Of a DNA stretch of 64,000 bases, positions 1 to 64,000 are shown in pieces. The notes under the pieces were generated by a model. It ran no database searches, was not told the DNA's origin, and worked only from the letters and a program-made list of their open reading frames with translations. The stretch covers positions 1 through 64,000 of the IMG/VR virus record IMGVR_UViG_3300017766_004544. The stretch is one strand, 5' to 3'. Numbering within the stretch: position 1 is the first letter of the stretch; the number at the start of each line of letters is the position of its first letter. This stretch comes from a virus (Duplodnaviria > Caudoviricetes). The position numbers and the translations under genes were made by a program.

Positions 1-1
1 C

Positions 2-229
2 GCCCAATGGGGCGCCGACCAAGAGCTGGAGGCGTGCCTAAGGCTGGTTGAGATTGACGCAGGTGAGGATGCTTATGACTTTGCTCGCTACATCCGCGCC
101 GCCCGCCGCCCCAAGCCGCCGAGATTGAAGGAGAAGGCGCTAAATGCTCTGAATGCGGTTGATTCATTCGGCAATGAGGGCGACCGCGACACCATCCGCC
201 GCGCCCTAGAGGCCCTGCCCGATGACTGA
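2..229 (+). CDS. 5'-truncated hypothetical protein, paralog of 1367..1642
   Basis: Manual translation AQWGADQELEACL...YIRAARRPKPP matches AQYGADQELEACF...SIRAARRPNPP; TGA at 227-229. Confidence 0.75.
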   Translation, partial: AQWGADQELEACLRLVEIDAGEDAYDFARYIRAARRPKPPRLKEKALNALNAVDSFGNEGDRDTIRRALEALPDD

Positions 230-623
230 CTACCTCTCCCTCCGCATCAGCGCCGTCAGCGCCCGCTGCAAGTTCGGCGCCATGATCCACGACTGGTATC
301 GCCACAACGGCTGGCAGCGCTGGACCCTCGCATCCTGGGCTGAATCGGCAGGCTTCCATGCCATTCCCTATGGCCGTATTCCTGACATCTTTGGCGGCAC
401 TGCCGGGGAACTGTCAAGGCAAGACTTTGAGTCCCTCGCTGAAGCGAACCGCCGGCTTGCTGCTAGGGACTACGGCACCTTCGCCAACTACCGGGATGCG
501 CAGGCCATCAGCAATGGCGTACCACTGCTCCATGAGAGCGGCGCACCTTGGACCGCTTCTGACTTCTGGGCCTGCTACTGCGGGCTGCTTGCACCTACTC
601 GCCCCTTGACTCGCCATGACTGA
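222..623 (+). CDS. Hypothetical early protein
   Basis: 133-aa ORF in an overlap-coupled gene array. Confidence 0.6.
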   Translation: MTDYLSLRISAVSARCKFGAMIHDWYRHNGWQRWTLASWAESAGFHAIPYGRIPDIFGGTAGELSRQDFESLAEANRRLAARDYGTFANYRDAQAISNGVPLLHESGAPWTASDFWACYCGLLAPTRPLTRHD

Positions 624-1131
624 CTTCCGAGCGCTTTGCGCTGAGCTTCATGCCGCGTTCAACACATACGCTGTTGATGAGGCGCACCACGATTTGCTTG
701 TCCGCGCCCGCGCCGCCCTGGCCCAGCCCGAGCCGCAGGGGCCGACGGATGAAGAGCTGGTTGAACTCTTCAATGAGAACGACTGGAACTACGTCAGCCC
801 AGAAACCTTTATCGACATTGCTCGCACTGTGTTGGAGTGCTGGGGCAACTACACCACCAAACCAGATGGACCGGCTGTGCCTCATGGCAGGGAGCCGGCC
901 TCTGTCGCTGACCAGCCTACCGATAAGGAACTGCTGGACCTCATGCCCGAGACCATGCGCGATGAGTTCAGCTATGCAGCCAAGGTCTGCAGCGACGCGA
1001 CTGGCGGCCAGGTCAAGCCCGGCATCTTCCGTGTGGCACTCAACACCGCTGCACTGGAGTATGCCCGCGCCGTCCTCGCCCGCTGGGGCCGCCCCACCAT
1101 CGAGCCGGTGCCGCAGCAGGAGGCTGAGTGA
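616..1131 (+). CDS. Hypothetical early protein with internal repeat
   Basis: Repeated PTDEEL/PTDKEL and ARTVLECWG/ARAVLARWG segments; coupled overlaps. Confidence 0.75.
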   Translation: MTDFRALCAELHAAFNTYAVDEAHHDLLVRARAALAQPEPQGPTDEELVELFNENDWNYVSPETFIDIARTVLECWGNYTTKPDGPAVPHGREPASVADQPTDKELLDLMPETMRDEFSYAAKVCSDATGGQVKPGIFRVALNTAALEYARAVLARWGRPTIEPVPQQEAE

Positions 1132-1370
1132 TGGCTGACCTCTCCCCCGCCGCTCAGGCGGTGTTCTGGGCTTTCAACAGCGAGTTCGACTGGATCGAGG
1201 ACGGTGTACCCGGACCTCAGTTCAAGGCCATCGCCGCCGCCCTGCGAGCTGCTGTGGATCAGGTGGTGCCGGAATTCTCAACACCGTGGAACTCCACCTT
1301 TACCCATATGATTTCAGCACGAGATATCCGCGCCAAACTCCTCGCCATCGCCGACGAGTTGGACAAATGA
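1128..1370 (+). CDS. Hypothetical early protein
   Basis: MADLSPAAQAV...LLAIADEL; overlaps both neighbours by 4 nt. Confidence 0.7.
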   Translation: MMADLSPAAQAVFWAFNSEFDWIEDGVPGPQFKAIAAALRAAVDQVVPEFSTPWNSTFTHMISARDIRAKLLAIADELDK

Positions 1371-1642
1371 CTGACTACCCGATCACTCCACCGCCGGAAC
1401 TGGTGCAGCAGTGGTGCGAGCAGCTGTTTGGCTGCCCTGATGAGCCTGAAATCAATGCCTATGAGCTGGCGCGCTTGGCCGCCCAGTACGGCGCCGACCA
1501 GGAGCTCGAGGCCTGCTTCGATTTCGCTCGCAAGCATTCCTGGGGGCTCGTGAACGGCCCCCATGTCGCCAAATCAATCCGGGCAGCACGTCGCCCCAAT
1601 CCACCGATTCAACAACCCGATGACAGACCAGCAGATCATTGA
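1367..1642 (+). CDS. Hypothetical early protein
   Basis: Start taken at ATG 1367 (MTDYPITPPPELVQQW); paralog of 2..229. Confidence 0.75.
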   Translation: MTDYPITPPPELVQQWCEQLFGCPDEPEINAYELARLAAQYGADQELEACFDFARKHSWGLVNGPHVAKSIRAARRPNPPIQQPDDRPADH

Positions 1643-1859
1643 CGCTGCCAAGCAGGCCGGGCTCTGTTTCCCCGGCTGCTGGAACCTTGATGTGACCGAT
1701 GTCGACATCGCCGATGAGACCCTTTGGGTCCAGGACGGCTACAACAAGGATCCCGCCGTAGGCAAGAGACGCCAGGACATCTTTGAGGACGCGAGGCGGC
1801 GCCGGGAGGAGCATATGCGTCAACTCCGGCGCTTCGTCCAGCTCGTCCAGGCTGCGTAG
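1620..1859 (+). CDS. Hypothetical protein
   Basis: Start taken at ATG 1620 (MTDQQIIDAAKQAG). Confidence 0.6.
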   Translation: MTDQQIIDAAKQAGLCFPGCWNLDVTDVDIADETLWVQDGYNKDPAVGKRRQDIFEDARRRREEHMRQLRRFVQLVQAA

Positions 1860-1905
1860 TTGGGCCGGTGACGGGTCCTCACGAGTAACTTACTTTTGCC
1901 CATCA

Positions 1906-2391
1906 ATGACTGAACTGGACTTACTAAGTGAATACTTGGAACTTGATCCGACGCTCCCTAGCGGCTTGCGGTGGATTAAGTCTCCAAGTCGATCTATCCC
2001 CCCGTACCAGCCAGCCGGCTCTTGTGATAGCCGTGGGTACTACAGAATTCAGCTGCGCGGTCGTCAGTACGGATGCCACCGGATAGTTTTGCTGCTCAAC
2101 GGAATCCATCCCTCCGAAGGCCGAACTCAGGTTGACCACATTGACCGTAATCGCAGCAACAACCTTGTTTCAAATCTGCGATGGGTCACGCCCTCGGTGA
2201 ACCTGCAGAACTGCCAAGTGACGGGCACAGTCTGCTATCGCTACGTTCGGCGTAAACGCAATGGACGTTTCGAGGCACAGTACCAGTACCCGCACGCAAA
2301 ACAAAAAGCTTACGTAGGGACCTTTGACAGCGCCATCTCCGCGCACCATGAGGCACTGGCTCATCGACTAGAGCACCACTGGATTGCTTAA
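1906..2391 (+). CDS. HNH homing endonuclease with AP2-like C-terminus
   Basis: GYY..HRIV..VDHIDRNRSNNLVSNLRW; start ATG 1906. Confidence 0.88.
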   Translation: MTELDLLSEYLELDPTLPSGLRWIKSPSRSIPPYQPAGSCDSRGYYRIQLRGRQYGCHRIVLLLNGIHPSEGRTQVDHIDRNRSNNLVSNLRWVTPSVNLQNCQVTGTVCYRYVRRKRNGRFEAQYQYPHAKQKAYVGTFDSAISAHHEALAHRLEHHWIA

Positions 2392-2398
2392 TTAGGTG

Positions 2399-2435
2399 GC
2401 GGGTGACCTAGGCTCACGCACCTAGGTCTCACCGC
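2399..2435 (+). other. Intergenic stem-loop
   Basis: GGTGA-CCTAGG-(CTCACGCA)-CCTAGG-TC-TCACC. Confidence 0.5.
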
Positions 2436-2573
2436 TGCCCGCCGGCAACGGAATGCCCAGTGATTCCTGAAAATCATTGGACCAACAGCTTACCCCATCT
2501 GACACGAGCTGGTCATCGCTGCGCCAGTCCTGTCTTGCCTCACTCTCTCTACCCACACCACCGACTTCAAACC

Positions 2574-2843
2574 ATGTCGACTGCCATGACTGACACATCC
2601 TTCATGCCCTTCTTCCGCTCGTTCATCCTTGGCAAGAACATCGAGCTGGACAAGCTCTCTCAGCTCTCGGCCAAGGAGCTCGAGATGCTCAATGTCGAGA
2701 CCCTCGCTGCCCTCAACGAGTCCCGCCGCAACCACGAGCTGCTCGATCGCAAGCAATCCGACGAGGGGCACACCGAGTTCCGCCGCATGAAGGTCGCGGG
2801 CTACTTCCAGGCCGCCATCCAGATTGCACTGGAACAGCGCTAG
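2574..2843 (+). CDS. Hypothetical protein
   Basis: Start ATG 2574 or 2586; followed by terminator. Confidence 0.65.
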   Translation: MSTAMTDTSFMPFFRSFILGKNIELDKLSQLSAKELEMLNVETLAALNESRRNHELLDRKQSDEGHTEFRRMKVAGYFQAAIQIALEQR

Positions 2844-2861
2844 ATCACATCCGCCCATCAC

Positions 2862-2887
2862 GCCGGCCCCACCAGGCCGGCTTTTTT
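2862..2887 (+). terminator. Rho-independent terminator
   Basis: GCCGGCC-ccacca-GGCCGGC-TTTTTT. Confidence 0.85.
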
Positions 2888-2956
2888 ATTGCGCCAACAG
2901 TGCATCAAATGTGACATCTGTTTTTCACTAGCGTATGGCGAGCCGTTCTCAGGCTC

Positions 2957-3121
2957 ATCGACAGCACGAATCGCGAGAACTGGGCGAAGGTCAAGGCTGC
3001 ATTGGAAGCGGCAGGCAAGACCAGCTCACCCTTCTATACCCGCGCCTGCGCCATCGTCCGCGGCTTACCGGATCCAGGAGACAATCCCTACGCCTTTAAC
3101 TATGCTCCCCCTCCCGACTGA
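2957..3121 (+). CDS. Small conserved cyanophage-type protein, probable ATC start
   Basis: (M)DSTNRENWAKVKAALEAAGKTSSPFYTRACAIVRGLPDP; no ATG/GTG/TTG between the upstream in-frame stop and this point; not in ORF track. Confidence 0.6.
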   Translation: MDSTNRENWAKVKAALEAAGKTSSPFYTRACAIVRGLPDPGDNPYAFNYAPPPD

Positions 3122-3287
3122 ACCTCGTACCCGACTACCACTGGACATGTGCCGCTGTCACGACAGCACCTGCAGTCAGCGCACATGCTGTGTACGTTGG
3201 ACTGATCGTCATGTTGCTGGTCCGACTCCACATGCCGAGACCTTCCGCAGGTCGGGCAGCACCTGCGCTTACTTGATTAGTCCCTGA
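3102..3287 (+). CDS. Small Cys-rich protein
   Basis: LPLDMCRCHDSTCSQRTCCVRW; start ATG 3102. Confidence 0.55.
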   Translation: MLPLPTEPRTRLPLDMCRCHDSTCSQRTCCVRWTDRHVAGPTPHAETFRRSGSTCAYLISP

Positions 3288-3291
3288 GTCC

Positions 3292-3615
3292 ATGGCGACC
3301 GAGTCCTACACCAAGCTCTCCATCACCGTCGAAACGTCAGGCGGTTATGGCCTGGATGATCCCAATGCGATCACCACCACGATCAGCACCGAAATGAGCG
3401 ACTGCTCCGTGCATGCCTGGTTCCAGCTGTTTGATCGGGTGCTTGCCTTAGCCGGGTTCCAGGAGGAGCAGATCATGCGCGGTGGCACCCAGCTCGCCTT
3501 CAACGAGTGCAGAAACGTCGATGCCATGCGCAAAGTCGCGAACTTCTACGACCTGCACCTCCAGGAAGACCTACCCGCCCTTCCCGATGGACCCGCAGCT
3601 ACTGAACCTGCTTGA
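3292..3615 (+). CDS. Hypothetical protein
   Basis: 107-aa ORF with genome-typical codons. Confidence 0.65.
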   Translation: MATESYTKLSITVETSGGYGLDDPNAITTTISTEMSDCSVHAWFQLFDRVLALAGFQEEQIMRGGTQLAFNECRNVDAMRKVANFYDLHLQEDLPALPDGPAATEPA

Positions 3616-3976
3616 AGTCGCAGGCGCACTCTCCGGCATCGCTCTGTTGGCCCTCTTCATCGCCAGCAAGATCCTGCCCTGACGGCATCGGGCAGGCCAC
3701 CTGCTCAGTGGCAGTCGACCCACGTGTGACCTGGAGCGCCTCGACCTCGACGGCGCTCATCGGTTCACCGGTCATCTCCTCGAGCCAGCGCACCACATAC
3801 TCCTGAAAGGCCTCCTCGTCCTCGAGGAACTCCCATTGACTGCCGGGCTCCCAGTCGAAGTCCACGATGAATTGGCCCTCAATCTCATAACCCCTGATCC
3901 CAAGCCCGTCATCTTCTATATGGAAGACCGGCTCATGCTCCTGCAGATTCATCAGGTCAGCGGCTGTTGATTCCAT
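3599..3976 (-). CDS. Acidic hypothetical protein
   Basis: 125-aa ORF, D/E-rich. Confidence 0.55.
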   Translation of the reverse strand: MESTAADLMNLQEHEPVFHIEDDGLGIRGYEIEGQFIVDFDWEPGSQWEFLEDEEAFQEYVVRWLEEMTGEPMSAVEVEALQVTRGSTATEQVACPMPSGQDLAGDEEGQQSDAGECACDFKQVQ

Positions 3977-3982
3977 CGGTCC

Positions 3983-4312
3983 TCAGCGGTCGTCGGCCTG
4001 GCGACTCAATGAGATCAATGTAGTCAGAAGTGCCATCAGGGCGGCTACAGAACGACCGCTGGAGTCATCACACCCCACCGGCGGCATCTCGATCTTCTCG
4101 GCGACGGCGGTGCCCTTGTACTTGGCATACCAGGGCCAGATCTTCGGCATCACATAGAAGGTGCATGCCGCCCACTGCATGATGACCAGCAGGGCAGTTG
4201 TCGACGCCACGCCGACAATCGATCGCCACAACCAGACCGGCATCGCTACTCCCGGTCGTAGGCACCATTGCCACTGCCGCCATCCGCTGGCTCGTGCTGC
4301 CTGGCCATCCAC
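3983..4312 (-). CDS. Small membrane protein
   Basis: Two hydrophobic segments flanking a Cys-containing loop. Confidence 0.55.
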   Translation of the reverse strand: MDGQAARASGWRQWQWCLRPGVAMPVWLWRSIVGVASTTALLVIMQWAACTFYVMPKIWPWYAKYKGTAVAEKIEMPPVGCDDSSGRSVAALMALLTTLISLSRQADDR

Positions 4313-4491
4313 TCGACGCGCTCAGCGCCGGAGCGCTCTTCCAGTACAAACGTGACACCGCGCGCCTCCAGCGTCATCCGCACCCACTTAATCCCCGGTT
4401 GTGCCAACAGCTCATGCCGCCGGGCGTAGGCACGGTTCAGCAGCTCTTCGTCGCCCCGGTCCATCTGCCTCAACCAAGCGGGCAGCTCCAT
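4246..4491 (-). CDS. Hypothetical protein
   Basis: Start taken at MELPAWLRQ. Confidence 0.45.
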   Translation of the reverse strand: MELPAWLRQMDRGDEELLNRAYARRHELLAQPGIKWVRMTLEARGVTFVLEERSGAERVEWMARQHEPADGGSGNGAYDRE

Positions 4492-4570
4492 GCTACGCAA
4501 GACAAATCGTGCGAAATGATGAAGAGGCTTGCAGCTGTCCTTAGCCTGAAGGGCCGCACAAGACTCCCCG

Positions 4571-4768
4571 ATGGAGCGACGCCGCGCCCTGATGGTCGAC
4601 ACCCGCACCAATCAGCCCCTGGATCCGGCCTGGCAGCCCATGCTCGGCCTCACCGAGCTGGAGCCGGCCAATGCCCTGATGCAGAAGAACCAGCTCTCCT
4701 ACCGCTGGCAGTGGGCCCCCAGGACCGCCCAGCTCCAGGGCGTGGTCCAGCTGGCGACCCAGGCCTGA
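4571..4768 (+). CDS. Hypothetical protein
   Basis: 65-aa ORF heading the replication-accessory run; TAGCCT box at 4542. Confidence 0.5.
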   Translation: MERRRALMVDTRTNQPLDPAWQPMLGLTELEPANALMQKNQLSYRWQWAPRTAQLQGVVQLATQA

Positions 4769-4772
4769 GCCC

Positions 4773-5378
4773 GTGCTGCAGTTCAACTCCGCCCTCCTGG
4801 CTGCCGTCGGCTCCTTCACGGGGCCCTACGCGCCTTACCAGTCCGTGCATCTACGCCCCCACTGCGGCGGGGTGCTCCTTGCGGCCAGTGATCACGGCAA
4901 GGTGACGGCCATTGGCTTTGACCGCATGGGCACTGCCGATGAGTCCATCACCATCATCCCCAGCCCGGAACTGCTCAAGGCCAGCAGTGGCATCAAGACC
5001 GCCGAGCGGGGCATCGTCATCGATGGCGAGACGGCTACGGTCACCACCTACTACAAGACCAGCAGCAACAACGGCAAACAGCTGCCCGTCCAGCACAGCA
5101 TCACCCCCTTCCCGGACATCGATGGCGCCCTGGCGGCCTGCGTGCAGCGCTGGAGCGCCACCCCATCGCTCAGTGAAACCGCTGGCCGGTACCGCGTCGC
5201 CTACCTCGAGCGCGCCATCAAGGCCGCCGGACTGCTGGCTGATTCGCTCGTGCTCTCCGCCTTCGATGGCGGGCCGCTGCGGATCCAAGGCGAGACCCTC
5301 GAGCTGATCATCCTGGTCATGCCGCAGACCGCTGAGCCGATTCCAGCCCTGCCCGACTGGGTCCAGCATTTCGGCTGA
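4773..5378 (+). CDS. DNA polymerase III beta-clamp-like protein (remote, truncated)
   Basis: LAASDHGK, FPDIDG, YLERAIKA, GGPLRI, LVMP resemble conserved beta-clamp segments; lies upstream of the SSBs. Confidence 0.5.
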   Translation: MLQFNSALLAAVGSFTGPYAPYQSVHLRPHCGGVLLAASDHGKVTAIGFDRMGTADESITIIPSPELLKASSGIKTAERGIVIDGETATVTTYYKTSSNNGKQLPVQHSITPFPDIDGALAACVQRWSATPSLSETAGRYRVAYLERAIKAAGLLADSLVLSAFDGGPLRIQGETLELIILVMPQTAEPIPALPDWVQHFG

Positions 5379-5436
5379 CAACCTGCTTGCCAGATCTTGC
5401 AATCCGGTTAGCCTGGCTTGCGCCTTCTCGAATTCC

Positions 5437-6099
5437 GTGAGCACCGCAACTCTTGTTGTGGCCTTGGCGGCGCAACCTGCCGAAACCGTCGCGCACGGCA
5501 AGCAGGTCCTGGAAGTCTTTGCCACTACCAATGGCAAGGATCAGGTTCCTGTTTTATTGCGTTGCGCGTCTGGCAGCAAGACAGCCGAGGCCCTAAAGAC
5601 CAAGACCGCAGGCCAGACCCTGATCATCGCTGGTGATCTTCTTCTAGAAGACAGCCAGACGGTTGTGTTCATCCACACCCTCTGCGATGTCTCCCCCGAC
5701 GCCTACGTCAACCAAGTCACAGTCACCGGTCGCCTTGCCAAAGAGGCCCGGGTCGCCGAGTCCAACAAGTCCGCCTCTCGCTCGCTGGCCATCAATCGCA
5801 TGGTCAATGGCGAAGAGGTGACCGACTGGTTCACCCTGCGTGGCTACGGCTACGTCATGGACCGGCTGATCGCCCTGCCCGTCGGCACCCTGGCCATGGT
5901 CGAGGGCACCCTCGATCTACGCACCAACCGCGAGGGCAAGCCCTACTGCGAAGTCAAGGGACGCTCGATCCGTGCCTTTGAGCGCGGGCGCGGGAACAAG
6001 GGCACCAGCAACCCCGCCGCTGGCACGAAAGCCGTGGGATACGACCACGAGGACTTCGTTAACACCGCCGACAACATGCCCTGCGACTGGAACAACTAA
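5437..6099 (+). CDS. ssb: Single-stranded DNA-binding protein, two tandem OB folds
   Basis: NQVTVTGRLAKE, TDWFTLRGYG, VEGTL...EVKG; similar N-terminal OB half. Confidence 0.75.
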   Translation: MSTATLVVALAAQPAETVAHGKQVLEVFATTNGKDQVPVLLRCASGSKTAEALKTKTAGQTLIIAGDLLLEDSQTVVFIHTLCDVSPDAYVNQVTVTGRLAKEARVAESNKSASRSLAINRMVNGEEVTDWFTLRGYGYVMDRLIALPVGTLAMVEGTLDLRTNREGKPYCEVKGRSIRAFERGRGNKGTSNPAAGTKAVGYDHEDFVNTADNMPCDWNN

Positions 6100-6117
6100 C
6101 CACCTTCTGACATAACC

Positions 6118-6819
6118 ATGGGATTCCTTCCGACCGACTACCGCCCGACCTCTGGAACCACCGAAAGCAGCGACACCAAGCGCAACCGTTACTTCGACCC
6201 CGGCAAGCGACTCAAGGACGGCGAGTCCACCACCTTCCGCCTCTGCGGCCTCCACGACACCGGTCACGTGATCGCCGGCTGGTCCTACTTCACGATGGAC
6301 GGCCAGCCCCGCAAGTTCCCCAAGTACCCCGAGAACTTCGCCGAGGAGATCGGCCTGACCTGGGCCGGCAAGACCAATGGCACCGGCGAAAAGGACAAGC
6401 CCCGCTACTTCCTGTCCTTCGTCGGACTCTCCAAAGAGGACGACGACTACCTGATCTACACCTTCCAGCGCAAGGACCTGCGGGTGCAGCTCGAGGAGGT
6501 CCTGGCCCTCGAGGACTACCAGATCCTGCCCTCGGGCGTGGCCAACTTCTACCTGACGCTCAAGCGCAAGGGCATCGAGACGAACACGTCCTACACCTTG
6601 ACCCCCACGCTCAAGGTGCCCACCAAGGCCGAAGAGAAGCGCTGGAGTGAGGTCGCTGACTCCATCTGGCTGCCTGCCGTGTACGTCAACGGCGACCCCT
6701 TCTCTGGGAAGCCCAACGCTGGCCGCCCCGAAGGACTGCCCCCGACCCACCGCGACGACCTAGGCGCCGACCACGAAGTGGCAACCGTTACGGCAGAAGC
6801 CATGCCAGCAGGCTGGTGA
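6118..6819 (+). CDS. Phage gp32-like ssDNA-binding protein
   Basis: YF..K.LKDGESTTFRL and LKRKGIETNTSYTLTP are typical of phage gp32-like SSBs. Confidence 0.6.
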   Translation: MGFLPTDYRPTSGTTESSDTKRNRYFDPGKRLKDGESTTFRLCGLHDTGHVIAGWSYFTMDGQPRKFPKYPENFAEEIGLTWAGKTNGTGEKDKPRYFLSFVGLSKEDDDYLIYTFQRKDLRVQLEEVLALEDYQILPSGVANFYLTLKRKGIETNTSYTLTPTLKVPTKAEEKRWSEVADSIWLPAVYVNGDPFSGKPNAGRPEGLPPTHRDDLGADHEVATVTAEAMPAGW

Positions 6820-6880
6820 TTCGCCTCCCTTAGATGCAGTAGCACTGCATCTTGCTTCTCATCTGCTGCCATTGTCCTCA

Positions 6881-6910
6881 CCCTTCCGCCTCTCCTGGCG
6901 GAAGGGGTTT
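6881..6910 (+). terminator. Rho-independent terminator
   Basis: CCCTTCCGCC-tctcct-GGCGGAAGGG-gttt. Confidence 0.75.
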
Positions 6911-7008
6911 ATGCATGTGCCGCATAATGCAGCAGTGATGACTATGCGTCTTATGCATAGAGTCCAGGCAGTCCGGCTTCGGCGCAATCTGCAGCACACG
7001 CCCGTGTA

Positions 7009-7293
7009 CTATTTGGGCCCTTCGCGACGAGCAGTCAGTGCCGCCAGCAGCTTGTCAGAAGACTCTGGCGACCATGGCTGCCCGGCCAAGTTCTTAGCCG
7101 CTTCTCTCGCCAAGAAGCGCAATGCGGACGGGTAGGTGACCATCACCTGCTGTGCCATTTGTTTGGCGATTTCTCGAAGCTCTGCTTCGTTGGCTCGATC
7201 CAGCGCATTCACAAATTGCGCTAGCCGTAACTGCTCGCCAACAGTTGGCTCCAGCCCGTCATCCATCCCACGCTCCGGGTGTGCATTGCTCAT
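7009..7293 (-). CDS. NblA-like protein (divergent)
   Basis: PTVGEQLRLAQFVNALDRANEAELREIAKQMAQQVM fits the NblA L-T-x-EQ two-helix pattern. Confidence 0.45.
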   Translation of the reverse strand: MSNAHPERGMDDGLEPTVGEQLRLAQFVNALDRANEAELREIAKQMAQQVMVTYPSALRFLAREAAKNLAGQPWSPESSDKLLAALTARREGPK

Positions 7294-7327
7294 GCCGGGG
7301 CTTGCAAGTTGTTTACTTACGCTAACG

Positions 7328-7570
7328 ATGCCCGCTACTGCTGACCACGCCCTTGCCTCCGTTGCGGCCCACTATCAGCAGGCCATGAAAAGAACCACGC
7401 CCTTCGCGCAATCGGAGTCTGGCGATCTCTTTTTGCTCGCGCCCCTGCCTGATATACCAGAGGCTGATCAGCGGGCAGCGCTGGCTCATCTCGTAAGCCT
7501 TGGCGTACTGAGCGTCTACCGATACATTGACGCTAAGCCCCAGCCCGCGATCCTTGCCGTCCGCGCCTGA
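7328..7570 (+). CDS. Hypothetical protein
   Basis: Start ATG 7328. Confidence 0.45.
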   Translation: MPATADHALASVAAHYQQAMKRTTPFAQSESGDLFLLAPLPDIPEADQRAALAHLVSLGVLSVYRYIDAKPQPAILAVRA

Positions 7571-7778
7571 CCCTCAGATCCTCGAGGAGCTCTGCGCGGC
7601 TCGCAATAGCAGGGATGTCGCCGCGATCCAGCAGCGGCATGAAGCCCAGGACGTCCATGAGGCCTGGCCCCATGTCCCCTATGTCCAACGCTGCGCCCTG
7701 CTACTGGCTCGCGCCCTCCAAGGAGAAATCTTTCATGACCTCACTGCCTCCGACTTCGGAGAATCTGACCCTCTTTGA
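7527..7778 (+). CDS. Hypothetical protein
   Basis: 83-aa ORF in operon. Confidence 0.5.
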   Translation: MTLSPSPRSLPSAPDPQILEELCAARNSRDVAAIQQRHEAQDVHEAWPHVPYVQRCALLLARALQGEIFHDLTASDFGESDPL

Positions 7779-8172
7779 CACCAGCAAGCTCCTGCTGGCC
7801 GAGCTGCAAACAACCAACCGGCTGCTGATCAAGGCACTGGAGGGTCAGCGCATGCACACCGATCAGCTGGAGAACCTGACCTACCTGGTCAATGGCTTCA
7901 CCTCGGGCGGGGCGTCCTTCTCCGCCTATCAGTGCGACCAGATGACCCTGGCCTACCTGGCGCTGATGGGCCCGCTCCTGGCCCAGCGCATGGACATGGG
8001 CGTCTCCGACATCAACGAACTGATCAAGGGCGGCACCCTACTTGCCCGCCAGCTACTCGACGAACTCTCGGCCTACCGCTCGCAGCAGGGCAGTTACGAC
8101 TACCTCGAGGAGCAGACCGAACTGATCAACGACCCCTGGAACCAGAGCGAAGCTGCAAGCGAGGAGTCATGA
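7735..8172 (+). CDS. Hypothetical protein
   Basis: ATG 7735 preceded by AGGAGA. Confidence 0.7.
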   Translation: MTSLPPTSENLTLFDTSKLLLAELQTTNRLLIKALEGQRMHTDQLENLTYLVNGFTSGGASFSAYQCDQMTLAYLALMGPLLAQRMDMGVSDINELIKGGTLLARQLLDELSAYRSQQGSYDYLEEQTELINDPWNQSEAASEES

Positions 8173-8471
8173 CCAATTACGTCTGCACCATCACCCAGGT
8201 CACGATCCACCGCCTGGGTGACAACCCCCTGACCACACCGGAAGCCACGGTCATCTCCCTCGATGACATGGGCGGCGGCTTCTTTGTCTCCGTCAAGCAG
8301 GACTCCCAGGGCAGCGAGGGCCACATCCTGCTCGATCCAGAGGAGCTGCCCATGCTTCAAGAGGCAGCCCAGATCCTGCTTCACCAGGACTCCCTCGGCC
8401 TGCCCCCAGCCGGCAGCACCCTCACGCCCGAGGAACGAGCCCTCTGCCTCGAGGCACTCCGTCATGAGTAG
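8169..8471 (+). CDS. Conserved phage hypothetical protein
   Basis: VISLDDMGGGFFVSVKQ...LDPEEL; ATGA overlap. Confidence 0.7.
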   Translation: MTNYVCTITQVTIHRLGDNPLTTPEATVISLDDMGGGFFVSVKQDSQGSEGHILLDPEELPMLQEAAQILLHQDSLGLPPAGSTLTPEERALCLEALRHE

Positions 8472-8730
8472 CCCGCTCGAGATCTACCGGTACTGGCGGG
8501 CTATGCAGGATGCGCATATTGCTTATCAGGACACCAAGACGGCGCTATTCATCATTGCCAGGGACAACGCCGGCATGACCAGCCTGGTGGATGCCGATGG
8601 CTGCCGCTGGAAGGTCAACGTCGGCTACGGACCCTCCCCCATCGTCACGGTGCAGGCCATTGCCCACTTGAGTGATACCAAGGGCGTTCCTGGGGCAGCG
8701 TCTGACGGCCCAGACGAGAGCGCCAAATAG
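8464..8730 (+). CDS. Hypothetical protein
   Basis: ATG 8464, coupled overlap. Confidence 0.55.
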   Translation: MSSPLEIYRYWRAMQDAHIAYQDTKTALFIIARDNAGMTSLVDADGCRWKVNVGYGPSPIVTVQAIAHLSDTKGVPGAASDGPDESAK

Positions 8731-8777
8731 ACATCACGTAGCAACTCGTTACATTACATACAGCAGCATGCTGGTGA

Positions 8778-9566
8778 GTGAGTGTCGCTACACGTTTTGA
8801 GGTAGACGGCACTCGCTTCTACAGGTCCGGCGACGACCCCAACAAGGCCTACGCCTCGGTCACCGCGATCCTCGGCAAGACAGCATCAGAGCACAGCAAG
8901 AAAGCGCTCTACAACTGGGGCCTGAAGAACCCGGGTGGCAAGGAAGCGGCTGCTGCTCGAGGTACCGCCGTGCACTACGCCTGTGAGCGTTACATCCGCG
9001 GCCTGCCCACCGAGATCCCCGACGAATACCGTCCGTTCTGGGATGGTCTGGCCAAGCATCTCGACAAGTACGACTACTTCCTGTGGAGTGAAAAGCCTCT
9101 GCGCCCAGAGTGGAAGTTCTGCTCCGGCGATGATGGCATCCATCGCATCTGGTCCCATGAGCATGGCTATGCCGGCTGCCCGGACCTAGTCGGTGTCCGC
9201 AATGGCGTCACGATCCTGGCTGACTTCAAGACATCCAACCAGCCGTACTGCCGCTTCTACCCCAAGGAGAAGGATCGCAGCAACTTCACCGGCTGGAACA
9301 AGTTCAACAAGTGCTCTGTCCAGTTAGCGGCCTACGCCCTGGCCTGCAAGGAAACCCTGGATCTCAAGATCGACTGCGCTCAGATCCTGGTCTCCACGCC
9401 TGAGATCGATCAATCCTTCTACCTCCATGGCGACGACCTGGTGCACTACCGCATCAAGTGGCTGCAGAAAGTCCGCAAGTACTACGAACTGATCGAGCAG
9501 GAAAAGCTTGAGCGTGAACAGCAGGAATCCATGGCCGGCGACTGCAAGATCCTTCAGTCCGCCTGA
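8778..9566 (+). CDS. PD-(D/E)XK exonuclease (Cas4/lambda-exo-like)
   Basis: SVTAIL, RGTAVH, YAGCPDL, ADFKTS, QLAAYA motifs. Confidence 0.88.
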   Translation: MSVATRFEVDGTRFYRSGDDPNKAYASVTAILGKTASEHSKKALYNWGLKNPGGKEAAAARGTAVHYACERYIRGLPTEIPDEYRPFWDGLAKHLDKYDYFLWSEKPLRPEWKFCSGDDGIHRIWSHEHGYAGCPDLVGVRNGVTILADFKTSNQPYCRFYPKEKDRSNFTGWNKFNKCSVQLAAYALACKETLDLKIDCAQILVSTPEIDQSFYLHGDDLVHYRIKWLQKVRKYYELIEQEKLEREQQESMAGDCKILQSA

Positions 9567-9616
9567 TAGGCCGCCAGGCAGGGAATTCCTAGACTTCGTA
9601 GACATGCAGCATTTGG

Positions 9617-9934
9617 ATGCTGTCGACACAAACCAGGCTGCGCGTTGAATTCATCTGCGATCGAATTGCCAAGGGAGCCGCAGTCGAACTCAGCGACATG
9701 ACCTGGCTGCAGAAGCTGGCTTCCCTGAATCCCACTGTCGACAGCTGGCTGCGCAAGGCACGCCGCTCGGCCATCCAAGGCGATTCACAGGAGGGCAGCC
9801 TCGATGCCTTTTGCCAGGCCCTCGACCTGGGCGAACCCGACCCCAGCGATCACTTGGTTGGACCTCAAGATCCGACCACCCTCGCGAACTGGTTCAGTAG
9901 CAAGCAGAAGTGGTTCCGCGGCCAGGCGGGTTAA
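9617..9934 (+). CDS. Conserved cyanobacterial/cyanophage hypothetical protein
   Basis: MLSTQTRLRVEFICDRIAKG...WLQKLA...WLRKARR. Confidence 0.8.
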   Translation: MLSTQTRLRVEFICDRIAKGAAVELSDMTWLQKLASLNPTVDSWLRKARRSAIQGDSQEGSLDAFCQALDLGEPDPSDHLVGPQDPTTLANWFSSKQKWFRGQAG

Positions 9935-11358
9935 CGGAAGAACAGTCCCCCGGCTTCGCTGATCCCCAGATCAGGCACCGTGAACCCGCCGATCTTCCAG
10001 CGGCCGCCACGCCGACGTGCCGCCTCTGCTCTGAGCAGCTGGGGGTCCGCGCTTGGACCCTGGGCGCCGAAGGCACCGGGGTCTTGATGGCGCTCAACAG
10101 CAACCTGACGGCGCGACGGCTTGCTACTGCCACCCAGCTGAGAGACGACCGCTACGGGGTTGGCGGTACGCACAGCTCCAGCGGCAATGGGCAGAGCTTT
10201 CGACGCGACCTGAGGTGCCATGCGCTGCAGGGTCCCTGTTCCCAGACCCACTAGAGGGGCTGCAAGGGTCCCAGCCAGGTATTCCTTAGCTACCTGCTCT
10301 CCCGCCTTGCGGACGTTTCCAGTCTCAACGGCATTGCGAAATTCTGGGTCAAACAATGGGACGGATCCGGCGATATCCGTCGTGGCAGTAGCCCCGGTTC
10401 GGACCGCGCCAGTCAACCGGCTCAAGTCGCGTGCACTTCTGGCCTCAGCCGCTTGATCCAGCACTTGTCGCAGGGCAGCGGGCGATTCCAGGACTCGCGG
10501 GGCAATCCGAGCTGGAGGATTCGACAGCGCACCCACCCTGTCCTTGTATGGGAAGAACTCCTCGTCGGCCCATCCACGACCCACGTTGACTTGGCCCTGC
10601 ATGGCCGCATCCGATAGGTCGGCAGCATGAATCATTCCATCGGTCACGCCACGCTGCGGGCGATACTGACCCTTGGCTACCGCATCGTCGTAGCCCTTGC
10701 GCAAGGCAGTCGCAAAGTCTTCCCCTCTAGTCCTGGCAGTATTGACATCCTCTGGCGACACCTCTCTTGTATTGCGTAGGTCGACAGATGGCATGAACCC
10801 TTGCGCAGGGTCGTACCCACCAGCTCCTTGAAAGAAGGTATAGTCACCCTTACTGAAACGATCCTCCGCAACCTTCATCAGTCTGCTGAGATCTGCTTGC
10901 TGAGCCGTTATCTTCTGAGCAACGGCTGCATCCCATCCATATTCACCTCCAGCCTCGAAGTCATCCGGTGTCGCTCCCATGCTGACGGCGCGATCTCTGC
11001 GCTGATCGAAGTGATTCTTGTCCTCCATCCCCCCGTAGTTCACGAACGAGCTTGGCCTAGCGTCACCAGCTTCGCCTGAGACGCCTTCCCTGTAGCTCGG
11101 AGGGCTCCCATGGATTGCTCCGGAACCATAGAGCTTGTCAAAAGCTGCATGGTCGTGAACATTCTGAAGCAGCTCTCCGTAAATAGTGGCCGGAATATTG
11201 CCACGGCGATGCCCTGCATCGTGCAATGGAAATGGTGCGTTCTCCAGGGGAGGCTGCACATCGAGGCCGTATGGCTCGACGAACTCACCAGCCAACCCCA
11301 TGATGTCCACTGAGCGCACGCGACGAGCACGATCTAGCGCTTCTTCCCGACCAGGCAC
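9931..11358 (-). CDS. Putative internal virion protein
   Basis: 475-aa A/G-rich ORF, late orientation, TAGGAT box upstream. Confidence 0.65.
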   Translation of the reverse strand: MPGREEALDRARRVRSVDIMGLAGEFVEPYGLDVQPPLENAPFPLHDAGHRRGNIPATIYGELLQNVHDHAAFDKLYGSGAIHGSPPSYREGVSGEAGDARPSSFVNYGGMEDKNHFDQRRDRAVSMGATPDDFEAGGEYGWDAAVAQKITAQQADLSRLMKVAEDRFSKGDYTFFQGAGGYDPAQGFMPSVDLRNTREVSPEDVNTARTRGEDFATALRKGYDDAVAKGQYRPQRGVTDGMIHAADLSDAAMQGQVNVGRGWADEEFFPYKDRVGALSNPPARIAPRVLESPAALRQVLDQAAEARSARDLSRLTGAVRTGATATTDIAGSVPLFDPEFRNAVETGNVRKAGEQVAKEYLAGTLAAPLVGLGTGTLQRMAPQVASKALPIAAGAVRTANPVAVVSQLGGSSKPSRRQVAVERHQDPGAFGAQGPSADPQLLRAEAARRRGGRWKIGGFTVPDLGISEAGGLFFR

Positions 11359-11418
11359 TACAGGACTTATTGCACTCTGCCCATCCTAAGAAGCCCACTA
11401 CAGCCAGGAACTTTGGGC

Positions 11419-11706
11419 TCACCAGCTCCAGTTACAGCTCCAATAGCCCGGCGTAGTCCTGTCGTTTTTCTCTGTGCAGTTGTGCCTTCTCTTGAAGTCC
11501 TCCCTTCGCTCTTCATCGCCGTGCCCGCCTTCGCCGCGAGGGCCATTGCGGTAGTTCTCCATGCTTGGATCACCAAACCTGACGATCTTGTCCTCTCCCT
11601 CATCGTCCTTGACCAGGACTGCAAACTTCTTGCTGTCGCCCGGGGTGCGCTTGGGCTTGTTGTAGCCCTGGAAGACTTCGCCGGCGTATCGGATTGACTC
11701 AGCCAT
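11419..11706 (-). CDS. Small conserved viral protein
   Basis: KKFAVLV..VRFGD..RRHNC..GYWSC pattern widespread in phage genomes. Confidence 0.8.
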   Translation of the reverse strand: MAESIRYAGEVFQGYNKPKRTPGDSKKFAVLVKDDEGEDKIVRFGDPSMENYRNGPRGEGGHGDEERREDFKRRHNCTEKNDRTTPGYWSCNWSW

Positions 11707-12146
11707 CAGACCGCCCCCGCATAGTTTGCCTGCTCTACTTCGGCCCTTGGCTGACTTAATGCAGAAAGTGCATACACCCCACCCAGTGCGGCCAGAGCAG
11801 GGAGCCCATACCGCATGGCCATGCGTCTACCGCTTGGCGCCTGCGGGACCGGTGCTACCTCCAGCTCCTCTACCGCGGCTTGCGCAGCAGCCAGCGCAGG
11901 CAGCGTGGAATACAGCGGCCTTGCGCCCCAGGCCCGATTGCGAGCATTCTCCGGCTCAGGATTCTTAGATCTGACCGCGCCGTAGACCTGCCGCTGCGCA
12001 GACTGCACGGCATCTTCGTGCTCGATCCCCAGCTGCCTGGCCTTGGCATAGGCCAGCGAATAGTTGTACCGGGCTGGATCCAGCGGGTAGTCCCAGTCCA
12101 GCTCCGCCGCCTCGCCCGTCCAGCCCCAGCTGCCTAGAGGATCCAT
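11706..12146 (-). CDS. Hypothetical protein with C-terminal hydrophobic helix
   Basis: 146-aa ORF. Confidence 0.6.
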   Translation of the reverse strand: MDPLGSWGWTGEAAELDWDYPLDPARYNYSLAYAKARQLGIEHEDAVQSAQRQVYGAVRSKNPEPENARNRAWGARPLYSTLPALAAAQAAVEELEVAPVPQAPSGRRMAMRYGLPALAALGGVYALSALSQPRAEVEQANYAGAV

Positions 12147-12556
12147 CAGCCGTTGCCCTCTTTCTTCGGTATCGCTCGACGACGCTCGCCAACGTACCGA
12201 CCGTGTCGATAATTGGGGTGCCTTTCTCCGCGCTCCTCCCTGAGCCTGTTCCAGTCAAAACTATTTGAGCTCTTGTCGCCTAAATACAGATTAGATACGC
12301 AGTTGTTAAGTGGATCATCATCTTTGTGACAGACCAGAACCTCCTTCTCTTCTGGGTTCAAGCCTAGATAGGTGACGGCAACGAGACGATGCACCGTGCA
12401 GCGCACCTTCCGACCTAGGCCAACCATCAGATACCCCTTGTTACTTGCCATCACCCACGGCTTCAAGGGCTCAGTCTTTCCCTTGCGACGCACCGACCCT
12501 CGTGACGAGACCTCGTATCCCAGGTGGAGAGGGCAGTCCTTCCAAGTCTCGCGCAT
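12146..12556 (-). CDS. NUMOD4-HNH endonuclease
   Basis: ETWKDCP..GYEVSSRG..GY..VHRLVA..CHKDDDPLNNCVSNL. Confidence 0.88.
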   Translation of the reverse strand: MRETWKDCPLHLGYEVSSRGSVRRKGKTEPLKPWVMASNKGYLMVGLGRKVRCTVHRLVAVTYLGLNPEEKEVLVCHKDDDPLNNCVSNLYLGDKSSNSFDWNRLREERGERHPNYRHGRYVGERRRAIPKKEGNG

Positions 12557-12684
12557 CACTTCTTACCCTCCTTCTGAGGCACACAGGCTGGCACCTTCCT
12601 GCCGTCCTTCTGCTTGAAGCCGATCGCCTCGTAGCCCTTCCAGCAGGCTTCCTTGAGTTTGTCGCCAGCTTTGCGTACGGCCAT
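12556..12684 (-). CDS. 42-aa basic microprotein (CWKGY..G.K.K.GRKVP.CVP motif)
   Basis: Manual translation MAVRKAGDKLKEACWKGYEAIGFKQKDGRKVPACVPQKEGKK; TGATG overlap with HNH; not in ORF track. Confidence 0.8.
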   Translation of the reverse strand: MAVRKAGDKLKEACWKGYEAIGFKQKDGRKVPACVPQKEGKK

Positions 12685-12686
12685 CG

Positions 12687-13100
12687 TCAGCTATACAGCA
12701 AGGGCGCAGTCATGCCAGACGACGGGAATGCACGCAGGCGATACTCTTCCAGTTGCGCATCACGCTCCCGCTCCTCGCCCACCACGTCACGGATGACCGG
12801 CATGTTCGAGTAGTCGCCATCTTGTGCTCCGTCGTAGAGCAGGTCCATGGCGACAGAACCCAGGCCACCGGGACCTTCCGCTTTCTGCAGGAAGCCAGGG
12901 AGTTCCTGGCCACCATCTGGATTGCGGAGCAGTCGCTGGCGCAGCCTCTCTTTCATGACTGGATCATTCGCATTGGGGATCCCCTCGAGATCCCGGCCCG
13001 GAATCTTCGGGTAGCCCAAATCGAAGCTGGGTGAACGTGCCACCAACTCAGCCATCGTTGCTGGGTCTCCGTACCCCAAAGCAGTCCCAGCTGTACGCAC
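12687..13100 (-). CDS. Hypothetical (putative virion) protein
   Basis: 137-aa ORF; TAGACT box upstream. Confidence 0.55.
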   Translation of the reverse strand: MRTAGTALGYGDPATMAELVARSPSFDLGYPKIPGRDLEGIPNANDPVMKERLRQRLLRNPDGGQELPGFLQKAEGPGGLGSVAMDLLYDGAQDGDYSNMPVIRDVVGEERERDAQLEEYRLRAFPSSGMTAPLLYS

Positions 13101-13142
13101 TGTGCTACTGATGCATTACTCGTAGTCTAAAGATCTACTGGA

Positions 13143-13721
13143 CTACTTCCCTCCAAGCATCTGACTCATTACGTCATCCATCACAGGTGAGAACTGTCCC
13201 TGTCCCGCCATCTTGGTTCTGCCGCCGAATGGATCAAGGCCGATCTCCCAGGCAGTGCCGCCTGTTCGGTTAATCCCTAGAGACGCCTCACGCAGCTGTT
13301 TCTCCCTGGCAGCGCGCACTCGCTCGAGAGCCCCAGGATTCGCCTCGAGGTACTGGGCATACTCAGGGTCCACCTGCGCAGCGTCCCCTGCTACTTGCAC
13401 TGAGCTCAAGTTGGGGACATTGATCTTCTTGAACCCAATGAACGCACTCGGCCCACCCTCGCCATACCCACCACGCAGCTCCAGCCGATTCCCGTCGGTG
13501 GCGTCGCCGACCGGGATCACTGCACGGCCCGTGACTGACTGGGTATCAACGTCGTAGCCAGCACTGAGATCAGTGCCGTACTGGTTCTTGTAACTCAACG
13601 CCGGAGCAATTCCCTGCTGCATCTGACCAGGCGGGGCTGCACCATTACCCATGCCGGGCGGCAGCATTCCACCCTTCCGCGGCAGCGTCAGCGGATCGAA
13701 CATGCCAGCAGGAGCACCCAT
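13143..13721 (-). CDS. Hypothetical (putative virion) protein
   Basis: 192-aa ORF; TAGACT box 23 nt upstream. Confidence 0.65.
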   Translation of the reverse strand: MGAPAGMFDPLTLPRKGGMLPPGMGNGAAPPGQMQQGIAPALSYKNQYGTDLSAGYDVDTQSVTGRAVIPVGDATDGNRLELRGGYGEGGPSAFIGFKKINVPNLSSVQVAGDAAQVDPEYAQYLEANPGALERVRAAREKQLREASLGINRTGGTAWEIGLDPFGGRTKMAGQGQFSPVMDDVMSQMLGGK

Positions 13722-13928
13722 TAGTCACGGCCTTATTACTTTCAGTCTATAAACTCTCGTTAGCATTTCTCTAGCAGCGGCGCACAACAGCTTGTGCATT
13801 CGCTGTCACCTGGGCACCGTGTGTGCTCATGAGATCCCGGCGTCACCAGGCCCGGGGTCTCATCGCCATGCCCAGCAGAGCCTCTCGCTGGCAGTGAGAA
13901 CAATTATCGCTCTCCCATAAAAGCCCAT

Positions 13929-13958
13929 AAAAAAGGCGGACCCCACCACAGAGTCCGC
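13929..13958 (-). terminator. Terminator after repressor
   Basis: Minus strand GCGGAC-loop-GTCCGC-CTTTTTT. Confidence 0.6.
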
Positions 13959-13997
13959 ACTGGTTCTTTCGCAAGCAAACCATACCACGCAAACAGC

Positions 13998-14627
13998 TCA
14001 CCCGATTGCCGTCCGCTTCGTGAAGGCCTCAATCACCGCAGCCTTCTGGTAGTTGCAGGCAATCCCAAAGGCCTCGGCCAGCTCCTCCTCGAATTCACCC
14101 GTGGTTGCCAGCAGCTTCAGGGCTTCGTCCGTTAGACCCAGCCGCTCACGGAACAGATCGCTGACACCCGCATCCTTGAGCTCTTCGATCGGCCACGTAT
14201 AGAGCGCGGGGCTCGCTACTTCAGCTTCTTTATGCGCCTGCAGCGATCCATCGACCCATCGCTCGCCGGCATCTTTTAGCGATGCCAGCAAACGAGGCAG
14301 ATCCAGCTGACCGGCCTCACTGCGGATCCAGCTCTCCACCTGCTCCACGCTGACCTCCGTGACGTATTTACCCGTCTGGTAGAAGGCATACAAGGCATCC
14401 AGCGTGACGCCCAGCTCCTGGGCCAGGAGCGCCTGGATACCAAGGCCCACGCGCAAGGGAGCGATATCGCCCCGCAGGTACTTGGTCAGTGAGCCGATTG
14501 TCACGTCGATCTTCGAGCACAGCCCCCGCTGGCTGAGCTGGCCGGACACCATCGCCTGGTTCAGGCAGCTAATGAATCGCTCGATTTGCTGCTTCTCGAT
14601 CGGCGTATGCGGGACGACCTTGGCCAT
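13998..14627 (-). CDS. XRE-family HTH regulator (repressor-like)
   Basis: LSQRGLCSKIDVTIGSLTKYLRG..LAQELGVTLDAL; divergent from primase. Confidence 0.75.
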   Translation of the reverse strand: MAKVVPHTPIEKQQIERFISCLNQAMVSGQLSQRGLCSKIDVTIGSLTKYLRGDIAPLRVGLGIQALLAQELGVTLDALYAFYQTGKYVTEVSVEQVESWIRSEAGQLDLPRLLASLKDAGERWVDGSLQAHKEAEVASPALYTWPIEELKDAGVSDLFRERLGLTDEALKLLATTGEFEEELAEAFGIACNYQKAAVIEAFTKRTAIG

Positions 14628-14844
14628 AGCTTCCCCCTTGGTTTTCGTACCTTACATATGCGTCGCAAGCTGTGCCGCACCGTATGCAAGTTCGTCATGC
14701 GTACGGCACAAACCCAGTCGTAGCCTGCTATTTCGTCCGGCACACAGTGCGCATACCGTCGCTCGGCGCTTGCGCGACAAGGCTTGCGTGAGGCGCTAGT
14801 GTGCGCGCCACTGCAGTCACGCCGCAAACCTGCAGGTCATCCGC

Positions 14845-17379
14845 ATGTCATCAGCCTCTCCCATCTGCTTCTCTGTTCACCCCTCGATCCGCAACAAGCC
14901 TCTCCACTGGCAGAACGACTTCGCCGCCAACTGGCAGTCCCGCGAAGGCTCCCTCCAGGACCTGCGTGATCATGTCACTGCCGGAGGTGCGTTCATCTCG
15001 GCGGCGATGAGCTCACAACACCGCAGTTCTGCTGCATTTCGCTACGCAGATCTGGCCGTCGTAGACGTCGACAACGGTCTCGATCTTGACGCCTTCCGCG
15101 CCCACCCCCTGGCAACCCATGCCTGCTTCGTCTACACCACGCACAGCCACCGCGACGACGCCCCTCGCTACCGGGTCATCTTCCGGTTGCCCAGGCGCAT
15201 GGACGATCCGGACCTCTACAAGGCCATCGTCACCATCTTGACCACGGCCCTGGGCGGCGACAAATCCTGCACCGATCCCTGCCGCCTGTTCTACGGCGCT
15301 GACAACGCCCAGGTCCCGCTCTGGCAGCCCGAGGCCCTGTTGCCCGACTCGATCATCCAGGACGCCAGGACCCAGGCCGAAGTCGCCTCTGCTCGTCACC
15401 GCCTAGACGCCTCCCTCTACGACGATCAGACCATCGGCCAGGCCTGCCATGTCCTGGAGCAGGTCCTCACACCCACAGAAGATGGCGAGCGCGATCGCTT
15501 CATCAAGGTGACCGCTGCAGCCTGCTCCGGCGGAGAGGCCGTGTTCCCGGCCTGGCAGAACTGGGCTTCCCGCTGCCATCACACCAGTGGCTACCGCAGC
15601 AAGCAGGGCACCGAGCGCTTCTTCTATTCCTTCCGCAATACCCGCTCCAGCCTGCTGACCCTCTTCTATCTGGCCATGCAGGAGGATCCCAGCTGGACCA
15701 AGACCCTGCCGGACGAGCTGCGCCAGAGCGCGTTTGCTCCACCCAAGAACCATGGTGCCGTTGGCTACGACCATGAGGACTTCCTCCATGGCGGCCAGGA
15801 CTCTCCCTATTCCTGGGATACGGGCCTGATCGATCCCAGTCCGCAAGCCGCCGACAACACGCCTGGGCTCTTTGATGCTGAGCGCCCCTGGTCGGCTATC
15901 GCAGCACCGCCGCCAGTACGGGCGCGCACCGCCGCACCGGCAGCTCCTCGCCTCGCTCCCCACGATCCGCTCGAGCTCCTCGATCCAGGCGACGACGACG
16001 AGGACCCCTTTGACGACGACAACGACCCCGGCTTCCAGTTCATCGATGGCGGCCATGTCCCGCCCGAGGATCGCCGTCCCGATCGCCCCGTCCCCGATGT
16101 CCCTCGCCGCAGGGGGAACGGCAACGTCCCGGAAGACACCGTTCGCGTCATCCGCGACCGCCTCAATGCCCTCTACCCGGGCCTGCGCCGCAACATGATG
16201 AATCAGGAGCTTGAGTACGGCCCGCTCGACTCGCCCCGGATTGTCGACGACATCACCACCGCCTACTGCCGCATCAGCCTCGGCACCGGCACCGTCTATC
16301 CCAAGACCACGGTGATCGATATCGCGGGCATCACCGCCTGGGAGAACCGCGTCCACCCCGTGCAGGCCTACCTCACCCACTGCGCCGGCACGGCCGAACC
16401 CTGCCCCTACTTCAAGACCCTGGCCAGCGAACTGCTGGGTCTTAAGGCGGATCCCCTGCTGAACCCATGTTTCACCCGTGGCCCCGAGAAGGGCCGGCTG
16501 CTGGCGGACGTGGTGCTCGAGCGCTTCCTGGTGGGCGCTGTCGCCCGTGTGCTCTCACCCGGCTGCGCGCATGACTGGATGCCGATCCTGATTGGCTCCC
16601 AGAACTGCGGCAAGACCAACTTCTTCCAATACATCACGCCCCCCTCGCCCTCGGATCCAGGCGTCTACCCCTGGGTCGCCACGATCCAGCAGGGGATCCG
16701 CGGCATCAAGGAGAAGCCCCACCTGCTCCATGCCGGCTGGTTTGTTGTCCTCGATGAGACCGAGCGCTACTTCCAGCGGGGCTACGTCGAGGAACTCAAG
16801 AACCTGGTCTCGGTGCCGGTGGATCGCTCCGCCCGCAAATACGAGAACGAGCGCAACTTCATGCGGGCCTTCGTGCTCTGCGGGGCCACCAACAGCGATG
16901 ACTTCTTCGTGGACCCCACCGGCAACAGGCGCTTCATGCCGATCGTCGTAGCCGGCAAGGTGCCCAGCCCGGACGACCCCAGCACCTTGATCATTGATCT
17001 CGACCGTCTCAAGCAAGACCGCGATGGGATCTGGGCAGCGGCCTACATGGCCTACCAGGACAACCCCGTCCACAACTTCAGCAGCGACGAGCTCAAGCAG
17101 ATCCGCGAGTACCAGGAGAACTTCCGCGTCGATAACCCCTTTGACGCCCGAATCCGCAGCGCCCTGAGCATCCGCCACTCGGGCGTCCACCAGGGCCGCA
17201 GCTTTGTCGTCCTCAGCGACCTGTACGAGTGGCTCGAGATCCCGGTCGATCGCCATAACAGCGTGAGGACCGCCATCACCGACACCCTTAAGAGCCTTGG
17301 CTACCAGCTCAAGCGGGTACGGATTGGGGGTGAGGCGCGGCGCATCTGGACGAAACCCGACGAGGGCATCGCCGCCTGA
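14845..17379 (+). CDS. Primase-helicase: AEP/primpol N-term, PriCT-like domain, acidic linker, VapE/VirE P-loop ATPase
   Basis: VVDVDNG, YTTHSH..PRYRVIF, DPCRLFYG; GSQNCGKT Walker A, VVLDE Walker B, DPTGNRRF. Confidence 0.9.
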   Translation: MSSASPICFSVHPSIRNKPLHWQNDFAANWQSREGSLQDLRDHVTAGGAFISAAMSSQHRSSAAFRYADLAVVDVDNGLDLDAFRAHPLATHACFVYTTHSHRDDAPRYRVIFRLPRRMDDPDLYKAIVTILTTALGGDKSCTDPCRLFYGADNAQVPLWQPEALLPDSIIQDARTQAEVASARHRLDASLYDDQTIGQACHVLEQVLTPTEDGERDRFIKVTAAACSGGEAVFPAWQNWASRCHHTSGYRSKQGTERFFYSFRNTRSSLLTLFYLAMQEDPSWTKTLPDELRQSAFAPPKNHGAVGYDHEDFLHGGQDSPYSWDTGLIDPSPQAADNTPGLFDAERPWSAIAAPPPVRARTAAPAAPRLAPHDPLELLDPGDDDEDPFDDDNDPGFQFIDGGHVPPEDRRPDRPVPDVPRRRGNGNVPEDTVRVIRDRLNALYPGLRRNMMNQELEYGPLDSPRIVDDITTAYCRISLGTGTVYPKTTVIDIAGITAWENRVHPVQAYLTHCAGTAEPCPYFKTLASELLGLKADPLLNPCFTRGPEKGRLLADVVLERFLVGAVARVLSPGCAHDWMPILIGSQNCGKTNFFQYITPPSPSDPGVYPWVATIQQGIRGIKEKPHLLHAGWFVVLDETERYFQRGYVEELKNLVSVPVDRSARKYENERNFMRAFVLCGATNSDDFFVDPTGNRRFMPIVVAGKVPSPDDPSTLIIDLDRLKQDRDGIWAAAYMAYQDNPVHNFSSDELKQIREYQENFRVDNPFDARIRSALSIRHSGVHQGRSFVVLSDLYEWLEIPVDRHNSVRTAITDTLKSLGYQLKRVRIGGEARRIWTKPDEGIAA

Positions 17380-17404
17380 TCACCCTCCTGAGTCCATATT
17401 CATT

Positions 17405-17432
17405 AGCCGCTCTTGCCACGGGCGGCTTTTTT
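17405..17432 (+). terminator. Rho-independent terminator
   Basis: AGCCGCTC-ttgccac-GGGCGGCT-TTTTT. Confidence 0.8.
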
Positions 17433-17679
17433 GTGGCTTCCTGCCGGCTCCGCTTATCAATCGAGCTGTAACGTCCCATAGTGAGACAGCTAGGTCTTGG
17501 ATATTCGGCACCCTGCCAGGGGGTTCGTCACGCTGTGATCCACTGCAGGAGAAGCCTTCTGCCAGATGTGCCGGTGGCGACGCCACTTCCCTATATTTCC
17601 TGGGATCAGGAGCGGCCAGGTCACGCCTGTTTCTCCCTCTTCCTGTGCCGGGCATCTCGCTACCGAGTTCGCTACACTT

Positions 17680-17870
17680 TGCGTACTAGACAATTTGAAG
17701 GGTTTGGTTCCCCTTAAAGAACCTAGAGGACGCCCCCTATCTATATAAAAAGAAGGAAAAAGACCGTCACGACCGTCACAGCCCTCCAAGTCCCTTCCAG
17801 CGCAGGCGATCTGAGCGTTCCGGTCAATTTGCCGATCCCCCGGGTACCGCCGGCACGACCGACACAGCAC
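17680..17870. other. Candidate replication origin
   Basis: A-rich tract 17740-17761, then GACCGTCAC x2 (17762-17779) and GACCGACAC (17857-17865), downstream of primase. Confidence 0.4.
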
Positions 17871-17928
17871 TCACAACGCCCCTAAAACGCAGCCCTGGCC
17901 TACGATCTGCACGCCACAGCATGCAGGA

Positions 17929-18222
17929 ATGGACCGCAAGCACCCCATGCAGGACCAGGACCGGCCCATCGTTGACCGCCTTCTGGCTGCCGCTCAGCCC
18001 ACCGACGCCGACATCACGGACTGCGCCAGGCTCCTGATGCGCTACCTCGGCTACCCAGGCGCCAGGGACATCCAGCACGACCTGGCCCGGTCTCTATCCA
18101 ATTGGCGCATGGACACCGATCAGCTCTACCGCCGAGCCCGCAAGCTCTGGTCCGCCGGCTGGCGCCCCGCCCTCGTTGAGGACGTCGAGGTCGGCTCGGG
18201 CGCAGACGTCGCTGCCGGGTAG
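17929..18222 (+). CDS. DUF3288-family cyanobacterial protein
   Basis: HP.QD.DRPIVDRLL..ARLLMRY.GYPGARDIQ.DL..W. Confidence 0.8.
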   Translation: MDRKHPMQDQDRPIVDRLLAAAQPTDADITDCARLLMRYLGYPGARDIQHDLARSLSNWRMDTDQLYRRARKLWSAGWRPALVEDVEVGSGADVAAG

Positions 18223-18334
18223 CCATGGCCCGGGCGCCCCAACGTCACCAGCTCACCGGCCTGGTGCTGCACCTGCTCGCCCAGGGATGTGGTCTTGCTC
18301 TATTGATCACCCTGGCGATTTGGTTCCTGCTCGG

Positions 18335-18541
18335 TTAGCGCTTCTCCAGTTCGCGCAGCCTGAGTTCGTGGTCGCCAATGCGGATCTCCAGCTCGTGGAT
18401 GTCCTTGCTCAGTTCACTGCGCAGCATCTGCAATTCATGCAGGATCCCGTCCATGCCGCGCTTCATGGAGCCCTGCTCAAAGGCCATCCGCCACAGGGCA
18501 CCAACTGCCGCAACGCCAATGACGGCACCAACTTCAATCAT
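18335..18541 (-). CDS. Small membrane-anchored coiled-coil protein (possible holin-type)
   Basis: N-terminal hydrophobic helix plus heptad C-terminus. Confidence 0.6.
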   Translation of the reverse strand: MIEVGAVIGVAAVGALWRMAFEQGSMKRGMDGILHELQMLRSELSKDIHELEIRIGDHELRLRELEKR

Positions 18542-18600
18542 TGGCGGCAGCGCCTGTGCTTACTCGCAACATCCTAAAAAACTTCGCTGAACGAGTCATC

Positions 18601-19140
18601 ATGTCCAACCCGCCTGAGATGCGTCCGCCCAAAGCGCCTGAGCATTGGGATCAGCGCTTTCTTTCCATCGCTCGCAATATCGCCGGTTGGAGTAAAGACC
18701 CCAGCACCAAGGTCGGAGCGGTGGCGGTCCGGGAACGGCGGATCCTCGCTTCCGGTTACAACGGCATCCCGATGCACGTCAATGACGACATCACGCGCCT
18801 GAGCAATCGCGAGCTGCGTCTGCAGATGACCGTGCACGCCGAGGCCAACCTCATCTGCTACGCCGCTCGCCACGGCGTCTGTCTCAACGGTGCCACCTGC
18901 TACGTCTGGCCACTGATGACCTGCAGCCAGTGCGCTGCCCAGCTCATCCAGGCGGGCTTCATCAAGGTCGTCATCCCGAACTTCGTCATGCCCCTGCGCT
19001 GGCAGGAGTCGTTCGAGACCGCCAAGCTCATGTTCATCGAGGCCGGCGTCGCCGTGTCGTCGATCCCGATGAGCGGTCCGATCGAGCCAGCCCTGGAGGG
19101 CTGCGAAGAGGAGCTGTTCGACCCGTTGACGGTGGCCTAA
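18601..19140 (+). CDS. dCMP deaminase
   Basis: SKDPSTKVGA, GYNG, HAEAN, TCSQC. Confidence 0.92.
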   Translation: MSNPPEMRPPKAPEHWDQRFLSIARNIAGWSKDPSTKVGAVAVRERRILASGYNGIPMHVNDDITRLSNRELRLQMTVHAEANLICYAARHGVCLNGATCYVWPLMTCSQCAAQLIQAGFIKVVIPNFVMPLRWQESFETAKLMFIEAGVAVSSIPMSGPIEPALEGCEEELFDPLTVA

Positions 19141-19152
19141 AACCAACTACCC

Positions 19153-19437
19153 TTGGCGCGCACAGTGCAAGACATGGCGCGCAGTCCGCTCACGATGAAG
19201 TCCTTTCTGGTTGGCCTGCGGGTCCTCAATCGCCTCGATGGCCGGGCTGGGCTTGTCATCGGCAAGTCCGAAGCCCTCGGCACCCGCTTCTCCCTGGTGC
19301 CCGTGGTCATTGAGGGCAGCACCCGCAACGAGCTCTGGCCGGAGCACTGGGTGGATGTTCGCCCCACCAAGGACCAGTTCCCCGCACTCGGCGGTCGCTT
19401 TCAAGCTGCCGGCGGCTACCCCCTCCGCATCCAATGA
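19153..19437 (+). CDS. Hypothetical protein
   Basis: 94-aa ORF in operon. Confidence 0.55.
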   Translation: MARTVQDMARSPLTMKSFLVGLRVLNRLDGRAGLVIGKSEALGTRFSLVPVVIEGSTRNELWPEHWVDVRPTKDQFPALGGRFQAAGGYPLRIQ

Positions 19438-19700
19438 CCAAACCCAAGGCCCCCCTGCTGTCAGTCGGTGATCGTGTCCGCGAGCGTGATCGCGTCGCGG
19501 ATCATGTCGTCACACCCACGTCCCCCAGCTTCCAGCAAGTCCGCGGCATCCTCAGCCACCGCCGCTACGGCATCGTGGTTGCCGTGGAGGTCAAGAAGAG
19601 CATTCGCGGTAGCGCTTGCAAGTACATCCACGTCCAGTGGGACCACCTCAACACACCCTCGGTGCACGCCAGCTCGCGGATTGAGAAGGTTGCTGATTGA
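19434..19700 (+). CDS. Hypothetical protein (SH3/KOW-like)
   Basis: LSVGDRVRE..YGIVVAV..YIHVQWD. Confidence 0.6.
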   Translation: MTKPKAPLLSVGDRVRERDRVADHVVTPTSPSFQQVRGILSHRRYGIVVAVEVKKSIRGSACKYIHVQWDHLNTPSVHASSRIEKVAD

Positions 19701-19727
19701 TACATTCAATTCAGTAGATCGTCTCCC

Positions 19728-20438
19728 ATGGCGCGCTGGCCGATCCCACCTGATCTCCACTCAGAAATCATTGGTGGTCCGCTGTGCTTCTTCCATGAGC
19801 ACAGCATTGGCAGTAAAGATGGTCGCGTTCCGCGCTACATCGACAGCCATGCCTGCGTGCGTTGCATTTCCTCGCTGACCGAGGGGCGTCTGACCCTCGA
19901 CGTCCACAAGATCCACCGCAAGCACAGGCGCCGTTTCCTGGAGTTCTGGTCCTTCGTCGAGATCAATGATCCCGACGACTGTTGGCCCTGGCGGGGAGCC
20001 ATGCACAGCCGCTCGAACTCCACCATCTTTCGCGTGCCCCGCCACTGGCATCGCAGCCACCAGTTCGCCGCGCCGCGCGTGGCCGCCTGGTTCAGTTGGG
20101 GCGACGTGGGCCGGCTGCCGATCAAGCACCTCTGCGGGGACAACAGCTGCTGCAATCCCCTGCACTTGCGCGTGCAGGGGGTGCCGCACTACTACCACAA
20201 CCGGCGGCTGCAATCGATCGACCTCGAGTTCAGCACCCACAAGCTCAATCACGAAACCACGCTGTTCCTCAAAACCACCCAGGAGCGTGACCCCAAGCGC
20301 TTCTTGAAACTGGAAGCAGCCAACCAGCTCTGGATTGAGTTCCGCATGCGGCAAGACGGACCGGTGACTGCCGAGGAGATCGCCGCCTTGATGACTGATG
20401 ACGCTGACGACGAACCTGAGTTCGACGACGAAGACTAG
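19728..20438 (+). CDS. His-Me finger/HNH-like zinc-binding protein
   Basis: CWPWRG..KHLCGDNSCCNPLHL; N-terminal CFFH..CVRC. Confidence 0.7.
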   Translation: MARWPIPPDLHSEIIGGPLCFFHEHSIGSKDGRVPRYIDSHACVRCISSLTEGRLTLDVHKIHRKHRRRFLEFWSFVEINDPDDCWPWRGAMHSRSNSTIFRVPRHWHRSHQFAAPRVAAWFSWGDVGRLPIKHLCGDNSCCNPLHLRVQGVPHYYHNRRLQSIDLEFSTHKLNHETTLFLKTTQERDPKRFLKLEAANQLWIEFRMRQDGPVTAEEIAALMTDDADDEPEFDDED

Positions 20439-20486
20439 AGCATCACCAGCTCTTTATCATGAGAGGTATCGTGATCGCCGCTCGAT

Positions 20487-21341
20487 ATGTCTTTCGCAAG
20501 CCCCAACCGACCCGTTGTTGGGGATAAGCGTGTCCAGCGATGGATTGATCGGCAAGAGGAGCGCGGACAGGAGCATCCTGATGTCACGAAGTTCCTGGCC
20601 CGGCAACTCTCCAAGGACCGCGGCCTCAGCGCCAATGTGGTCAACAGCTACAACGAGGGCAAGTACCCCACCGGTAAATACGGCTCCATGGGCGCTTTTG
20701 GGGCGATCGCCGATGCTGGCCAGGACCTCGACGAGCGGTATGGACGCGGTACCAAGGCTGATATTGCTGGCCTGAAAGGAGCCAGCCTCCGCAAGGGTGA
20801 TGTCTACATGGGCGCCACCGAAGTGGGGCCGGCCGCTGAGGGCAGCGACTTCACCCGTTACACGGACGGTGTACTCAACCGAGAGGTCGACATCACTGTC
20901 CTGCCCCGCTGGATGGTCAAGCAGCAACCGCAGTCAGTCAGTCCTACTGCTGCGCCAGTTCAGCAGCAGGCTGCCCCGGCTGGCACCGAGCCCAGCGTGG
21001 ACCTCATCAAGGCCAGAGAGGCCTACGACCGCGCCACGCAATACCAAAGCCAAGGCGGTGACTCGCGGGGCGGGAGCGACCTGGATCTGACGGCCTCTGG
21101 CTCCTCGCTGTATCAGAACCTGTACGACGCGGGCAGGGCAGGGGTCGCCGACTACGAGAACCGGTTCATCCCGGCCCTGGATGCCCGGGCCAAGTTGACG
21201 GCCCAGGAAATTCGCTACGGGACCGGCAGCGCTATCGACGCCCTGCCTGACAACCTCCAGCTGCCGACCTACGACAAGATGTTCCCCAAGGTGGCCGCGA
21301 AGAAGGGGCTGTACAAGTGGCTCGAGAATCGACTTGCCTGA
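20487..21341 (+). CDS. Hypothetical protein
   Basis: 284-aa ORF. Confidence 0.65.
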   Translation: MSFASPNRPVVGDKRVQRWIDRQEERGQEHPDVTKFLARQLSKDRGLSANVVNSYNEGKYPTGKYGSMGAFGAIADAGQDLDERYGRGTKADIAGLKGASLRKGDVYMGATEVGPAAEGSDFTRYTDGVLNREVDITVLPRWMVKQQPQSVSPTAAPVQQQAAPAGTEPSVDLIKAREAYDRATQYQSQGGDSRGGSDLDLTASGSSLYQNLYDAGRAGVADYENRFIPALDARAKLTAQEIRYGTGSAIDALPDNLQLPTYDKMFPKVAAKKGLYKWLENRLA

Positions 21342-21400
21342 TAGGGGTTGCGCTGCGTAAGCCCTGTCCTTAGGCTGCCTGCAGTCTCTGGCCCCCACCT

Positions 21401-22114
21401 GTGCAGCCTGCTTTCAAGGTCGAGCGTGTCGCTGCGACGGAGTGCCCGCAGCAACTGATCTACATCGCGCTGCATAACGACTACTCCGAGGACTTCATTG
21501 CTTCGACAGGGCTAGCCGAGGACGACTGCGGCAAGATCGCTGTAGAGCGTCTCCTCAAGGGCGGCAAGGGGCACTGGGGTCCGCTCGAGCACCCGCAACT
21601 CACCCTGGCCCTCAAGGCCGATCACAACACCTTGATGCAGCTGCGCACTCACCGCGTCGGCTGTTCCTATGACCTGCAATCGATGCGCTATTCGGGGCAG
21701 CGCATCGAGAAGGTGGCATCCGGCGAAATCCCCATCGAAGACGTCTTCTACGTCCGTCCGCCCGGCAAGTACCGCGACCGTCAGGGCGATCCCTACGAGT
21801 GGACCGAAGACGACGTGGAAGAAGCCCTGGCCATGTCGCTCTCCTCGGCCATCGACTACGCCCGCCTCCGGGAGCGTGGTGTTGCCGAGGAGCATGCCCG
21901 AGGTGTGCTGATCACCAACTATTTCCAGAACGCCATCGTCTCCGCCAACCTGCGCGCCTGGCTGCACCTGCTCGACGTCCGCCTCAAGGGTGATGCCCAG
22001 TTCGAGATCCGCTGCCTCATGGATCTTGTCGCCGGTCAAGTGCAGCGCTGGGTGCCGGAGGTCTATGGCTGGTACTCCGAAAACCGCCGCGGCAAAGCAC
22101 TCCTCGCCCCCTGA
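21401..22114 (+). CDS. thyX: FAD-dependent thymidylate synthase
   Basis: GHWGPLEH, QLRTHR..S..LQSMRY, NLRAWLHLLDVR..AQFEIR. Confidence 0.93.
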   Translation: MQPAFKVERVAATECPQQLIYIALHNDYSEDFIASTGLAEDDCGKIAVERLLKGGKGHWGPLEHPQLTLALKADHNTLMQLRTHRVGCSYDLQSMRYSGQRIEKVASGEIPIEDVFYVRPPGKYRDRQGDPYEWTEDDVEEALAMSLSSAIDYARLRERGVAEEHARGVLITNYFQNAIVSANLRAWLHLLDVRLKGDAQFEIRCLMDLVAGQVQRWVPEVYGWYSENRRGKALLAP

Positions 22115-22117
22115 TTC

Positions 22118-22561
22118 ATGCCTCGCCCCTCCAAGATCGAACTGCTGTCGCGCTTCTTCCCTGAAATCAGGGAGAAAGTCACCAAGGCCGACAAAGAGCA
22201 GTCCATTGCCTACAACACGCTGGCCTGCGAGGTGGTCCTTGCTGACCTGCTGCGCCTCTATGACAAGGGCTTCTCTGCCCATGGCCCCGGCACGCTCTGC
22301 GTCCGCCTGCACCAGGGGGCCGGCGAGAGCAGCTACCTCGCCCTAGCCGACCTGCGCGCCGACCAGGAGCAGGCCCGCGCTGCCGGCGAAAGCGGCATCG
22401 AGTCCTCCATGAAGGCGATCGTCGCCGAGATCGAGCGCATCAACCCCGAGAAGGCTGGCCTGGTGCTGATGGTGGACAACAGCAGCATCCAGCTCTTCCC
22501 GATCGATCGCGAGTACCCGGCCCGCTCGGTCCAGGCCCTGCTCGAGGAGTTCGCCGCTTGA
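22118..22561 (+). CDS. Hypothetical protein
   Basis: 147-aa ORF in thyX operon. Confidence 0.7.
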   Translation: MPRPSKIELLSRFFPEIREKVTKADKEQSIAYNTLACEVVLADLLRLYDKGFSAHGPGTLCVRLHQGAGESSYLALADLRADQEQARAAGESGIESSMKAIVAEIERINPEKAGLVLMVDNSSIQLFPIDREYPARSVQALLEEFAA

Positions 22562-22604
22562 CGTTGCTCCGTGTGAGCCGGCAGCCGGCCCTTCTCCCTG
22601 GCCG

Positions 22605-23225
22605 ATGAGCGACTTCAACCGCCTCGACCTGGCTCCGCCCCAGGACATCATCCTGCCGGCGCGCTCGGTCCTCGGGGCCATCGACTTCGATCCCTATTCC
22701 ACCCCGATCATCAACCGGGTGGTCATGGCCTCGCGCATCCACGATCGCGACCTTGAAAGCATCGAGGATGTGCTGGCCTGCGACTGGAATGCACCCGGCC
22801 AGAAGCGTGCCTTCGTCGGGGTTCCTGTCGGCGCTGGGGCAACCCGCCGGCTGCTCAACAAGCTGCTGCGGGAATACCGGGCTGGGCGCATTTCCCATGC
22901 CATCGCCTGGATCGGTCACAACGAGTCGATCATCCGCATGCCGTGGCTGTGGGACTTCCCGATCTGCATCCCCTACCGCCGCCTGCGGCCCTCCTACTGG
23001 GACGACGAGCTCGAGAAGTTCCGCACCGTCGCCCCGTCTGACTGGTCGGCGGTTCTGTACTTGCCGCCCGCCGACGACTCGTACGGCTTCCATGCCGGCC
23101 TCAGCAAATTTCACGTCGCCTTTTCGCCCATCGGTCGGGTCGTCTTCAACGAGCACAGCGGGGAGGACGACTGGACCGAGGCCTACAAGGCCGCCATGAA
23201 GCAGCCCTACGACTTCCGCTGGTGA
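22605..23225 (+). CDS. Phage N6-adenine MTase-like protein with degenerate catalytic motif
   Basis: ARSVLGAIDFDPYS..W..LLREYRAGR..PICIP..RL; NPPY position reads GVPV. Confidence 0.7.
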   Translation: MSDFNRLDLAPPQDIILPARSVLGAIDFDPYSTPIINRVVMASRIHDRDLESIEDVLACDWNAPGQKRAFVGVPVGAGATRRLLNKLLREYRAGRISHAIAWIGHNESIIRMPWLWDFPICIPYRRLRPSYWDDELEKFRTVAPSDWSAVLYLPPADDSYGFHAGLSKFHVAFSPIGRVVFNEHSGEDDWTEAYKAAMKQPYDFRW

Positions 23226-23226
23226 C

Positions 23227-23709
23227 GTGACCTTCCATTTGCCCTGCTCCGAATCTCCGTCTGACGAGTTCCGCACTCCCAGTGGCGAATGGTTCTCCAC
23301 GCTCCGGGCCATTGCCTTCGATGGCTGGCTGCTCTGGAGGCATGCACTGCCAGAAGATCCGATGCTCTGGCCGGCGATGGACCAGGACGTCTTCGTGACG
23401 ATCGAGGCCCTGGCCCGCCGCATCCACAGCCTGCACCAGCTCCTACCGGACTACCGCCGGCTCACGGATACACCGTTTTCGGTCAGCCGCTGGTGGGACC
23501 CCACCGATGACACCGGCGAATGGATGACGGGCGAGCGTGTCTTACTGCGCATCAACAGCTACACCGCCCGGGACATCGAACAGGAAATCCCGCCCAGGCT
23601 CAAAGGCCAGCTCAAGATCCAGGCCCGCTCCCTCAACTGGCTGGAGGTCAGCCTGCCGGAGGGACCGCACTTGTCGCCACTGACGTCCTGCCCTGACGGA
23701 AGCCCTTGA
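23227..23709 (+). CDS. Peptidase M15-like protein, degenerate
   Basis: IEALARRIH..PFSVSRWWDP..GE..L..WLEVS parallels M15_3 but lacks the Zn ligands. Confidence 0.45.
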   Translation: MTFHLPCSESPSDEFRTPSGEWFSTLRAIAFDGWLLWRHALPEDPMLWPAMDQDVFVTIEALARRIHSLHQLLPDYRRLTDTPFSVSRWWDPTDDTGEWMTGERVLLRINSYTARDIEQEIPPRLKGQLKIQARSLNWLEVSLPEGPHLSPLTSCPDGSP

Positions 23710-23986
23710 GTTCGGCCAGGTTGGCGCGCCCGCCCAGGGAACCTGAGCCCTCGGTGCGGAAGATCTCCCGCGCTTCCTTGGTATCCATGTTGCGCCCCGC
23801 CACCACAGCCATGCCACCACCGGCACTGCTGACGCCGCCAGTGCTCCCGCCGTAGTCCTGGCTGGCTCGGTTCTCCTGCCGCGCCCGTGACAGGTAGGAG
23901 CGCACCAGCCGATCGCTCTGTTCCTGGCTGCCAGTCTTGGCACGGAAGCCGTTATAGAAGCGGGCTTCTTTGTAGCGACGATCCAT
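23648..23986 (-). CDS. Hypothetical basic protein
   Basis: Start MDRRYKEAR. Confidence 0.45.
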   Translation of the reverse strand: MDRRYKEARFYNGFRAKTGSQEQSDRLVRSYLSRARQENRASQDYGGSTGGVSSAGGGMAVVAGRNMDTKEAREIFRTEGSGSLGGRANLAELKGFRQGRTSVATSAVPPAG

Positions 23987-24062
23987 GGCGCATGAGCAGA
24001 CGCGCGAAACGCTTGCCACAGCGCACGCCTCTGTTTACCCTAGGCGATATTGCAACGGGTTC

Positions 24063-24500
24063 ATGTCAGCGAAGACGCGCTTTGACTTGATCCCCTTTGC
24101 CGCTGTGGGCGAGATTGCGGACGTCCTGGCCTATGGCGCCGAGAAGTACAGCGCCAATAACTGGTGTCGCGGCACTGAATGGGGGCGCTATTTCTCAGCG
24201 CTCTGCCGTCACATCTTCGCCTGGTGGCGCGGCGAGGACCGGGACCCAGAAACCGGTCTCTCTCACCTGGCCCACGCAGGCTGCTGCTTGCTGTTCCTGA
24301 TGGAATACCAGCGCAACGCCTGGGGCACTGACGACCGCTTCTGTGGCCCCGACGGCCAGGCCTTCACCAAGCACGACGGCCGGAGCACCCAGCAAGATGG
24401 CACCACCGGCCAAAGCGCCTGCTGGGTCGGGAGCGACGGCCTGCAGCAGTGCGCGACTACAGGCCCCTCGATCTACGACGACGATGACGGCTTGGACTAG
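24063..24500 (+). CDS. DUF5664 dATP/dGTP diphosphohydrolase-like protein
   Basis: KTRFDLIP..VLAYGAEKY..NNW..RHIFAWW.GED.DPETGLSHLAHA. Confidence 0.88.
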   Translation: MSAKTRFDLIPFAAVGEIADVLAYGAEKYSANNWCRGTEWGRYFSALCRHIFAWWRGEDRDPETGLSHLAHAGCCLLFLMEYQRNAWGTDDRFCGPDGQAFTKHDGRSTQQDGTTGQSACWVGSDGLQQCATTGPSIYDDDDGLD

Positions 24501-24883
24501 CTGACGCCGAACTCCTGGTTGATGCGGTTGATCCGATCGGCCAGAGAATTCAGCTGCGCATTGATCGCCGTGTTCAGTTCAGCCGGGGCGGCACCGCTGC
24601 CTCCGAACACGGCCTGGGCCCGGGCCTGTTGGACCGTGGCGGCCTGGCGCTGCGCTTCGATCTGAGCGACCTGCGCGAAGGCTTGCTGCACCTCAGCCCT
24701 GGAGATCATCGTCGGCACCTGCTCCTTGAGCTCGTTGACCTGGCTGACCAGCTCGCTGAGCTGCCCGCCCACGGCCTTGACCTGGTACGAGAGCCGGCGG
24801 CGTCCCGCGCTCAGCACAATGGCTTGCCCGGAGGCCATGCCGATCAGCATGGCGGCCGCACCGGTGATGACGTAGCTGATCAC
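24497..24883 (-). CDS. Membrane-anchored coiled-coil protein
   Basis: N-terminal TM, Q/A-rich helices. Confidence 0.65.
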   Translation of the reverse strand: MISYVITGAAAMLIGMASGQAIVLSAGRRRLSYQVKAVGGQLSELVSQVNELKEQVPTMISRAEVQQAFAQVAQIEAQRQAATVQQARAQAVFGGSGAAPAELNTAINAQLNSLADRINRINQEFGVS

Positions 24884-25356
24884 GAGATTCTCAGGCGAAT
24901 GGTTTTGGCGGCATCCAGCAGGTTGGTGGGCAGAAGTTCGCGCTTCTGCACGACACCCACGACGGCCTCGAGCAACTGGGCCTCGGTGGAATTGGAGCCC
25001 AGGCGTGCCTTGAGGTTCTCACTGGTCTTGCCAGCGGCGGCGCTGGGGCGGTACCGGCGCTCGATCTCGCTGACGGCCTGAGCGACGTCCTTGCGGCTGA
25101 GGGACCCGTCAGCCAGCACGCCCGTGACCAGCTCCATCGCGAAGCGCACCTCACTGCTGCTGTACCCCTTCATGTGCTCGTTCAGCAGGGGATCGATCAC
25201 CGCAAAGGCCCTGCGGATCACCGGCAGAAACCGGCGCAGTTTGAGGTAAGTCAGCAGGGCGTTTGTGCCAATCGGCAGGGCAATCACGCCCGCCCCGATC
25301 AGCGCTGGCTCTGCGATGGCTAAAAAGCTAGCCATGGCACACATAATGCACGACAC
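24880..25356 (-). CDS. Membrane-anchored hypothetical protein
   Basis: N-terminal hydrophobic segment. Confidence 0.6.
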   Translation of the reverse strand: MSCIMCAMASFLAIAEPALIGAGVIALPIGTNALLTYLKLRRFLPVIRRAFAVIDPLLNEHMKGYSSSEVRFAMELVTGVLADGSLSRKDVAQAVSEIERRYRPSAAAGKTSENLKARLGSNSTEAQLLEAVVGVVQKRELLPTNLLDAAKTIRLRIS

Positions 25357-25376
25357 CGGTAATGTATCCGGTGCGC

Positions 25377-26489
25377 CTACATGCGCAGCAGCTGAGCTAG
25401 CGCAGGGGTGATCTTTGTGCGCCCGCCGGGCAGGGCCAGGTGGATATGGCTGTCATGCCCGCCGACTGGATCATCGCCGGGATGGAAGATCTCCGCGCCA
25501 GGCAGGGCGGCCTTGAGTTTGGACCCGATCTGCTGCGTCAATGAGCGCCAATCGGAATCTGCCCGGCCCTTGAGCAGGGGCGAGCCGGGCTGGATGGTCA
25601 GGTCCAGAGCATTGCCGTCGTAGTGATGCGAGTTCGGCGAATGCTGACCCACGCCGCCAAAGGCCGGGTTCTCGGCCACCTTCAGCCCCATGCCCTGGAG
25701 CTGCTTGCCGAGCGAGACGATGTCCAGCTCGCCGCCTAGATCGCCGCCCGGAGTGCTCGCAGAGGGCAGCGCAGGCTGAGGACTCGCGGTCGCTACGGCT
25801 CCGGCGGCGGGCGCCGCCCCAGGCAGCAAGGCGGTCACAGCCGCGATCTGAGCCTCCAGGCCAGGGGAAGCGCCAAGGGCCGCCATCCGCCCGGGCTCAC
25901 GGGGCTGCGCCTGTGCCGCCTCCAGGCTGCTTTGCACGAGGGCGGCGGCCACTGCTGCCAGGGGATCGCCGGGGCGGCGATCCCCGAAACCTGCACCGCC
26001 ATCCAGGGGGTCGACCTCCTGCGTCAATCGGGCGGGCAATGGCGAGGCATCAGGACTGCCGCCGATCACCGGATCGAACTTCTGAGAGAACTGCTTGTAG
26101 AGATCACCACCCGGCAGCATGCGCTTGGCGGCGGCGTCCGAATTGGTCCCGAAGCTGTCGGTACCGGACTGCCCTGGATTGCCGACCAGGACCGTTCTGT
26201 AAAGCTCGGTTGCTCCATGTTTGCCGGGCTGGAACCCCCGCTGCTGGAAGTATTTCTCAACGAACGGCAACTGGCCGGCAATCGTCATCGGGCCCTGGGG
26301 CAGCCCCACCTCCTTGCGGGCCCCAGGTCCGAATTGAATCAAGCCTCGATATTGACCGCCTGCACCACCCCAGATGTTGGGATTGGTCCCAGATTCCAGC
26401 TCAAACAGGGCACCCAGCGTCCTCGGGTCTACGCCAAGTCGTTGGGCGGTTGACGCAATCGCTGCAGCATCGCCCTTTGTCAGTGCCAT
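25377..26489 (-). CDS. Bifunctional peptidoglycan hydrolase (SLT-like plus M15-like), probably virion-associated
   Basis: LESG..GLIQF; HSPNSHHYDGNALD..HDSHIH. Confidence 0.8.
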   Translation of the reverse strand: MALTKGDAAAIASTAQRLGVDPRTLGALFELESGTNPNIWGGAGGQYRGLIQFGPGARKEVGLPQGPMTIAGQLPFVEKYFQQRGFQPGKHGATELYRTVLVGNPGQSGTDSFGTNSDAAAKRMLPGGDLYKQFSQKFDPVIGGSPDASPLPARLTQEVDPLDGGAGFGDRRPGDPLAAVAAALVQSSLEAAQAQPREPGRMAALGASPGLEAQIAAVTALLPGAAPAAGAVATASPQPALPSASTPGGDLGGELDIVSLGKQLQGMGLKVAENPAFGGVGQHSPNSHHYDGNALDLTIQPGSPLLKGRADSDWRSLTQQIGSKLKAALPGAEIFHPGDDPVGGHDSHIHLALPGGRTKITPALAQLLRM

Positions 26490-26845
26490 TACAGACCCGA
26501 ATCATCGTCAGGAGTCAGGACGATTTCGTCCATGTCCAACTCCATTGTGGCAATTTCCCACATCTCACGTAGATAATCATTCGCCTCGTCTTCTGTGGGC
26601 GCATAGCCCATCAGGTCTTCAAACTCTTCGCGCGTCTCAGGCTGCTGCCATGGATGTCTCTCCTCCAGGAAGAACATGAACCCAGCTTCCCGGCTGTTCG
26701 CAATGAAGGTCTGCTTGAGCTTGAATCGCGCCTCCCAGGAAGTGCACAAAGCTTCGACGAGTTCGTCCTTGCTCATGGCCTTGGCCTCGATCTCGACCCG
26801 GCGCAGCAGGTACTTCTGCTCCGAGGTCAGCTCCATGTCCTCCAT
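26489..26845 (-). CDS. nblA: NblA-like protein with acidic C-terminal extension
   Basis: MELTSEQKYLLRRVEIEAKAMSKDELVEALCTSWEARFKLK matches the NblA consensus pattern. Confidence 0.65.
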   Translation of the reverse strand: MEDMELTSEQKYLLRRVEIEAKAMSKDELVEALCTSWEARFKLKQTFIANSREAGFMFFLEERHPWQQPETREEFEDLMGYAPTEDEANDYLREMWEIATMELDMDEIVLTPDDDSGL

Positions 26846-27230
26846 GGCCTTCTCCGTGACGGAACCAGGTTTCAGCTGCGGAAGCGGCGAAAGAGGGCTG
26901 CAGCCATGCCTCTATTTTCGCGGCCCTGCGCTCACAATAGAAATCTTGTTGAACGTACCAGGCGCGCCAGTCCCTGGCACTACCTTTGGCCGCGTTACAA
27001 GCCCGGCAGGCAGCGACCAGATTGGAGCGCAAGCTGCTGCCACCGAAGGCCCTGGGCTTGACGTGATCCAGGGTCATCGTCAACGGCCGGCCGTCTTGGC
27101 CAGCGCTATGGCCGCAGTAGGCACAGCCGCCCCATTCGTCCTTGATGGCCTGACGGAAGCGCCGCCTGGCCCCACTGGGCGATAGATCGATGAGGCTGAA
27201 CACATAGTCATCCCAGTGTTCTGGCGTCAT
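26637..27230 (-). CDS. HNH endonuclease with long C-terminal tail
   Basis: CAYCG..TLDHVKPRAFGG..NLVAACRACNAAKG. Confidence 0.85.
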   Translation of the reverse strand: MTPEHWDDYVFSLIDLSPSGARRRFRQAIKDEWGGCAYCGHSAGQDGRPLTMTLDHVKPRAFGGSSLRSNLVAACRACNAAKGSARDWRAWYVQQDFYCERRAAKIEAWLQPSFAASAAETWFRHGEGHGGHGADLGAEVPAAPGRDRGQGHEQGRTRRSFVHFLGGAIQAQADLHCEQPGSWVHVLPGGETSMAAA

Positions 27231-27363
27231 CCGCCGTCTTCGGTTGAGGCAACGCTAGGCAGCAGCCACAGTGCGCAAAATGAGTGCCGCCTCGAACCTT
27301 TCTAGGATGCCGGCTTGCGATACGGCTGACAGGGCGTACACTGACGCCGTCTCCGCTGGGACG

Positions 27364-27639
27364 ATGACCGAAGAGGCCCGCCTGCTACTGGATCGCATGG
27401 ATCAGCTCGAGTCCAAACTCGAGACGATCCTGGAGTCGCTCGGCTGTCGTGAGACCGAGCAGTGGATCGACCGCAAAAACGCCTGCCGCCTGCTGGGCAT
27501 CAGCGACAGCCACCTGCTCACCCTGATTGCCAAGGGCACCATCAAGGGCGACTCGATCCGCAATGTCGGTACCGCCAAGAAGGCGCGCTACCGCTTCCAC
27601 CGGGTCAAGCTGCTGAATCAATACCTGGCTCGCGCTTGA
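27364..27639 (+). CDS. Excisionase-like winged HTH protein
   Basis: WIDRKNACRLLGIS..LL..I.KG..YRF; convergent with int. Confidence 0.7.
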   Translation: MTEEARLLLDRMDQLESKLETILESLGCRETEQWIDRKNACRLLGISDSHLLTLIAKGTIKGDSIRNVGTAKKARYRFHRVKLLNQYLARA

Positions 27640-28738
27640 ACTTATGGCCGATGCGCTCGCGCAGCGCAGCCATGTGCCGCCGGTCGATCCAGTGCCGGTA
27701 GGTGTTGTTGTGAATCTCAACAGAGTGGCCCATCAGCCGCGCACCCACGTCGGAGCTGATGCCGTACTTCAGCAAGCGGATCGCATAGGCGTGGCGCGCC
27801 GCATAGAGCGGCATGGCAATGCCCTGGTCCCGCAGGTAATCGTTACAGGCCCGTGACACCTTGAGCTTGTCCTGGCTGGGGCGGTGCATGTGATGCAGCC
27901 CCAGCTCCTCGATCCACTCCTCCGGGCAGGCCCAGACCTGCCGGTTGCCGGTCTTGGTCTCGTGGGGCACCTCCAGCACGCCGTCGGCCCCCAGGGTGCA
28001 GCCAATGATCTCGTGGGGGCGGATGCCAAAGGCCATGACGATCCCGAACATCCAGCGCCAGTGCGGCAGGCGGAGGCGGCCCCAGAACTCCAGCAGCTCC
28101 TCATCACTCGGAATCACCCGCACCTGCAGTTCGGCGCGGCTGTAGCCAGCCGCCGCCTGGGCAATCGCCTCGCGGTCGACCGGCAGGTCCAGCAAGGCAA
28201 GCGCTTGACTAAAGACCGAGCCGGTGGACTTGCGCGAGCTCGGCGATTCGACCTGCAGCAGCGCGGCCACCAGGCGCTCCTGGTCGCAGGGCCCGCGCAT
28301 GTCCCGCAGCAGGGCGATCGCCGGCTTGTACTTCTTGCCCCAGATCGTCGCCCAGCTCTTTTCGACCTCGGGGTACTTGCGATCGAACAGGGCCTCGATC
28401 GCCTCGCAGAACTGCGGCATGGTCACCGTGGCGGCGGCGTCCTCGCCCCGCAGCCGCGCCGCTAGGCCCTCGCCCTCCCAGTCCCCCCAGTGGAAGCGCC
28501 CCTCCAGCAGCTGCTCCTCCAGCTCGAAGGCCGCTGCCGCTGCGGTCTTGAGCTGCTCGGGGCTGGCCTCTAGGCCCAGGGCGATACGGGCCTGGCGGCG
28601 CTTGCCTGGGTCGTTCTGGTCCGGCAGCGTGCCCCGCAGATAGAGGCGGTTGCCGATCTGGGCGATGCTGCAGCGCTGGAGCTGGGCGTTCTTGCGCCGC
28701 AGCTGCGGTGCCAGGTTGAAGGCAGGGACTGGGGCCAT
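27605..28738 (-). CDS. int: Tyrosine integrase with N-terminal arm-binding domain
   Basis: RLYLRGTLP arm domain; GIRPHE, TKTG, ARHAYA, LMGHS..H..TY. Confidence 0.92.
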   Translation of the reverse strand: MAPVPAFNLAPQLRRKNAQLQRCSIAQIGNRLYLRGTLPDQNDPGKRRQARIALGLEASPEQLKTAAAAAFELEEQLLEGRFHWGDWEGEGLAARLRGEDAAATVTMPQFCEAIEALFDRKYPEVEKSWATIWGKKYKPAIALLRDMRGPCDQERLVAALLQVESPSSRKSTGSVFSQALALLDLPVDREAIAQAAAGYSRAELQVRVIPSDEELLEFWGRLRLPHWRWMFGIVMAFGIRPHEIIGCTLGADGVLEVPHETKTGNRQVWACPEEWIEELGLHHMHRPSQDKLKVSRACNDYLRDQGIAMPLYAARHAYAIRLLKYGISSDVGARLMGHSVEIHNNTYRHWIDRRHMAALRERIGHKFKREPGIDSAA

Positions 28739-28815
28739 GGCGGCGGGGGCGCTTGCCTTAATTCTTGCCTAAACGCCCCCAGACGGCATTGATTCGAACT
28801 CGTTCCGACTCGCAC

Positions 28816-28844
28816 AAAAAAAGCCGCCTCGGGGAGAAGCGGCT
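28816..28844 (-). terminator. Terminator downstream of tRNA fragment
   Basis: Minus strand AGCCGC-ttctccccgag-GCGGCT-TTTTTT. Confidence 0.8.
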
Positions 28845-28875
28845 CAGGGACTGGGTTTTTACCGGTGGAACTGAA

Positions 28876-28922
28876 TCGGAGCGACAGGATTTGAACCTGC
28901 GACCCCCACTACCCCAAAGTGG
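28876..28922 (-). other. attP core: 3' 47 nt of tRNA-Pro(UGG)
   Basis: Minus strand CCACTTTGGGGTAGTGG (anticodon arm) GGGTCGCAGGTTCAAATCCTGTCGCTCCGA; D-arm and 5' acceptor strand absent. Confidence 0.9.
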
Positions 28923-29030
28923 CTCGTCGTCGTTGAGACCCGTTGCTATGACTAGGGAGCAAGGGACTTGCCTAGCGGCTCTTGCCTAGTGACTTGCCTA
29001 ATGCCTAGGGCTGGCCACTTCCTGACCCGC

Positions 29031-29255
29031 TCAGCGCTCCTCGGCCCCCAGCCCCTCGCGCAGGATTGGCCTCAGCGTCTCGGCGATGGGGAAGTGGCGC
29101 AGCAGGGCCCGCGCCTCCTTCCTGACCTCCCCAGGGACCCGCTTGGTCGCCTGCGGGTCGCTGAGCCGCAAGAGAAAGTCCCGCGTCGCCACCACAGCGG
29201 CAACCTGCTGCAGGGGGCTACTGATCGGGACGGTCAAGCGGTAGCGGTCGCTCAC
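29031..29255 (-). CDS. BPSL0761-like small protein
   Basis: TRDFLLRL.DP..RVP.EVRKEARALLRHFP. Confidence 0.7.
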   Translation of the reverse strand: MSDRYRLTVPISSPLQQVAAVVATRDFLLRLSDPQATKRVPGEVRKEARALLRHFPIAETLRPILREGLGAEER

Positions 29256-29620
29256 GCGGGTGTGGCCACGTCAATCGCGGCTCCGACCAGCGCATCGGCG
29301 AGACCCTTGATCTCGGTCTCGTGCCACCCGGCGGTCAGCGAGGCCAGCACCGCCTCACCCACCAGGTAGCAGTAGTCCTGGAAGAGGCCGGTGTAGGTGT
29401 TCGCCAGCGGATGCTCGGGGTTGTCCCGTTCGTCGGCGTAGTACAGGAACTCGAGGAAGTCGGCTCGGTTCTGGTCCTGGCGGACCTGCCCAGTGGGGGC
29501 AGTCCCTTGGGCCCTGCAGGCTTCAGTCAACGGATTGCAAGACATGGCATCGCCAAGGTAGCGACCCCTTTCAATAAGGGCAGCCATGGCCTTCATTTCG
29601 AGGACTGGTTGGCAGCCCAC
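29252..29620 (-). CDS. Hypothetical cyanophage protein
   Basis: FLEFLY..DER..HP..YTGL. Confidence 0.6.
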   Translation of the reverse strand: MGCQPVLEMKAMAALIERGRYLGDAMSCNPLTEACRAQGTAPTGQVRQDQNRADFLEFLYYADERDNPEHPLANTYTGLFQDYCYLVGEAVLASLTAGWHETEIKGLADALVGAAIDVATPA

Positions 29621-29679
29621 GCCTGCTGTGCCGCGCGGACTGCCCGCTGTGGCTCATAATGGGGCGCCGATCCGGCCCT

Positions 29680-30522
29680 ATGAGCACCCTGCTCGCGGCC
29701 TGGGAGCAGTTCCGCGCCGAGCGAGCAACCTCCCTGTGCCCCACCAGCCTCACCAGTGACTACGTCGTGGTCGACAAGTGGCTGCGGCGCTGCCCGCTCC
29801 AGGACCTCCACCAGTCCCGGCTGGTCATGGGCTGGGTCCTGAGCCAGTCTCCGCCCAAGTCGGCCAGGCGGGTGGCGATGTACCTCAAGTCCCTATGCCG
29901 CTGGGCGGCCAGCGAAGACATCGCCCTACTGGAGCGCAACCCGCTCACCAGCTACCGCATGCCCAAGCCGCCCCAGGGCGAGGAAGAGGTAGTGGTGATC
30001 CCGCGCCACAAGACAGCGCTGGTGCTGATCGCCCTGGAGCGCGACGTCATGCCCAACTGGTCCCTGTACGCCGAGTGGATGCTGCAGACCGCTATGCGCA
30101 CCGGCGAGGTCCGGGCCCTGCGCTGGCGCGACATCAAGGATGACCGCATCCTGGTGCACCAGAACTTCACCTTGACCCACGGCCTTAAGACCAGCACCAA
30201 GACAAACCGACAGCGCTGGGTTCCGCTCAATGAGCGCTGCCAGGCGATCCTGGCGCAGCTGGACACGGCTGGCGACTACCTCTTCCCGTGGAACCGCCAG
30301 GCCTTCCAGAGCATCTTCTACGACCGCATGCGACGAGCGCAGCAGGCGGGCCTCATCGAGCGGCGGTATCGCCCCTACGACCTGCGCCACACTGCCATCT
30401 CCCGCTGGATCGAGGCGGGGATTCCCGTGGCCCAGGTGGCGGCCTGGGCTGGCAACTCGGCGGAAGTGATCTGGAAGCACTACGCCGGTGTCAGCCAGGA
30501 CTACGCCATGCCGGTTCTCTAA
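29680..30522 (+). CDS. Second tyrosine recombinase (no arm domain)
   Basis: TAMRTGE, KT, YDLRHT, WAGNS..HY. Confidence 0.9.
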   Translation: MSTLLAAWEQFRAERATSLCPTSLTSDYVVVDKWLRRCPLQDLHQSRLVMGWVLSQSPPKSARRVAMYLKSLCRWAASEDIALLERNPLTSYRMPKPPQGEEEVVVIPRHKTALVLIALERDVMPNWSLYAEWMLQTAMRTGEVRALRWRDIKDDRILVHQNFTLTHGLKTSTKTNRQRWVPLNERCQAILAQLDTAGDYLFPWNRQAFQSIFYDRMRRAQQAGLIERRYRPYDLRHTAISRWIEAGIPVAQVAAWAGNSAEVIWKHYAGVSQDYAMPVL

Positions 30523-30695
30523 GAAGGCCGACATCTCAAAGTGCGCTCATGCCAGCCGCAGAGAGCGCCGGCACCGCTGGCGGCACTGCGCTCCGGACTA
30601 TGAGCGCCTGTCCAATCCTGCCCCTCTAAGGCAGAGCGGGCTGTCCGTACTGCTGGCCTCCACCTCAAGCCCCATTCACCCCCTGGGGACCTGGC

Positions 30696-31280
30696 CTAGG
30701 GGACGTCGCTTTGCTCGCCCTCCAGATCGCTCAGATTGGCGGCGAGCTGAGGCTCGTCACTCACATCGCCCGACACGGGCTCCGGGGTGACGGGCTCGGG
30801 CGGCACGGGCGCAGGCAGGCGCGGATCGGGCGGCCAGCTGCTGTACTCGGGGCTGGTGACGAACGCTGCCAATTCCTCTGTCGTGGCAGTGGTGACGATG
30901 CCAGAAATCTTGAGCTCCGAGGCCAGTCGCAGGTCTTCCCGCCAGCCCTTGATCTCGGGGTCAACAGAGACACCGTTGTCCTGCTCGCGAATCACCATCC
31001 AGTCGGTGGGAGTGATCAGGGTGCCGGCAGTTGTACGGGTCTGCTGAGTCCACTGCTCGACGAGCTGGCTGTGGTCCTTGGGAATCAGGTTGCCGTCCGC
31101 GTCGTAGCCCCAGTAAAACCGCTGGTCATACGGCTGAGGATCTGGAACCTCGGTAATGCCGATGGCTTCGCGCTCTTCGGGGGTCGATAAGCGCAAAAAG
31201 TTGGCCGGGTACTGCACACCCGTCTGCGGATCCGTGAAGGCCACGTCCGGGCTGAGTGACTTTCCGTCGAGGATGAACAT
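30696..31280 (-). CDS. Tail fibre assembly/chaperone-like protein
   Basis: FILDGK..QYPANFLRLST.EER.AIGI..YDQRFYWG..PTDW; directly downstream of fibre. Confidence 0.75.
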   Translation of the reverse strand: MFILDGKSLSPDVAFTDPQTGVQYPANFLRLSTPEEREAIGITEVPDPQPYDQRFYWGYDADGNLIPKDHSQLVEQWTQQTRTTAGTLITPTDWMVIREQDNGVSVDPEIKGWREDLRLASELKISGIVTTATTEELAAFVTSPEYSSWPPDPRLPAPVPPEPVTPEPVSGDVSDEPQLAANLSDLEGEQSDVP

Positions 31281-31442
31281 GGCGATCAGGTCCGTAGTTC
31301 TAGGTTAGCTTCGGCGGCCTATAAGCGAAGGTGACTAAAAGGTTTGATGGCCTGAACGTGAGACGCCTCATAAGGACGAAGCAGGGGTTCAGGCTCTGTC
31401 ATTAGAGTGTAGGTCCTGTGAGCCCAGAGGACTTGTTCACTA

Positions 31443-34400
31443 CTAGCGGGCGCGGTTGTTGGCGGCAAAGGGCGATTCGGCCCAAGCAAAACCGACATAT
31501 GTGCCACTACTTGCGTTGGAATCGTTGTATGCGTTTCTGATTTTGAAACCGTTACTTAAAAAATCCCAACCAAGGCCAGACTGAGCTGCTTCAGCATCAC
31601 TTGTGTTGGCATACAAATAAGTATTGTTCAAGTTGTAAGCCCCACGAGCGGCATCTACTAATAGCCAGTTGCCGGTTGCGTCAGTGCGTTTAATTAGCAA
31701 TAGCTTGGGGCGGAAAGATAATGCAACAAATGGTCCGTCTGAGCTAGATCCATTTCCGGTGAAGGAAAACGCAGAAGAGTACCCGTCTAATGGCGCCCAG
31801 CAATACGCCACCAGAAGATTTGAAGACCCGTTTGATCCGGATTGCGTTCCAACAGAAAATACAGTTGAGGAAGGTGCAGTACCATTCCACATTGTGGATA
31901 CACTGTCTGCCCCATCCGTTGCATTAAGACGTAGGCGAAGATTGGCGTTGCCCAATGCTTGATGGTAGACCTGCCAGTTATCGGCGCTACTGCTGCGGTT
32001 TTTGACAATCAGCATTGATGGCGCAACGCCAAGCCCATGCCCAACCGTGGCGTTGGCTCCAGTTCCCGTGTACGTGACCACCGAGAACCCCGCACTCGGG
32101 TTAGCCCGCACCTGAGAAGCGATGGAGCCTTGCGTGTTCGTGACTGTTGTATTCCCGGCGTCCCAGGCCCAGGCGGCGTAAGACCCAGAGCTGGCGTTAA
32201 ATCCAGCATCTGCATCTAGGCTGAAGCCATCTGAGTTGAAAGAGGTGATGCAATCTGTCTCGGTAATCTCTGCGCTGGTCTGATCCGATGAAAGCAACTT
32301 GGTGTTGCCACGAACCGTGTCCGTTAGCCAATGACTGCGGGCGGCAGATCTCTGCTTAACCCACACCAGATCCGGCGAGAACCCCAGCCCTGAAATCGTC
32401 TGCGAACTGCCATTACCAGTCCAGAGCTTCACATCGAACAGGTCACTAGGCTTTGTGACTACTGGGGCCGGGAGGTTAGCCGTACAGAGCGCCTTGAAGC
32501 CCGCTGGTGCTTGATACGCCCAACTGCGTTGGCCCCAGTTCGAGTTAAGAGTGCAACTAACTATCGTGGCAAAAGGCCAGAACGTGCCAGTCAAACCAGA
32601 CACAGCTGGGTTGGCGCCTGTGACAGGGTTGCCACTGTTTTGCCAGGTGCCGTTCTTTGAGAAATAAAGCTTACCGTTATCACCGTCATACGCGATTCCA
32701 ATCACGTCTCCCGTTGTGTATGTAGCTCCATAAGCCGAGTTGCTAGAGTCAGTGTAAACATTGCCGTCTACACTGTAATAACCACGGCGGTTAGCATCAG
32801 AAGCGGCTTGAGATGGATTATTTGAAATGCCAATTACTGCCCCACTGCCGATAGACGCAACAGTGTGCTCCCAGTAGTATTTGCCGGAGCTGACGCCTAT
32901 GGTTCCGTAAATGCGGTAAACACTAGCATTTGAAGTATCAAGATTTCCATTAGATACAACGCCGGTACTGCCTGCGATGGGGTTCCAGGTGCAGTAGTTT
33001 CCTCGAACTTGATTCCCGAGCCCAGAATCTACCTCGCTGCCATTAGTGGGAACGTCTAGTAAAGAGTCATTTTCCTTCGTGCTTTGACTGTTGTTGCTAA
33101 GTGTCGCGCCAGCCACCCAGGAGCCAGACGGGCTTGCAAGCACAAAGCTGTTCGAGCCAGCATCCTTGGAGTAAACAATGCCAGACCCGCTCGACGCTCC
33201 ACTAGCCAACACGGAGTCCCCAAGGCGCAACTCGGATACGAACCCTGACGGAGTGGTGGTCGTTATGTTCCTCAGCCCTGCTCCACTTACCAAGATGTAG
33301 CCGTCAATCTCGATAGCGGCGGGCCAATAGAGATCGGGAGACCAGCTATCAGAGGAGTTCTTGACCGTGAAGGCTGTGATAGATGTAATGGCCTCGCCCG
33401 GCGTCATCAGGCTAGAGTAGTCAACCCACGACCAGCCACTGCCAACGGTTGGCTTCTTGCCATTCACTTCGGTGTACATCCTATACGTCGTCCCTCCGGC
33501 AGCCGCGTTCCAGGCATTGATACAAAATATGCGGAGCGATTTGTTGAAGGTCAGTCCAGGTGGGAACCATGTGCAGTAATAGGTTCCGCCGTTGTAGGTA
33601 TAGTTTGATACATACGGTCGTGCATCAGTGCTGCCGGCAAAGGTGGCTGCCGGGAATGAGTTTGTGTATAGGTAAGAGCTGTATGTACCCGTGCTCTGAT
33701 ATGTAGGCTGAGAGCTGGTGCTAGTAGCCGATATGGTTCCCGAGTAGCCGATGTACGTTGAGATGTTGTTCGGCGTCCAGTTGTTGGCCGGGGAGTTGCC
33801 ACTAGTGTCCTTCCCTAATGCCGCTGCGGTTGCTGCACTGTTGTCCGCGAAATCGAGGTGCCAGCCTTGCGAGCCGTAGCTGCCGGTGTACGCCTTGGGC
33901 ACCCACACGCCGGTGGTCGCGGAGAACTCGCCGAAGCTGGTGGGGTCTAGGGCTTGGCCGTCGATGAAGTGGATGTCGGCGAGGTAGCCGTTGAGGTATG
34001 CGGAAGGTGTAGTGGCCGCCCCAATTCCATGTAGTGCCGCTTGGTTTATCCCTAGATCGGCGTTTTGGCTGGGGTTTGCGGAGGTGGAAAATGCAGTTAT
34101 CTGAGAACCATTGACGTACAGCTTTATTCTGTTTGCTGCAGTCGCTTGAGTTGTATCAAGCGCCAGCACTATGTGCATCCACGCAGAGCAATCCCTGAAT
34201 ACGGCGCTAGTGGTGAACCAAGTTGTTACCGGACCCGAAAACTCTAACGTGTTGGTACTCTTTAAGTAGAAGATAGAAAATTGGCTGTCTGACGAAACTG
34301 GGCGGCAATCAAGAAGCGCCTGATCTGTTCCAAGCCCGCTCCGCTTCACCCACCCCGCCCAGGTCCACGTCTTGCGGTTGCCGGCTGATGCGGGGGTGTG

Positions 34401-34511
34401 GCTGAGAAAACTGCTGTCGGCTGCGTTGAAGCGGAGGGAACGTGAGATGCTGTATCCGCCAGCGCCAGCAGCATCGGCGGCCAGTAGTAGGTTGCTGTTG
34501 ATCATGCTCAT
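31443..34511 (-). CDS. Tail fibre/receptor-binding protein (LamG/ConA, SPRY-like, C-terminal repeat domains)
   Basis: SLRFN..KTWTWAGWVKR, GKYYWE..IGVAYD..GKLYFSKNG, YTGNG/PDLVWVK repeats. Confidence 0.88.
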   Translation of the reverse strand: MSMINSNLLLAADAAGAGGYSISRSLRFNAADSSFLSHTPASAGNRKTWTWAGWVKRSGLGTDQALLDCRPVSSDSQFSIFYLKSTNTLEFSGPVTTWFTTSAVFRDCSAWMHIVLALDTTQATAANRIKLYVNGSQITAFSTSANPSQNADLGINQAALHGIGAATTPSAYLNGYLADIHFIDGQALDPTSFGEFSATTGVWVPKAYTGSYGSQGWHLDFADNSAATAAALGKDTSGNSPANNWTPNNISTYIGYSGTISATSTSSQPTYQSTGTYSSYLYTNSFPAATFAGSTDARPYVSNYTYNGGTYYCTWFPPGLTFNKSLRIFCINAWNAAAGGTTYRMYTEVNGKKPTVGSGWSWVDYSSLMTPGEAITSITAFTVKNSSDSWSPDLYWPAAIEIDGYILVSGAGLRNITTTTPSGFVSELRLGDSVLASGASSGSGIVYSKDAGSNSFVLASPSGSWVAGATLSNNSQSTKENDSLLDVPTNGSEVDSGLGNQVRGNYCTWNPIAGSTGVVSNGNLDTSNASVYRIYGTIGVSSGKYYWEHTVASIGSGAVIGISNNPSQAASDANRRGYYSVDGNVYTDSSNSAYGATYTTGDVIGIAYDGDNGKLYFSKNGTWQNSGNPVTGANPAVSGLTGTFWPFATIVSCTLNSNWGQRSWAYQAPAGFKALCTANLPAPVVTKPSDLFDVKLWTGNGSSQTISGLGFSPDLVWVKQRSAARSHWLTDTVRGNTKLLSSDQTSAEITETDCITSFNSDGFSLDADAGFNASSGSYAAWAWDAGNTTVTNTQGSIASQVRANPSAGFSVVTYTGTGANATVGHGLGVAPSMLIVKNRSSSADNWQVYHQALGNANLRLRLNATDGADSVSTMWNGTAPSSTVFSVGTQSGSNGSSNLLVAYCWAPLDGYSSAFSFTGNGSSSDGPFVALSFRPKLLLIKRTDATGNWLLVDAARGAYNLNNTYLYANTSDAEAAQSGLGWDFLSNGFKIRNAYNDSNASSGTYVGFAWAESPFAANNRAR

Positions 34512-34894
34512 TTCACGTCCAAGACAAGGCGAGCTGTGATGCGCGTGGCGGATTCGACGTAGTAGACCAGGGCGTCCGTGCCGCTAGCCGTTGCGGTCGG
34601 CGCCGTGCCCCCGGGGAACTTCCAGTAGCTCCCGTACGCCAGGGTGTAGGCGCCGCCATTGGTGATCATGATGGTGCCCGATTGTCCCGCCGTGATATTG
34701 GAGGGGTTGGCCAGAGTGCCGTTAGCTGACAGGCTCAACGAATAGTTGTTCCCGGAAGCAAAATTCAGCGTGATTGTGCCACTGACGCTGCCTTGCGCCA
34801 CGATCGTCCCCCGCTGGGCGGCACTAAAGCTCTGCGCTGTGCCAAGAGCGGCGTAGCCACTCAGGTCAGGAGATGGAACAAAGAACAGTGACAT
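34508..34894 (-). CDS. Tail fibre adaptor-type protein
   Basis: AAQRG..NF..GNN..LANP..AGQSG; paralog of the 36147..37037 C-terminus. Confidence 0.75.
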   Translation of the reverse strand: MSLFFVPSPDLSGYAALGTAQSFSAAQRGTIVAQGSVSGTITLNFASGNNYSLSLSANGTLANPSNITAGQSGTIMITNGGAYTLAYGSYWKFPGGTAPTATASGTDALVYYVESATRITARLVLDVK

Positions 34895-36087
34895 CAGACG
34901 TACTCCGTGACCTGAGCGGCACCGTTCGCTGAAGCCCAGATGCCGTACAGCGCATTGGTCACGATCAGCTGCTGATCCAGTAGCAGGAACCCGCCCGCTG
35001 GAATCTCGACAAAGCAGTTCGCTGTTGTGGCCGGACTACTAAAGCTCAAGTACAGCTTCGCGGTGCTGATATTGGCGACCGAGAAACCGCGGCGGCTGGC
35101 ATTGGAGGCCAGGATCGTCACACTGCTGGCACTGCTGCTGATGCTGGCCGTGGTTGGGGTCCGCGCCGCCACGCTGGTGGGTTGCGTGACTCCGCTGCCA
35201 TCGATCAGTAAGCGCGTGCTGTTGACCGTCAGCCCGGTTGGCAAAGGCACTGTTGCCGCACTGACCGGCTGAGTGACTCCACTGCCATCGACAGGTACTC
35301 GACTCGACACCAGGGCCGGCAGCTTGCCGTCGATGCTGCCCAGACTGGTATTAGTAGTGTCCTGCCTAGCGCTAGTGGCCGCTCCTGCCGGCAGTGGTAG
35401 AGCTGTTGCACTGACTGGCTGGGTAACGCCAGAGCTATCGACCAGCAAGCGCGTGCTGCTGATCGTCAGGCCCGAAGGCAGCTTGCTGTCCAGGCTGCCC
35501 AGGCTGGTATTGCCGGTGTCCTGTTTCGTTGAGGTGGCCGCACCTGTAGGTAGCGCTGAGGAGGCCACCGTGATCGACTCATCGCTCGGTGTAACGTCCG
35601 CCGCGCTCGGTGCGGCAATCACCGCGCTAGTCGACAGGTTGTACCAGACCTGCGTGACGACGGGCGTACTGGCGTTGACGTCGAGGATCAGCAGCCGCGC
35701 CAGAAAGTCCCCGTTGCTGTACCCCGTGCCGCCAGCTGTGGCAACGAACAGGGCTTGAGTGACATCACGCTCAGCCGTCGCCAAGGGCTTGAGGCCCGCC
35801 CCGGGTGTGGCACTTGTACCATCCGGTGTCGTCCAGGTGATCGTGATTGCACCGGTGCCTTCGTTGACTGTGTCACGGCGCACGTAGTAGGCACCTGAGT
35901 TATCGGTCCAGAGTGTGCTCTCTAGATCGATGCTCGCTTTGATTGCGTCGCGCACCTGCGCCAGGGTGGCCTCGGTGGCCGCACCAGTGGGCAGCGCGAT
36001 GCTGGTGATATTGGTCTGAATTGGATCGCGGATCTGACGTACCGCGATTTCTTCATAGTCGCGGTTGTTGATCCGAATGACAGGCAT
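34894..36087 (-). CDS. Tail-associated protein with internal repeats
   Basis: LPTGAAT..QDT.NTSLGS.D.KLP and D.SGVTQPVSA repeats. Confidence 0.75.
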   Translation of the reverse strand: MPVIRINNRDYEEIAVRQIRDPIQTNITSIALPTGAATEATLAQVRDAIKASIDLESTLWTDNSGAYYVRRDTVNEGTGAITITWTTPDGTSATPGAGLKPLATAERDVTQALFVATAGGTGYSNGDFLARLLILDVNASTPVVTQVWYNLSTSAVIAAPSAADVTPSDESITVASSALPTGAATSTKQDTGNTSLGSLDSKLPSGLTISSTRLLVDSSGVTQPVSATALPLPAGAATSARQDTTNTSLGSIDGKLPALVSSRVPVDGSGVTQPVSAATVPLPTGLTVNSTRLLIDGSGVTQPTSVAARTPTTASISSSASSVTILASNASRRGFSVANISTAKLYLSFSSPATTANCFVEIPAGGFLLLDQQLIVTNALYGIWASANGAAQVTEYV

Positions 36088-36146
36088 CGAACTGCAGGAT
36101 CCACTGTTCGGTTCATTCTAAGAATGAACACCGCGCTACTTCTGGC

Positions 36147-37037
36147 TCAAGCGAAGTTCGGCGCCAACCGCGCCAATACCTCGGAACCCGACTTGACGTA
36201 ATAGACGAGCAGATCAATTGCACCGCTGGTACTGGTGATGCTCGGGGTGCCACTGCTGAATTTCCAGTAGCCCCCATAGCTGACGGTGTAGGGCCCGCCG
36301 CTGGCTGGCTGGATCAACTCCACGACTCCCGATTGCCCAGCGGCAAGACCTGTGGGATTGCCCAGCACGATGTTCTGGTCCAGCACGCAACTGAAGTAAT
36401 TGCCGCCACTGAAATCCGGCGTCACGGTGGCCGCGCTGACCAAGTTGACCACCGCGCCGCGCTGGGCGGCAGTGAACAGCTGAACTTGGTTCAACAAGGC
36501 CAGGGTGCCACTGGCATCGGGGATGCCGATGTCGCGATCAGCCGTAGGGTCCGCCACAACAAAACGGGTCTCGAAGCCGTTGGCGGTGGCTCCCTCGAAG
36601 CTGAGCTGGTAGCCCGCGCCGATCTCGACATTGCCACTGAAGATGCCGCCGCTCTGGGGCATCGCCGCGGAGGCCAGGTCGTAGGCGGCCTTGACCGCAT
36701 TGGGTGTTGCAGCTGTGGTTGTACTGGTACTACTGGTCGAATCCGTAAGCTGCAGAACACCTGCTCCTGTGGTCGAGCCGGCGACCACTCGCGCTGCATT
36801 GATTGTCTGCGTCGTCGCCTGATTGATCAGGTTGACCTGCACATCCGCTGTCAGCTCCGCCGGCGCTCCGCCAGTGCCGTAGCGACCCAGTACGGTGTTT
36901 GCCGACATGGGAGAGAACATCCCAAAATCCAGTGGCACGACTGGCCATGCTCCCGCCCCGACCGGATCGGCGAACAAACGCTGGTTGACGCGATCGACGT
37001 ATAGCGGCCTACGCTGAGGATCCGTATTGCCAGCCAT
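36147..37037 (-). CDS. Tail fibre-like protein
   Basis: GVLQLTDSTSSTSTTTAATPNAVKAAYDLA; FEGATANGFET; AAQRG domain. Confidence 0.8.
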   Translation of the reverse strand: MAGNTDPQRRPLYVDRVNQRLFADPVGAGAWPVVPLDFGMFSPMSANTVLGRYGTGGAPAELTADVQVNLINQATTQTINAARVVAGSTTGAGVLQLTDSTSSTSTTTAATPNAVKAAYDLASAAMPQSGGIFSGNVEIGAGYQLSFEGATANGFETRFVVADPTADRDIGIPDASGTLALLNQVQLFTAAQRGAVVNLVSAATVTPDFSGGNYFSCVLDQNIVLGNPTGLAAGQSGVVELIQPASGGPYTVSYGGYWKFSSGTPSITSTSGAIDLLVYYVKSGSEVLARLAPNFA

Positions 37038-37071
37038 TTCCGCCAGATTTTATCGCAATTCTAGGAAGCCC

Positions 37072-38480
37072 CTAAGGGACGATCACTGGGGCACCTGGGC
37101 TGCCGGGATCGACAAACTGCAAAACAGGAAATGCATTCCCACCAACCGTTACGGTACCTTCAAAGCTCTGGGTACCCGCATTAAAAATACGCAAATTCTG
37201 AGTACCGCGCTCTAGCCACCAGTCATTCTGACGGCACCAAACATCCAGGGGCTCTACCGAGTCGTTCCACAGCAGAGGGCGAGCATCTGGACGAATGGCA
37301 TCACGTGGATCGCCACCCGGGAACAGGATGATGCCAACCGCATCGGCCACCGTCATCGCGAAACGGTCCCAATTCACTTGCCGCAGCCGGAAGTAATCCA
37401 TGATCTCTTCCGAGGAATACCGCCTCTCCGCCTCTGCCTGGAATTCCAGGAACGCACGCTCGTCGCCAACGGGATAGTCATCCGGCTCGAGCCACGGCAC
37501 CCCACACTGCCAGCGAATCGAGTGGATGTGCTTGCACTCGCGCCGCTCGTCCCGCCGCCGAGGCAGTGTGCGCCACTGGCGGTAGTAGCCGACCCCCTGG
37601 CGCTCCCAGGCTGAGTTCACGTCCCGAGCGGCATTGGGCAGTGGGAACAGGTCCCGCCGCTGGCCCTTGTCCGGTCTCTCCAAGTTGGCGAGTGCGCCCC
37701 CGAGGTGGTCGGGGCAACAGCAGAAGAACTTGAATGACGAGCACAGATAGCGCGATCCGTCCCCTTTCCAACTGATCGGGGCACTCGGGTCGTACGGCAG
37801 GTTGTCCCAGTACACCCGGCCATTGCGCTGCAGGCGCCCCGCCGGACGGGACAGATCAAAGGTCAGCGTCGATCCGGCGACATTCACTGCTGTCAGTGTC
37901 AGGGCCACACTGCCGGCATCGCGTTCGACCAGGCCGCCGGGGTAGCTGGGCCCGCTCGCAGAGTCCTCGAATTGATCGCCGATGAAAATCGAGAACACCC
38001 CAAGCTGGGCGCTGGACAGGATTCCACTGACATTGAGCGTCAGCGTATGGGTGCTTGGGTCACTGCCAGTGGTATTCAGCGTGATCCGGGCAGCTGTGAT
38101 CGGTTGCGGCAGGATGATCGACCCTCGCGTTCGGCAACTCGCATACCAGGCCTTCTCCGGCGAGGTGGCGCTTGGGAACAGCGTCGTCACCTCCTTGGAG
38201 GTGCCATCGACGGCCCCTGTCACGAAGCGGGCAAGGCTGTAGATCTGGTAGTCACCCCAGCTCCGACCTGTTCCAAAGAAGTATTCCTGGCCCAGGCGCC
38301 AGCGCTTGTAATCGCTTTCTCGGTTATAGGACTCGAGGATCGTGGGATAAGCCGTGCTGCCGTACTCGCCAAGCCCGGCTCCCTTGGAGGGATAGATCCC
38401 ATCGGCGCGGCGCTTGGCCGCCCGATTGAGGGACGGCGGCTGCATGCCACGGTCCAGCCTGTCGCCGCTCCGGCGCGGCA

Positions 38481-38481
<1 letters not shown>
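37072..38481 (-). CDS. Hypothetical protein with SWIM-like Zn motif
   Basis: CCCPDH...ECKHIH. Confidence 0.7.
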
Positions 38482-39533
<1,052 letters not shown>

Positions 39534-39541
39534 GATCTAGG

Positions 39542-40081
39542 TCAGAAGAAGCCGCCCTGCGCGAAAACATGTACGCGTGTTGCCGCACTGGGAGCCGACA
39601 GCGCTGCACTCACTCCCACGTACACCAGCGCAGTCGAGGGTACGTACAGGCCAGTATTTTTCTTGTCCGTCTCGGTTGGATAAGTGGCCATGGTCGCGGC
39701 GGGCGACGCCAGGTTTGGCACCGGGACCGATAGTGCTGGCAGAGAGATGTTGACGCGCTGGCCTGCGGTATTACCTGCGGGGATTGCAACGCTGGCGACG
39801 CATGCCGTATTCAGTGCTGAAACCGAGGCTGTCGTTGCAGCCGTACTCAGGAACACCAGGACTGTGCTGGCGGTTGTCGATGCTTCCGTGATGACCACCG
39901 ACAGCGAATCGATGACGCCGCCATCATTGGAACTGCAGTCAACCAGTAGCGCGCATCCGGCTCCGCTGGGTGTGTTGAAATTCGTCGCTGTGGTCAGAGC
40001 AGCCGTACCGCCGATCGTTGCAAATGAATGCAACGGGCGATCGACCAGCAAGGGCATTTTGTTGCTTGAGCTTGTTGCCAA
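39542..40081 (-). CDS. Putative tail/structural protein
   Basis: A/T/S-rich beta-type ORF; TAGACT box upstream. Confidence 0.7.
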   Translation of the reverse strand: MATSSSNKMPLLVDRPLHSFATIGGTAALTTATNFNTPSGAGCALLVDCSSNDGGVIDSLSVVITEASTTASTVLVFLSTAATTASVSALNTACVASVAIPAGNTAGQRVNISLPALSVPVPNLASPAATMATYPTETDKKNTGLYVPSTALVYVGVSAALSAPSAATRVHVFAQGGFF

Positions 40082-40141
40082 TCTCTACCCCCGAGGCGTC
40101 AGCCAGACTGCAAGACCTGCATTGCAGTCTAACCGTGACAA

Positions 40142-40660
40142 TCAGGCAGGCTTTGGTACGTTTCGCTTGGGCCCACTGCCCAGGGAAACGCCAGTCGACA
40201 TCCCCAGGGACTGCGCGGGTTCGGCAGCTGCCGGGGCAGAGGGCCTTTTCTGCATGGCGCCATCAATCTGAGCCAAGCGGCTCCCTGCGCCAAAGCCATA
40301 TCCCGGAGTACGCGGTTGGTCGGCGGCGCCCTTGGTTGGGGCGGCGGCGGCGACCAGGCTGGCAGCAGGGGGCGGGGTTGTCAGGGTCGGCTCCTCTTGG
40401 CGCATGAATTGACGACCGTCGCCATAGGGGCTGGCGTAGGTGGTCAGGCCATCTGCAATCGCGTCGTATCGAAACTCCGAGGGCTTTGCCTTGGCGGCAT
40501 AGAAGTTGTTCGGGTTAGTGGGCACCATGCCTGAGGCAGCCGTGAAATCACGGCTGATCTCACGCCCCATGGCCCGGTCCTCGTACCAATGGCCTTCCTG
40601 CGGTGTCTCGCCACGGACTTCGCCCGTGTTGTAGCGACCTTGCGGATGACGGCTGTTCAT
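40142..40660 (-). CDS. Hypothetical virion-region protein
   Basis: 172-aa ORF. Confidence 0.6.
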   Translation of the reverse strand: MNSRHPQGRYNTGEVRGETPQEGHWYEDRAMGREISRDFTAASGMVPTNPNNFYAAKAKPSEFRYDAIADGLTTYASPYGDGRQFMRQEEPTLTTPPPAASLVAAAAPTKGAADQPRTPGYGFGAGSRLAQIDGAMQKRPSAPAAAEPAQSLGMSTGVSLGSGPKRNVPKPA

Positions 40661-40663
40661 GGC

Positions 40664-41917
40664 TCAGTAACCCAGGCGAGCGGTTCGGGTGCGCAGGCCA
40701 TCGACGTAACGGCGGGCCAGCTCGTCGGCAGGATTGGGCTTGTTGCCAGGCGCATCCGGCTGCGAGGGCTCGACACCTACCTCTCCTGCTGCGGCACTGG
40801 TCGGCTGCAGAGTCGGGCCACTGCCTGTGCCGGTCGCAACTGCCTGGGCGGCTGCAGGCTGACCCAGGGAGGCGAACTGCCGGTTCAATTCAGGGCTGCT
40901 GAACGGCTCGGCGATTTCCATCTCGGCACCCGCTGCCGGAGTGATGGCCGCCTTGGCCGTCTGGGCCCAGTTCACACCCATGTCGACCTGCGGCTGCATC
41001 GATTCCGGCAGCACGCGCGCCAGGGTGCCATCGGCAGCTTGCTGGAAGATGCGCTGCGTCAGGGCTGCATTCTCCCGGCCCTGGATCTCGGCCACCCCAG
41101 CCTGCGCTTGCTGAAGTGCCGTTCCGTCGTAGCCAACGAGCCCCTTCATGCCGGCCTGCACCGCACTTGCCGCATCGGTGGGCATCGCAATGCGCTCCGC
41201 ACCGACGGCCAGTGCGGTGCCAGCCTCGCCCGGTGCATCGAGCAGACCCCGCTTGCCCTGCTCTTCCAGGAAGCGATCGACGATGTTCTTGCCATCTACA
41301 CCTTTGGGCGCGTTCTGGTTGGCGGCAATCCATGCCTGGATGTCAGCGCGCTGGGCGTAACCGGCTGTTCCGGCCTTGGGGCCCGTCTTGGCGGCCTCGG
41401 CCAGGGCGGCCCCCGTCTGGCCTTGCCAATAGTTCTGCGGCGCGTACTGCTGCGCCATCGCGGTCAGGTTTGAGTCACGAGCGCGCTGAGCGGGGTCCCC
41501 GTATGCAGCCGGGGCACCAAGACCAGGGGCGGGGCGAGGATCTCTGCTCTCTGATCCCTCCCGTCTGTCGATCGTGGGGGGCGCAGATCCCTCGCCCATC
41601 CGGGCCTTGTAGATACCGAGCTGTCCTTCCCGTGCCCGGATCGCGTCGTCGGCTGCTTGCATCTGCCTGGCATTGGCAGCCATTCCCTGATCTAGCGCTT
41701 CGCTGTAGCCGGGGATCCACCCCAGCAAGCCCTTGTTGACCCGTCCCTGCCAGAGATTGTCATTCGCCTGCTGACGAATCGCGCGGGCGCTGGACAGCAT
41801 CTGCTCGGTCTGACCCCGTGCGCTGCGGGTCTTTGCCGATGCGGCAGCGTCGTTGTAGTTCCGATGGGTTCTCCCCTGGTCATCTACGTAGCGACCGTCC
41901 GGAAGCTTGTAACCCAC
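40664..41917 (-). CDS. Putative internal virion protein
   Basis: 417 aa, A/Q/G-rich. Confidence 0.65.
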   Translation of the reverse strand: MGYKLPDGRYVDDQGRTHRNYNDAAASAKTRSARGQTEQMLSSARAIRQQANDNLWQGRVNKGLLGWIPGYSEALDQGMAANARQMQAADDAIRAREGQLGIYKARMGEGSAPPTIDRREGSESRDPRPAPGLGAPAAYGDPAQRARDSNLTAMAQQYAPQNYWQGQTGAALAEAAKTGPKAGTAGYAQRADIQAWIAANQNAPKGVDGKNIVDRFLEEQGKRGLLDAPGEAGTALAVGAERIAMPTDAASAVQAGMKGLVGYDGTALQQAQAGVAEIQGRENAALTQRIFQQAADGTLARVLPESMQPQVDMGVNWAQTAKAAITPAAGAEMEIAEPFSSPELNRQFASLGQPAAAQAVATGTGSGPTLQPTSAAAGEVGVEPSQPDAPGNKPNPADELARRYVDGLRTRTARLGY

Positions 41918-41920
41918 TGT

Positions 41921-42406
41921 TTACCTCCAGTTCATGGAACCTGTTGCCTGAAGGACGCGAGTTCCCACGGCAGTATCTGCTGGGCCCGGGACGGCCATGA
42001 TGAATTCCACGCCAGCACGCTCAAAGGCGTAACGGCGGACCTCCTCGCGGCGATAGTTCGCCACGTAGAGGGTTTCGGCTAGCAGGTCCACTTCCCGCAG
42101 GTAGACCTCCCGGTAGTCCTTGGCCGCCTTGAGCGGATCGGACTGATAGATCGCGCGATCTGTGTCCCCAGTGATGCGCTCAATGCGGCTCGGCTGGGGC
42201 TGATCCTCGACCCGGAAGATTTGAGAAATCCGGTAGGCCTTGTCGCAGCGATCCAGATGCTCGATTATCCGGCTATAGAAATAGCTATCGGGTACGCGAG
42301 CCATCGCTTCCTCGAGGCGGGCAATGTCACCCGCCGGCAAGTTGGCCCCGACGTTGTAGCCGAGGTGAAAGCGACAACGGCTTTTGTCGTAATCGTTGAG
42401 TTCGAT
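41921..42406 (-). CDS. Putative head-tail adaptor, probable ATC start
   Basis: Frame continues upstream of the ORF-track TTG as (M)ELNDYDKSRCRFHLGY; in-frame TAG shortly upstream. Confidence 0.7.
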   Translation of the reverse strand: MELNDYDKSRCRFHLGYNVGANLPAGDIARLEEAMARVPDSYFYSRIIEHLDRCDKAYRISQIFRVEDQPQPSRIERITGDTDRAIYQSDPLKAAKDYREVYLREVDLLAETLYVANYRREEVRRYAFERAGVEFIMAVPGPADTAVGTRVLQATGSMNWR

Positions 42407-42442
42407 TGGACTGACCGCCGACCTTGACTGATTCTAGGATTC

Positions 42443-42874
42443 TCAGCCGACGTAGATCAGATCGGCACCGATCACCTCGTCCCAATCCACGCGGCCAATG
42501 CGCTTGAGCTGGTCAAGATTAGAGAAGCGTTCACCCGACAGACTCAGACGCAGCTCCACAATCTTCTTGGCGGTGCTGTAGCCAATGCCCTTGACGACTT
42601 TCGCAATCGCTTCAGCAGAGGCGGTATTGATGTTCAGGCGGGTGTCCACCGGAATCACGCTCTCGGGCACGGCATCCTCATCGGCAGGCTGCTCAGCGGA
42701 TTGCGGCTTGGGGCCATCGCCAACACGCCCCTTGCCAGGCTCGTAGGCCACAAGGTCGGCGAGGGCGAGATACTGCACCGCGCCAGCGGAATTGCGGATC
42801 ATGGCCCAGTCCTTGTCGTGGTGGGCGATGAACTCAACGATCTGACCGTTCTTGGTGTTCTGGTACAGCGCCAT
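42443..42874 (-). CDS. ComEA-like helix-hairpin-helix DNA-binding protein
   Basis: RLNINTASAE..KGIG..TAKKIVE.R..F..LDQL. Confidence 0.82.
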   Translation of the reverse strand: MALYQNTKNGQIVEFIAHHDKDWAMIRNSAGAVQYLALADLVAYEPGKGRVGDGPKPQSAEQPADEDAVPESVIPVDTRLNINTASAEAIAKVVKGIGYSTAKKIVELRLSLSGERFSNLDQLKRIGRVDWDEVIGADLIYVG

Positions 42875-42885
42875 AACGCACAGAC

Positions 42886-42916
42886 AAAAAAGGGCGCCTG
42901 TTCAAACAGACGCCCT
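42886..42916 (-). terminator. Terminator after capsid operon
   Basis: Minus strand AGGGCGTCTGT-TTGA-ACAGGCGCCCT-TTTTT. Confidence 0.85.
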
Positions 42917-42948
42917 CATTGTAGGGACAAACCCTCAGATCACAGAGA

Positions 42949-43587
42949 TCAGGACTCGGTGATGTAGGGGATGCTCACGTCATTCAGCTCGGCCACGGCA
43001 TCGTCGAGGTAGTAAGCCACCTCGCAGATGATGGGGGTGCCACCAGTCAGGCTGGAGGTCAGGGTCGAGCCGGCTGCGGTGCCGGCGCTGCTGGTCACGA
43101 AGACCTTCAGGGTTTCGGCGCCAGTCAGTGCCACAGGAGTGATCACAGACTTGCTGGCAGCCACGGGGGCCACGGTGCCGCTAGCCACGGCGATGGTGGC
43201 GCTGTTGGTCGACAGAGTTGTCGCGGTCAGCGCATCATCGTTGCCGATGGCGTCAGCCAGCTTGATCCGGTTGGTGTTGGTGCCAACCAGGCCAGAGAAG
43301 GCGGTGCCCACGCCACGGTCCTTACGCAGGTCAGGCACACGCACGCCCAGGTAGTAGACGTTGGCGCCAGCAGGCAGGGTCAGGCCAGTGATGTCAGCAC
43401 GGGCCTTGTCATCACCGCGCTTATCGGGCGAGGGGATGATCACATCGAAGCTGGTGCCGCCGGTGGCGTTAACCAGGGCGTAGCCAGTGATGTGGTAGTA
43501 CACACGGCCGGGCAGGCAAACCGCGGGCTGGCCCTGGTAGGAGCTCAGGCGGTTGACGTAGTTGCCGGGGTAGATCTTCTTAGCCAT
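42949..43587 (-). CDS. Putative capsid decoration/minor capsid protein
   Basis: Directly downstream of MCP; T/A/G-rich. Confidence 0.65.
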   Translation of the reverse strand: MAKKIYPGNYVNRLSSYQGQPAVCLPGRVYYHITGYALVNATGGTSFDVIIPSPDKRGDDKARADITGLTLPAGANVYYLGVRVPDLRKDRGVGTAFSGLVGTNTNRIKLADAIGNDDALTATTLSTNSATIAVASGTVAPVAASKSVITPVALTGAETLKVFVTSSAGTAAGSTLTSSLTGGTPIICEVAYYLDDAVAELNDVSIPYITES

Positions 43588-43603
43588 AGTTCGTTACCTC
43601 CTA

Positions 43604-44328
43604 TCAGTACACGAACGAGTAGGCCACGGTCACGAAGTCCTTGTTCAGGATCTCGAAACCGGCGAAGAGCGACCAAATCATGATGATAAAGCGACTGAAA
43701 TCGTCGTTATTATTCAACAAGATCTGAGCGTTGTTGCCGCCGATGCCAACGCCCACGGCCTGAGGACCGAAGAACAGCATCGGAGCAGCGGTGGTCACGG
43801 CGCTGGTGATAGAGGCATCAGCGATCGTGACCTGCAGGCTCTTCTCGGGTAGGTTGGTGCTCTCGAACCAACGGACGCCCTCAAAGAGGAAGCCCGAGGG
43901 CATCACGGCCTGGCCTGCCACGAAGCCGGCTTGACCGTAAGCAGGGCCCATGCCACGGAAGAAGCTGGCATTGGGGGCCAGTTCGGGCTGCATGGGGTTG
44001 ACCATGCCATTGCCTGCATAACGAGCGATCTCACGGAACGCATCGTTCTGACGCAGGTGCATCATTGCGGTGGGGTCCGCGATGCAGCGGTAGTACCCAT
44101 CGGCGAAGGTGGGCACGTTGCGCTTACGCATGTCCTTCACGACCTCGAGGAGGTCGGTCTTGACATCGAACTTGGCGGATTCGCCAGCTGCGTAGGTCAG
44201 GAAGGGGGCAGAAGCTGCCTTGGCCTTCTTCAGGGGGTAGAAGTAACCACCCTTGGTGCTGTCAGCTGCGCCATTGGCTTCAGCTTTGAAGAGTTCGTCG
44301 GCAAAAACCCGGTCACGCCAGCGCCTGT
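43604..44328 (-). CDS. Major capsid protein, exon 2
   Basis: (Y)RRWRDRVFADELFK...FEGVRWFESTN..FGPQAVGVG; joins exon 1 in frame (418+725=1143 nt, 380 aa). Confidence 0.88.
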
Positions 44329-45525
44329 CACTGCTGCCCCGAAGGGCCGCGAGGCTCTTTATCCTCGCGCTTGCTCTTTGTCATCGAGCAAGGTTAGACT
44401 ATATCTTCACCATCCTTGAACTTCTGAAGACCCCCTTGAACGCGTTGGCGCGCGAGGCGCTTGACGCGCTGACCGATTCACTCTCCGACAAGGAGATTGG
44501 CGAGCTCTATGGCCTGTCGAGGACGGCGGCCACCCATCATCGCAAAGCCGCTGGTGTGCGGTCGTTTGCTCAGAAGCACGGTCGACGCAGGTACGCCGAC
44601 AGTTACGAGCGAAAACCTGGAGCCCAACGCGCCGTCAGCTATCGCCGCGAGATTCGCGAAGATTTCTTTCGCCAGATTGATACCCCCGAGAAGGCGTACT
44701 GGCTGGGCTTCCTTTCGGCCGATGGCTGGATTGTCACCGAGAAAGGCGCCTTGAGGGGCGTTGGCCTTGCTCTGCATGAGAGAGATCAGGGCATCTTGGA
44801 GCAATACGCCCAAAGCGTTGGGTTCCCCGGCCCTCCCACTCGGGCTCGAGCAGGCTCACCGCTAATGCAGGTGAAGTTCACGAGTCCGGCCATGGCCGCG
44901 GATCTCGTGGCCCATGGGGTCACTCCCAGGAAATCTCGCACAATTACGTGGCCCGAGCTACAGAGTCGCCTACTCCGCCATTACGCCAGAGGCGTATTTG
45001 ACGGCGATGGGTCAGTCGGGCGACGCCCGAATGGCTCTCTGGCAGCGCAGCTCACGACGGCAAGCGAGGCGTTCGCATATGGCTTCAAGTCGTGGGCCGA
45101 CCCCGCCCTACCCCGGGAGACCTCCGTGGGTAAAGACAGGAATACCCACGTCTTGCGCTGGTACGCCGATAACGCCCTTGCTTTCGCCGGGCTCCTCTAC
45201 GAGGGCACGACATCCGAGCGCTTGCGACTGGAGCGCAAGTACAGGGTCTTCTTCAGTTGACAAGGTGCAGGTGCGGGGCACTCGTGGGTCCGTTACCGAG
45301 TTTCCTCTCGGGACCTAGTCGTTGAACCTTCCGGCTTGTTGGCCGGATTGGCTGCTGATTACCCATGCGGCGTCAGGATTTTTAAGCGTTCACGATTGCC
45401 CTTCCGGGCTGCGTTGTAGCTCCTGAACCTATTCCGACCGCTGGCGTGATCGGGAAGGGCTTCCAGCAATTCACCCCGTGTTGCCCTAGGCGTTTCCGCC
45501 TAGGCGACCACAAGCCTTTCGGCCG
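44329..45525 (-). ncRNA. Group I self-splicing intron (IA-like), 1197 nt
   Basis: 5' exon ends in U, intron ends in G; P1 GACU/GGUC, P10 CUUGU/ACAGG; P UUGCUGGAAG, Q AAUCAGCAGCC, R GUUCAACGACUAG, S AAGAUAUAGUC; P3 CGGGGUG/UGCCCCG; P9 hairpins. Confidence 0.93.
44436..45260 (+). CDS. Intron-encoded double-motif LAGLIDADG homing endonuclease, antisense to host gene
   Basis: AYWLGFLSADG and ARGVFDGDG; N-terminal HTH-like segment; start uncertain (TTG 44436 or 44445). Confidence 0.88.
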   Translation: MNALAREALDALTDSLSDKEIGELYGLSRTAATHHRKAAGVRSFAQKHGRRRYADSYERKPGAQRAVSYRREIREDFFRQIDTPEKAYWLGFLSADGWIVTEKGALRGVGLALHERDQGILEQYAQSVGFPGPPTRARAGSPLMQVKFTSPAMAADLVAHGVTPRKSRTITWPELQSRLLRHYARGVFDGDGSVGRRPNGSLAAQLTTASEAFAYGFKSWADPALPRETSVGKDRNTHVLRWYADNALAFAGLLYEGTTSERLRLERKYRVFFS

Positions 45526-45943
45526 AGTCATCCAGCAGAGTCAGCGAACCGATCGACTGGTGGAAAACATTCAGGTTGCCGGTGTCCAGCAGCAGGCGCT
45601 GGGCAGTCAGCAGGGTTTCCCGGGCCACCTTGAAGGTGGAGGGGGCGGAAGTATCGGTCGGATCAGCGGGGCCGGTGTACTCCTTGAGAGTCACCAGCAC
45701 CTTATCCTTCACGATCGAGCGCGAAGATGCAGTGCCGAGGGTCTGATCAGCGGTACGCTCACGGCTGTCCTTGGTGCCAGGGGCACCCCAGAAGCGGTAG
45801 CGGTCAAGCTGAACAGTCTGGCCGGGTTGCTTGGCGAAGTCGTGCACAACCACGGGCTCGACCGCCATCTCCACGATGTACGAGGGATGGGGCCGATAGA
45901 GCTCGGCACCTAGCAGCTTCGGAAAGTCATTGTCAATCCACAT
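45526..45943 (-). CDS. Major capsid protein, exon 1
   Basis: MWIDNDFPKLLGAELYRPHP...IGSLTLLDD; position between scaffold/portal and decoration gene. Confidence 0.88.
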
Positions 45944-46024
45944 GGGATGAAATGTCCGAGCGACAAGTGTGCGAGAAGGCACGCAAGGCGCCTCCTGGGG
46001 CTTACTATAAAACAGTCTCGTAGT

Positions 46025-46786
46025 GTGAAAAAGTTGGACGCCACAGACGTCCGGGGCCTGCTCAGCTTGTTGCTTGCTGATGGCAGTTTGGTGCCATATC
46101 GCAGTCCTGGAGGGGGATATATCCAGCTCACGCTGACAGCCGGCGCAGCGGAGTCCGCGTTTCTCGAGGAGAAGGTCGCCGAATTCCGCCAATTTGTGCC
46201 GACGCAGGCGCAGATTGTTCACTACAAAACCAAGCCGCGCGCCAACGGCCAGAGCACCTCGGTGCTGCGCTTTCGGGTGTCATCGACTCGCCTGCGCCCC
46301 GTCTACAACTTGCTCTACCCAACCGGGGAGCGTGAGATCAGCCAGACCGCACTCGACATGCTGGGCGCTCAAGCCGCTGCCTGGCTCTGGGCAGAAGGGG
46401 CACGGCTGCACCCAGAGGGCTACGTCGATCTTGCCCGGGTCGGCAGGACCTTCGATGAGGCCCTGCGGGTCTGCCAGTGGATTGGAGTCTTGACCGGCGC
46501 GGAGGCAACGCTGGCCGATACCCACATCCAGCCTCGCCTGCGCTTCCAAAGGCGTGAGGCCAGCAAGATCCGCAAGGCCCTGCTGCCCTACGCACCGGCG
46601 AGTCGCATTCACTTATTCAAAGAGGAAGTCTGGGATGTCAGCCTCATTCGTAGCGCTCGCACTGAGCTACTGCTTGGGGAGGGGGACCCTTGGCCTCAAG
46701 GGGGCGAAGAAGCGGCCGTGGCTCGAGATCAAACGCCGGGAGACGGACTTGACCTACCTGAACCACCAACTGCGCATGCTCCATAA
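46025..46786 (+). CDS. Free-standing LAGLIDADG_2-like protein A
   Basis: LLSLLLADGSL and AAWLWAEG; start GTG 46025 assumed. Confidence 0.75.
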   Translation: MKKLDATDVRGLLSLLLADGSLVPYRSPGGGYIQLTLTAGAAESAFLEEKVAEFRQFVPTQAQIVHYKTKPRANGQSTSVLRFRVSSTRLRPVYNLLYPTGEREISQTALDMLGAQAAAWLWAEGARLHPEGYVDLARVGRTFDEALRVCQWIGVLTGAEATLADTHIQPRLRFQRREASKIRKALLPYAPASRIHLFKEEVWDVSLIRSARTELLLGEGDPWPQGGEEAAVARDQTPGDGLDLPEPPTAHAP

Positions 46787-47195
46787 GGCGCATGACGGCA
46801 AGCTCGAAGCGGTCTCGGACATCGTCCAGGCCGAGGGCTTCTATGACGACCGGCGGATTCGCGTCCACAGCCCTGATCTGTACCGCGTCTACGACCTGCT
46901 CTTCTTCCGGGATGAACGCCGCCTGACGCCTGAGATTCTCCAGATCGCTGGCATGCAGGGTCTGGCTGCTCTGTGGTGCGATACCGGCACGGCCTCGCGC
47001 CGCAAGGTCGTTCTGCGGTCCTGGGCCAGCCTCGAGGAAACGCAGTATCTACGTGACTGGGTTGTGGGCTTGGGCTATCTGCCGTCGCTTGTGCAAAAGG
47101 GGCGCCTCGAGTTTCAGGGCATCTACGCCGATGACCTCATTCACGATCTCAGGCAGCTCATCCCCCGCTGCAAGCTGCCAACTCTGAGGCGTTAG
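46635..47195 (+). CDS. Free-standing LAGLIDADG_2-like protein B, degenerate
   Basis: ALSYCLGRGTL (D replaced by R) and LAALWCDTG; ATG 46635. Confidence 0.7.
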   Translation: MSASFVALALSYCLGRGTLGLKGAKKRPWLEIKRRETDLTYLNHQLRMLHKAHDGKLEAVSDIVQAEGFYDDRRIRVHSPDLYRVYDLLFFRDERRLTPEILQIAGMQGLAALWCDTGTASRRKVVLRSWASLEETQYLRDWVVGLGYLPSLVQKGRLEFQGIYADDLIHDLRQLIPRCKLPTLRR

Positions 47196-47202
47196 CTTGG
47201 CT

Positions 47203-47220
47203 TTGCTATTTCGATAGCAA
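47203..47220 (+). other. UUCG-capped hairpin
   Basis: TTGCTAT-TTCG-ATAGCAA just after the LAGLIDADG pair. Confidence 0.5.
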
Positions 47221-47411
47221 CCCCGAAGAAGAACGGCGTCAGGGGTATCTTCTCCAGGAGCTCGGATTTTTGCCGTTTCCCTGAGCTGGTGAGTGATCCG
47301 CCGTGCGTCTGATCAGCGTGCGGCGGCGCCTGGCACTTGCATTCCCAATAACTGCCAGATATTCGCTATTCGCGTATTGAGTAGCATTGCAGCATCTCTG
47401 GTGGGCATTAT

Positions 47412-47576
47412 ATGGCTCAGCAAGGAGTCCCCGACGATCAGCAAACCGGTTGCGACCTACCCGGCGCAGGAGCTGAGCAGGCCGCCGATCCACTCGATTC
47501 CGGCATGCGGCGCAAGTTCCTGAACTTCTGCCAAGAGAATCCCTGGGCCGACGAGTGCCGCATCTATGAACTCTGA
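47412..47576 (+). CDS. CP12-like microprotein (C-terminal motif only), 54 aa
   Basis: C-terminus FLNFCQENPWADECRIYEL matches CP12 C-x-x-NP-x-x-x-EC-R-I-Y; TGATG overlap; not in ORF track. Confidence 0.7.
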   Translation: MAQQGVPDDQQTGCDLPGAGAEQAADPLDSGMRRKFLNFCQENPWADECRIYEL

Positions 47577-48376
47577 TGGCACTAACCCAGACCCGAGCTT
47601 ACGAAGACATCCGCACCAGCTACGGCGGCAGTGATACAACACTGCCCTCTTTCTTGAGGCCGTACTACGTCCAATACAACTCCATCAGCAAGTCGCGCGA
47701 CCTCGGCCAGACGGACATCCTGGTTGCGGACCTCGCTGGCGAAATTGGATCAGAAGCCGGGAGCAACACTCTGTTCTTCAAGGTGTCCCTGCCGCGACGC
47801 GTCGAGCTCAGTGTCCGCAAGCGCGCCAGCGGCGCCAGCACCGACCGGTTCCTCAGTGTTGGCATTCTCGATGGCGAGCGCAAGCCAATTCAGTTGGACG
47901 CCAGCGGCTACGCAACCGAGTGCGACGTCTACGGTACAGAAGCGTACGAGAACCTACTGGGCGTACCAGCGGGGACTTATTACATCACAGTTGCCAGCAG
48001 TCAGTGGCAGCGCATTCCTTTTGCGATCACGGTCTCCGTCGGGCGGTACGCACTCTTAAGTGGTGCCGCCCAGGGAGCCTTTGTCCCCGGCGGTCGTATT
48101 CCACTGGTCAAGGTCATCGCAACCGCCCAGGGCAGTGCTCCACTGGAGGGGACCCTTCTGCGGCCCAGCGTGATCAAGATGCCGCAAGGCCCTGCAGGGG
48201 GTACCGCAACGCCAACCCTGACTCTTTCGATTATGCGCGGGGTTGCCACCGGCAGCATGGTGCCTACAGGCCGTCTGATGATGAACTGGAAGCTCAGCGG
48301 AGTTGCCAGCGGGGGCGATCAATCTCAAGGAACACTCAGCAGCGAAGCGCCGTATGGCGGCGGCTACGGTTACTAA
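47576..48376 (+). CDS. Putative structural protein (PPC-like beta domain)
   Basis: FFKVSL..AGTYYITVAS; G/A/T-rich C-terminus. Confidence 0.65.
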   Translation: MALTQTRAYEDIRTSYGGSDTTLPSFLRPYYVQYNSISKSRDLGQTDILVADLAGEIGSEAGSNTLFFKVSLPRRVELSVRKRASGASTDRFLSVGILDGERKPIQLDASGYATECDVYGTEAYENLLGVPAGTYYITVASSQWQRIPFAITVSVGRYALLSGAAQGAFVPGGRIPLVKVIATAQGSAPLEGTLLRPSVIKMPQGPAGGTATPTLTLSIMRGVATGSMVPTGRLMMNWKLSGVASGGDQSQGTLSSEAPYGGGYGY

Positions 48377-48436
48377 TAGGGCGCCACTCGCTCTTCCTAG
48401 AATCATTCCATTGCCCGCGAGTGGTCCAACGAGGAC

Positions 48437-48853
48437 ATGGCGTTTTCCCAGTATCTGGCCGATAAAATCCTGGTTTGGGTGAAAGGCACGACATTCCCCA
48501 CGGCACTGTCGACTGTCTTTGTCAGCCTCCATTCCGGCGATCCTGGTACCGCTGGGACTAGCAACAACGTCCAGTCCACGATTACTGGTAGCGCCAACCG
48601 CACCAGTGTGACGACCTCTACCTTCAGCACTGTCGGCTCCGCCCCGGGTGGCGGATTCCAGATCACGAACAATAATTCAGTTCAGATCACCACCAACGCG
48701 GCCGGTGGCGCCACGGTGACTTACTTCGGCGTGTGGGATGCCGTCACTGGCGGCAACTTCCTGGCTTCCGGTCAGCTCACCACTTCCGTCGACGTGGTCG
48801 CCGGTGACACCGTCCAATTCAACGCCGGCGCACTTGCGATCCGTCTGGTCTGA
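48437..48853 (+). CDS. Phage tail-associated beta protein
   Basis: FVSLHSGDPG..VTYFGVWDA.TGGNFL..GDTVQF. Confidence 0.8.
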   Translation: MAFSQYLADKILVWVKGTTFPTALSTVFVSLHSGDPGTAGTSNNVQSTITGSANRTSVTTSTFSTVGSAPGGGFQITNNNSVQITTNAAGGATVTYFGVWDAVTGGNFLASGQLTTSVDVVAGDTVQFNAGALAIRLV

Positions 48854-48984
48854 TGGTCAAACCCAAGAAGTCACCGACCTGCGCCATCCACAAGGAGCCG
48901 GTCGAAAAGACGACCCGTCAAGGCAACGGTCGCCGCAGTAAAGCCAGCCATGGCCGCAAGCTCAAGCGCGGCCAAGGCAAGTAA
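48853..48984 (+). CDS. 43-aa basic microprotein
   Basis: MVKPKK...KTTRQGNGRRSKASHGRKLKRGQGK; not in ORF track. Confidence 0.7.
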   Translation: MVKPKKSPTCAIHKEPVEKTTRQGNGRRSKASHGRKLKRGQGK

Positions 48985-48993
48985 AAGCAGGTA

Positions 48994-49443
48994 TCAGACG
49001 AAATCGATTTCGAGCTGATACTTCAGGGTCGACTGGTCCTTTCGCTCGACCACAACCCAGAGGCGATCGCCCGCCAGCACGGTGAACGGCCCTAGAGCCA
49101 CCGTTACTGTTCCGCGGGCAGGCTGCTTGCGGCTCAGGCAGGTGATCGCGGCAGTGGGCGTGGCGACGCCGCCAACCTGGCGTAGTACAGCGATATCTCC
49201 CACCGCACGATGTGAGGCTGTGAAGCCATTCTCGCTATAAGGGCGCAGCGTGACGGTGTAGGCGCCTGCGCTGGTGCCAGCTCCGGTCGTGATCTCGTAT
49301 TGATCGACCGAGCCCTGGATGCCGCCAATTCGGGAGAAGTCGCTCTTCGTGTCTCCAGCCTTGGGTCCAACCAGCTGGCCGGGGCCCGTGATCGCCCGTT
49401 TTCCGTTGATACCCTTGCGGATGATCTTGTCGATGACGGCCAT
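48994..49443 (-). CDS. Putative structural protein
   Basis: 149-aa ORF; TAGACT box upstream. Confidence 0.65.
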   Translation of the reverse strand: MAVIDKIIRKGINGKRAITGPGQLVGPKAGDTKSDFSRIGGIQGSVDQYEITTGAGTSAGAYTVTLRPYSENGFTASHRAVGDIAVLRQVGGVATPTAAITCLSRKQPARGTVTVALGPFTVLAGDRLWVVVERKDQSTLKYQLEIDFV

Positions 49444-49487
49444 TTGTGCTCGCCAGGTGTCTATGCGTTAGATCAAGTCTAACGAGC

Positions 49488-50654
49488 TCAGTAATCCCAG
49501 ATTGCAGAAGGCTTGACTCCGGCCCGTGCAAAGAACTTGCCATTATTGCGAGTATCGATGTGGATAAATCCACGCGGGCGACCATCGCCGTAACCACCGC
49601 TCCATCGCTGTACAAGCCATTCGTGGAACTTCTGCAGTGATTCGCCAATGGGATAGATGTCTAAGGCCATCCCTTTGACGTGATAGCTGCCCGGCACTCC
49701 ACCCACCTGACTATTGATTGGTTCAGGGCGGTACCCGCTGGTGATGCCCAGTGGGCCGGCCCACGCCGTGCGGATCGCATCGAACTGCTTGCAGACCTCG
49801 ATGATCGCTTTCTCCTCCGCACTGCCGGCCTTCGGGGCCCGGCGAGCGTCGTACTGCAGAATCTCACCGACCGTGACGTACTTGCCAACCGGGCAGGCGA
49901 AATCACTCCAGTTGATCGCCCCCGAAGCCGCAGGGGCGGGCTTGGCCTGCTCCTCGAGCCAGTGCGGCGTGAACAGCACCCAGCGTTCGCCGGATCCATG
50001 CAGCGTCACCCATGCATGGCTGTCGCTTGGAATCTCATCCAGCTTGCTGACTGCCAGCAGTTCGCCTTTGGCGACAGTCTTCTTGCCAGCTTCTGACAAG
50101 TAGTGGCTGTCGATCGGGGCCTTCTTGAGCAGGGTGTCCTGCTGGGCGATGAACTTCATGGTGCCGTCATCCTCTCGTTGCCAGATCTCACCTTCGCGGT
50201 GGCGGCGATTAACCAGTCCAGGCAGTGTTCTACCCCCTGCCTTGACATAAAGGCTAAGAGCCTGAGGCATCTGCTGGTAACGCTCGGCCTTTGTCGCGCC
50301 TTCCTTCAGTACCCGCGTGATGGATTCAAATCCTGCACTTCCGTAGAACTTGGCGCCCAGGTTCCAGGCAAAGCTCAGCAAGACAGACTGCCGCTGCGGG
50401 CCCAGTCGATCCCAGCCAGGGATGCACTCCATCGCTGGCACGAACTGTGTCTTCAGCAGTTCCTGAAGATGTGCCTTGCAGATTCGGTAGTCGCACTGGT
50501 CACCCATGCGCACGGGTTCCCCGTTCGGATAACGGGTGAGTCCGGCGCAGATCGTTGGAATGCCGACGGGATCGAGATAGGCCTCGAGTTCGATCCCCTC
50601 AAATTCCTCGATCAGGCGAGTCGCTAAGCCCAGTGTCTGCGGGTGAATCGCCAT
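49488..50654 (-). CDS. Endolysin: GH24 lysozyme plus M15 peptidase
   Basis: EFEG..AYLDPVGIPTI..GLVNRR..E; ITSGYRP..SYHVKGMALD..FIHID. Confidence 0.92.
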   Translation of the reverse strand: MAIHPQTLGLATRLIEEFEGIELEAYLDPVGIPTICAGLTRYPNGEPVRMGDQCDYRICKAHLQELLKTQFVPAMECIPGWDRLGPQRQSVLLSFAWNLGAKFYGSAGFESITRVLKEGATKAERYQQMPQALSLYVKAGGRTLPGLVNRRHREGEIWQREDDGTMKFIAQQDTLLKKAPIDSHYLSEAGKKTVAKGELLAVSKLDEIPSDSHAWVTLHGSGERWVLFTPHWLEEQAKPAPAASGAINWSDFACPVGKYVTVGEILQYDARRAPKAGSAEEKAIIEVCKQFDAIRTAWAGPLGITSGYRPEPINSQVGGVPGSYHVKGMALDIYPIGESLQKFHEWLVQRWSGGYGDGRPRGFIHIDTRNNGKFFARAGVKPSAIWDY

Positions 50655-50922
50655 AAATTCCTGCGTAGCGACGCGTGGACTGCGCCATGGGCTCGCGCCC
50701 TTCCATCATTTCGACGGCCAGATGCTGTGCCGCCGATTCGCTGTAGCCCTTCGACTGCAGCAACTCATACAAACCGAAGAATGCATCCAGCCGGCTCTCG
50801 ACTGATTCGCCGCCTGTCACTGTTTCGGCTGCCAGATGCTGCGAGGCTCCACGAGGAATGCCCCGGCCGGCGTATTGCCGAACCAGGGCATCAAACAGCT
50901 CGGGGCTACCGGCTAAACGCAT
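50599..50922 (-). CDS. Hypothetical protein with duplicated helix
   Basis: GASQHLAAE and SAAQHLAVE repeat. Confidence 0.65.
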   Translation of the reverse strand: MRLAGSPELFDALVRQYAGRGIPRGASQHLAAETVTGGESVESRLDAFFGLYELLQSKGYSESAAQHLAVEMMEGREPMAQSTRRYAGIYGDSPADTGLSDSPDRGI

Positions 50923-50961
50923 TCACGTCTGACGCAGTAGACCTAATCTAGCCGGGGCTGA

Positions 50962-51252
50962 TCAGAGGCCGATATTATTCAGCAACTCAGGGCGATCAGC
51001 AATCGTTGTCAGACCGGGAAGGATGTCACGAGGATCACCACTGCCCTGCTGGACGACGGCCAGTTGCACTGCCTTCTTGGCTCGCTGAACGAGCGCATTG
51101 GCGGCAGCCTCACGGGCCTCTTCTCGCACCCCTTGGCGCGTTGCTTCCTGCTGCAGCGACTGCTGAACTTGAGCAGGGCCAGGGCCCGCTTTCAATTCCG
51201 CAGCCACCGGGTTGAAGTGAGCAGGCAGGTTGGGCGGCAGATTTGCCATCAC
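50962..51252 (-). CDS. Hypothetical protein
   Basis: 96-aa ORF. Confidence 0.6.
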   Translation of the reverse strand: MMANLPPNLPAHFNPVAAELKAGPGPAQVQQSLQQEATRQGVREEAREAAANALVQRAKKAVQLAVVQQGSGDPRDILPGLTTIADRPELLNNIGL

Positions 51253-51263
51253 GTTCTCCTGGC

Positions 51264-52262
51264 TCAGCCTTCAGATACCAGCACCTTGCTGCGCAGAGCC
51301 TCGGGAGTGGCTTGGCTCAGCATCTGCCAGGCGGCCGCAGGGTTGCGCTCGCTCAGGGCAGAGAAGGTGGCCCAGAAGTCATCGCCACCGCCATTGCTGG
51401 CCTGCACGTCAGGAGCGGGCATCTCCATCTGAGGGCGCTGATAGGTCGCAGGGGCGGGAGCGAAGCGGCGCTCATTGGCGGCGACTTCGGCGGCCAGGCG
51501 ATCCTGGGGCAGCTCGGTGGGGTAGGGGCCCTGAGGACCGAAGAACTCGTTGACGTACTCAGCGAGGATCTCGGGGTTGGTCAGCAGCGTGTGATACGCC
51601 GCATTGTCCTCAGCCGCAGCCTCGATCACGGTGTGCGAGTTCTGCAGTTGACCGTGGATGGTCTGCAGTTGGCTCAGCGCCTGGGCAGTCTGCTGGGCCT
51701 GGGCGAGCAGGGCATCCTCGACCACGCAGGCGTAGCGATTCAGCAGGGCAGGGGCTTCAGCACCGAAGTGCTGCAGAACCTCAAGACTTTCGCTGCTGAC
51801 GCTTTGCAGATACTCGTCGCTCGCGGCTGCGCTCGGCGCGCTGCTGTAGCTCGGAGCCTGTGCCGGAATCGCCTGGGAATAGGCCGCTGTTTGTGGGTAC
51901 GCTGAGGTCAGCGGCGCCGTAACGGAGGGAGCCGCCTGGTAGCTCACCGGTGCCTGCAGGTAAGCCGCCTGGGAAGGGGCTGCCTGTTGGGTCGGAGCCG
52001 AGGAGTACCCCTGGGACTGGGATTGAGGCGTCGCGCTCAAGCTGGCGAGCAGCCCCTGGTACGCCGCCTGCCAGGGATTCGCCTGGGGCACCGAAACCGG
52101 AGCTTCCGGGGAGTAAGCCGGAGCTTGCGGTTGCGCCGTCGGGTACGAAGCTGGGGCCGCCTGCTGGATCGATGGGGAGGCCACGGTCGGCGCGGCCACG
52201 CTGGATGGGATCGAGGGCTGCGGGGTCGCTACTGCCGTCGCCATCGCTGTACTGTCCTGCAT
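51264..52262 (-). CDS. Putative capsid scaffolding protein
   Basis: A/P/Q/S-rich N-terminus, coiled-coil core; downstream of portal. Confidence 0.65.
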   Translation of the reverse strand: MQDSTAMATAVATPQPSIPSSVAAPTVASPSIQQAAPASYPTAQPQAPAYSPEAPVSVPQANPWQAAYQGLLASLSATPQSQSQGYSSAPTQQAAPSQAAYLQAPVSYQAAPSVTAPLTSAYPQTAAYSQAIPAQAPSYSSAPSAAASDEYLQSVSSESLEVLQHFGAEAPALLNRYACVVEDALLAQAQQTAQALSQLQTIHGQLQNSHTVIEAAAEDNAAYHTLLTNPEILAEYVNEFFGPQGPYPTELPQDRLAAEVAANERRFAPAPATYQRPQMEMPAPDVQASNGGGDDFWATFSALSERNPAAAWQMLSQATPEALRSKVLVSEG

Positions 52263-54000
52263 AGGTCAGTTCTCTCTTAAGGAATTCGAGAGCTCGATAG
52301 ACATAGGGCGTCAGATCGAGCTTGGGGTCCGCCAGCAGGGGGAGATCCGGAGCCTGCGGATGCGGGGTCTGTCGCATGTTTTGAATCAGCGACAGGAAGG
52401 TTCCAATGCTTTGCTGCGTGGCTTGAGCCATTCGGAATGGATAGCCACTGAGCATTGCACTGCGTTCTTCGTCGGTTTTATCCGGGAAGAGGTACCTGAG
52501 GGCCTCGATGCTGTTGACACCGAGCTCCTGCAGGTTTCGCACAACAATGCTTGAGTTCAGTATATCTTCTGTGGAGTCCTCGAAGACGGGGCCGAGCCAG
52601 CGCCAATCAATCTTGCGATCGCCATCGGGGATCAAGCCAACAACACCCGGCGGTAGTTGACGAGCTTGAACTGCTTCCCCGATCTGCGCCTCCAAGGCTT
52701 CCTCGAACTGCCGGTAAGCATCGCGGAATGCGGCAACGGCTTCCTGGTATTGCTGCGCGTCCGGGAACTCTTCCCGCATGGGAACTGGTGGGCGCTCTAG
52801 GCCGATTGCCGCGGCAAAGGATTCCCGGAAGATCTTCTCCTCGTTAAAGAGCACGAGTGAGAGCAGTTTGCACAGCCCGTAGGTGAGCAGACCCCGGCAC
52901 TTCCTCGATGCCGTTGTCGCAGCTCGGCCGTAGAGGGACTTGACTTCGTATGCCGTGGCGCCAGAGCTGATGCCGAGCTCATCGACGCCGCCCATGGCAT
53001 TGCGCAGTTCCTCGCGGTACTGACGGGCGTAGAGGTTCTGGTCGCCGGAGACCGCATCGGGCGTGATGTAGGCCACGCGGTCCGTGGCTTCGATATTGGC
53101 GATGATCCGCGGGACCTTGACGCCACCGCCACCGCCGGCTCCCATCGGGGAACTCAGGCGTGTCGAGGGGCGATTCGCCGCATAGAAGCCAGCCTGTGAG
53201 CTGATGGTCGGGCGGAACTCCTCTCCATCACCAGACTCGATCAGATCCTGCTTGGGACGGCTCGAGACCAGCGTGGGGTTGCCGTAGAAGGTGATATTGG
53301 CGCGGATGTTCTTGATCAGATCGTCGTGCGTGACGATGTGGTCGCTCAGCCAATCAAACTCGCCGCTGGCATCCATGCCAGTGGAGCGCATGTTGTTGAA
53401 CGACTCAACGGCCGGGATGAAGCCCAGGCTGTTGCTCAGTGTGCGCGTTGAGTTGGGCGCGTAGTTCAGCGTCGTGATGCCCGCATCAAAGCTGGGCTTC
53501 TCGTTCGTGATCGACTCCTTGATGGTGTCGCGTCGAACCTGGAGCTTGACGTAACGGAGGGATCCGCCATCACCACCCGCGATAGCCGCCATGGACCCCA
53601 GGCCGTCGCGCACCGTGAAGCTGTAGATCAGCTCTACCTCCTCGAGCTGGCCAGCCGCGTCGTAGTAGGCGCGGTAGTTCTCCTTGCTGAACCACATCAG
53701 CCGGTAGGTGTCGCCGACCGGACGGAAGTACCACAGACCCTTCCCGTCCAGCAGGAAGTCATCGATGATGCCCTCAAGCCGGGCGTCGATCTCGTTCTCT
53801 TCGATCAGCGCTGCCAGGAAGCTCTTACGAAAACCGAAGGTGTCCTGCGCTGGGTAGAACTCCAGTCCCTGGCGCAGCATGAACAACCGCATCTGCGAGA
53901 GATGCGAGTTGACCACCATCGTGTCGACGCCAGCCGTGCCATCACGCTTGCGCGCGGCCTCCAGAATGCGGCGAAAACGCTCGGTTTTGGGTTGGCTCAT
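51781..54000 (-). CDS. Portal protein
   Basis: 739 aa directly after TerL; helical; low-complexity tail overlapping scaffold. Confidence 0.75.
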   Translation of the reverse strand: MSQPKTERFRRILEAARKRDGTAGVDTMVVNSHLSQMRLFMLRQGLEFYPAQDTFGFRKSFLAALIEENEIDARLEGIIDDFLLDGKGLWYFRPVGDTYRLMWFSKENYRAYYDAAGQLEEVELIYSFTVRDGLGSMAAIAGGDGGSLRYVKLQVRRDTIKESITNEKPSFDAGITTLNYAPNSTRTLSNSLGFIPAVESFNNMRSTGMDASGEFDWLSDHIVTHDDLIKNIRANITFYGNPTLVSSRPKQDLIESGDGEEFRPTISSQAGFYAANRPSTRLSSPMGAGGGGGVKVPRIIANIEATDRVAYITPDAVSGDQNLYARQYREELRNAMGGVDELGISSGATAYEVKSLYGRAATTASRKCRGLLTYGLCKLLSLVLFNEEKIFRESFAAAIGLERPPVPMREEFPDAQQYQEAVAAFRDAYRQFEEALEAQIGEAVQARQLPPGVVGLIPDGDRKIDWRWLGPVFEDSTEDILNSSIVVRNLQELGVNSIEALRYLFPDKTDEERSAMLSGYPFRMAQATQQSIGTFLSLIQNMRQTPHPQAPDLPLLADPKLDLTPYVYRALEFLKRELTYAGQYSDGDGSSDPAALDPIQRGRADRGLPIDPAGGPSFVPDGATASSGLLPGSSGFGAPGESLAGGVPGAARQLERDASIPVPGVLLGSDPTGSPFPGGLPAGTGELPGGSLRYGAADLSVPTNSGLFPGDSGTGSELQQRAERSRERRVSAKRQQRKS

Positions 54001-54009
54001 GGGTCTAGT

Positions 54010-55554
54010 TTAGGTCCATTCGATTTGCGCAGCTCCGCGCTTCATCAGCCCCTGCACCACGATATTGAGGCTGTCGGCGCAGTCGTCATGGGGGCTATGG
54101 CCGAAGTTCGTGATCTCATCGATCATGTAGCTGAAATCGCGGTACTTGTTGAAGATGATCTTCTTCGCCTGGAACAGGCCGAGGATGCCGCGTAGTCGTG
54201 CGAGCTTGTCGCCGCGGAAGCCCTTCACAGGCGAGATGTGCAGGTTGTACAGCTGCCATTCGTTGAACAGCACGCGCTTGAGGTCCCCCTCGAAACTCTT
54301 CTGATAGGCCACGACCTCAGGCCAGATCGTCACCGCTGAGGCTGTCGGGAAGTACTGGCCGTCATCGTTGACCGCCAGCAGGTTCCACTCCATCAACAGC
54401 TCGCACAGCGCCTCGACCTTTTCGATGTTGCCCATCGAGCGCATGCGCCTGTAATCGATGATGTAGCACTTGTCGTCGACCCGCCCGGCCAGCGTGAACA
54501 CGGTCCAGTCGTTCCGCTCGCTCATGCCCGCGGAGAGGTCGATCCCGACACCGACCATGTCATAGGTATCCGGCACCTCGCCCCGTACAAACAGCTCCGG
54601 ACTGACGCCCAACTCCGTCGAGCGCACCGGCTGGTTCAGGTACTGGTACGAGAACGAGATCCGGTCGTCATTCTGCAGCTTGAGCAGGTACTTGGTGGAC
54701 CACATCTCAGGCCAGTAGGACTTGGGGCGGCCGTCCTCGTCGTAGCGCAGTGCCGACTGGACAACCGTCTTCCAGCCCTTCTTCTCGGTGTAGATGGTCG
54801 AGAACAGGTCGTCAAAGTGGAAACGCGTGCCCAAGGCGATGGCCCGGGCACCCTGGAACATGGTCGGCACAATCACCGCATTCCAGTTGTTCTCCATCTC
54901 CCGGCGGATGTCCGGGTTGGCGATGGATGCTGCACTCTTGATCGCGTCATCCACCACGATCAGCGAGCTCCGCTTGGAGGTGATCGTTCCCTTCAGGCCA
55001 GCGCAGGCGACCGTGAAGGCGTCCTCCCCTCGGACGTCGATGTCAGCAAAGTCCCAGTCGATCCCCCACAGTTCGTCCGAGGTCCTGGTCTTGGACAGCC
55101 GCACGCACGGAAAGATCTCCTGGTAGGTCTTGGAGAGGATCAGGTTCTTGATGGCCGCACTCTTGTTGCGCGCGACGTCCACGTTGTACGACACGTACAG
55201 GATGCGCAGCAGCTTCTTGGCCAAGGCGTGCCTGCCGATCAGCCAGCCCAGCAGCAGACCCAGCACCGTGCTTTTGGCGCTGCCTCTGGGGCTGAGTAGG
55301 CAGGTATTGGGGCCCGCGATGTCGAGCAGATGCTCATTGCTGTGCCCGGTCAGGAAGGCCCTATGCCATTCCTTCATGTGCCGGGCGGGGGGCTTGCCCA
55401 TCAGCTCACAGAAGTAGCCGAAGTTCTCCCGCGCCTTAAGGACGTGCGGCGGGAGGACGGGCTCCTCGACGACCACCTCTGGCTGCTTCCTGATGCTTTG
55501 AGCCGCCTTGAGCGCACTGCGTTTGCGCGCCAGGGCAATCGATACGCCTGCCAT
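54010..55554 (-). CDS. terL: Terminase large subunit
   Basis: PRGSAKST, LIVVDD, GTRFH.DD, GIDLS, HDDCADS. Confidence 0.93.
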   Translation of the reverse strand: MAGVSIALARKRSALKAAQSIRKQPEVVVEEPVLPPHVLKARENFGYFCELMGKPPARHMKEWHRAFLTGHSNEHLLDIAGPNTCLLSPRGSAKSTVLGLLLGWLIGRHALAKKLLRILYVSYNVDVARNKSAAIKNLILSKTYQEIFPCVRLSKTRTSDELWGIDWDFADIDVRGEDAFTVACAGLKGTITSKRSSLIVVDDAIKSAASIANPDIRREMENNWNAVIVPTMFQGARAIALGTRFHFDDLFSTIYTEKKGWKTVVQSALRYDEDGRPKSYWPEMWSTKYLLKLQNDDRISFSYQYLNQPVRSTELGVSPELFVRGEVPDTYDMVGVGIDLSAGMSERNDWTVFTLAGRVDDKCYIIDYRRMRSMGNIEKVEALCELLMEWNLLAVNDDGQYFPTASAVTIWPEVVAYQKSFEGDLKRVLFNEWQLYNLHISPVKGFRGDKLARLRGILGLFQAKKIIFNKYRDFSYMIDEITNFGHSPHDDCADSLNIVVQGLMKRGAAQIEWT

Positions 55555-55622
55555 GCGCTTAATCTACTTGTTTTTCACTATTCCCAGGGAGGTTGGCTGG
55601 ATCCAGCAGCGGAATTCCCTGC

Positions 55623-56132
55623 CTACTTCTCGCTCTCCAGTTGCGCCCACACAGACTCGAACGCTGAATCCAGCGCCGTCGTGACGTCTTCGTTGTCCTT
55701 GAAGATCGTTCGCAGTTGGCGCATCACCGAATCAGCCCCGGCCAGGATCAAGCCCTTGCGATCGGTGGCACGCGTCATCTTGTCAATCTCGGATAGGTGC
55801 CCCCGCAGTTCCTTCGACAAGTGGGCGATGCGGCTGGCGGCGGCATCCGGTTTGACCAGGTCCGCCTGGACCTGTTGCCGCAAGAAGTCCACGTCGGCCT
55901 CCAGCTTGCAGGCCTCGGCTAGCAGGAGCTCGCGCTTGTTCAGCTTGCGGTAGTGCTTGTTGACCCATCGCTCCAGGGCCGTGAAGCTGTCGCTGTAGCC
56001 AAGCACGCTGGCGTACACCCAGATCTCGTAAATCGAGTAGGTGTTCTCCGCATAGTTCAGAAAGCCTTCACGGCGATCGTCGTCTAGCGCTGCCAGGAAA
56101 AACGCTACCGGCCCCTCGCCCAGTGCTGCCAT
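55623..56132 (-). CDS. Putative terminase small subunit
   Basis: Helical 169-aa ORF upstream of TerL (position only). Confidence 0.45.
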   Translation of the reverse strand: MAALGEGPVAFFLAALDDDRREGFLNYAENTYSIYEIWVYASVLGYSDSFTALERWVNKHYRKLNKRELLLAEACKLEADVDFLRQQVQADLVKPDAAASRIAHLSKELRGHLSEIDKMTRATDRKGLILAGADSVMRQLRTIFKDNEDVTTALDSAFESVWAQLESEK

Positions 56133-56830
56133 TAGCCGTAAAAACGTGCACCCTGTGAACGTATCGCGCCTCGGGCATCTGCGCGCATCTTTCTCTCCTC
56201 GAGCCCCTTTTGCCCCAGTGTTTCACGCTCCTGACGACCCTGCTCCTGAAGGCCCAGTCGCTGCTGCTCGCCCTGCGTGACATAGCCCAGGCGCGCCTGA
56301 TTGCCAGTCTCCCGAATACCAGCGCGCTGCTCCTCCCCCTGCTGAGCGAGAGAGTCTCGAGCGATGCTGCCCTCGACGCCCAGCAGCTTCATCGTGTTGG
56401 CGGTTTTCAGGTTCTCCTGGCCGCTCTGGAAGTTGCCAAGCGAGCCGAGGAAGGCATCGTTATAGGCAATCGCCATGCCCGTATTGGCCTGGGTTTTGCC
56501 GATATCGAAGAGAGAACCAACGCCAAGTCCAGCCAGGGTTTCGTTGTTGCCGAACTTGCCCAGTAGATCCCCGATGATGCCCACCCCGGCGTTGACGTAA
56601 CTGCCCCCTGGGGTCGCAGGACTGTATTGATCGCCACCCCCTACCCGGCCTGGTGCGACCGCCGGTGCGCTACTGGTAGTAGGCGCCTGTGCGGGCTTGT
56701 TTTCTTTTGCGTACGCCTTGACTCGCTGATACGCCTCCTGGGATTTGACCTGCTTTGGCTTCAGGTCCAGCGCCTTGGCTGCGGCTTTGTAATCAGCGTT
56801 GCCGCGAACTTTGCTTGCAAACGATGCCAT
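56132..56830 (-). CDS. Putative internal virion/ejection protein
   Basis: G/Q-rich, repeated QGEEQR-type heptads. Confidence 0.6.
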   Translation of the reverse strand: MASFASKVRGNADYKAAAKALDLKPKQVKSQEAYQRVKAYAKENKPAQAPTTSSAPAVAPGRVGGGDQYSPATPGGSYVNAGVGIIGDLLGKFGNNETLAGLGVGSLFDIGKTQANTGMAIAYNDAFLGSLGNFQSGQENLKTANTMKLLGVEGSIARDSLAQQGEEQRAGIRETGNQARLGYVTQGEQQRLGLQEQGRQERETLGQKGLEERKMRADARGAIRSQGARFYG

Positions 56831-56842
56831 GGTTCCTCCTGA

Positions 56843-57436
56843 TCAACCGAACAGAGATGCAGCAGCTAGGCCGAGGCTCCCCAGCAGTGCGCCGATATTG
56901 CTGAGGTTGGGGCGGCGGGCTTCGGCTTGCGCGGCCAGATTCTTGTCCTGAGTCTTCGCCAAGAACTCCAGAACATCTCGCCTGGCGCCCGCGTCTACGT
57001 GGTCTGCCAGATAACGCTCCTGCTCCAGGACAGGGCCCAGCAGTTGAAGCTTGGCCTGGCTCTGCGCACCCAGTAGGTCTTTCTGGTTCTCCGTGCGTGC
57101 AGATTCCCTTTCAATCCCAAGCCGCTCCAGACGCTGCCTGATGTCCAGATCGCTGGTCGTGCCGGGGCCGCCACCGAGCTCCAGGCGCAGCTGGCCTTGC
57201 TGGCGCTGCTGCTTCAGCAGCAGGTTGTTCAGGCCCTCAAGGCGCCGGCGATGATCCTCCGGGGTCTCACCCTGCTTGGGATTCAGCTCGGCACGCAGGC
57301 TTGCATCCAGTCGCGCATTCTCGAGCTTCTTCTGCTTGTCCTCCGCGCTGCCAGGCACCGGCAGGCCGGTGAAAAGCTTGAAAGCGGTGTTGTAAGCGCT
57401 AGTTTGAAACCCGTCTAGCAGATTAGAGGCAGCCAT
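56843..57436 (-). CDS. Putative internal virion protein
   Basis: Coiled-coil with hydrophobic C-terminus. Confidence 0.6.
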   Translation of the reverse strand: MAASNLLDGFQTSAYNTAFKLFTGLPVPGSAEDKQKKLENARLDASLRAELNPKQGETPEDHRRRLEGLNNLLLKQQRQQGQLRLELGGGPGTTSDLDIRQRLERLGIERESARTENQKDLLGAQSQAKLQLLGPVLEQERYLADHVDAGARRDVLEFLAKTQDKNLAAQAEARRPNLSNIGALLGSLGLAAASLFG

Positions 57437-57482
57437 CGCTACTCCCGAGGGAGCCTTACTTGCCCCATCCTAGAGAATCTCC

Positions 57483-57923
57483 TCAGCCCAATCCCTTGAG
57501 TGCCTCGGATACGAAACTATTGCTTCTCAGCAAGTTCGATCCCCTGCGGTTGCGCTCTGCTTGGCTGAAGTCGCCGAGAGCATTCAGGAGCGCGAGCGGA
57601 TCCCCTGCCTGAACGCCAACTGCAGCACTGCTCGGAAGTGACATTGCCAGGAGCTCACCCGCCATTCGCATGGCCCCAGAGCGCCGATTCGCGGCCCTGA
57701 CCAGCGCATTCTCGGCCGCAGTCGCCTCCAGGTTCTGCCGAAGCCGCTCGTTTGCGCCCACTTCACGCAGGGCAGCCGCAGCCAGTTCAGCTTGCGATGC
57801 AGCCTTCTCCCCGGGGATCTTCCCCAGTGCCTGTGTCCCGATGTTGCTTAGGACGTTCCCAAAGCCAGGGATCAGTGCTAATTCTTCGAGGTTGACGGAT
57901 GCCATCTCAGGCCATGCCTCCAA
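57483..57923 (-). CDS. Putative internal virion protein
   Basis: 146-aa helical ORF. Confidence 0.55.
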   Translation of the reverse strand: MEAWPEMASVNLEELALIPGFGNVLSNIGTQALGKIPGEKAASQAELAAAALREVGANERLRQNLEATAAENALVRAANRRSGAMRMAGELLAMSLPSSAAVGVQAGDPLALLNALGDFSQAERNRRGSNLLRSNSFVSEALKGLG

Positions 57924-58653
57924 GGATGGCGTTGGTCATGGCTAGCTGCTGCTGGGCTCCGGACTGCTGCTGGGCAAGCAGGCCCTCCGCCATGGCGCGT
58001 TGCAGCATCTGCTCGGCGGCAATGCCAGAGAGCATCTTCTGGCGAGCTTCCTCGTTGCGGAGTGCCACCTGGGCGGCCTGATCCTGGAGCGGCATCAAGA
58101 TCCGGGCCCGCTCAGCTTCTGCCTCTGCCGCGGCTCGTGCCTGCTTCTGCATGTTGCGGATAGCCCGGTCTTCGGGGGAACCCTCGGCGAGGTCGGCCGC
58201 AAGCGTGGCCAGGCTCTTACCAGCGCCGCCACCCAGTGCATTGCCGATGGCGGCGCCGACAAGCCCACCCAGCGGATTACCTGCGGTGAGAAGGGTGCCC
58301 AGGACTGCCCCGCCTGCTCCGCCACCCAATCCGCCCAAGGCACTACCACTGGCCTGCGCGATATTGCGGCCCGCGGACTCCGTGGGGTCATTCAGCTCGC
58401 TAGCAGCAGACAGGAGCGTGAGGATGGACCCCAGCCCAGCAACCCGTCCCATGCGCAGCCTGCCGTCTTTGGCAAGGCCCATGGCTTCCAGAGGCTTGTC
58501 GGCGGCCATCCGAAAGCGATCGCCAAAGGGAACCTTGTACGGAATCGCCTCAGCCAGGAGAGGCGTCACATCAGCAGAGGGCGCCGGTTGAGGCTCCCTA
58601 CTGCCGGGGACGTTCAGGTAAGCGCGGGTGTAACTATCCATCCCCTGCCACAA
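57907..58653 (-). CDS. Putative ejection protein with glycine zipper
   Basis: GSALGGLGGGAGGAVLGTLL..GGLVGAAIGNALGG. Confidence 0.65.
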   Translation of the reverse strand: MWQGMDSYTRAYLNVPGSREPQPAPSADVTPLLAEAIPYKVPFGDRFRMAADKPLEAMGLAKDGRLRMGRVAGLGSILTLLSAASELNDPTESAGRNIAQASGSALGGLGGGAGGAVLGTLLTAGNPLGGLVGAAIGNALGGGAGKSLATLAADLAEGSPEDRAIRNMQKQARAAAEAEAERARILMPLQDQAAQVALRNEEARQKMLSGIAAEQMLQRAMAEGLLAQQQSGAQQQLAMTNAILGGMA

Positions 58654-58696
58654 GGGTTTCTACTTTGATTCTAAGTAGATCGCAGTGTTCGCTTCC

Positions 58697-58999
58697 CTAG
58701 ATAAACAAGCCGGGATTCCCAGCGGCGGCGCCGCCTACTTTGCCTACGAGGGTCAGGATCTCTCCCAGGGGATTCTTGGCTGCATCAGCCCGGATCTGAG
58801 CGGCCTCAACCTGTGAATCAGCCAGATACTTCTGAGCGCGCAGGTGGGCTTGAGAGGCCAGGCTATTACCCACCAGCTGCGCACTGGTGTCGTACTTCTT
58901 TGCAGCTACGCCACCCAGCGCGTCGGCACCTTCCCGGGATGGCTCGAAGCCGCCCTCCAAGCCATCCATCCCAGAGAAAGATCCGAATGCCATCGTCAA
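58697..58999 (-). CDS. Putative internal virion protein
   Basis: 100-aa ORF. Confidence 0.55.
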   Translation of the reverse strand: MTMAFGSFSGMDGLEGGFEPSREGADALGGVAAKKYDTSAQLVGNSLASQAHLRAQKYLADSQVEAAQIRADAAKNPLGEILTLVGKVGGAAAGNPGLFI

Positions 59000-60330
59000 C
59001 TCACCGCAGGTAGAGAAGGCAGCTCCTCCAACGGCTCTTCAACGGGTGCTTTCCCTTTGAGAGCCCGACGAATCGATTCTAAGGTGTGCCCCGCAATCGC
59101 AGTTCCGCCCATGCCCAGACTGCTGTAGAGAATCGTCTGCAGCGCAACTTCTCGCTCATTCTTCATCTGCAGGTCTTCGTAGCGGTTGTACGCATCTGCG
59201 ATGTCTGCCGGTCCAATATCCGAATCCGGGTTGCCCGCTTCTCGCTTCATTTCGACCCATGTCTCCCGAAGGCCTGCGGCTTCCTGCAGGTCTCCTTTCC
59301 CGGCCAGTCGTGCTCCAGCCTTGCGGGCACCGACGCGGCCGCCAATCACCGCTGCCACTGCAGGCAGGATGCCGGTGGCGAGCGGGATGCTCTTGCCCAG
59401 GAAGGTCACCTCGGGCCCATGGATTCCCTCCGCTGTGGCCTTCAGTGGTAATGCATTACCGAACAGATACGACTTGTACGCTTCGTACTCACCCTTGGTG
59501 ACGTCGGGCCGCTCCTTGACGAATTCCTCGTACGGCAAGAGTGCGCCACTCCGGCCCAGGAAATAGCGCGAGCCCATCTCGGCCAGGGGATCCGCAGTCT
59601 GCGTTGGATCCATTTCACTCGGCACCACTGCCTTGAAGCCGGGCTGCCGGTACGCATTGCCAACGGCCATCGACACGCCGATCAGCGCAGGCAGGGTGGT
59701 CGCCATCCGCACTGTGCGGTTCTTGATCAGGGGAGCCTGGCGCCCGAGGGCCTGGTACTCCTGCGCCGCGTTCTGCGTGCCCTGCAGTATGGCCAGCTGC
59801 GTCAATGCCTGCGGGGCATTCAGGAACCACCAGATGTTGCGCAGGCCATCGGATGCCAGGTCTGCCAGCCCGACCCCTGCGGCTTGAGTGGCGGCGGCCC
59901 TGAAGCTGTCACCGGTCGGCACCTCGCCACCGGGCACAGGGAACTTGCCGACGCGAACCGTGTTGCGCTGGACCTCCGGATCGCCCTCCATTCCGAGTGA
60001 GGGGTTCCCATCTCGGTAAGCATCCAGGCGCTGGATTTCCTCCTCGCTGATACCGCCGAGAGGTACAGAGCCGATGGCCGCTCGCGCTTTCCTGGCATCC
60101 TCCGGCAGCATGCCCACAAGCTTCTGCCCGACCTGTGTAGCGGCGAGATTCTCCGGCAGGCGCTGGCGGGCGTAATTCAGGAGCTGCGAGCCCTGGAGCA
60201 TCTGCTCAACAGGCGTGCCCTCGTACTCATCGCCCAGTCGTCGGCGGATCTGAGCTTGGGCCGTGCCGGGCAGGGCTACAGCAGATCGCTCCAGCCCGTA
60301 CAGCAGTGCATCGCGCGAGAACTCAGCCAT
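58996..60330 (-). CDS. Putative internal virion/ejection protein
   Basis: 444 aa with hydrophobic segments. Confidence 0.65.
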   Translation of the reverse strand: MAEFSRDALLYGLERSAVALPGTAQAQIRRRLGDEYEGTPVEQMLQGSQLLNYARQRLPENLAATQVGQKLVGMLPEDARKARAAIGSVPLGGISEEEIQRLDAYRDGNPSLGMEGDPEVQRNTVRVGKFPVPGGEVPTGDSFRAAATQAAGVGLADLASDGLRNIWWFLNAPQALTQLAILQGTQNAAQEYQALGRQAPLIKNRTVRMATTLPALIGVSMAVGNAYRQPGFKAVVPSEMDPTQTADPLAEMGSRYFLGRSGALLPYEEFVKERPDVTKGEYEAYKSYLFGNALPLKATAEGIHGPEVTFLGKSIPLATGILPAVAAVIGGRVGARKAGARLAGKGDLQEAAGLRETWVEMKREAGNPDSDIGPADIADAYNRYEDLQMKNEREVALQTILYSSLGMGGTAIAGHTLESIRRALKGKAPVEEPLEELPSLPAVS

Positions 60331-60839
60331 CAGGTCAACAACGCTCCCCCACCGGTCAACAGGGAATTAAGCAGCGCTTCTTGCATCAGCCGCTCCTCTT
60401 CCTGGGCCAGCAGCTGCTCCTGCTCCTGCTTGCTTTGCCCTTCCATCGCGCGCTCGTACACGCCTGTGGCAATGGGCCTCGGCGCAAACATCGGCAGGGG
60501 CGCGGCAAGAATGTCGCCAGCGGTCATCGCATGGGACAGCTTCTGGGCGCGCTCGGCTGGATCCTTGAGGTACTTGCTCGCGGGGTACAGGGCCTCGCCT
60601 ACGCCTCGACCAGCCGCACTACCCAGGACTGAGCTGCCGGCACCGATCAGCATGTCTTCTGCAGCCAGAGCAATCCGATCGCTCAGCGGGGTCCCCTCCG
60701 GGGCCATGCCTGCACTGATCAGCGCGAAACCTGCCTCGGGACCCAGTCGCAGGGCCAGCTCGCCTTTGCTTTGCGGAAGGATGTCCTTGAGCAGGTCGCC
60801 GAGCTTCGCCAGACCCATGGCCATGCGCGAGTTAGCCAT
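60330..60839 (-). CDS. Putative internal virion protein
   Basis: Glycine-zipper-like segment. Confidence 0.6.
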   Translation of the reverse strand: MANSRMAMGLAKLGDLLKDILPQSKGELALRLGPEAGFALISAGMAPEGTPLSDRIALAAEDMLIGAGSSVLGSAAGRGVGEALYPASKYLKDPAERAQKLSHAMTAGDILAAPLPMFAPRPIATGVYERAMEGQSKQEQEQLLAQEEERLMQEALLNSLLTGGGALLT

Positions 60840-61117
60840 TACGCCATCCCTCCTTCTTCCGGTGAAGCGGGACCGAAAGGACCGCTAGACCAATAGCCAG
60901 TCCAATCCTTGTAGTACCCCCTCATATTCGGGTCTTTGGTACTGGATCCGAAGTCGCCGACCATCCCAATGTTGTCCTTGAGCTCTTTCCCGGCAAAGCG
61001 AATCGGAGTGCCGGCCTCGTAGCCGAAGGTGACCGGAGCTTCAGACCGGGTCAGCTTATTTTCCACCCCTTGCCCCAAGGCGGTGACGATATCCTTGCCG
61101 TCGTATCTGAACGCCAC
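60839..61117 (-). CDS. Hypothetical protein
   Basis: 92 aa; TAGACT box 25 nt upstream. Confidence 0.6.
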   Translation of the reverse strand: MAFRYDGKDIVTALGQGVENKLTRSEAPVTFGYEAGTPIRFAGKELKDNIGMVGDFGSSTKDPNMRGYYKDWTGYWSSGPFGPASPEEGGMA

Positions 61118-61153
61118 AGAGCAGTCGTACCGATACGGCTCAGTCTAACGACG

Positions 61154-61393
61154 CTATTTAGCGATCACATTCCGGTAGAAGTTTGCTTTCTTCACCATCT
61201 TGTCCGAGTAGTCCTTAGGGCTGCTCAAGACTTTGTCGGCGAACTCCTTGCGGCCCTCGGGACTGTCCGCATGGCCAGCCTTGGTTGCGGCCGCACTGAA
61301 TGTCCCACCTGTGCCGCCCTTGCCGGCAGGCTTACTCATTTTCTGAAAGGCCGTCGCGAGGCTTCGGGCCTTTTCACGTTTCCCTTCGCTCAT
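61154..61393 (-). CDS. Small conserved basic phage protein
   Basis: GTFSAAATKAG..FADKVL..P..Y..KKANFYRN. Confidence 0.75.
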   Translation of the reverse strand: MSEGKREKARSLATAFQKMSKPAGKGGTGGTFSAAATKAGHADSPEGRKEFADKVLSSPKDYSDKMVKKANFYRNVIAK

Positions 61394-63723
61394 CCCCGCC
61401 GGCCGAAGTTTGCAACGAAGCGATCAGCGATCCCACCGGTGTATCCCTGGCGGCGGAGCTGCAGTCGCTCGATGCCAGCCTGGCGCTCCATTGCCTCGGG
61501 GTCCGTCGCTGGGGAAGCCGGTGCATTGAGCATCGAGCTGGTCACTGTGTTGGTTGCGGCGGCTACGGGTGCGGCAGACGCAGCCTCAGCGGTGGCCTGA
61601 GCCTCATAGCGCTGCGACTCGCGCTGAGCAGAGAGGCGTCCAGCCAGGAGAGCCATGGCTTTTTCCTGCGCGGGCGAGCCAACACTGGCTCCGAGACCCT
61701 CGGCCATCATGTTGTAGCCGCGCTGGCCACGAACGTGACGCCCTGTGCCGCTGATCGACTCGAAGTCGTTCTGATATTTGCGGCGAATTTGCTGAGGGCC
61801 GGGCGTCGTCTCGACAGGCGCGCGCTTGCCAGTCAGCTCCAGCAGCGTGGCCATGGGGTCACGGGCGGGAGTCTCCTTCACGGGACCCACCGTGGTGCCG
61901 TAAGCGTTGGTACCACTGCTGCGGCCCGGCGCCGAACTCCGGCGAGCAACGTCGGCCAGGTACAGACCCTGGCTCACATCACCCGTGAGAGCAATGGCGG
62001 CCCGATCCAGCACGTCAACAGGCCCAGCGGGGGCGGATTTGACAGATACACCACCCGGAGCATCCCCAAAGTCGCCATAGCGGCCCTGCGGCAGAGCGCC
62101 TGCTGCATCCGAATCACCGCCCTCGAAGCCAAACAGCTCACCGGCCGCAGCCTCGACGCCCTGACCACTGCTGTTGCCCTGGATTTGGCGAATCAGATCC
62201 AGGATTGAGCCTTCTCCGCGCTGCACGGAGGCCAAATCACTGCCCAATTCACCGATTGAGGCCTCGGAGAAGAGGTCCACTTCGCGCCCACCGCGCAGTT
62301 CTGACACCGCCTGACCCAGCAGGGTGCGCGCGTTGGTACCAGGGGCGAACAGGGGGCGTCCATCGTCCGATTTCAGCGCCAAAAGCGCCTCGCGATCCAC
62401 GGGAATCGCCTGGGTGGTGCCTGGTTTTTGGCCAGGAACCTCCAACTCGCCGGTGATCAGCGCTTTGGCGAGCAACTTGTACGAGGACGCTGCCTCGTCG
62501 GGCTCCTGCATGAAGGATCCGCCAGCCAGTTCACGCAGAAAACCCTCAAATTTCGGGCTTTGGAACGTCTTTTCGGCGTACGTGCGGTCCCACTGGTTAC
62601 CCAGGACCGGCGCAGGGCCGTACTGGCCGTCTGCCGTGACCCCCAGCGTCGGGGCGATCTGCTCGCGAATCGCGGTGCTGTCGCGGTTATAGGGGCCGCC
62701 GACACGGAAATACTGCTCCAGCTCGGTAACTACCTTGCGCAATGGGTCTTTCGGGTCGGGGCGGGTCACCTCCGTGACCTTGCGATCGCCTTCTGCATCG
62801 GTGACGGCGTAAACAGGCACCTCGCCATCCGAGCCCGGTGGGCGCATGTAGCCAACCAAGTTCCGGTCTCGCTCGCCAGCCGGGAGCGAACGCGCGCGAC
62901 CAGCGGAACGGGCAGCCTCCAGGGCGCTAGCCGTGATCACTGGCGTGCGCTCTTCGTTCATGGCCTCTTTAACGAGGTCGCCAATAGTGATGGGTCGTTC
63001 GCGCTGGAATGACGCGGTGTTGTCCGACTCGCCAGTGAACGAGCCGTCACGTCCCTTGCGGCGGTTCAGGACTTCGGAGTCGACAACCTGCGAGGGGTCG
63101 ATTCGTACGGTTGCCGGGCGGAACCCTTGGGCTGTTTCGGTCGTCCAGCTGCCACTACGGCCGCCCGCTCGTGCCACGCGAGCCGGAACTTCGACGTTGT
63201 AGTACGGGTTGATGTCCGCGGAGATCTGCTTGCGCGGCGCGTATTCAGTCGGGTCCTCGGAAGTAAACGTCCCCTTCTCCTCATTAGCGCTCACGGATTC
63301 GTCGACCGTGCGTGCGCTAATCGGTTCCTCGCCCAGGAGGGCATTCGCAGCCGCCTCGAGGTCGGAGATTTCCGCGTCGCGCACTACGCCCCCGCGGTTG
63401 CCGAGAACGCGCTGCAGGAGAGCCTCTGCTTTTGTGGCAGCGCGATCGGCTTCCCGAGCCGGGCCAGGGCGCTCGGTGTCAGCCCAATTGCTCAAGCGCT
63501 TCAGGCGGTCCAAGCTGTCCAGGCGAGATTCGGGCCGGTAACCAGCACGGCGCCCGTCCTCGTCGGTGTACGACGTGCCAGCGATCAGCGTCTCGTAGCC
63601 GCGCGGGGTGACGTAGTAATTATTTGGCTCGTTGGGTGCAGGCAAACCCACGATATTTGCGGGTTGTGGTGTTTCCAACCCAACCAGCTGACGATATAAA
63701 TCAGCGGGGTCCCGAGGTGCCAT
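61390..63723 (-). CDS. Large putative internal virion protein
   Basis: 777-aa low-complexity ORF; TAGACT box 30 nt upstream. Confidence 0.7.
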   Translation of the reverse strand: MAPRDPADLYRQLVGLETPQPANIVGLPAPNEPNNYYVTPRGYETLIAGTSYTDEDGRRAGYRPESRLDSLDRLKRLSNWADTERPGPAREADRAATKAEALLQRVLGNRGGVVRDAEISDLEAAANALLGEEPISARTVDESVSANEEKGTFTSEDPTEYAPRKQISADINPYYNVEVPARVARAGGRSGSWTTETAQGFRPATVRIDPSQVVDSEVLNRRKGRDGSFTGESDNTASFQRERPITIGDLVKEAMNEERTPVITASALEAARSAGRARSLPAGERDRNLVGYMRPPGSDGEVPVYAVTDAEGDRKVTEVTRPDPKDPLRKVVTELEQYFRVGGPYNRDSTAIREQIAPTLGVTADGQYGPAPVLGNQWDRTYAEKTFQSPKFEGFLRELAGGSFMQEPDEAASSYKLLAKALITGELEVPGQKPGTTQAIPVDREALLALKSDDGRPLFAPGTNARTLLGQAVSELRGGREVDLFSEASIGELGSDLASVQRGEGSILDLIRQIQGNSSGQGVEAAAGELFGFEGGDSDAAGALPQGRYGDFGDAPGGVSVKSAPAGPVDVLDRAAIALTGDVSQGLYLADVARRSSAPGRSSGTNAYGTTVGPVKETPARDPMATLLELTGKRAPVETTPGPQQIRRKYQNDFESISGTGRHVRGQRGYNMMAEGLGASVGSPAQEKAMALLAGRLSAQRESQRYEAQATAEAASAAPVAAATNTVTSSMLNAPASPATDPEAMERQAGIERLQLRRQGYTGGIADRFVANFGRRG

Positions 63724-64000
63724 ACCGCAAGCCGGTATTCAGTACGTCAGACAAGTCTATCGAGACTCATGCGTCGCACCCGCGCGGGATGTGTTTTCCG
63801 TGCCGTGTAAAACGCCAAAATTTCACACGAGGAAGCGTCGCGCTAAAGCAAGGCCGCTCCCCTGGAGAGCTCTAATTTTTTGCTGCGCCGCGCGGTGCAC
63901 ATCAAACACCCCCGTCAGGTTGCGTCTGCGCCCAAACAAAAAAAAGAAGTAGACGCGCGCGCCCTTGTAGTAGCAGAAGCGAGCAGCAGCAAGCGAACGC

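Follow-up and report, generated by a model that had tools for sequence, protein, structure and literature searches.

Conserved acidic-aromatic boxes, putatively docking peptides, on two ssDNA-binding proteins and the primase-helicase of a cyanophage without a recognisable DNA polymerase of its own

In phage T7, the ssDNA-binding protein gp2.5 and the primase-helicase gp4 both carry acidic C-terminal tails ending in Phe, which dock on the gp5 DNA polymerase, and tail swaps between gp4 and gp2.5 are known. The C-terminal tip of bacterial SSB, D-D-D-[IL]-P-F, is likewise an interaction hub. The docking of the gp2.5 acidic tail on the polymerase has been described using a gp4 tail peptide as the template (PMC12339929), and the clamp-binding ends of T4 proteins sit on variable linkers and are interchangeable (PMC2988020). 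The clamp-binding motif (CBM) of bacteria, consensus QL(S/D)LF, is read by a pocket between domains II and III of DnaN; the CBM-pocket residues listed for the E. coli beta clamp all lie at positions 152-365, and the pocket accommodates peptides that differ widely in composition, a W-L motif among them (PMC11139829). In this study, we describe short peptides of comparable type on three replication proteins of a cyanophage whose genome is complete (82,229 bp, direct terminal repeats, CheckV 100%, 62% GC), a 64,000-nt stretch of which (the window) was analysed together with the whole genome.

When the window and the whole 82,229-bp genome were scanned in six frames with the pattern G.DHE.{9}P..W, exactly three matches were obtained, one in the tail of an SSB (6037-6090), one at the C-end of a gp32-fold protein (6763-6816) and one in the linker of the primase-helicase (15763-15816), and the translations agree with the three 18-residue strings reported in the preliminary description. 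The 84-nt DNA stretches of the three copies are just 43-54% identical, and the codons of the nine residues common to SSB and primase differ at three positions (Val, Gly, His), thus the motif is not a DNA repeat; these synonymous differences, along with the presence of conserved islands within indel-rich tails and linkers, bear out the earlier proposal of selection at the protein level. However, the same description took G-x-D-H-E-x9-P-x-x-W to be one single code, and this did not hold, since the full 18-residue pattern is kept in only 11/72 gp32-like, 5/29 SSB and 4/35 primase orthologs, with the fixed 9-residue spacing and the P..W half of the primase copy limited to this phage and its closest relatives. 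As judged from the ortholog alignments, the conserved unit is instead two separable boxes with different distributions. Box A, G-Y-(D/E)-H-E-D-F, anchored by its Gly, Tyr and Phe, is common to the SSB tail and the primase linker and has a variant, G-A-D-x-E, in the gp32-like tail; box B, M-P-x(1-5)-W at, or no more than two residues from, the C-end, is common to the SSB and the gp32-like protein.

The SSB (5437..6099, + strand, 220 aa) is of bacterial type, matching PF00436 over residues 91-163 with 30.1 bits against a cut-off of 26, and is extended by about 85 aa at the N-terminus; its disordered C-tail has both boxes, box A as GYDHEDF (6037..6057, +) and box B as MPCDW (6076..6090, +) followed by two residues and the stop. 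Box A in the form G-Y-x4-[FY] and box B within three residues of the C-end were each found in 29/29 SSB orthologs, and G201, Y202, F207, M214, P215 and W218 are invariant in the alignment of 26 of them. The tails of all 29 end in M-P-x(1-5)-W plus 0-2 residues and not in the SSB-Ct type of tip, a [DE]-rich stretch followed by [IL]-P-F-COOH.

The primase-helicase of PrimPol/VapE type (14845..17379, + strand, 844 aa) consists of an N-terminal primase (matched by primase PHROGs at residues 17-163, which make it AEP-type), about 150 aa of low-complexity linker, and a helicase of VapE/D5-like type (PF05272, 130.9 bits, 6e-38, residues 554-761). Its linker carries box A as GYDHEDF at residues 307-313 (15763..15783, +), and G-Y-x4-[FY] is present in 35/35 orthologs spanning 40-95% identity. 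The box-B-like SPYSW (15802..15816, +) is far less stable; P..W occurs in 4/35 orthologs, the closest relatives only, and the others have a D-P-F-type element or no aromatic element at this site. A second linker peptide, T-P-G-L-F-D-x-x-R-P-W (15859..15891, +), resembles a beta-clamp-binding motif, and 32 of the 35 orthologs have [SGC][LIV]F[DSEG] with (R)PW-like residues after it.

The third carrier (6118..6819, + strand, 233 aa) matched no Pfam or PHROG family at E<=0.01, so it does not belong to gp32 at the sequence level. Its AF2 model (pLDDT 78.6), on the other hand, matches the RB69/T4 gp32 core in Foldseek (E 2.5e-4), and VIA gives Z 9.2 to 1gpc (162 residues, rmsd 4.9) and 9.0 to 2a1k_A, with the next unrelated structure at 4.6; the fold thus upholds the earlier naming of this protein as gp32-like. 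Candidate zinc ligands are H50, invariant among 38 sequences, the nearly invariant C43 and a consensus His at 46. Box B (MPAGW, 6802..6816, +) forms the last residues of the protein; Trp lies within the last four residues in 71/72 orthologs, M-P-x(1-5)-W is found in 48/72, and residues 224-233, the last ten, have pLDDT <50. The box A variant (GADHEVA, 6763..6783, +) is as well kept, with G-A-D-x-[ED] in 71/72 orthologs and G216, A217 and D218 invariant in the 38 aligned sequences, but the strongly conserved stretch around it is modelled by AF2 with two short strands at a pLDDT of about 61-65, and Tyr and Phe, both invariant in SSB and primase box A, are missing from the variant. Therefore, the gp32-like variant may be a folded element rather than the same peptide, and this one stretch is perhaps partly structured. 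It is possible, though less likely than not, that G-A-D-H-E is simply a structured part of the gp32-like protein and resembles box A by coincidence, so that the real sharings would be pairwise, box A between SSB and primase and box B between SSB and gp32-like protein. The medium model confidence with its strands, the different invariant residues (G, A, D versus G, Y, F) and the position of the element inside an invariant G-L-P-P-x-x-R-D-x-x-G-A-D all fit such a coincidence; however, the His and Glu that come next are equally placed in most members of each of the three families, and the order and approximate spacing of the two boxes are equal in the SSB and the gp32-like protein.

The presence, specificity, conservation and location of the boxes, as well as the folds of the neighbouring proteins, were observed directly. 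Per alignment column, conservation is 0.8-0.99 in the boxes and 0.1-0.5 in the spacers, and the inter-box spacers vary in length by up to about 18 residues, leaving the boxes as conserved islands in variable tails and linkers. Relatives from 40% to 64% GC retain them, including those at 40-42% GC, where they are kept alongside the trio of clamp, SSB and gp32-like genes, and loci whose primases are just 40% identical. In the low-GC clade, box A of the SSB has drifted to G-Y-E-P-S-A-F and M-P is gone from the gp32-like tip, thus the resemblance among the three proteins is strongest in the phage's own subclade. Across 14 genomes or loci, boxes A and B are confined to the three families, the exceptions being a low-GC3 ORF of the phage described here and an M-P-x-x-W that occurs by chance at the C-end of one primase. 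An exact scan of IMG/VR with the back-translated box A heptapeptide gave 14 matches, 9 in primase linkers, 1 in an SSB tail and 4 in unrelated ORFs, and the clade has no match among 50,697 deposited phage records.

Given that the peptides occur on three proteins and are conserved in relatives, their probable role is that of docking tags, as in the replisomes of T7 and T4. From sequence comparison, we regard the three copies as lineage-specific short linear motifs under purifying selection, most likely acidic-aromatic docking peptides, a reading that we hold with fair but not strong confidence. Box A and box B would then act in the interdomain linker of the primase-helicase and in the tails of two ssDNA-binding proteins, functionally analogous to the SSB tip of bacteria, to the tails of T7 gp2.5 and gp4, and to the ends by which T4 gp43, gp33 and gp55 bind gp45. 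The proteins coating ssDNA and the enzyme that unwinds and primes it might in this way share one or more partner surfaces, with hand-over between them. Such shared docking peptides would reveal the wiring of the replisome in a cyanophage clade that is widespread, almost uncultured, without a DNA polymerase of its own and tagged on three of its proteins, and the identity of the reader would show how a phage primase-helicase and two ssDNA-binding proteins are coupled to borrowed host enzymes. The peptides are short and have clear anchor residues (Tyr, Phe and Trp).

We infer that the boxes bind protein, and the leading candidate for the protein that reads them is encoded next to the SSB, with components of the host replisome as the second candidate; there may also be two readers, which is no less likely than a single one. 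The first candidate (4773..5378, + strand, 201 aa) had been called clamp-like, and its sliding-clamp fold is confirmed: the AF2 model (pLDDT 92.6) has 429 Foldseek matches at E<=0.001, all 50 of the 50 matches listed being sliding clamps or clamp complexes, and VIA aligns it with 6fvn_B residues 136-400 (Z 13.9, 170 residues, rmsd 3.2) and with residues 125-366 of E. coli beta (Z 13.3). One member of its family matches PF02767 at 6.5e-8. It is not a three-domain DnaN protomer of the kind that makes up a dimeric ring, having two domains that align to domains II-III, and annotations of short two-domain clamps exist for other phages. Wherever the gene immediately upstream of the SSB was read, it was that of the clamp-like protein.

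It is possible, though we put it forward only tentatively, that this protein is the reader and that the Trp tips, box A or both are bound in its client pocket or on a different face, in which case it would be the toolbelt of a replisome working with a borrowed host polymerase. The fold is that of the half of DnaN with the client pocket, and the protein matches the region that holds the CBM-pocket residues listed for E. coli beta, a pocket tolerant of diverse peptides, the W-L motif included (PMC11139829); in the relatives whose upstream gene was read, its gene directly precedes those of both ssDNA-binding proteins, and reading shared terminal peptides is a classical role of clamps (PMC2988020). 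However, by direct reading boxes A and B match neither the clamp-client consensus Q-phi-x-[LM]-(x)-[FL] (CBM), with or without its optional residue, nor Q-x-x-[ILM]-x-x-[FY]-[FY] (PIP), box B fitting none of the known SSB-Ct, beta-clamp-binding (CBM) and PCNA-binding (PIP) consensus sequences; the pocket would already be served by a better clamp-type peptide, the [SG]-L-F-D of the primase linker (32/35); and no clamp loader was found in the genome. A more specific version, which we consider improbable, is that throughout this polymerase-less clade G-Y-x4-F and the C-terminal M-P-x-x-W are read by the half beta clamp (DnaN II-III), an adaptor that would link the PrimPol-helicase and both kinds of ssDNA-binding protein to captured host Pol III; if true, a hybrid replisome would here be put together in a way new for phages.

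No match to PolA, PolB, Pol III alpha or a clamp loader was obtained in the complete genome, no PolA in five relatives, and no polymerase among the other large ORFs in PHROG and Pfam scans. The absence of a recognisable DNA polymerase makes a host reader plausible as well, and with that of a clamp loader is the reason for ranking the host replisome second. That the boxes serve to bring the Pol III holoenzyme of the cyanobacterium, or a different member of the host SSB interaction network, to phage forks seems somewhat doubtful to us. Primase box A is nearly unchanged across very divergent phages, as expected of a slowly evolving host target, and box B shares the logic of SSB-Ct, a hydrophobic residue, Pro and a terminal aromatic. 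On the other hand, the matches in the genome collection are mis-binned MAG contigs only, and the primase-helicase might synthesise DNA on its own, through its primase domain. An alternative reader within the same module is a PD-(D/E)XK exonuclease (8778..9566, + strand; phrog_298, 3.1e-32; PF12705, 22.3 bits), whose position is conserved in related loci.

The tails might also need no separate hub, if they were ssDNA mimics folding back on the clefts of the SSB and the gp32-like protein for self-regulation and the primase copy bound the same clefts. Their acidic and aromatic (Tyr, Phe, Trp) composition is consistent with this, as are the medium-confidence strands that AF2 places at the gp32-like box A variant, and the gp2.5 tail of T7 occupies its own DNA groove in AlphaFold models, from which it was expelled for simulation (PMC12339929); however, mere mimicry of charge and aromaticity requires no invariant Gly, Met or Pro and no fixed order of boxes, and we regard it as unlikely. 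That the three copies are a chance similarity or a recently copied DNA segment is hardly credible, even allowing for a pattern defined after being seen, when 7.7e-4 matches are expected (six-frame residue frequencies, complete genome) against the three observed, the copies are so divergent and synonymously different in their DNA, and the elements are kept in dozens of orthologs per family.

Putative docking peptides of this kind resemble each of the described systems in part. With the bacterial SSB tip they share the disordered linker, the acidic stretch, the hydrophobic residue, the Pro and the C-end aromatic on an OB-fold SSB, but they end in M-P-x-x-W and 0-2 further residues instead of I-P-F-COOH, have an additional upstream box A, and place the same tip on a gp32-fold protein as well. 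Like beta-clamp-binding motifs, they are short and linear and sit in tails or internal segments, and the phage encodes a protein with the fold of DnaN II-III, the half between whose domains the pocket for such motifs lies (PMC11139829); unlike them, boxes A and B do not fit QL[SD]LF or Q-phi-x-[LM]-x-[FL], which the primase peptide [SG]-L-F-D fits partly. The resemblance to gp45 of T4/RB69 and the ends of gp43, gp33 and gp55 lies in unrelated proteins having a common short hydrophobic-acidic terminal peptide on a variable, dispensable linker (PMC2988020). The clamp is encoded in the same genome in both cases, as the reader in T4/RB69 and as a candidate reader here, although the sequences are unrelated and the clamp of this phage is beta-type and two-domain, with no clamp loader or polymerase found. 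In comparison with T7, no phage DNA polymerase was found on which the tails could dock, the copy in the primase lies inside the protein (linker residues 307-324 of 844) rather than part of a shared C-terminal tail, and there are two boxes, a terminal Trp and two different ssDNA-binding proteins as carriers. As in T7, however, the same acidic-aromatic peptide is present in disordered segments of an ssDNA-binding protein and of the primase-helicase, with an aromatic residue at or near the C-end as its anchor (PMC12339929).

Six-frame scanning of both the window and the full 82,229-bp genome returned only three matches to the 18-residue pattern G.DHE.{9}P..W, where 7.7e-4 would be expected from six-frame residue frequencies. 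The three stretches translate into the peptides reported for them in the preliminary description, each within a long ORF of the + strand. DNA identity among the copies is just 43-54% over 84 nt, and the nine residues common to the SSB and the primase-helicase show synonymous differences at three codons, so the similarity lies at the protein level, as had been proposed, and a DNA repeat or recent copy is ruled out. The further proposal of a single gap-free 18-residue code was weighed against orthologs of the SSB (22 sequences, 47-97% identity), the gp32-like protein (69 sequences, 43-92% identity) and the primase-helicase (35 sequences, 40-95% identity over the linker region), to which copies from related contigs were added before counting. 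The exact pattern is kept in 5 of 29 SSBs, 4/35 primase-helicases and 11/72 gp32-like proteins, which confines it to this phage and its nearest relatives and rules it out as a conserved unit. What stands of the claimed conservation is carried by shorter elements. The first, box A, reads G-Y-x4-[FY] and is found in all 29 SSBs and all 35 primase-helicases; the second, box B, reads M-P-x(1-5)-W and lies within three residues of the C-end in 29/29 SSBs. Among 72 gp32-like orthologs, M-P-x(1-5)-W is present in 48, Trp is among the last four residues in 71, and G-A-D-x-[ED] is likewise kept in 71. Alignment columns score 0.8-0.99 within the boxes vs 0.1-0.5 in their surroundings, and the spacer between the two elements ranges from about 3 to 27 residues. 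Invariant SSB residues (n=26) are G201, Y202, F207, M214, P215 and W218; in box A of the primase-helicase, His and Glu are mostly kept as well. Across eight genomes the primase copy of box A is more constrained than the SSB copy, and covariation between the two is not evident. The SSB and the primase-helicase share box A, both ssDNA-binding proteins share box B, and the durable units are these two boxes with different distributions.

The G-A-D-x-E element of the gp32-like protein may differ in nature from box A. The Tyr and Phe that are invariant in that box are missing from it, and it is embedded in an invariant G-L-P-P-x-x-R-D-x-x-G-A-D stretch; AF2 models it at medium confidence as two short strands, and the last ten residues of the protein are clearly disordered. 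Both boxes are found in the SSB, gp32-like and primase families across 14 genomes or loci, where, besides these, only one low-GC3 ORF in the present genome and the C-end of one primase, with a chance M-P-x-x-W, gave matches. A search of IMG/VR with the box A heptapeptide, back-translated, yielded 14 matches, namely nine primase linkers, one SSB tail and four unrelated ORFs. In relatives of 40-42% GC the trio of clamp, SSB and gp32-like genes is kept together with its tails: box A of the SSB has drifted there to G-Y-E-P-S-A-F or G-Y-D-H-D-Q-F, the SSB tip reads D-M-P-x-S-x-S-W and the gp32-like tip I-G-S-D-W-V, and the primase still carries G-Y-D-H-E-D-F. These peptides are genuine, specific and under selection.

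The SSB (5437-6099, + strand) is of bacterial type (PF00436, 30.1 bits vs a cut-off of 26). About 85 conserved residues precede its PF00436 domain as an N-terminal extension (residues 1-85, 5437-5700), which is missing from the most divergent ortholog, L009. The 233-aa protein that follows (6118-6819, + strand) belongs to no Pfam or PHROG family and has the gp32 core fold in its AF2 model (pLDDT 78.6), with a Foldseek E of 2.5e-4 to the RB69 and T4 gp32 cores and a VIA-align Z of 9.2 over 162 residues to 1gpc, the next unrelated entry scoring 4.6. Within its residues 43-50 (6244-6267), H50 is invariant and C43 nearly invariant (n=38), the consensus at position 46 is His, and these three residues might substitute for the zinc site of T4 gp32. 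The 844-aa primase-helicase (14845-17379, + strand) combines a VapE-like helicase domain (6e-38) with primase PHROGs on its N-terminal 160 residues. A small DUF3288 (PF11691) gene follows the primase-helicase in 4/4 related loci (L005 15675-15965; L035 12865-13197; L036 13036-13335; L037 13068-13361), with genes for dCMP deaminase and ThyX further downstream, as in the window. All relatives examined keep a protein without Pfam or PHROG family (7615-8172 in the window, its start probably later; orthologs about 140-150 aa), encoded between the gp32-like gene and that of a PD-(D/E)XK exonuclease (8778-9566); in high-GC relatives this protein has D-P-W near its acidic C-end, and the low-GC clade lacks this D-P-W.

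The virus record is complete, with direct terminal repeats, a CheckV value of 100% and a GC content of 61.6%. The virus looks like a cyanophage, because among 50,697 deposited phage records its primase-helicase is best matched by those of cyanophages S-2L and S-LBS1, at 27-29% identity and over the helicase half only; the gp32-like and clamp-like proteins had no tblastn match in the same records. A scan of genome contigs for prophage copies found only three MAG contigs, labelled Methanobacteriota (L038 and L039, both of low GC3) and Pirellulales (L040), which look like misbinned phage sequence in unrelated MAGs and encode an SSB, a gp32-like protein and a primase bearing the same boxes. Six-frame profile searches and PHROG/Pfam scans of the larger ORFs found neither a DNA polymerase of family A, B or C nor a clamp loader, and PolA is also absent from five relatives, one of them 95% complete.

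The gene immediately upstream of the SSB encodes a 201-aa protein (4773-5378) that equals DnaN domains II-III by fold. Among the sliding clamps that its model (pLDDT 92.6) matches, bacterial beta clamps fit best, over their domains II-III: it aligns with residues 136-400 of 6fvn_B (Z 13.9, 170 residues, rmsd 3.2) and also with residues 125-366 of E. coli beta. The family numbers 38 representatives among 1.8 billion proteins, one member of which matches Pfam DNA_pol3_beta_2 at 6.5e-8; the clamp profile retrieved nothing meaningful from PDB sequences. In E. coli beta, the residues of the client-peptide pocket all fall within positions 152-365 (PMC11139829), so the phage protein corresponds to the pocket-bearing half of a clamp. 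Short beta-like proteins of similar size are annotated in Rhodococcus, Burkholderia, Gordonia and other phages, thus the clamp itself is not new.

We consider it most likely, by analogy with known docking peptides, that the boxes are acidic-aromatic peptides on flexible segments that would function in protein docking. The preliminary description had envisaged a single hub; the different distributions of the two boxes suggest two reading surfaces. The preferred candidate reader would be the beta-clamp-half protein encoded next door, and should this half clamp turn out to be an adaptor for the host's polymerase, the finding would be of greater interest. Counting against a simple clamp-pocket reading is another conserved peptide of the primase linker, T-P-[SG]-L-F-D-x-x-R-P-W (15859-15891, residues 339-349 of the primase-helicase; 32/35 orthologs), about 20-35 residues downstream of box A. 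The beta-clamp-binding consensus is QL(S/D)LF, of which L-F alone can bind (PMC11139829), and this second linker peptide, although it lacks the Gln, looks more like this motif than does box A or box B. Next in preference come proteins of the host replisome, because the phage has to use a borrowed polymerase unless synthesis is done by its own primase domain. Least favoured are the clefts in which the SSB and the gp32-like protein bind ssDNA, where the tails would act as ssDNA mimics.

In the literature searched, we found neither the motif nor SSB tails ending in Trp described. The tip of bacterial SSB is a further precedent for docking peptides; it ends in [IL]-P-F-COOH, from which the phage tip differs, and boxes A and B fit neither the clamp-binding (CBM) nor the PCNA-binding (PIP) consensus. 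In T7, the gp2.5 tail docks on the polymerase at a site marked by the gp4 tail peptide (PMC12339929), and in T4, gp43, gp33 and gp55 bear freely exchangeable clamp-binding C-terminal ends on variable linkers (PMC2988020). In the present phage the primase copy is internal, and no phage-encoded polymerase is present on which the tails could dock. By sequence the boxes belong to none of the T7, T4 and SSB-Ct systems, but they would work in a similar way.

Follow-up and report, generated by a model that had tools for sequence, protein, structure and literature searches.

The stretch of DNA analysed here (the window, 64,000 nucleotides) is taken from a complete phage genome of 82 kb that bears terminal repeats. 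Its minus strand carries an HNH endonuclease ORF of 197 amino acids (26637-27230, stop codon at 26637-26639) and, overlapping its 3' end, an nblA-like ORF of 118 amino acids (26489-26845). The two ORFs share 209 nt (26637..26845), and the nblA-like frame is offset by +1. Both were confirmed as described in the initial annotation, which had placed the NblA-like domain in another frame inside the last 209 nt of the HNH ORF. The nblA-like stop codon (26489-26491) overlaps the start codon of the following gene as TAATG. This gene (25377..26489, minus strand, 370 amino acids) is of the endolysin type, with SLT plus M15-like features, a weak Pfam SLT match and matches to PHROG peptidase/tail-lysin families, and is itself followed by a gene for an Rz-like spanin (24497-24883, 128 amino acids, PHROG Rz-like spanin). 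Upstream of the HNH gene lie a xis-like HTH gene on the plus strand (27271-27639, weak HTH_17 match) and a tyrosine integrase on the minus strand (27605-28738, PHROG 1 integrase, E 8e-10). The order of int/xis, HNH, nblA-like and lysis genes is kept in most relatives with detectable flanks, and a serine recombinase replaces the integrase upstream of the module in 3 relatives. No internal promoter or terminator was found on the module strand.

The core of the HNH protein (residues 1-113, 26892..27230, minus strand) is a zinc-finger HNH domain of the form CxxC...DH...N...CxxCN. It scores above the Pfam cut-offs for both HNH_5 (39.8 bits against 27.5) and HNH (35.7 bits against 21.4; PF01844 / PF14279), the domain covering residues 36-85 with E 4e-10, and matches PHROG 2214 HNH endonuclease with E 1e-21. 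Residues C36, C39, D55, H56, N70, C75, C78, N79 and K82 are invariant in 33 relatives. AlphaFold2 (AF2) models the core with block-mean pLDDT of 88-96 over residues 21-110, except for 78 at residues 61-70. Conservation ends at residue ~113, about nucleotide 26892, which bears out an earlier estimate that the recognisable domain ends near 26890. The gene is the sole HNH-domain match in the 82-kb genome. The ORF is absent from three public gene calls, since the overlap exceeds the limit that standard gene callers allow.

The remainder of the protein, the C-terminal tail (residues 114-197, 26640..26891, minus strand), overlaps the nblA-like gene in a second reading frame from position 26845 down. 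Residues 115-197 have AF2 pLDDT below 50. Outside one short motif the tail displays no amino acid constraint, with an identity of 0.240 against a null of 0.230, and the only constraints detectable there are stop avoidance and base composition. A search of residues 110-197 against 5.8 billion proteins returned nothing at E <= 0.01; it returned no self-match either, consistent with an ORF missing from public gene calls. A basic, RGG-like tail was considered and rejected, the net charge of the tail ranging from -4 to +6.

Small HNH proteins of cyanophages, such as S-TIP37 gp51 (109 amino acids, encoded between terS and terL), share the same zinc-finger HNH motifs. Among the matches listed, the aligned part of the core, which falls within residues 1-~119, is 36-52% identical to the window protein. 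Three inspected proteins are either 109-115 amino acids long or carry a different tail of ~35 amino acids, and none has the LGG motif described below. Compared with the small cyanophage HNH matches listed, a tail of 54-84 amino acids overprinted on the next gene occurs only in the window lineage. Because related HNH genes match the core only, and because the tail is disordered and mostly unconstrained, the tail was laid over nblA and not the reverse. Judged from the sequences, the HNH tail is the younger frame and nblA the older. This inverts the initial proposal of an nblA gene overprinted on the HNH tail, as the cyanophage HNH relatives match only the ~112-residue core.

The overlap is not confined to the window. 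All 47 distinct relatives with an HNH gene maintain an overlap of 149-209 nt with the same frame offset, in genomes spanning 39-66% GC in which the tail is open. The window genome taken alone would leave room for the view that the HNH ORF owes its length to chance in GC-rich DNA, or to the recent loss of a stop codon, and that the nuclease properly ends before the nblA-like gene: at its GC content, resampling of synonymous codons gives a probability of 0.059 for an open tail, which is not beyond chance, the tail is predicted to be disordered and resembles off-frame sequence, and public gene callers omit the ORF. Across the lineage this view becomes extremely improbable. The frame is open in every HNH-bearing relative, down to 39% GC, and in none of them is there a stop near HNH residue 113. 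In the same resampling the probability of an open frame ranges from 0.0002 to 0.2 per lineage, with the median first stop at 8-89 nt. Combined by Fisher's method, these probabilities fall to 6e-13 over 16 deep representatives and to 1.4e-8 over 8 clades, both values being approximate because the lineages are not fully independent. Loci with an nblA-like gene and no HNH gene provide natural controls, and in all four the same frame shuts after 8-86 nt. The relatives share 43-97% protein identity, which excludes recent copies of one sequence. A single-genome stop-loss, named at the outset as a finding that would overturn the annotation, is therefore at odds with an overlap kept across divergent relatives while the controls close early.

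The composition of the overlap points in the same direction. Stop-prone dicodons carry the stop-making T in 0 of 936 cases inside the overlaps, against 182 of 913 outside; about 47 of the 182 are the HNH stop codons themselves, and these were excluded from the significance test. The wobble position of nblA, which corresponds to HNH codon position 1, is G-rich in the overlap (0.42-0.49 against 0.19-0.30) and T-poor, and GAG is favoured over GAA there in all GC classes. Synonymous change in the older (nblA) frame is not lowered across the overlap as a whole: divergence is about equal inside and outside (pS 0.28 and 0.35 in close pairs), deep pairs being saturated. We also observe variation among natural strains. 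Contigs from four sequencing runs contain 19 clear SNPs, at a lower density in the overlap that does not reach significance (P = 0.30). Three of the SNPs fall within the overlap; all leave the nblA-like protein unchanged and alter residues of the tail, and none creates a stop. The run search listed no RNA sequencing runs containing the stretch. Both frames are open beyond chance in divergent relatives, and about 47 distinct relatives keep the double coding, which argues from sequence conservation that it is selected and not accidental.

The single segment of the tail under amino acid selection is an 11-residue motif with the family form LGGx[VI][SQ]A[EQ]AxL. In the window these 33 nt (26706..26738, minus strand) read LGGAIQAQADL in the HNH frame (residues 165-175) and W37-F47 (WEARFKLKQTF), part of helix 2, in the nblA-like frame, and are constrained in both. 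Motif columns in the HNH frame have an identity of 0.618 between deep pairs, against a null of 0.418 +/- 0.026. In 33 sequences L165 and G166 never vary, and G167 is kept in at least 90%. The GGAGG within the motif is also invariant at the nucleotide level, and could represent a nucleotide-level element rather than the LGG peptide. RNAalifold predicted 0 pairs over the motif region, giving no sign of conserved RNA pairing.

The invariance of GGAGG invites a reading in which the tail is translated but the passage of the ribosome matters, not the peptide: ribosomes translating HNH would cross the nblA-like start site and the 150-200 nt that follow it, and would tune initiation of the nblA-like gene by occlusion or by unfolding of the mRNA, and LGG would be a nucleotide element. 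Such a role would suit a tail whose greater part is free of amino acid constraint, a Shine-Dalgarno sequence and ATG of the nblA-like gene that sit in the HNH frame, and a module strand apparently devoid of internal signals for starting or ending transcription. Coupling or occlusion, however, needs no read-through of 150-200 nt, whereas all tails reach the motif at least, and the shortest, with a 149-nt overlap, stop just past it. The HNH leucine is conserved through four different codons (CTG, TTG, CTT and CTC), even where W37 of the nblA-like protein is replaced by L or S. Motif positions past GGAGG ([SQ], A, A, L) are over-conserved too, and no start codon lies at a usable distance after GGAGG. 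We regard this reading as unlikely, and favour selection on the peptide.

The nblA-like gene possesses its own initiation signals. A Shine-Dalgarno-like sequence, GGAGAAGG, is read directly inside the HNH coding sequence (26848..26855, minus strand); it ends 2 nt before the nblA-like ATG, and its GGAG core lies 6 nt upstream. Most relatives have a GGAG/GGAGG-type motif roughly 5-12 nt before the start, and the ATG too is conserved. Fusion of the two products by a programmed frameshift was ruled out for three reasons: the nblA-like gene is equipped with a Shine-Dalgarno sequence and an ATG, lineages with no HNH gene use the same start, and in several relatives a stop interrupts the nblA-like frame 0-12 nt before that start.

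The N-terminal part of the protein (residues 4-55, 26681..26836, minus strand) has the fold of NblA, an adaptor through which phycobilisome proteins are delivered to the protease ClpC. AF2 models it as a hairpin of two helices (residues 8-23 and 26-53) with block-mean pLDDT of 90-94 over residues 11-50, within the ~50-60 residues of an NblA hairpin, and the model superposes on solved NblA structures. A wide VIA-align search matched it to 1ojh (Z 6.9, rmsd 1.2 A over 52/52 residues), 2q8v (Z 6.4) and 3cs5 (Z 5.3, rmsd 1.1 A over 48/48); these are all 3 NblA structures in the search set, and they rank 1, 2 and 4 of 48,161 chains, with Z scores of 5-7 that are modest for a helical hairpin. Foldseek comparison of the model with PDB and BFVD yielded nothing at E <= 0.001. 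Cellular NblA (PF04485; PDB 1OJH, 2Q8V, 3CS5) thus shares with the window protein a two-helix hairpin of ~50 residues, which superposes at 1.1-1.2 A over the whole NblA chain, and the motifs L-[ST]-x-E-Q-x-[FY] and S-x-[DE]-[EQ], but sequence identity is 15-23%, and the window protein is twice as long owing to an acidic extension.

Profile searches support the assignment with marginal E-values throughout. The Pfam NblA profile (PF04485) matches 44 of 47 family members at E <= 0.1, the best at 7e-6, mostly below the curated cut-off, and the window protein itself scores 17.5 bits (E 0.0057, profile positions 1-30 of 50), under the gathering threshold of 25 bits. Published viral NblAs likewise score low on this profile (10.1101/494369). 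The two best PDB matches of the family profile are NblA 3cs5 (E 0.036) and 1ojh (E 0.47), over nearly whole chains. Against 1.84 billion representatives it reaches, at E 6.7e-4, P0087, a bona fide NblA of 60 amino acids with a score of 34.9 bits on Pfam NblA. Two NblA sequence motifs, L-[ST]-x-E-Q-x-[FY] and S-[RK]-[DE]-[EQ]-L, are retained in the domain, which spans the whole length of NblA. Profile and fold both mark the N-terminal domain as NblA-like, and the objection that the protein might not be NblA structurally fails. No match to the 118-residue protein or to one marine relative was found by tblastn in 50,697 isolate phage records.

Residues 56-118 (26492..26680, minus strand), which lie beyond the NblA fold, form an acidic C-terminal extension of 63 amino acids with a net charge of -17 and a pI of 4.1; the whole protein has a net charge of -19. 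An unusual acidic extension of ~70 amino acids had been noted earlier, the stretch quoted then corresponding to residues 73-97, and the extension proves to be both real and conserved. As proposed at the outset, it might serve to recruit ClpC or to mimic DNA. Its net charge is -9 to -17 in 15 other lineages, and it is conserved over its whole length. The best-conserved motif of the nblA-like family, ATMELDMDEIVL (26516-26551, minus strand), closes the extension; M101, E102, D104, M105, I108 and L110 are invariant in the family. AF2 predicts two short helices, at residues 72-79 and 85-100. The extension has no relative in Pfam, PHROG or PDB, and an ESM Atlas search gave no usable match.

The strong acidity of the protein could also be taken to indicate a partner of the nuclease (an inhibitor, chaperone or immunity-like protein, cf. 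colicin DNase-Im) or a lysis factor, the hairpin serving only as a scaffold. Throughout the lineage the two genes remain tightly coupled, the nblA-like stop overlaps the endolysin start with a spanin gene downstream, the window protein is sub-threshold on Pfam NblA, and a related marine nblA-like gene is inactive in S. elongatus (10.1101/494369). A second nblA type, in T7-like phages of clade R, also follows an HNH gene (PMC12695635). On the other hand, four loci have the nblA-like gene with no HNH gene at all, the small HNH genes of the 3 inspected isolates have no such partner downstream, the N-terminal domain retains NblA sequence motifs over its entire length, and NblA chains are the top structural matches. 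These observations make a nuclease-partner or lysis function improbable, and we retain a function related to that of NblA.

Overlap of an nblA gene with an upstream nuclease gene has a precedent. In T7-like cyanophages the S-TIP37 type of nblA overlaps the upstream exonuclease gene by 94 nt, and by up to 110 nt, and its product is experimentally active and shortens the latent period (PMC12695635). As in the window, the 5' part of S-TIP37 nblA lies inside the 3' end of a nuclease gene at the same +1 offset, with an overlap of 95 nt as read from NC_048026. The S-TIP37 nuclease is a T7-type exonuclease, and its gene reaches no further into nblA than the beginning of helix 1, whereas in the window family an HNH gene extends 149-209 nt into the nblA-like gene, over most or all of the sequence coding for the NblA domain, and a motif selected in both frames lies within that overlap. 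S-TIP37 NblA has 78 amino acids and lacks the acidic C-terminal domain, and tblastn detected no similarity between S-TIP37 nblA and the window family. Clade R (P-RSP2-like) phages have the order HNH then nblA in common with the window (PMC12695635). Their backbone is T7-like and ~45 kb, against an integrase-bearing ~82-86 kb in the window lineage, and no overlap has been reported for the clade R type of nblA (PMC12695635). P-RSP2 shares the small HNH core family with the window phage, but its 115-residue HNH protein gene is followed by a large gene, with no nblA.

The source phage belongs to, or sits close to, an uncultured nblA-carrying cyanophage lineage described in 2019. The two have in common an integrase, terminal repeats, a genome size of ~82-86 kb and low Pfam NblA scores for their nblA-like genes. 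Marine relatives of the window gene are found on viral contigs of 48-85 kb with the same int/xis-HNH-nblA-like-lysin order. Papers on the uncultured lineage, in their available parts, trim NblA to the Pfam core and do not mention the C-terminal domain, the HNH gene or the overlap. One of two marine-lineage nblA-like genes fails to complement an S. elongatus nblA knockout, and may or may not be the orthologue of the window gene; G1 is active and G1b inactive, and either may match the window family (10.1101/494369). A scan of genome contigs found no prophage with the module in a cyanobacterial genome. Its sole match, a 23-kb contig in a MAG labelled Phycisphaerae, shows the HNH overlap too; it probably stems from a phage and was mis-binned.

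The proximity of a nuclease and an auxiliary gene had initially suggested a homing nuclease spreading nblA, and the pair might be pictured as a mobile homing cassette carrying the auxiliary gene between phages. Some lineages with no HNH gene, on long, unplaced tree branches, keep the nblA-like gene at the same site, where the nuclease gene may have been either lost or never gained, the upstream recombinase has been swapped in some relatives, and the HNH-nblA pairing is reported from T7-like clade R phages as well (PMC12695635). The module nevertheless occupies a constant position between int/xis and lysis genes in relatives with detectable flanks. The HNH gene is single in the genome, with invariant catalytic residues and core identities of 50-98%, as for vertical inheritance, and the 118-residue protein has no relative among the isolate phage records searched. 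We regard spread by homing as very unlikely.

We consider it likely that the locus represents a conserved HNH / nblA-like / endolysin dual-coding module of temperate picocyanobacterial phage, comprising a docking motif in the nuclease tail and an adaptor role for the nblA-like product. The three genes share one orientation, with the integration module on one side and the lysis genes on the other. The tail of the HNH nuclease would have arisen when its frame, shifted by one base relative to nblA, was extended into the coding sequence of the NblA domain. If the tail is translated, ~50 of its residues may act as a disordered linker, free to vary and needing only to lack stop codons; this linker would lead to LGGx[VI][SQ]A[EQ]AxL, a peptide under selection and probably a docking motif for a partner. 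The 118-residue protein would initiate at its own Shine-Dalgarno sequence and ATG, both within the HNH gene, and its first 55 residues form the NblA-type helical hairpin. As NblA is an adaptor to ClpC, the nblA-like protein most likely directs the breakdown of host proteins during infection, either those of the antenna or others; its target may be the phycobilisome, and Clp the protease. The lineage-specific acidic C-terminal domain, ending in ATMELDMDEIVL, is probably a second binding surface. That the nuclease and the NblA-like adaptor are also functionally coupled, with the tail motif and helix 2 binding a common partner or each other, is a conjecture to which we attach little weight. If it were true, the phage would link DNA cutting or packaging to host protein degradation, or the acidic protein would gate the nuclease, and an auxiliary metabolic gene would be tied to a nuclease in a new way, through dual coding.

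The window lineage provides a natural example of dual coding on one strand that is both long (149-209 nt) and well controlled, with clear older and younger frames, HNH-less controls and one short segment selected in both frames. It also illustrates a gap in annotation, as the only HNH nuclease of the phage goes unreported in three public gene calls. Recent work reportedly shows that viral NblA shortens the latent period of cyanophages and depresses photosynthesis in the ocean. The window phage is a high-GC freshwater member of the uncultured nblA-carrying lineage, and its protein represents a distinct, longer form of NblA with a conserved acidic domain, carried in fresh and marine waters by a temperate-type cyanophage lineage without a cultured representative.

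Two open reading frames on the minus strand, a 197-aa HNH ORF (26637..27230) and a 118-aa nblA-like ORF (26489..26845), have 209 nt in common in different frames, the shared stretch lying at the 3' end of the HNH gene as the initial annotation had described. The virus record is complete (82,229 bp with direct terminal repeats, ~61% GC), and the window is its first 64 kb. A tyrosine integrase (27605..28738) and a Xis-like HTH gene lie upstream of the pair. Downstream lies the gene of an SLT/M15-type lysin (25377..26489), its ATG overlapping the nblA-like stop codon (TAATG), followed by a 158-aa ORF of no family and a Rz-like spanin of 128 aa. From 27230 to 24497 the minus strand contains no promoter-like or terminator-like site. 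The lysin, the 158-aa ORF and the spanin (24497-26489) resemble a lysis cassette headed by the nblA-like gene, a position that suggests its co-expression with late lysis genes. At least half of the sampled words of region 25400-27700 occur in runs of three studies, two of them perhaps the source sample, and smaller shares in about 14 further freshwater, lake and wastewater metagenome studies (2017-2025); contigs from four sequencing runs are >95% identical.

The gene order int/xis, HNH, nblA-like, lysin is found again in relatives from both freshwater and marine habitats. This recurrence speaks against the earlier proposal that a homing nuclease spreads nblA; we find no evidence of a roaming cassette, and consider such an origin very improbable. 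In some relatives a serine recombinase replaces the tyrosine integrase. Three close relatives (L068-L070) carry a 426-aa recombinase (PF00239, 656-1936) where the window has 27605-28738, and their nblA-like protein is 86% identical to that of the window: the integration module is swapped beside a conserved HNH-nblA-like-lysin block.

The assignment to NblA holds at the level of the family and the fold, though the window protein itself scores below the Pfam NblA cut-off (17.5 bits against 25, residues 5-34). A homologue search with the 118-aa protein found 33 relatives of 111-128 aa, conserved over their full length, and Pfam NblA matches 44 of 47 aligned family members (best E 7e-6). Against all PDB sequences, the family profile retrieves NblA structures 3cs5 and 1ojh first and second, aligning near-entire NblA chains; family and NblA share two motifs, L-[ST]-x-E-Q-x-[FY] and S-[RK]-[DE]-[EQ]-L. 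Among 1.84 billion representatives the profile matches only 56 proteins, nearly all of 110-121 aa, one being a 60-aa bona fide Pfam NblA (34.9 bits). The AlphaFold model (mean pLDDT 80) predicts a hairpin formed by helices 8-23 and 26-53, block means being 90-94 across residues 11-50. An all-against-all structural search of 48,161 chains places three NblA representatives at ranks 1, 2 and 4, superposed at 1.1-1.2 Å rmsd across the full NblA length with Z of 5.3-6.9, modest as absolute values, which a hairpin of 50 residues would lead one to expect; a Foldseek search of PDB and BFVD with the model returned no match at E ≤ 0.001. By profile and predicted fold, residues 4-55 are an NblA-type domain.

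The remainder, residues 56-118, is the unusual acidic extension that had been noted, and it is a property of the family: it carries a net charge of -17 in the window, and one between -9 and -17 in another 15 lineages. It is modelled as two short helices, and its terminal motif, ATMELDMDEIVL, is the most conserved of the whole protein. None of the libraries searched recognises the extension. A 2559-aa protein from the profile search (P0065) has 11 separate stretches that match it at profile positions 69-99 (E 2e-13), and is probably an acidic repeat protein matched by composition. A role of the acidic protein as a partner of the HNH nuclease, or in lysis, appears quite unlikely.

HNH_5/HNH scores exceed the Pfam cut-offs over residues 36-85 of the upstream protein, the only HNH-domain match in the whole genome. 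An alignment of 33 relatives shows good conservation of residues 1-113, with invariant zinc and catalytic residues, and the tail (residues 114-197) is predicted to be disordered (pLDDT <50). In >130 cyanophage isolates the homologues cover no more than about residues 1-119 of the query; those of S-TIP37 (gp51, between terS and terL) and P-RSP2 are 109 and 115 aa long, and that of PSS2 has a short tail unrelated to the one in the window. Public gene calls for L068-L070 include the 118-aa nblA-like gene and leave about 565 nt upstream blank (L068:1936-2501), a region holding an intact 197-aa HNH ORF (L068: 2116-2709), which gene callers probably dropped owing to the long overlap.

In the window genome taken alone the overlap could be due to chance: when synonymous codons of the nblA-like gene are resampled, 5.9% of trials have no stop in the second frame over 209 nt or more. 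Comparison with relatives makes chance very unlikely. We collected 64 loci encoding a relative by scanning viral, metagenome and genome contigs. In every locus with an HNH gene and sufficient upstream sequence the second frame is open 149-209 nt past the nblA-like start, at an identical offset. The tail is thus no stop-loss of a single genome, as the overlap is kept with 47 distinct nblA-like sequences (43-97% protein identity, locus GC 39-66%). The chance probability per lineage is 0.0002-0.2, simulated first stops typically falling at 8-89 nt, and combining the lineages by Fisher's method gives a P of 6e-13 (16 deep representatives) or 1.4e-8 (8 clades), values that are approximate because lineages share ancestry. 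The HNH frame gains a stop wherever a T-ending nblA-like codon is followed by one starting with AA, AG or GA. Such a T occupies none of 936 sites inside the overlaps and 182 of 913 outside, about 47 of the latter being HNH stop codons themselves, which were left out of the statistical test. Four loci of three lineages (L057, L058, L063, L041) have the nblA-like gene directly after a recombinase and no HNH gene, and there the equivalent frame closes at 8, 53, 53 and 86 nt.

These four have a helix-2 block of WYTKFQ.KAAY or similar, not WEARFxLKQxF, and long branches (1.1-1.2 substitutions per site) unplaced in the tree; the divergence fits relaxed or different constraint without a second frame. 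The HNH/nblA-like overlap is also present in L073, a 23-kb contig (PBAY01000002.1) of a MAG labelled Phycisphaerae and the sole match in a scan of 185,579 species genomes. This contig almost certainly comes from a cyanophage and was binned into a MAG that is not cyanobacterial, a problem noted by Nadel et al. for other nblA contigs.

The two frames experience unequal constraint. Region-wide, nblA-like synonymous divergence is about equal inside and outside the overlap. The three overlap SNPs between near-identical natural strains all leave the nblA-like protein unchanged and alter the tail (V184I, G145S, G131R), which marks the nblA-like frame as the dominant constraint. In the overlap the nblA wobble position coincides with HNH codon position 1; across all GC classes it is rich in G and poor in T, and GAG is favoured over GAA even at low GC. 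HNH-frame identity between deep lineages is 0.311, against 0.266 ± 0.006 under a null preserving the nblA-like protein, overlap codon composition and stop absence. The whole excess comes from one block, HNH residues 165-175 (LGGx[VI][SQ]A[EQ]AxL; 0.618 against 0.418 ± 0.026), the tail outside it being at the null (0.240 against 0.230). Where nblA-like W37 changes to L or S, the HNH Leu is retained through other Leu codons, and nblA-like residue 39 varies only among GNN-encoded residues, as needed to keep the HNH Gly. Three signals suggest that the second frame is coding: the wobble bias, the identity excess and the synonymous changes on the HNH side. The shortest tails end 3-5 residues past the motif, which accounts for the minimum of about 149 nt over which the frame has to be open.

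The same block may have a nucleotide-level explanation. GGAGG at 26731-26735 (-), in nblA-like codons 37-39, does not vary across 16 deep lineages, including those in which the nblA-like residue differs; it is a perfect Shine-Dalgarno core, yet lacks a suitably spaced start codon downstream, and may be merely the LGG codons or a pause site. No conserved RNA pairing was found in the motif region. Regulation of ribosome traffic as the reason for the overlap seems unlikely.

Most relatives have a GGAG-type Shine-Dalgarno motif about 5-12 nt before the nblA-like ATG, inside the HNH frame; in several the nblA-like frame is closed within 0-12 nt upstream of the start, and the start is unchanged in lineages lacking the HNH gene. 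A frameshift fusion of the two products is therefore unlikely. NblA has non-overlapped homologues in cells and other phages, and a search of 5.8 billion proteins with the HNH tail (residues 110-197) found none at E ≤ 0.01. This reverses the direction first proposed, of nblA overprinted on the tail: judged by homology, the tail is the younger frame.

We favour, as the probable explanation, that both products are made. The NblA-like protein would act as a proteolysis adaptor to which the acidic domain adds a binding surface, and the nuclease would have a disordered linker that leads to a short docking motif at its end.

A lineage of uncultured marine cyanophages, of ~86 kb and encoding an integrase together with either one or two nblA-like genes, has been known since 2019 (10.1101/325100), and one of its two nblA-like genes is active in S. 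elongatus (10.1101/494369); the accessible portions of these papers mention no HNH gene, overlap or C-terminal domain. In T7-like cyanophages nblA shares up to 110 nt with the exonuclease gene that precedes it (PMC12695635, 2025 Nature), and clade R has a second nblA type downstream of an HNH gene (PMC12695635). The S-TIP37 overlap is 95 nt, with the same +1 offset as in the window. An nblA overlapping an upstream nuclease is thus already known. What differs here is the phage lineage, the HNH nuclease in place of the exonuclease, a longer overlap spanning most or all of the NblA-domain coding sequence, a segment within it that appears selected in both frames, and the additional acidic domain.

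Follow-up and report, generated by a model that had tools for sequence, protein, structure and literature searches.

The stretch of DNA analysed here (the window, 64,000 nt) comes from an uncultured freshwater cyanophage of the S-EIV1-like type, a relative of Synechococcus phage S-EIV1 with a complete 82-kb genome. Its minus strand carries a major capsid protein gene in two exons separated by a group I intron, and within the intron a LAGLIDADG gene runs on the opposite strand (Table 1). Excision of 1197 nt from 45525 to 44329 restores the reading frame and gives a 380-aa capsid protein reading LLDDYRRWRDRVF; the joined frame contains LTLLDDYRRWRDRVF and is collinear with uninterrupted homologues. 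In S-EIV1 the corresponding gene (L001 6001..7152) is an uninterrupted ORF of 383 aa with predicted LLDDYRRWRDRVF, and in 74 of 80 IMG/VR relatives the matches to the two exons lie 3 nt apart, the width of the Tyr codon alone. The insertion point is the same in 7 intron-bearing contigs. By tblastn, exon 1 is 81% identical to S-EIV1 and 100% identical to the intron-less relative L003, and exon 2 is 61% identical to S-EIV1. In the L003-type site the insertion point falls between CTGCTGGATGACT and ATCGCCGTTGG. Exon 1 ends in U, and the opening five bases of exon 2, ACAGG, pair with the P10 strand. An earlier note on this DNA, made from the letters alone, had proposed this splice and its 380-aa product; the coordinates proved exact, and S-EIV1 and the 74 relatives are uninterrupted at the junction.

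Table 1. Features of the interrupted capsid gene, its intron and the antisense gene, in positions of the window.
Feature	Position	Strand	Basis or detail
Major capsid protein, exon 1 (codons 1-139 and base 1 of Tyr140)	45526..45943	-	tblastn
Major capsid protein, exon 2 (bases 2-3 of Tyr140, codons 141-380, stop TGA 43606-43604)	43604..44328	-	phrog_1357, tblastn
Group I intron, IA-type, 1197 nt, omega-G at 44329	44329..45525	-	gap against intron-less alleles, RF00028 partial match, covariation
5' ribozyme domain, P1 to P7.1	45268..45530	-	Rfam 38.9 bits, E 1.5e-7; helix table; RNAalifold
P1	exon 45529-45526 with IGS 45509-45506	-	GACU/GGUC, U.G at splice site
P10 strand	45514-45510	-	CUUGU/ACAGG
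P2	45504-45485	-	8 bp, GAAA loop
P3	45478-45472 with 45280-45274	-	
P4/P5, P5 with large extension	within 45268..45530	-	
P6/P6a	45347-45330	-	
P7, 5' strand	45320-45316	-	GACUA/UAGUC
P7.1, between P7 and P3'	45315-45287	-	GGUCC/GGACC, inner CGAG/CUCG
3' ribozyme domain	44329..44452	-	helix table, P8 cofold -33 kcal/mol
P8, 3' strand	about 44440-44406	-	followed by J8/7
P7'	44401-44397	-	
P9	44392-44370	-	
P9.1	44369-44348	-	
P9.2	44347-44336	-	followed by terminal AGCAGUG
LAGLIDADG homing endonuclease gene (predicted), 278 codons	44424..45260	+	Pfam, phrog, dN/dS, fold
Promoter-like site (hypothetical), 17 nt upstream of endonuclease start	44378..44407	+	consensus scan; TTGTCA, 18 nt, TATCTT

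The capsid product matches the major head protein family phrog_1357 (2e-16). The AF2 model of the near-identical L003 protein (pLDDT 78.6) finds its best Foldseek matches in the solved capsids of cyanophages Pan3 and P-SCSP1u, at E values of about 4e-13 to 5e-13, and distant homologues match Phage_capsid_2/3 and P22_CoatProtein. Fold, capsid-family sequence signal and head-module context agree, and the host gene product is, as modelled, an HK97-fold major capsid protein; the earlier note had already named it as the major capsid protein. In this predicted structure the intron position falls within the long spine helix.

All the ribozyme elements that had been read from the letters (P1, P10, P2, P3, P7, a helix between P7 and P3' and three 3' hairpins) were found, several of them covarying, and the assignment to an IA-type group I intron is upheld by the core helices and by their compensatory changes. 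RNAalifold on the 7 same-site introns recovered P1 to P7.1 with 69 pairs, 97.9% of cells being paired against 27-44% in slid controls, and 26 of the 69 pairs show compensatory changes on both sides, a figure as high as which was seen in none of 500 shuffles. Covariation with sister introns extends to P1 (GGGU/GCCC versus GGAU/GUCC in the sisters), P3, P6, P7.1 (GGAGC/GCUCC, GAGAU/AUCUC and GAAGC/GCUUC), P9 and P9.1 (in 11 sequences); comparison with the ORF-less sisters was anchored, since MAFFT misaligned the 5' end. P10 covaries with exon 2, P7 is invariant, and a P3-P9 core with a P3/P7 pseudoknot is backed by covariation. The subgroup, which we take to be IA under the Michel-Westhof scheme, was called from the P7.1/P7.2 pairing observed between P7 and P3' and not by a classifier.

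The covariance-model check foreseen in the earlier note came out in part. Rfam RF00028 matches the 5' half of the intron (45530..45268), and its score, which appears only in E-value mode, falls short of the 50-bit gathering threshold, since the alignment is interrupted by the 0.84-kb ORF in P8 and covers the 5' half only; when the whole window was scanned with Rfam at gathering thresholds, there were zero matches. The copy in the intron-bearing relative L010 scores 49.3 bits, and ORF-less sister introns that share the core reach 58-69 bits. Rfam found no second group I match in the rest of the genome. With the E value of 1.5e-7 and none of the 500 shuffles as high, a chance origin of the ribozyme signal is excluded.

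The LAGLIDADG ORF occupies loop L8, with both of its ends in the P8 stem, and runs on the strand opposite to the capsid gene; the earlier note had placed it in the P8 region on that strand. Homology sets the start at CTG 44424, with TTG 44436 as the alternative, and the stop is TGA 45258-45260. The aligned start is ATG, GTG or TTG in four homologues and CTG in the window and L010, no canonical start codon being conserved across this set, and TTG 44436 and TTG 44445 of the window are TTA in L010. The product matches Pfam LAGLIDADG_3 (32.4 bits, cut-off 22.5) and phrog_4645 (5e-41). Compared with L010 it has a dN/dS of 0.115, third codon positions accounting for 100 of the 150 differences, and is by this codon measure under purifying selection. 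A helix-turn-helix domain at the N-terminus precedes two LAGLIDADG motifs, WLGFLSADG and RGVFDGDG, each with an acidic ending, whose D100 and D195 do not vary among 11 homologues. The AF2 model (pLDDT 85.4) has the LAGLIDADG fold, a tandem alpha-beta-beta-alpha-beta-beta-alpha arrangement, for which Foldseek returned bI3 maturase and, with probability 1.00, I-Tsp061I, I-AniI, I-OnuI and I-SceI; phmmer against PDB sequences gave zero matches. For plus-strand ORFs A and B, which lie upstream, hhalign against the endonuclease profile gave no significant similarity.

The transcript of this gene would be antisense to the capsid pre-mRNA. No mirror open frame faces it on the capsid strand, where the frames across the gene hold 7-8 stops each. 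The same orientation is found in all eight distinct capsid-intron contigs, which span three insertion sites and endonuclease identities as low as 26%. The promoter-like site is complementary to the P9 loop and J8/7-P7', and the sequence concerned is conserved in six endonuclease-bearing introns. The antisense orientation could conceivably be an accident of insertion, with the gene expressed by read-through or from a fortuitous promoter and with an antisense RNA that leaves capsid expression unaffected. Such an accident would suit the consensus promoter scan, in which the 2 sites found against 0.9 expected are not statistically enriched, as well as the L120 intron, which is without the endonuclease and has nevertheless kept the promoter-complement sequence including the P9 loop that yields the -35-like hexamer. 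However, an accident repeated at three insertion sites, and again in the unrelated endonuclease of the mycobacteriophage LittleE capsid intron, is somewhat unlikely. The idea that the P9 loop is preserved solely as a -35 element is itself weakened by the L120 loop.

Mobility of the intron is indicated by its presence and absence among related capsid alleles. L003, the nearest relative without the intron, matches the window at 99% identity throughout the 600 nt leading to the insertion site; the 38 nt immediately past it hold 12 synonymous differences, identity then recovers to 98%, and the 38-nt tract is closer to that of the intron-bearing L184 and L010. This allelic pattern suggests homing with co-conversion in the history of the intron. 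Synonymous divergence between the window and L010 is equal for the endonuclease (0.77) and the exons (0.72-0.82), and this pair therefore gives no sign of recent transfer. The same equality would fit a LAGLIDADG protein that serves mainly as a maturase aiding ribozyme folding, or one that is nuclease-dead, as would the non-canonical start codon and the presence of bI3 maturase and the bifunctional I-AniI among the Foldseek matches. However, such a role is improbable for a protein in which both catalytic-position aspartates are invariant, whose helix-turn-helix fits DNA binding and whose intron shows presence/absence polymorphism and a tract resembling co-conversion. Moreover, L120 and the sister introns, which are relatives with no ORF, retain the same core, and the ribozyme is therefore not obviously in need of a protein.

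Read through from exon 1 into the intron, the capsid frame meets a stop after 8 intron codons, so that the 380-aa coat protein would come from spliced mRNA only, and capsid protein synthesis should depend on splicing. The RNA evidence consists of assembled contigs, from which strand, ends and levels are unreadable. One RNA-library contig joins 44328 to 45526, skipping exactly 1197 nt, but it is not allele-matched, its identity with the window being only about 97%, and intron-less DNA alleles are common. Its source may be an intron-less phage or carried-over DNA, and because intron-less DNA alleles exist the joint does not prove splicing. At the junction, the joints in runs X18 and X16 show 8 and 28 other letters, respectively, and therefore come from diverged alleles. 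The intron interior is almost uncovered in runs X15 and X18, and run X16 holds one 204-nt contig within the endonuclease gene (99.5% identity). A dead intron, whether in a capsid pseudogene of a defective phage or produced by misassembly, would account for an RNA joint unmatched to the window allele and an Rfam score under the cut-off, but it deserves very little credence in a complete genome with terminal repeats, given the recurrence of this architecture in five or more further independent contigs as well as in a 21.9-kb DNA contig from another study (intron allele about 98% identical), the compensatory changes that maintain the ribozyme pairs, and ribozyme parts about 96% identical between the window and L010 where the exons are about 78% identical.

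The reading that we hold with high confidence is that of a mobile IA group I intron in codon 140 (Tyr) of an S-EIV1-like HK97 capsid gene, bearing an antisense LAGLIDADG homing endonuclease in L8. The capsid pre-mRNA, transcribed from the minus strand, would fold into the ribozyme and self-splice with guanosine at U45526 and G44329. The endonuclease would need a plus-strand promoter of its own, probably in the sequence complementary to P9 through J8/7, and its expression would therefore be independent of late capsid transcription; the ribozyme would stay free of ribosomes. In a mixed infection the enzyme would cut intron-less capsid alleles at the conserved LLDD/YRRW site, and repair would copy the intron together with a short tract of the 3' exon.

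The capsid-gene intron with its antisense LAGLIDADG gene is a sound finding, of a kind already published. The closest parallel is mycobacteriophage LittleE, whose capsid intron (gene 13, with the bottom-strand LAGLIDADG gene 14; GenBank JF937101) has been shown by RT-PCR to splice (Pope et al. 2013, PMC3706429). Both have a group I intron in the major capsid gene with a final U in exon 1 and a final G in the intron, and in both an opposite-strand LAGLIDADG frame lies directly past the 5' ribozyme half (in LittleE, a partial Rfam match at 8858-9061 and the endonuclease at 9064-9597 on the minus strand). However, the two differ in host phage, in capsid family and in insertion site. The LittleE endonuclease, with 177 aa and a single motif, has no significant similarity to that of the window (blastp E 0.088), and a 14-nt core match is all that the two introns share; homology of either endonuclease or intron was rejected on these grounds. 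A capsid-gene intron is also attributed to lactococcal phage Tuc2009, as cited in PMC3706429. The novelty implied in the earlier note, by which phage introns are mostly found in DNA-metabolism genes with sense-strand endonucleases, was thus overstated, although the arrangement of intron and antisense endonuclease described for the window is real.

The IA2 phage introns with sense-strand endonucleases (T4 td, nrdB and sunY, SPO1 DNA polymerase, Twort orf142 and cyanophage Pf-WMP3 DNA polymerase; PMC3428280, PMC2988022) share with the window intron the IA core, the extra pairing between P7 and P3', P2 and P9.1. In them, too, an in-frame stop follows closely on the 5' splice site, the intron lies in strongly conserved coding sequence, and the endonuclease ORF forms a loop on a peripheral helix. 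Their endonucleases are of the GIY-YIG and HNH families on the sense strand, whereas that of the window is an antisense LAGLIDADG, and their hosts are mostly DNA-metabolism genes, whereas the window's host is a late structural gene. Twort orf142, cited in PMC6669764 and PMC3706429 as one gene with three group I introns, resembles relatives of the window in having several self-splicing introns per phage gene. The window capsid gene has one intron; the multi-intron genes are on other contigs (L087, L161 and L005), with four or five introns in one capsid gene.

What is new here is an intron hot spot in the capsid genes of the S-EIV1-like lineage, with as many as five introns in one gene. We propose, tentatively and as one joint reading, that this 1.14-kb gene is a hot spot for a radiating family of IA introns, with ten or more sites of insertion and a maximum of five ribozymes per gene, and that the LAGLIDADG genes in it are always antisense, perhaps driven by a promoter in the complement of the P9 to J8/7 strand. 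If true, this reading would describe a general route to an early homing enzyme inside a late, heavily translated gene. Coat protein is required in hundreds of copies per virion, and the output of a late structural gene would here be tied to ribozyme efficiency. The backwards endonuclease would offer a natural system for studying the timing of intron-encoded enzymes and the effect of antisense RNA on splicing, and presence/absence patterns and co-conversion tracts in metagenomes could be used to follow how freshwater and marine Synechococcus phages co-infect and exchange genes. The S-EIV1-like capsid gene is broken up or overlooked by gene callers, and capsid-based surveys will therefore undercount a widespread lineage; the S-EIV1 record, though intron-less, annotates the capsid locus as two unrelated hypothetical proteins.

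The window covers the opening 64 kb of an 82,229-bp IMG/VR virus record, complete with direct terminal repeats; among the cultured phages of the collection its only relative is Synechococcus phage S-EIV1 (KJ410740). Removal of the intron was claimed in the earlier note to give a 380-aa major capsid protein, and comparison with relatives bears this out. The joined exons encode 380 aa containing SLTLLDDYRRWRDRVF, and the same junction string occurs in S-EIV1 within an unbroken 383-aa ORF, to which the window exons show 81% (exon 1) and 61% (exon 2) protein identity, the two matches lying exactly one codon apart. The exon matches are likewise contiguous but for 3 nt in 74 of 80 related IMG/VR loci; one other locus (L010) carries a 1195-nt insert at the identical nucleotide, and four carry a shorter insert 19 nt upstream. 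Without splicing, the exon 1 frame meets a stop 8 codons into the intron. The S-EIV1 capsid ORF (6001-7152, plus strand) is absent from the GenBank annotation, where two hypothetical proteins are placed over it, AHV82227 on the minus strand and the short AHV82228 on the plus strand (KJ410740 5926-7152).

Features of the interrupted capsid gene and insert positions across the lineage
Feature	Position	Strand	Basis
Exon 1, major capsid gene	ATG 45943 to U 45526	-	sequence reading
Intron	45525..44329, last base G	-	sequence reading
Exon 2, major capsid gene	44328 to TGA 43606-43604	-	sequence reading
LAGLIDADG endonuclease ORF	start 44424, stop TGA 45258-45260	+	start placed by homologues
Inserts in lineage capsid genes (near capsid codons)	8-19, 36-38, 48/49, 88, ~110, 132/133, 139/140, ~223-235, 283/284, 292		

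As had been proposed, the intron interrupts the gene for the major capsid protein. Exon 2 matches phrog_1357 'major head protein' (2e-16), distant homologues of the protein match Pfam Phage_capsid_2/3 and P22_CoatProtein, and the AlphaFold model of the protein from the intron-less relative L003, 99% identical to the window's (pLDDT 78.6, pTM 0.76), has as its best PDB matches the phage capsids Pan3, P-SCSP1u, GP4 and N4 (E ~5e-13, probability 1.00). Codon 140 lies within a long helix (133-158) corresponding to the HK97-fold spine helix, among the best-conserved stretches of the family, with L136, D139 and D145 nearly invariant. A promoter-like site at 46031-46004 (-), directly after a terminator-like hairpin (46052-46036) and situated ~60 nt before the capsid ATG, may be the gene's own late promoter, judging by consensus matches. 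The head-gene module also includes a 388-aa endolysin (49488-50654, -) with N-terminal phage lysozyme and C-terminal peptidase M15 domains.

A search with a group I covariance model, proposed in the earlier note, gave a partial match: Rfam RF00028 aligns P1 to P3' over the 5' half (45530..45268, E 1.5e-7), but the 38.9 bits fall below the cut-off of 50, because the P8-P9 part of the model lies 0.9 kb distant. The L010 intron reaches 49.3 bits over the entire element, and the ORF-less sister introns of L046, L055, L059 and L060 (252-254 nt, codon 132/133) score 58-69 bits. In an anchored comparison of these six introns, core strings are common to all and compensatory substitutions are found in P1 (GGGU/GCCC vs GGAU/GUCC), P2, P3 (CGGGG/CCCCG vs CAGGG/CCCUG), P6, P7.1, P9 and P9.1 (CGCGAGG/CCUCGCG vs CCAAAGG/CCUUUGG vs CUAAAGG/CCUUUAG). 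Searches with the endonuclease and with a pattern of core DNA yielded a set of seven same-site introns: window, L010, L198, L199, L184, L157 and L120, the last 373 nt long and lacking the endonuclease. For the 5' domains of this set, RNAalifold recovers P1-P7.1 as 69 pairs, of which 26 have changed on both sides. Paired cells amount to 97.9% vs 87.8% in shuffles, no shuffle out of 500 reaching the observed value on any measure, and 27-44% when partners are slid 1-3 columns. Covariation also links the P10 guide strand to the start of exon 2 (CUUGU or CCUGU with ACAGG; CUGGU with ACCGG). Together with the extra helix between P7 and P3', which we take as the mark of subgroup IA, the partial Rfam match and the compensatory changes uphold the proposed ribozyme: the element is a genuine and well-supported group I intron of subgroup IA that interrupts the major capsid gene of a cyanophage and holds a LAGLIDADG gene in antisense. 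The sister introns (e.g. L046:1300-1552), 19 nt upstream of the window's site, share the core and have a covarying P1 and P10 of their own; the ribozyme thus seems to have moved to a neighbouring site. Elsewhere, a 5-bp stem with a conserved 17-nt loop at 47220-47246 (+) weakly and partially matches the cyanobacterial CyVA-1 RNA family (25 bits against a cut-off of 41.4, E 0.025).

The antisense reading frame in P8 is likewise borne out as a LAGLIDADG gene, with matches to Pfam LAGLIDADG_3 (32.4 bits) and phrog_4645 (5e-41) and with its two ends in the opposite strands of P8, a long stem (cofold -33 kcal/mol). Against L010, dN/dS in this frame is 0.115, compared with ratios of 1.7-2.0 in the other two frames, and third codon positions account for 100 of the 150 differences. 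On the capsid strand no mirror open frame runs across the endonuclease gene, every sense frame there containing 7-8 stops. The longest open frame extends back into exon 2, and the start is placed by homologues, the aligned codon being ATG (L157), GTG (L199), TTG (L198, L184) or CTG (window, L010); a further possible start in the window is TTG 44436. Each of the two LAGLIDADG motifs ends in an aspartate (D100 and D195, respectively) that is invariant in 11 homologues. The AlphaFold model (pLDDT 85.4) combines an N-terminal three-helix bundle with two alpha-beta-beta-alpha-beta-beta-alpha repeats and matches I-Tsp061I, bI3 maturase, I-AniI, I-OnuI and I-SceI. In every contig where this family occupies a capsid-gene intron (eight distinct contigs, three insertion sites), it lies antisense to the capsid gene, at identities from 85% down to 26%. 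Three divergent plus-strand ORFs upstream of the capsid gene (45947-46786, 46554-47195 and 47576-48376) are under purifying selection (omega 0.1-0.35 vs L003-L011) and are also kept in relatives without the intron. Pfam LAGLIDADG_2 matches below the threshold (5e-5, 0.015) and an LLLADGSL motif are seen in the first two, for which hhalign to the intron endonuclease family was not significant.

Since the adjacent structural genes are all on the minus strand, the endonuclease ORF requires a promoter of its own on the plus strand. At 17 nt upstream of its start lies a match of sigma-70 type (TTGTCA, 18 nt, TATCTT; 44378-44407), which is complementary to J8/7-P7' and to the P9 loop GAUGACAAA. Six introns with the endonuclease have exactly this string, at protein identities of just 43-86%, and P9 loops vary among the ORF-less sisters. 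Because the endonuclease-less L120 intron retains the identical loop and a consensus scan found 2 sites vs 0.9 expected, this complement is put forward as a hypothetical endonuclease promoter.

Mobility is suggested by the nearest relative, the intron-less L003, which is 99% identical across 600 nt upstream as far as the insertion point, then shows 12 synonymous differences in the first 38 nt downstream, and returns to 98%. The 38-nt tract differs at 5 positions from intron-bearing L184 and at 6 from intron-bearing L010, the pattern expected of homing with short 3' co-conversion; support is moderate, because some intron-less alleles are equally close. The window and L010 look vertically related, with equal synonymous divergence of 0.77 in the endonuclease and 0.72-0.82 in the exons. 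A 21.9-kb contig from a DNA run of another study spans 44148..46140 with the intron (36 differences). An RNA-library contig of 439 nt (run X15) joins 44150-44328 to 45526-45785, skipping exactly 1197 nt, and has 3 of 4 listed variants in common with that DNA contig; another (run X16, 204 nt) falls within the endonuclease gene and is 99.5% identical to it. These contigs are compatible with splicing and fall short of proof, intron-less DNA alleles being common.

Cyanophage S-PM2 carries an intron in psbA. Another cyanophage, Pf-WMP3, has one in its DNA polymerase gene (PMC3428280), and capsid-gene introns include that of Tuc2009 (cited in Pope et al. 2013, PMC3706429) and that of mycobacteriophage LittleE, whose splicing was demonstrated by RT-PCR (Pope et al. 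2013, PMC3706429). The LittleE GenBank record joins gene 13 around the minus-strand gene 14, and Rfam places the 5' ribozyme half just upstream of gene 14, so that LittleE, like the window, has a group I intron in the major capsid gene with an endonuclease gene on the opposite strand. No homology was detectable between the two endonucleases or introns, and the window therefore represents a separate instance of an arrangement already known. The novelty implied by the earlier note is overstated, since the layout had been published for LittleE. For capsid genes of S-EIV1-like phages, the literature search turned up no paper on introns.

What deserves follow-up is the intron load across the lineage, together with the constancy of the antisense orientation. 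Inserts interrupt the capsid genes of the lineage at ~10 positions, where many capsid fragments in the representative-protein search also begin or stop. Five group I introns in L161:7759-10279 (-) (60-70 bits) and four in L087:3000-5277 are above the Rfam cut-off, and L005:1846-4720 has four matches inside or just ahead of the first 48 codons (two over the cut-off, one slightly under, one partial); such multi-intron genes exceed the three introns of Twort orf142. The capsid gene at L198:1421-4334 (IMGVR_UViG_3300006802_000116) has three introns, near codon 48, at 139/140 and near codon 223, of which that at 139/140 bears an endonuclease 76% identical to the window's.
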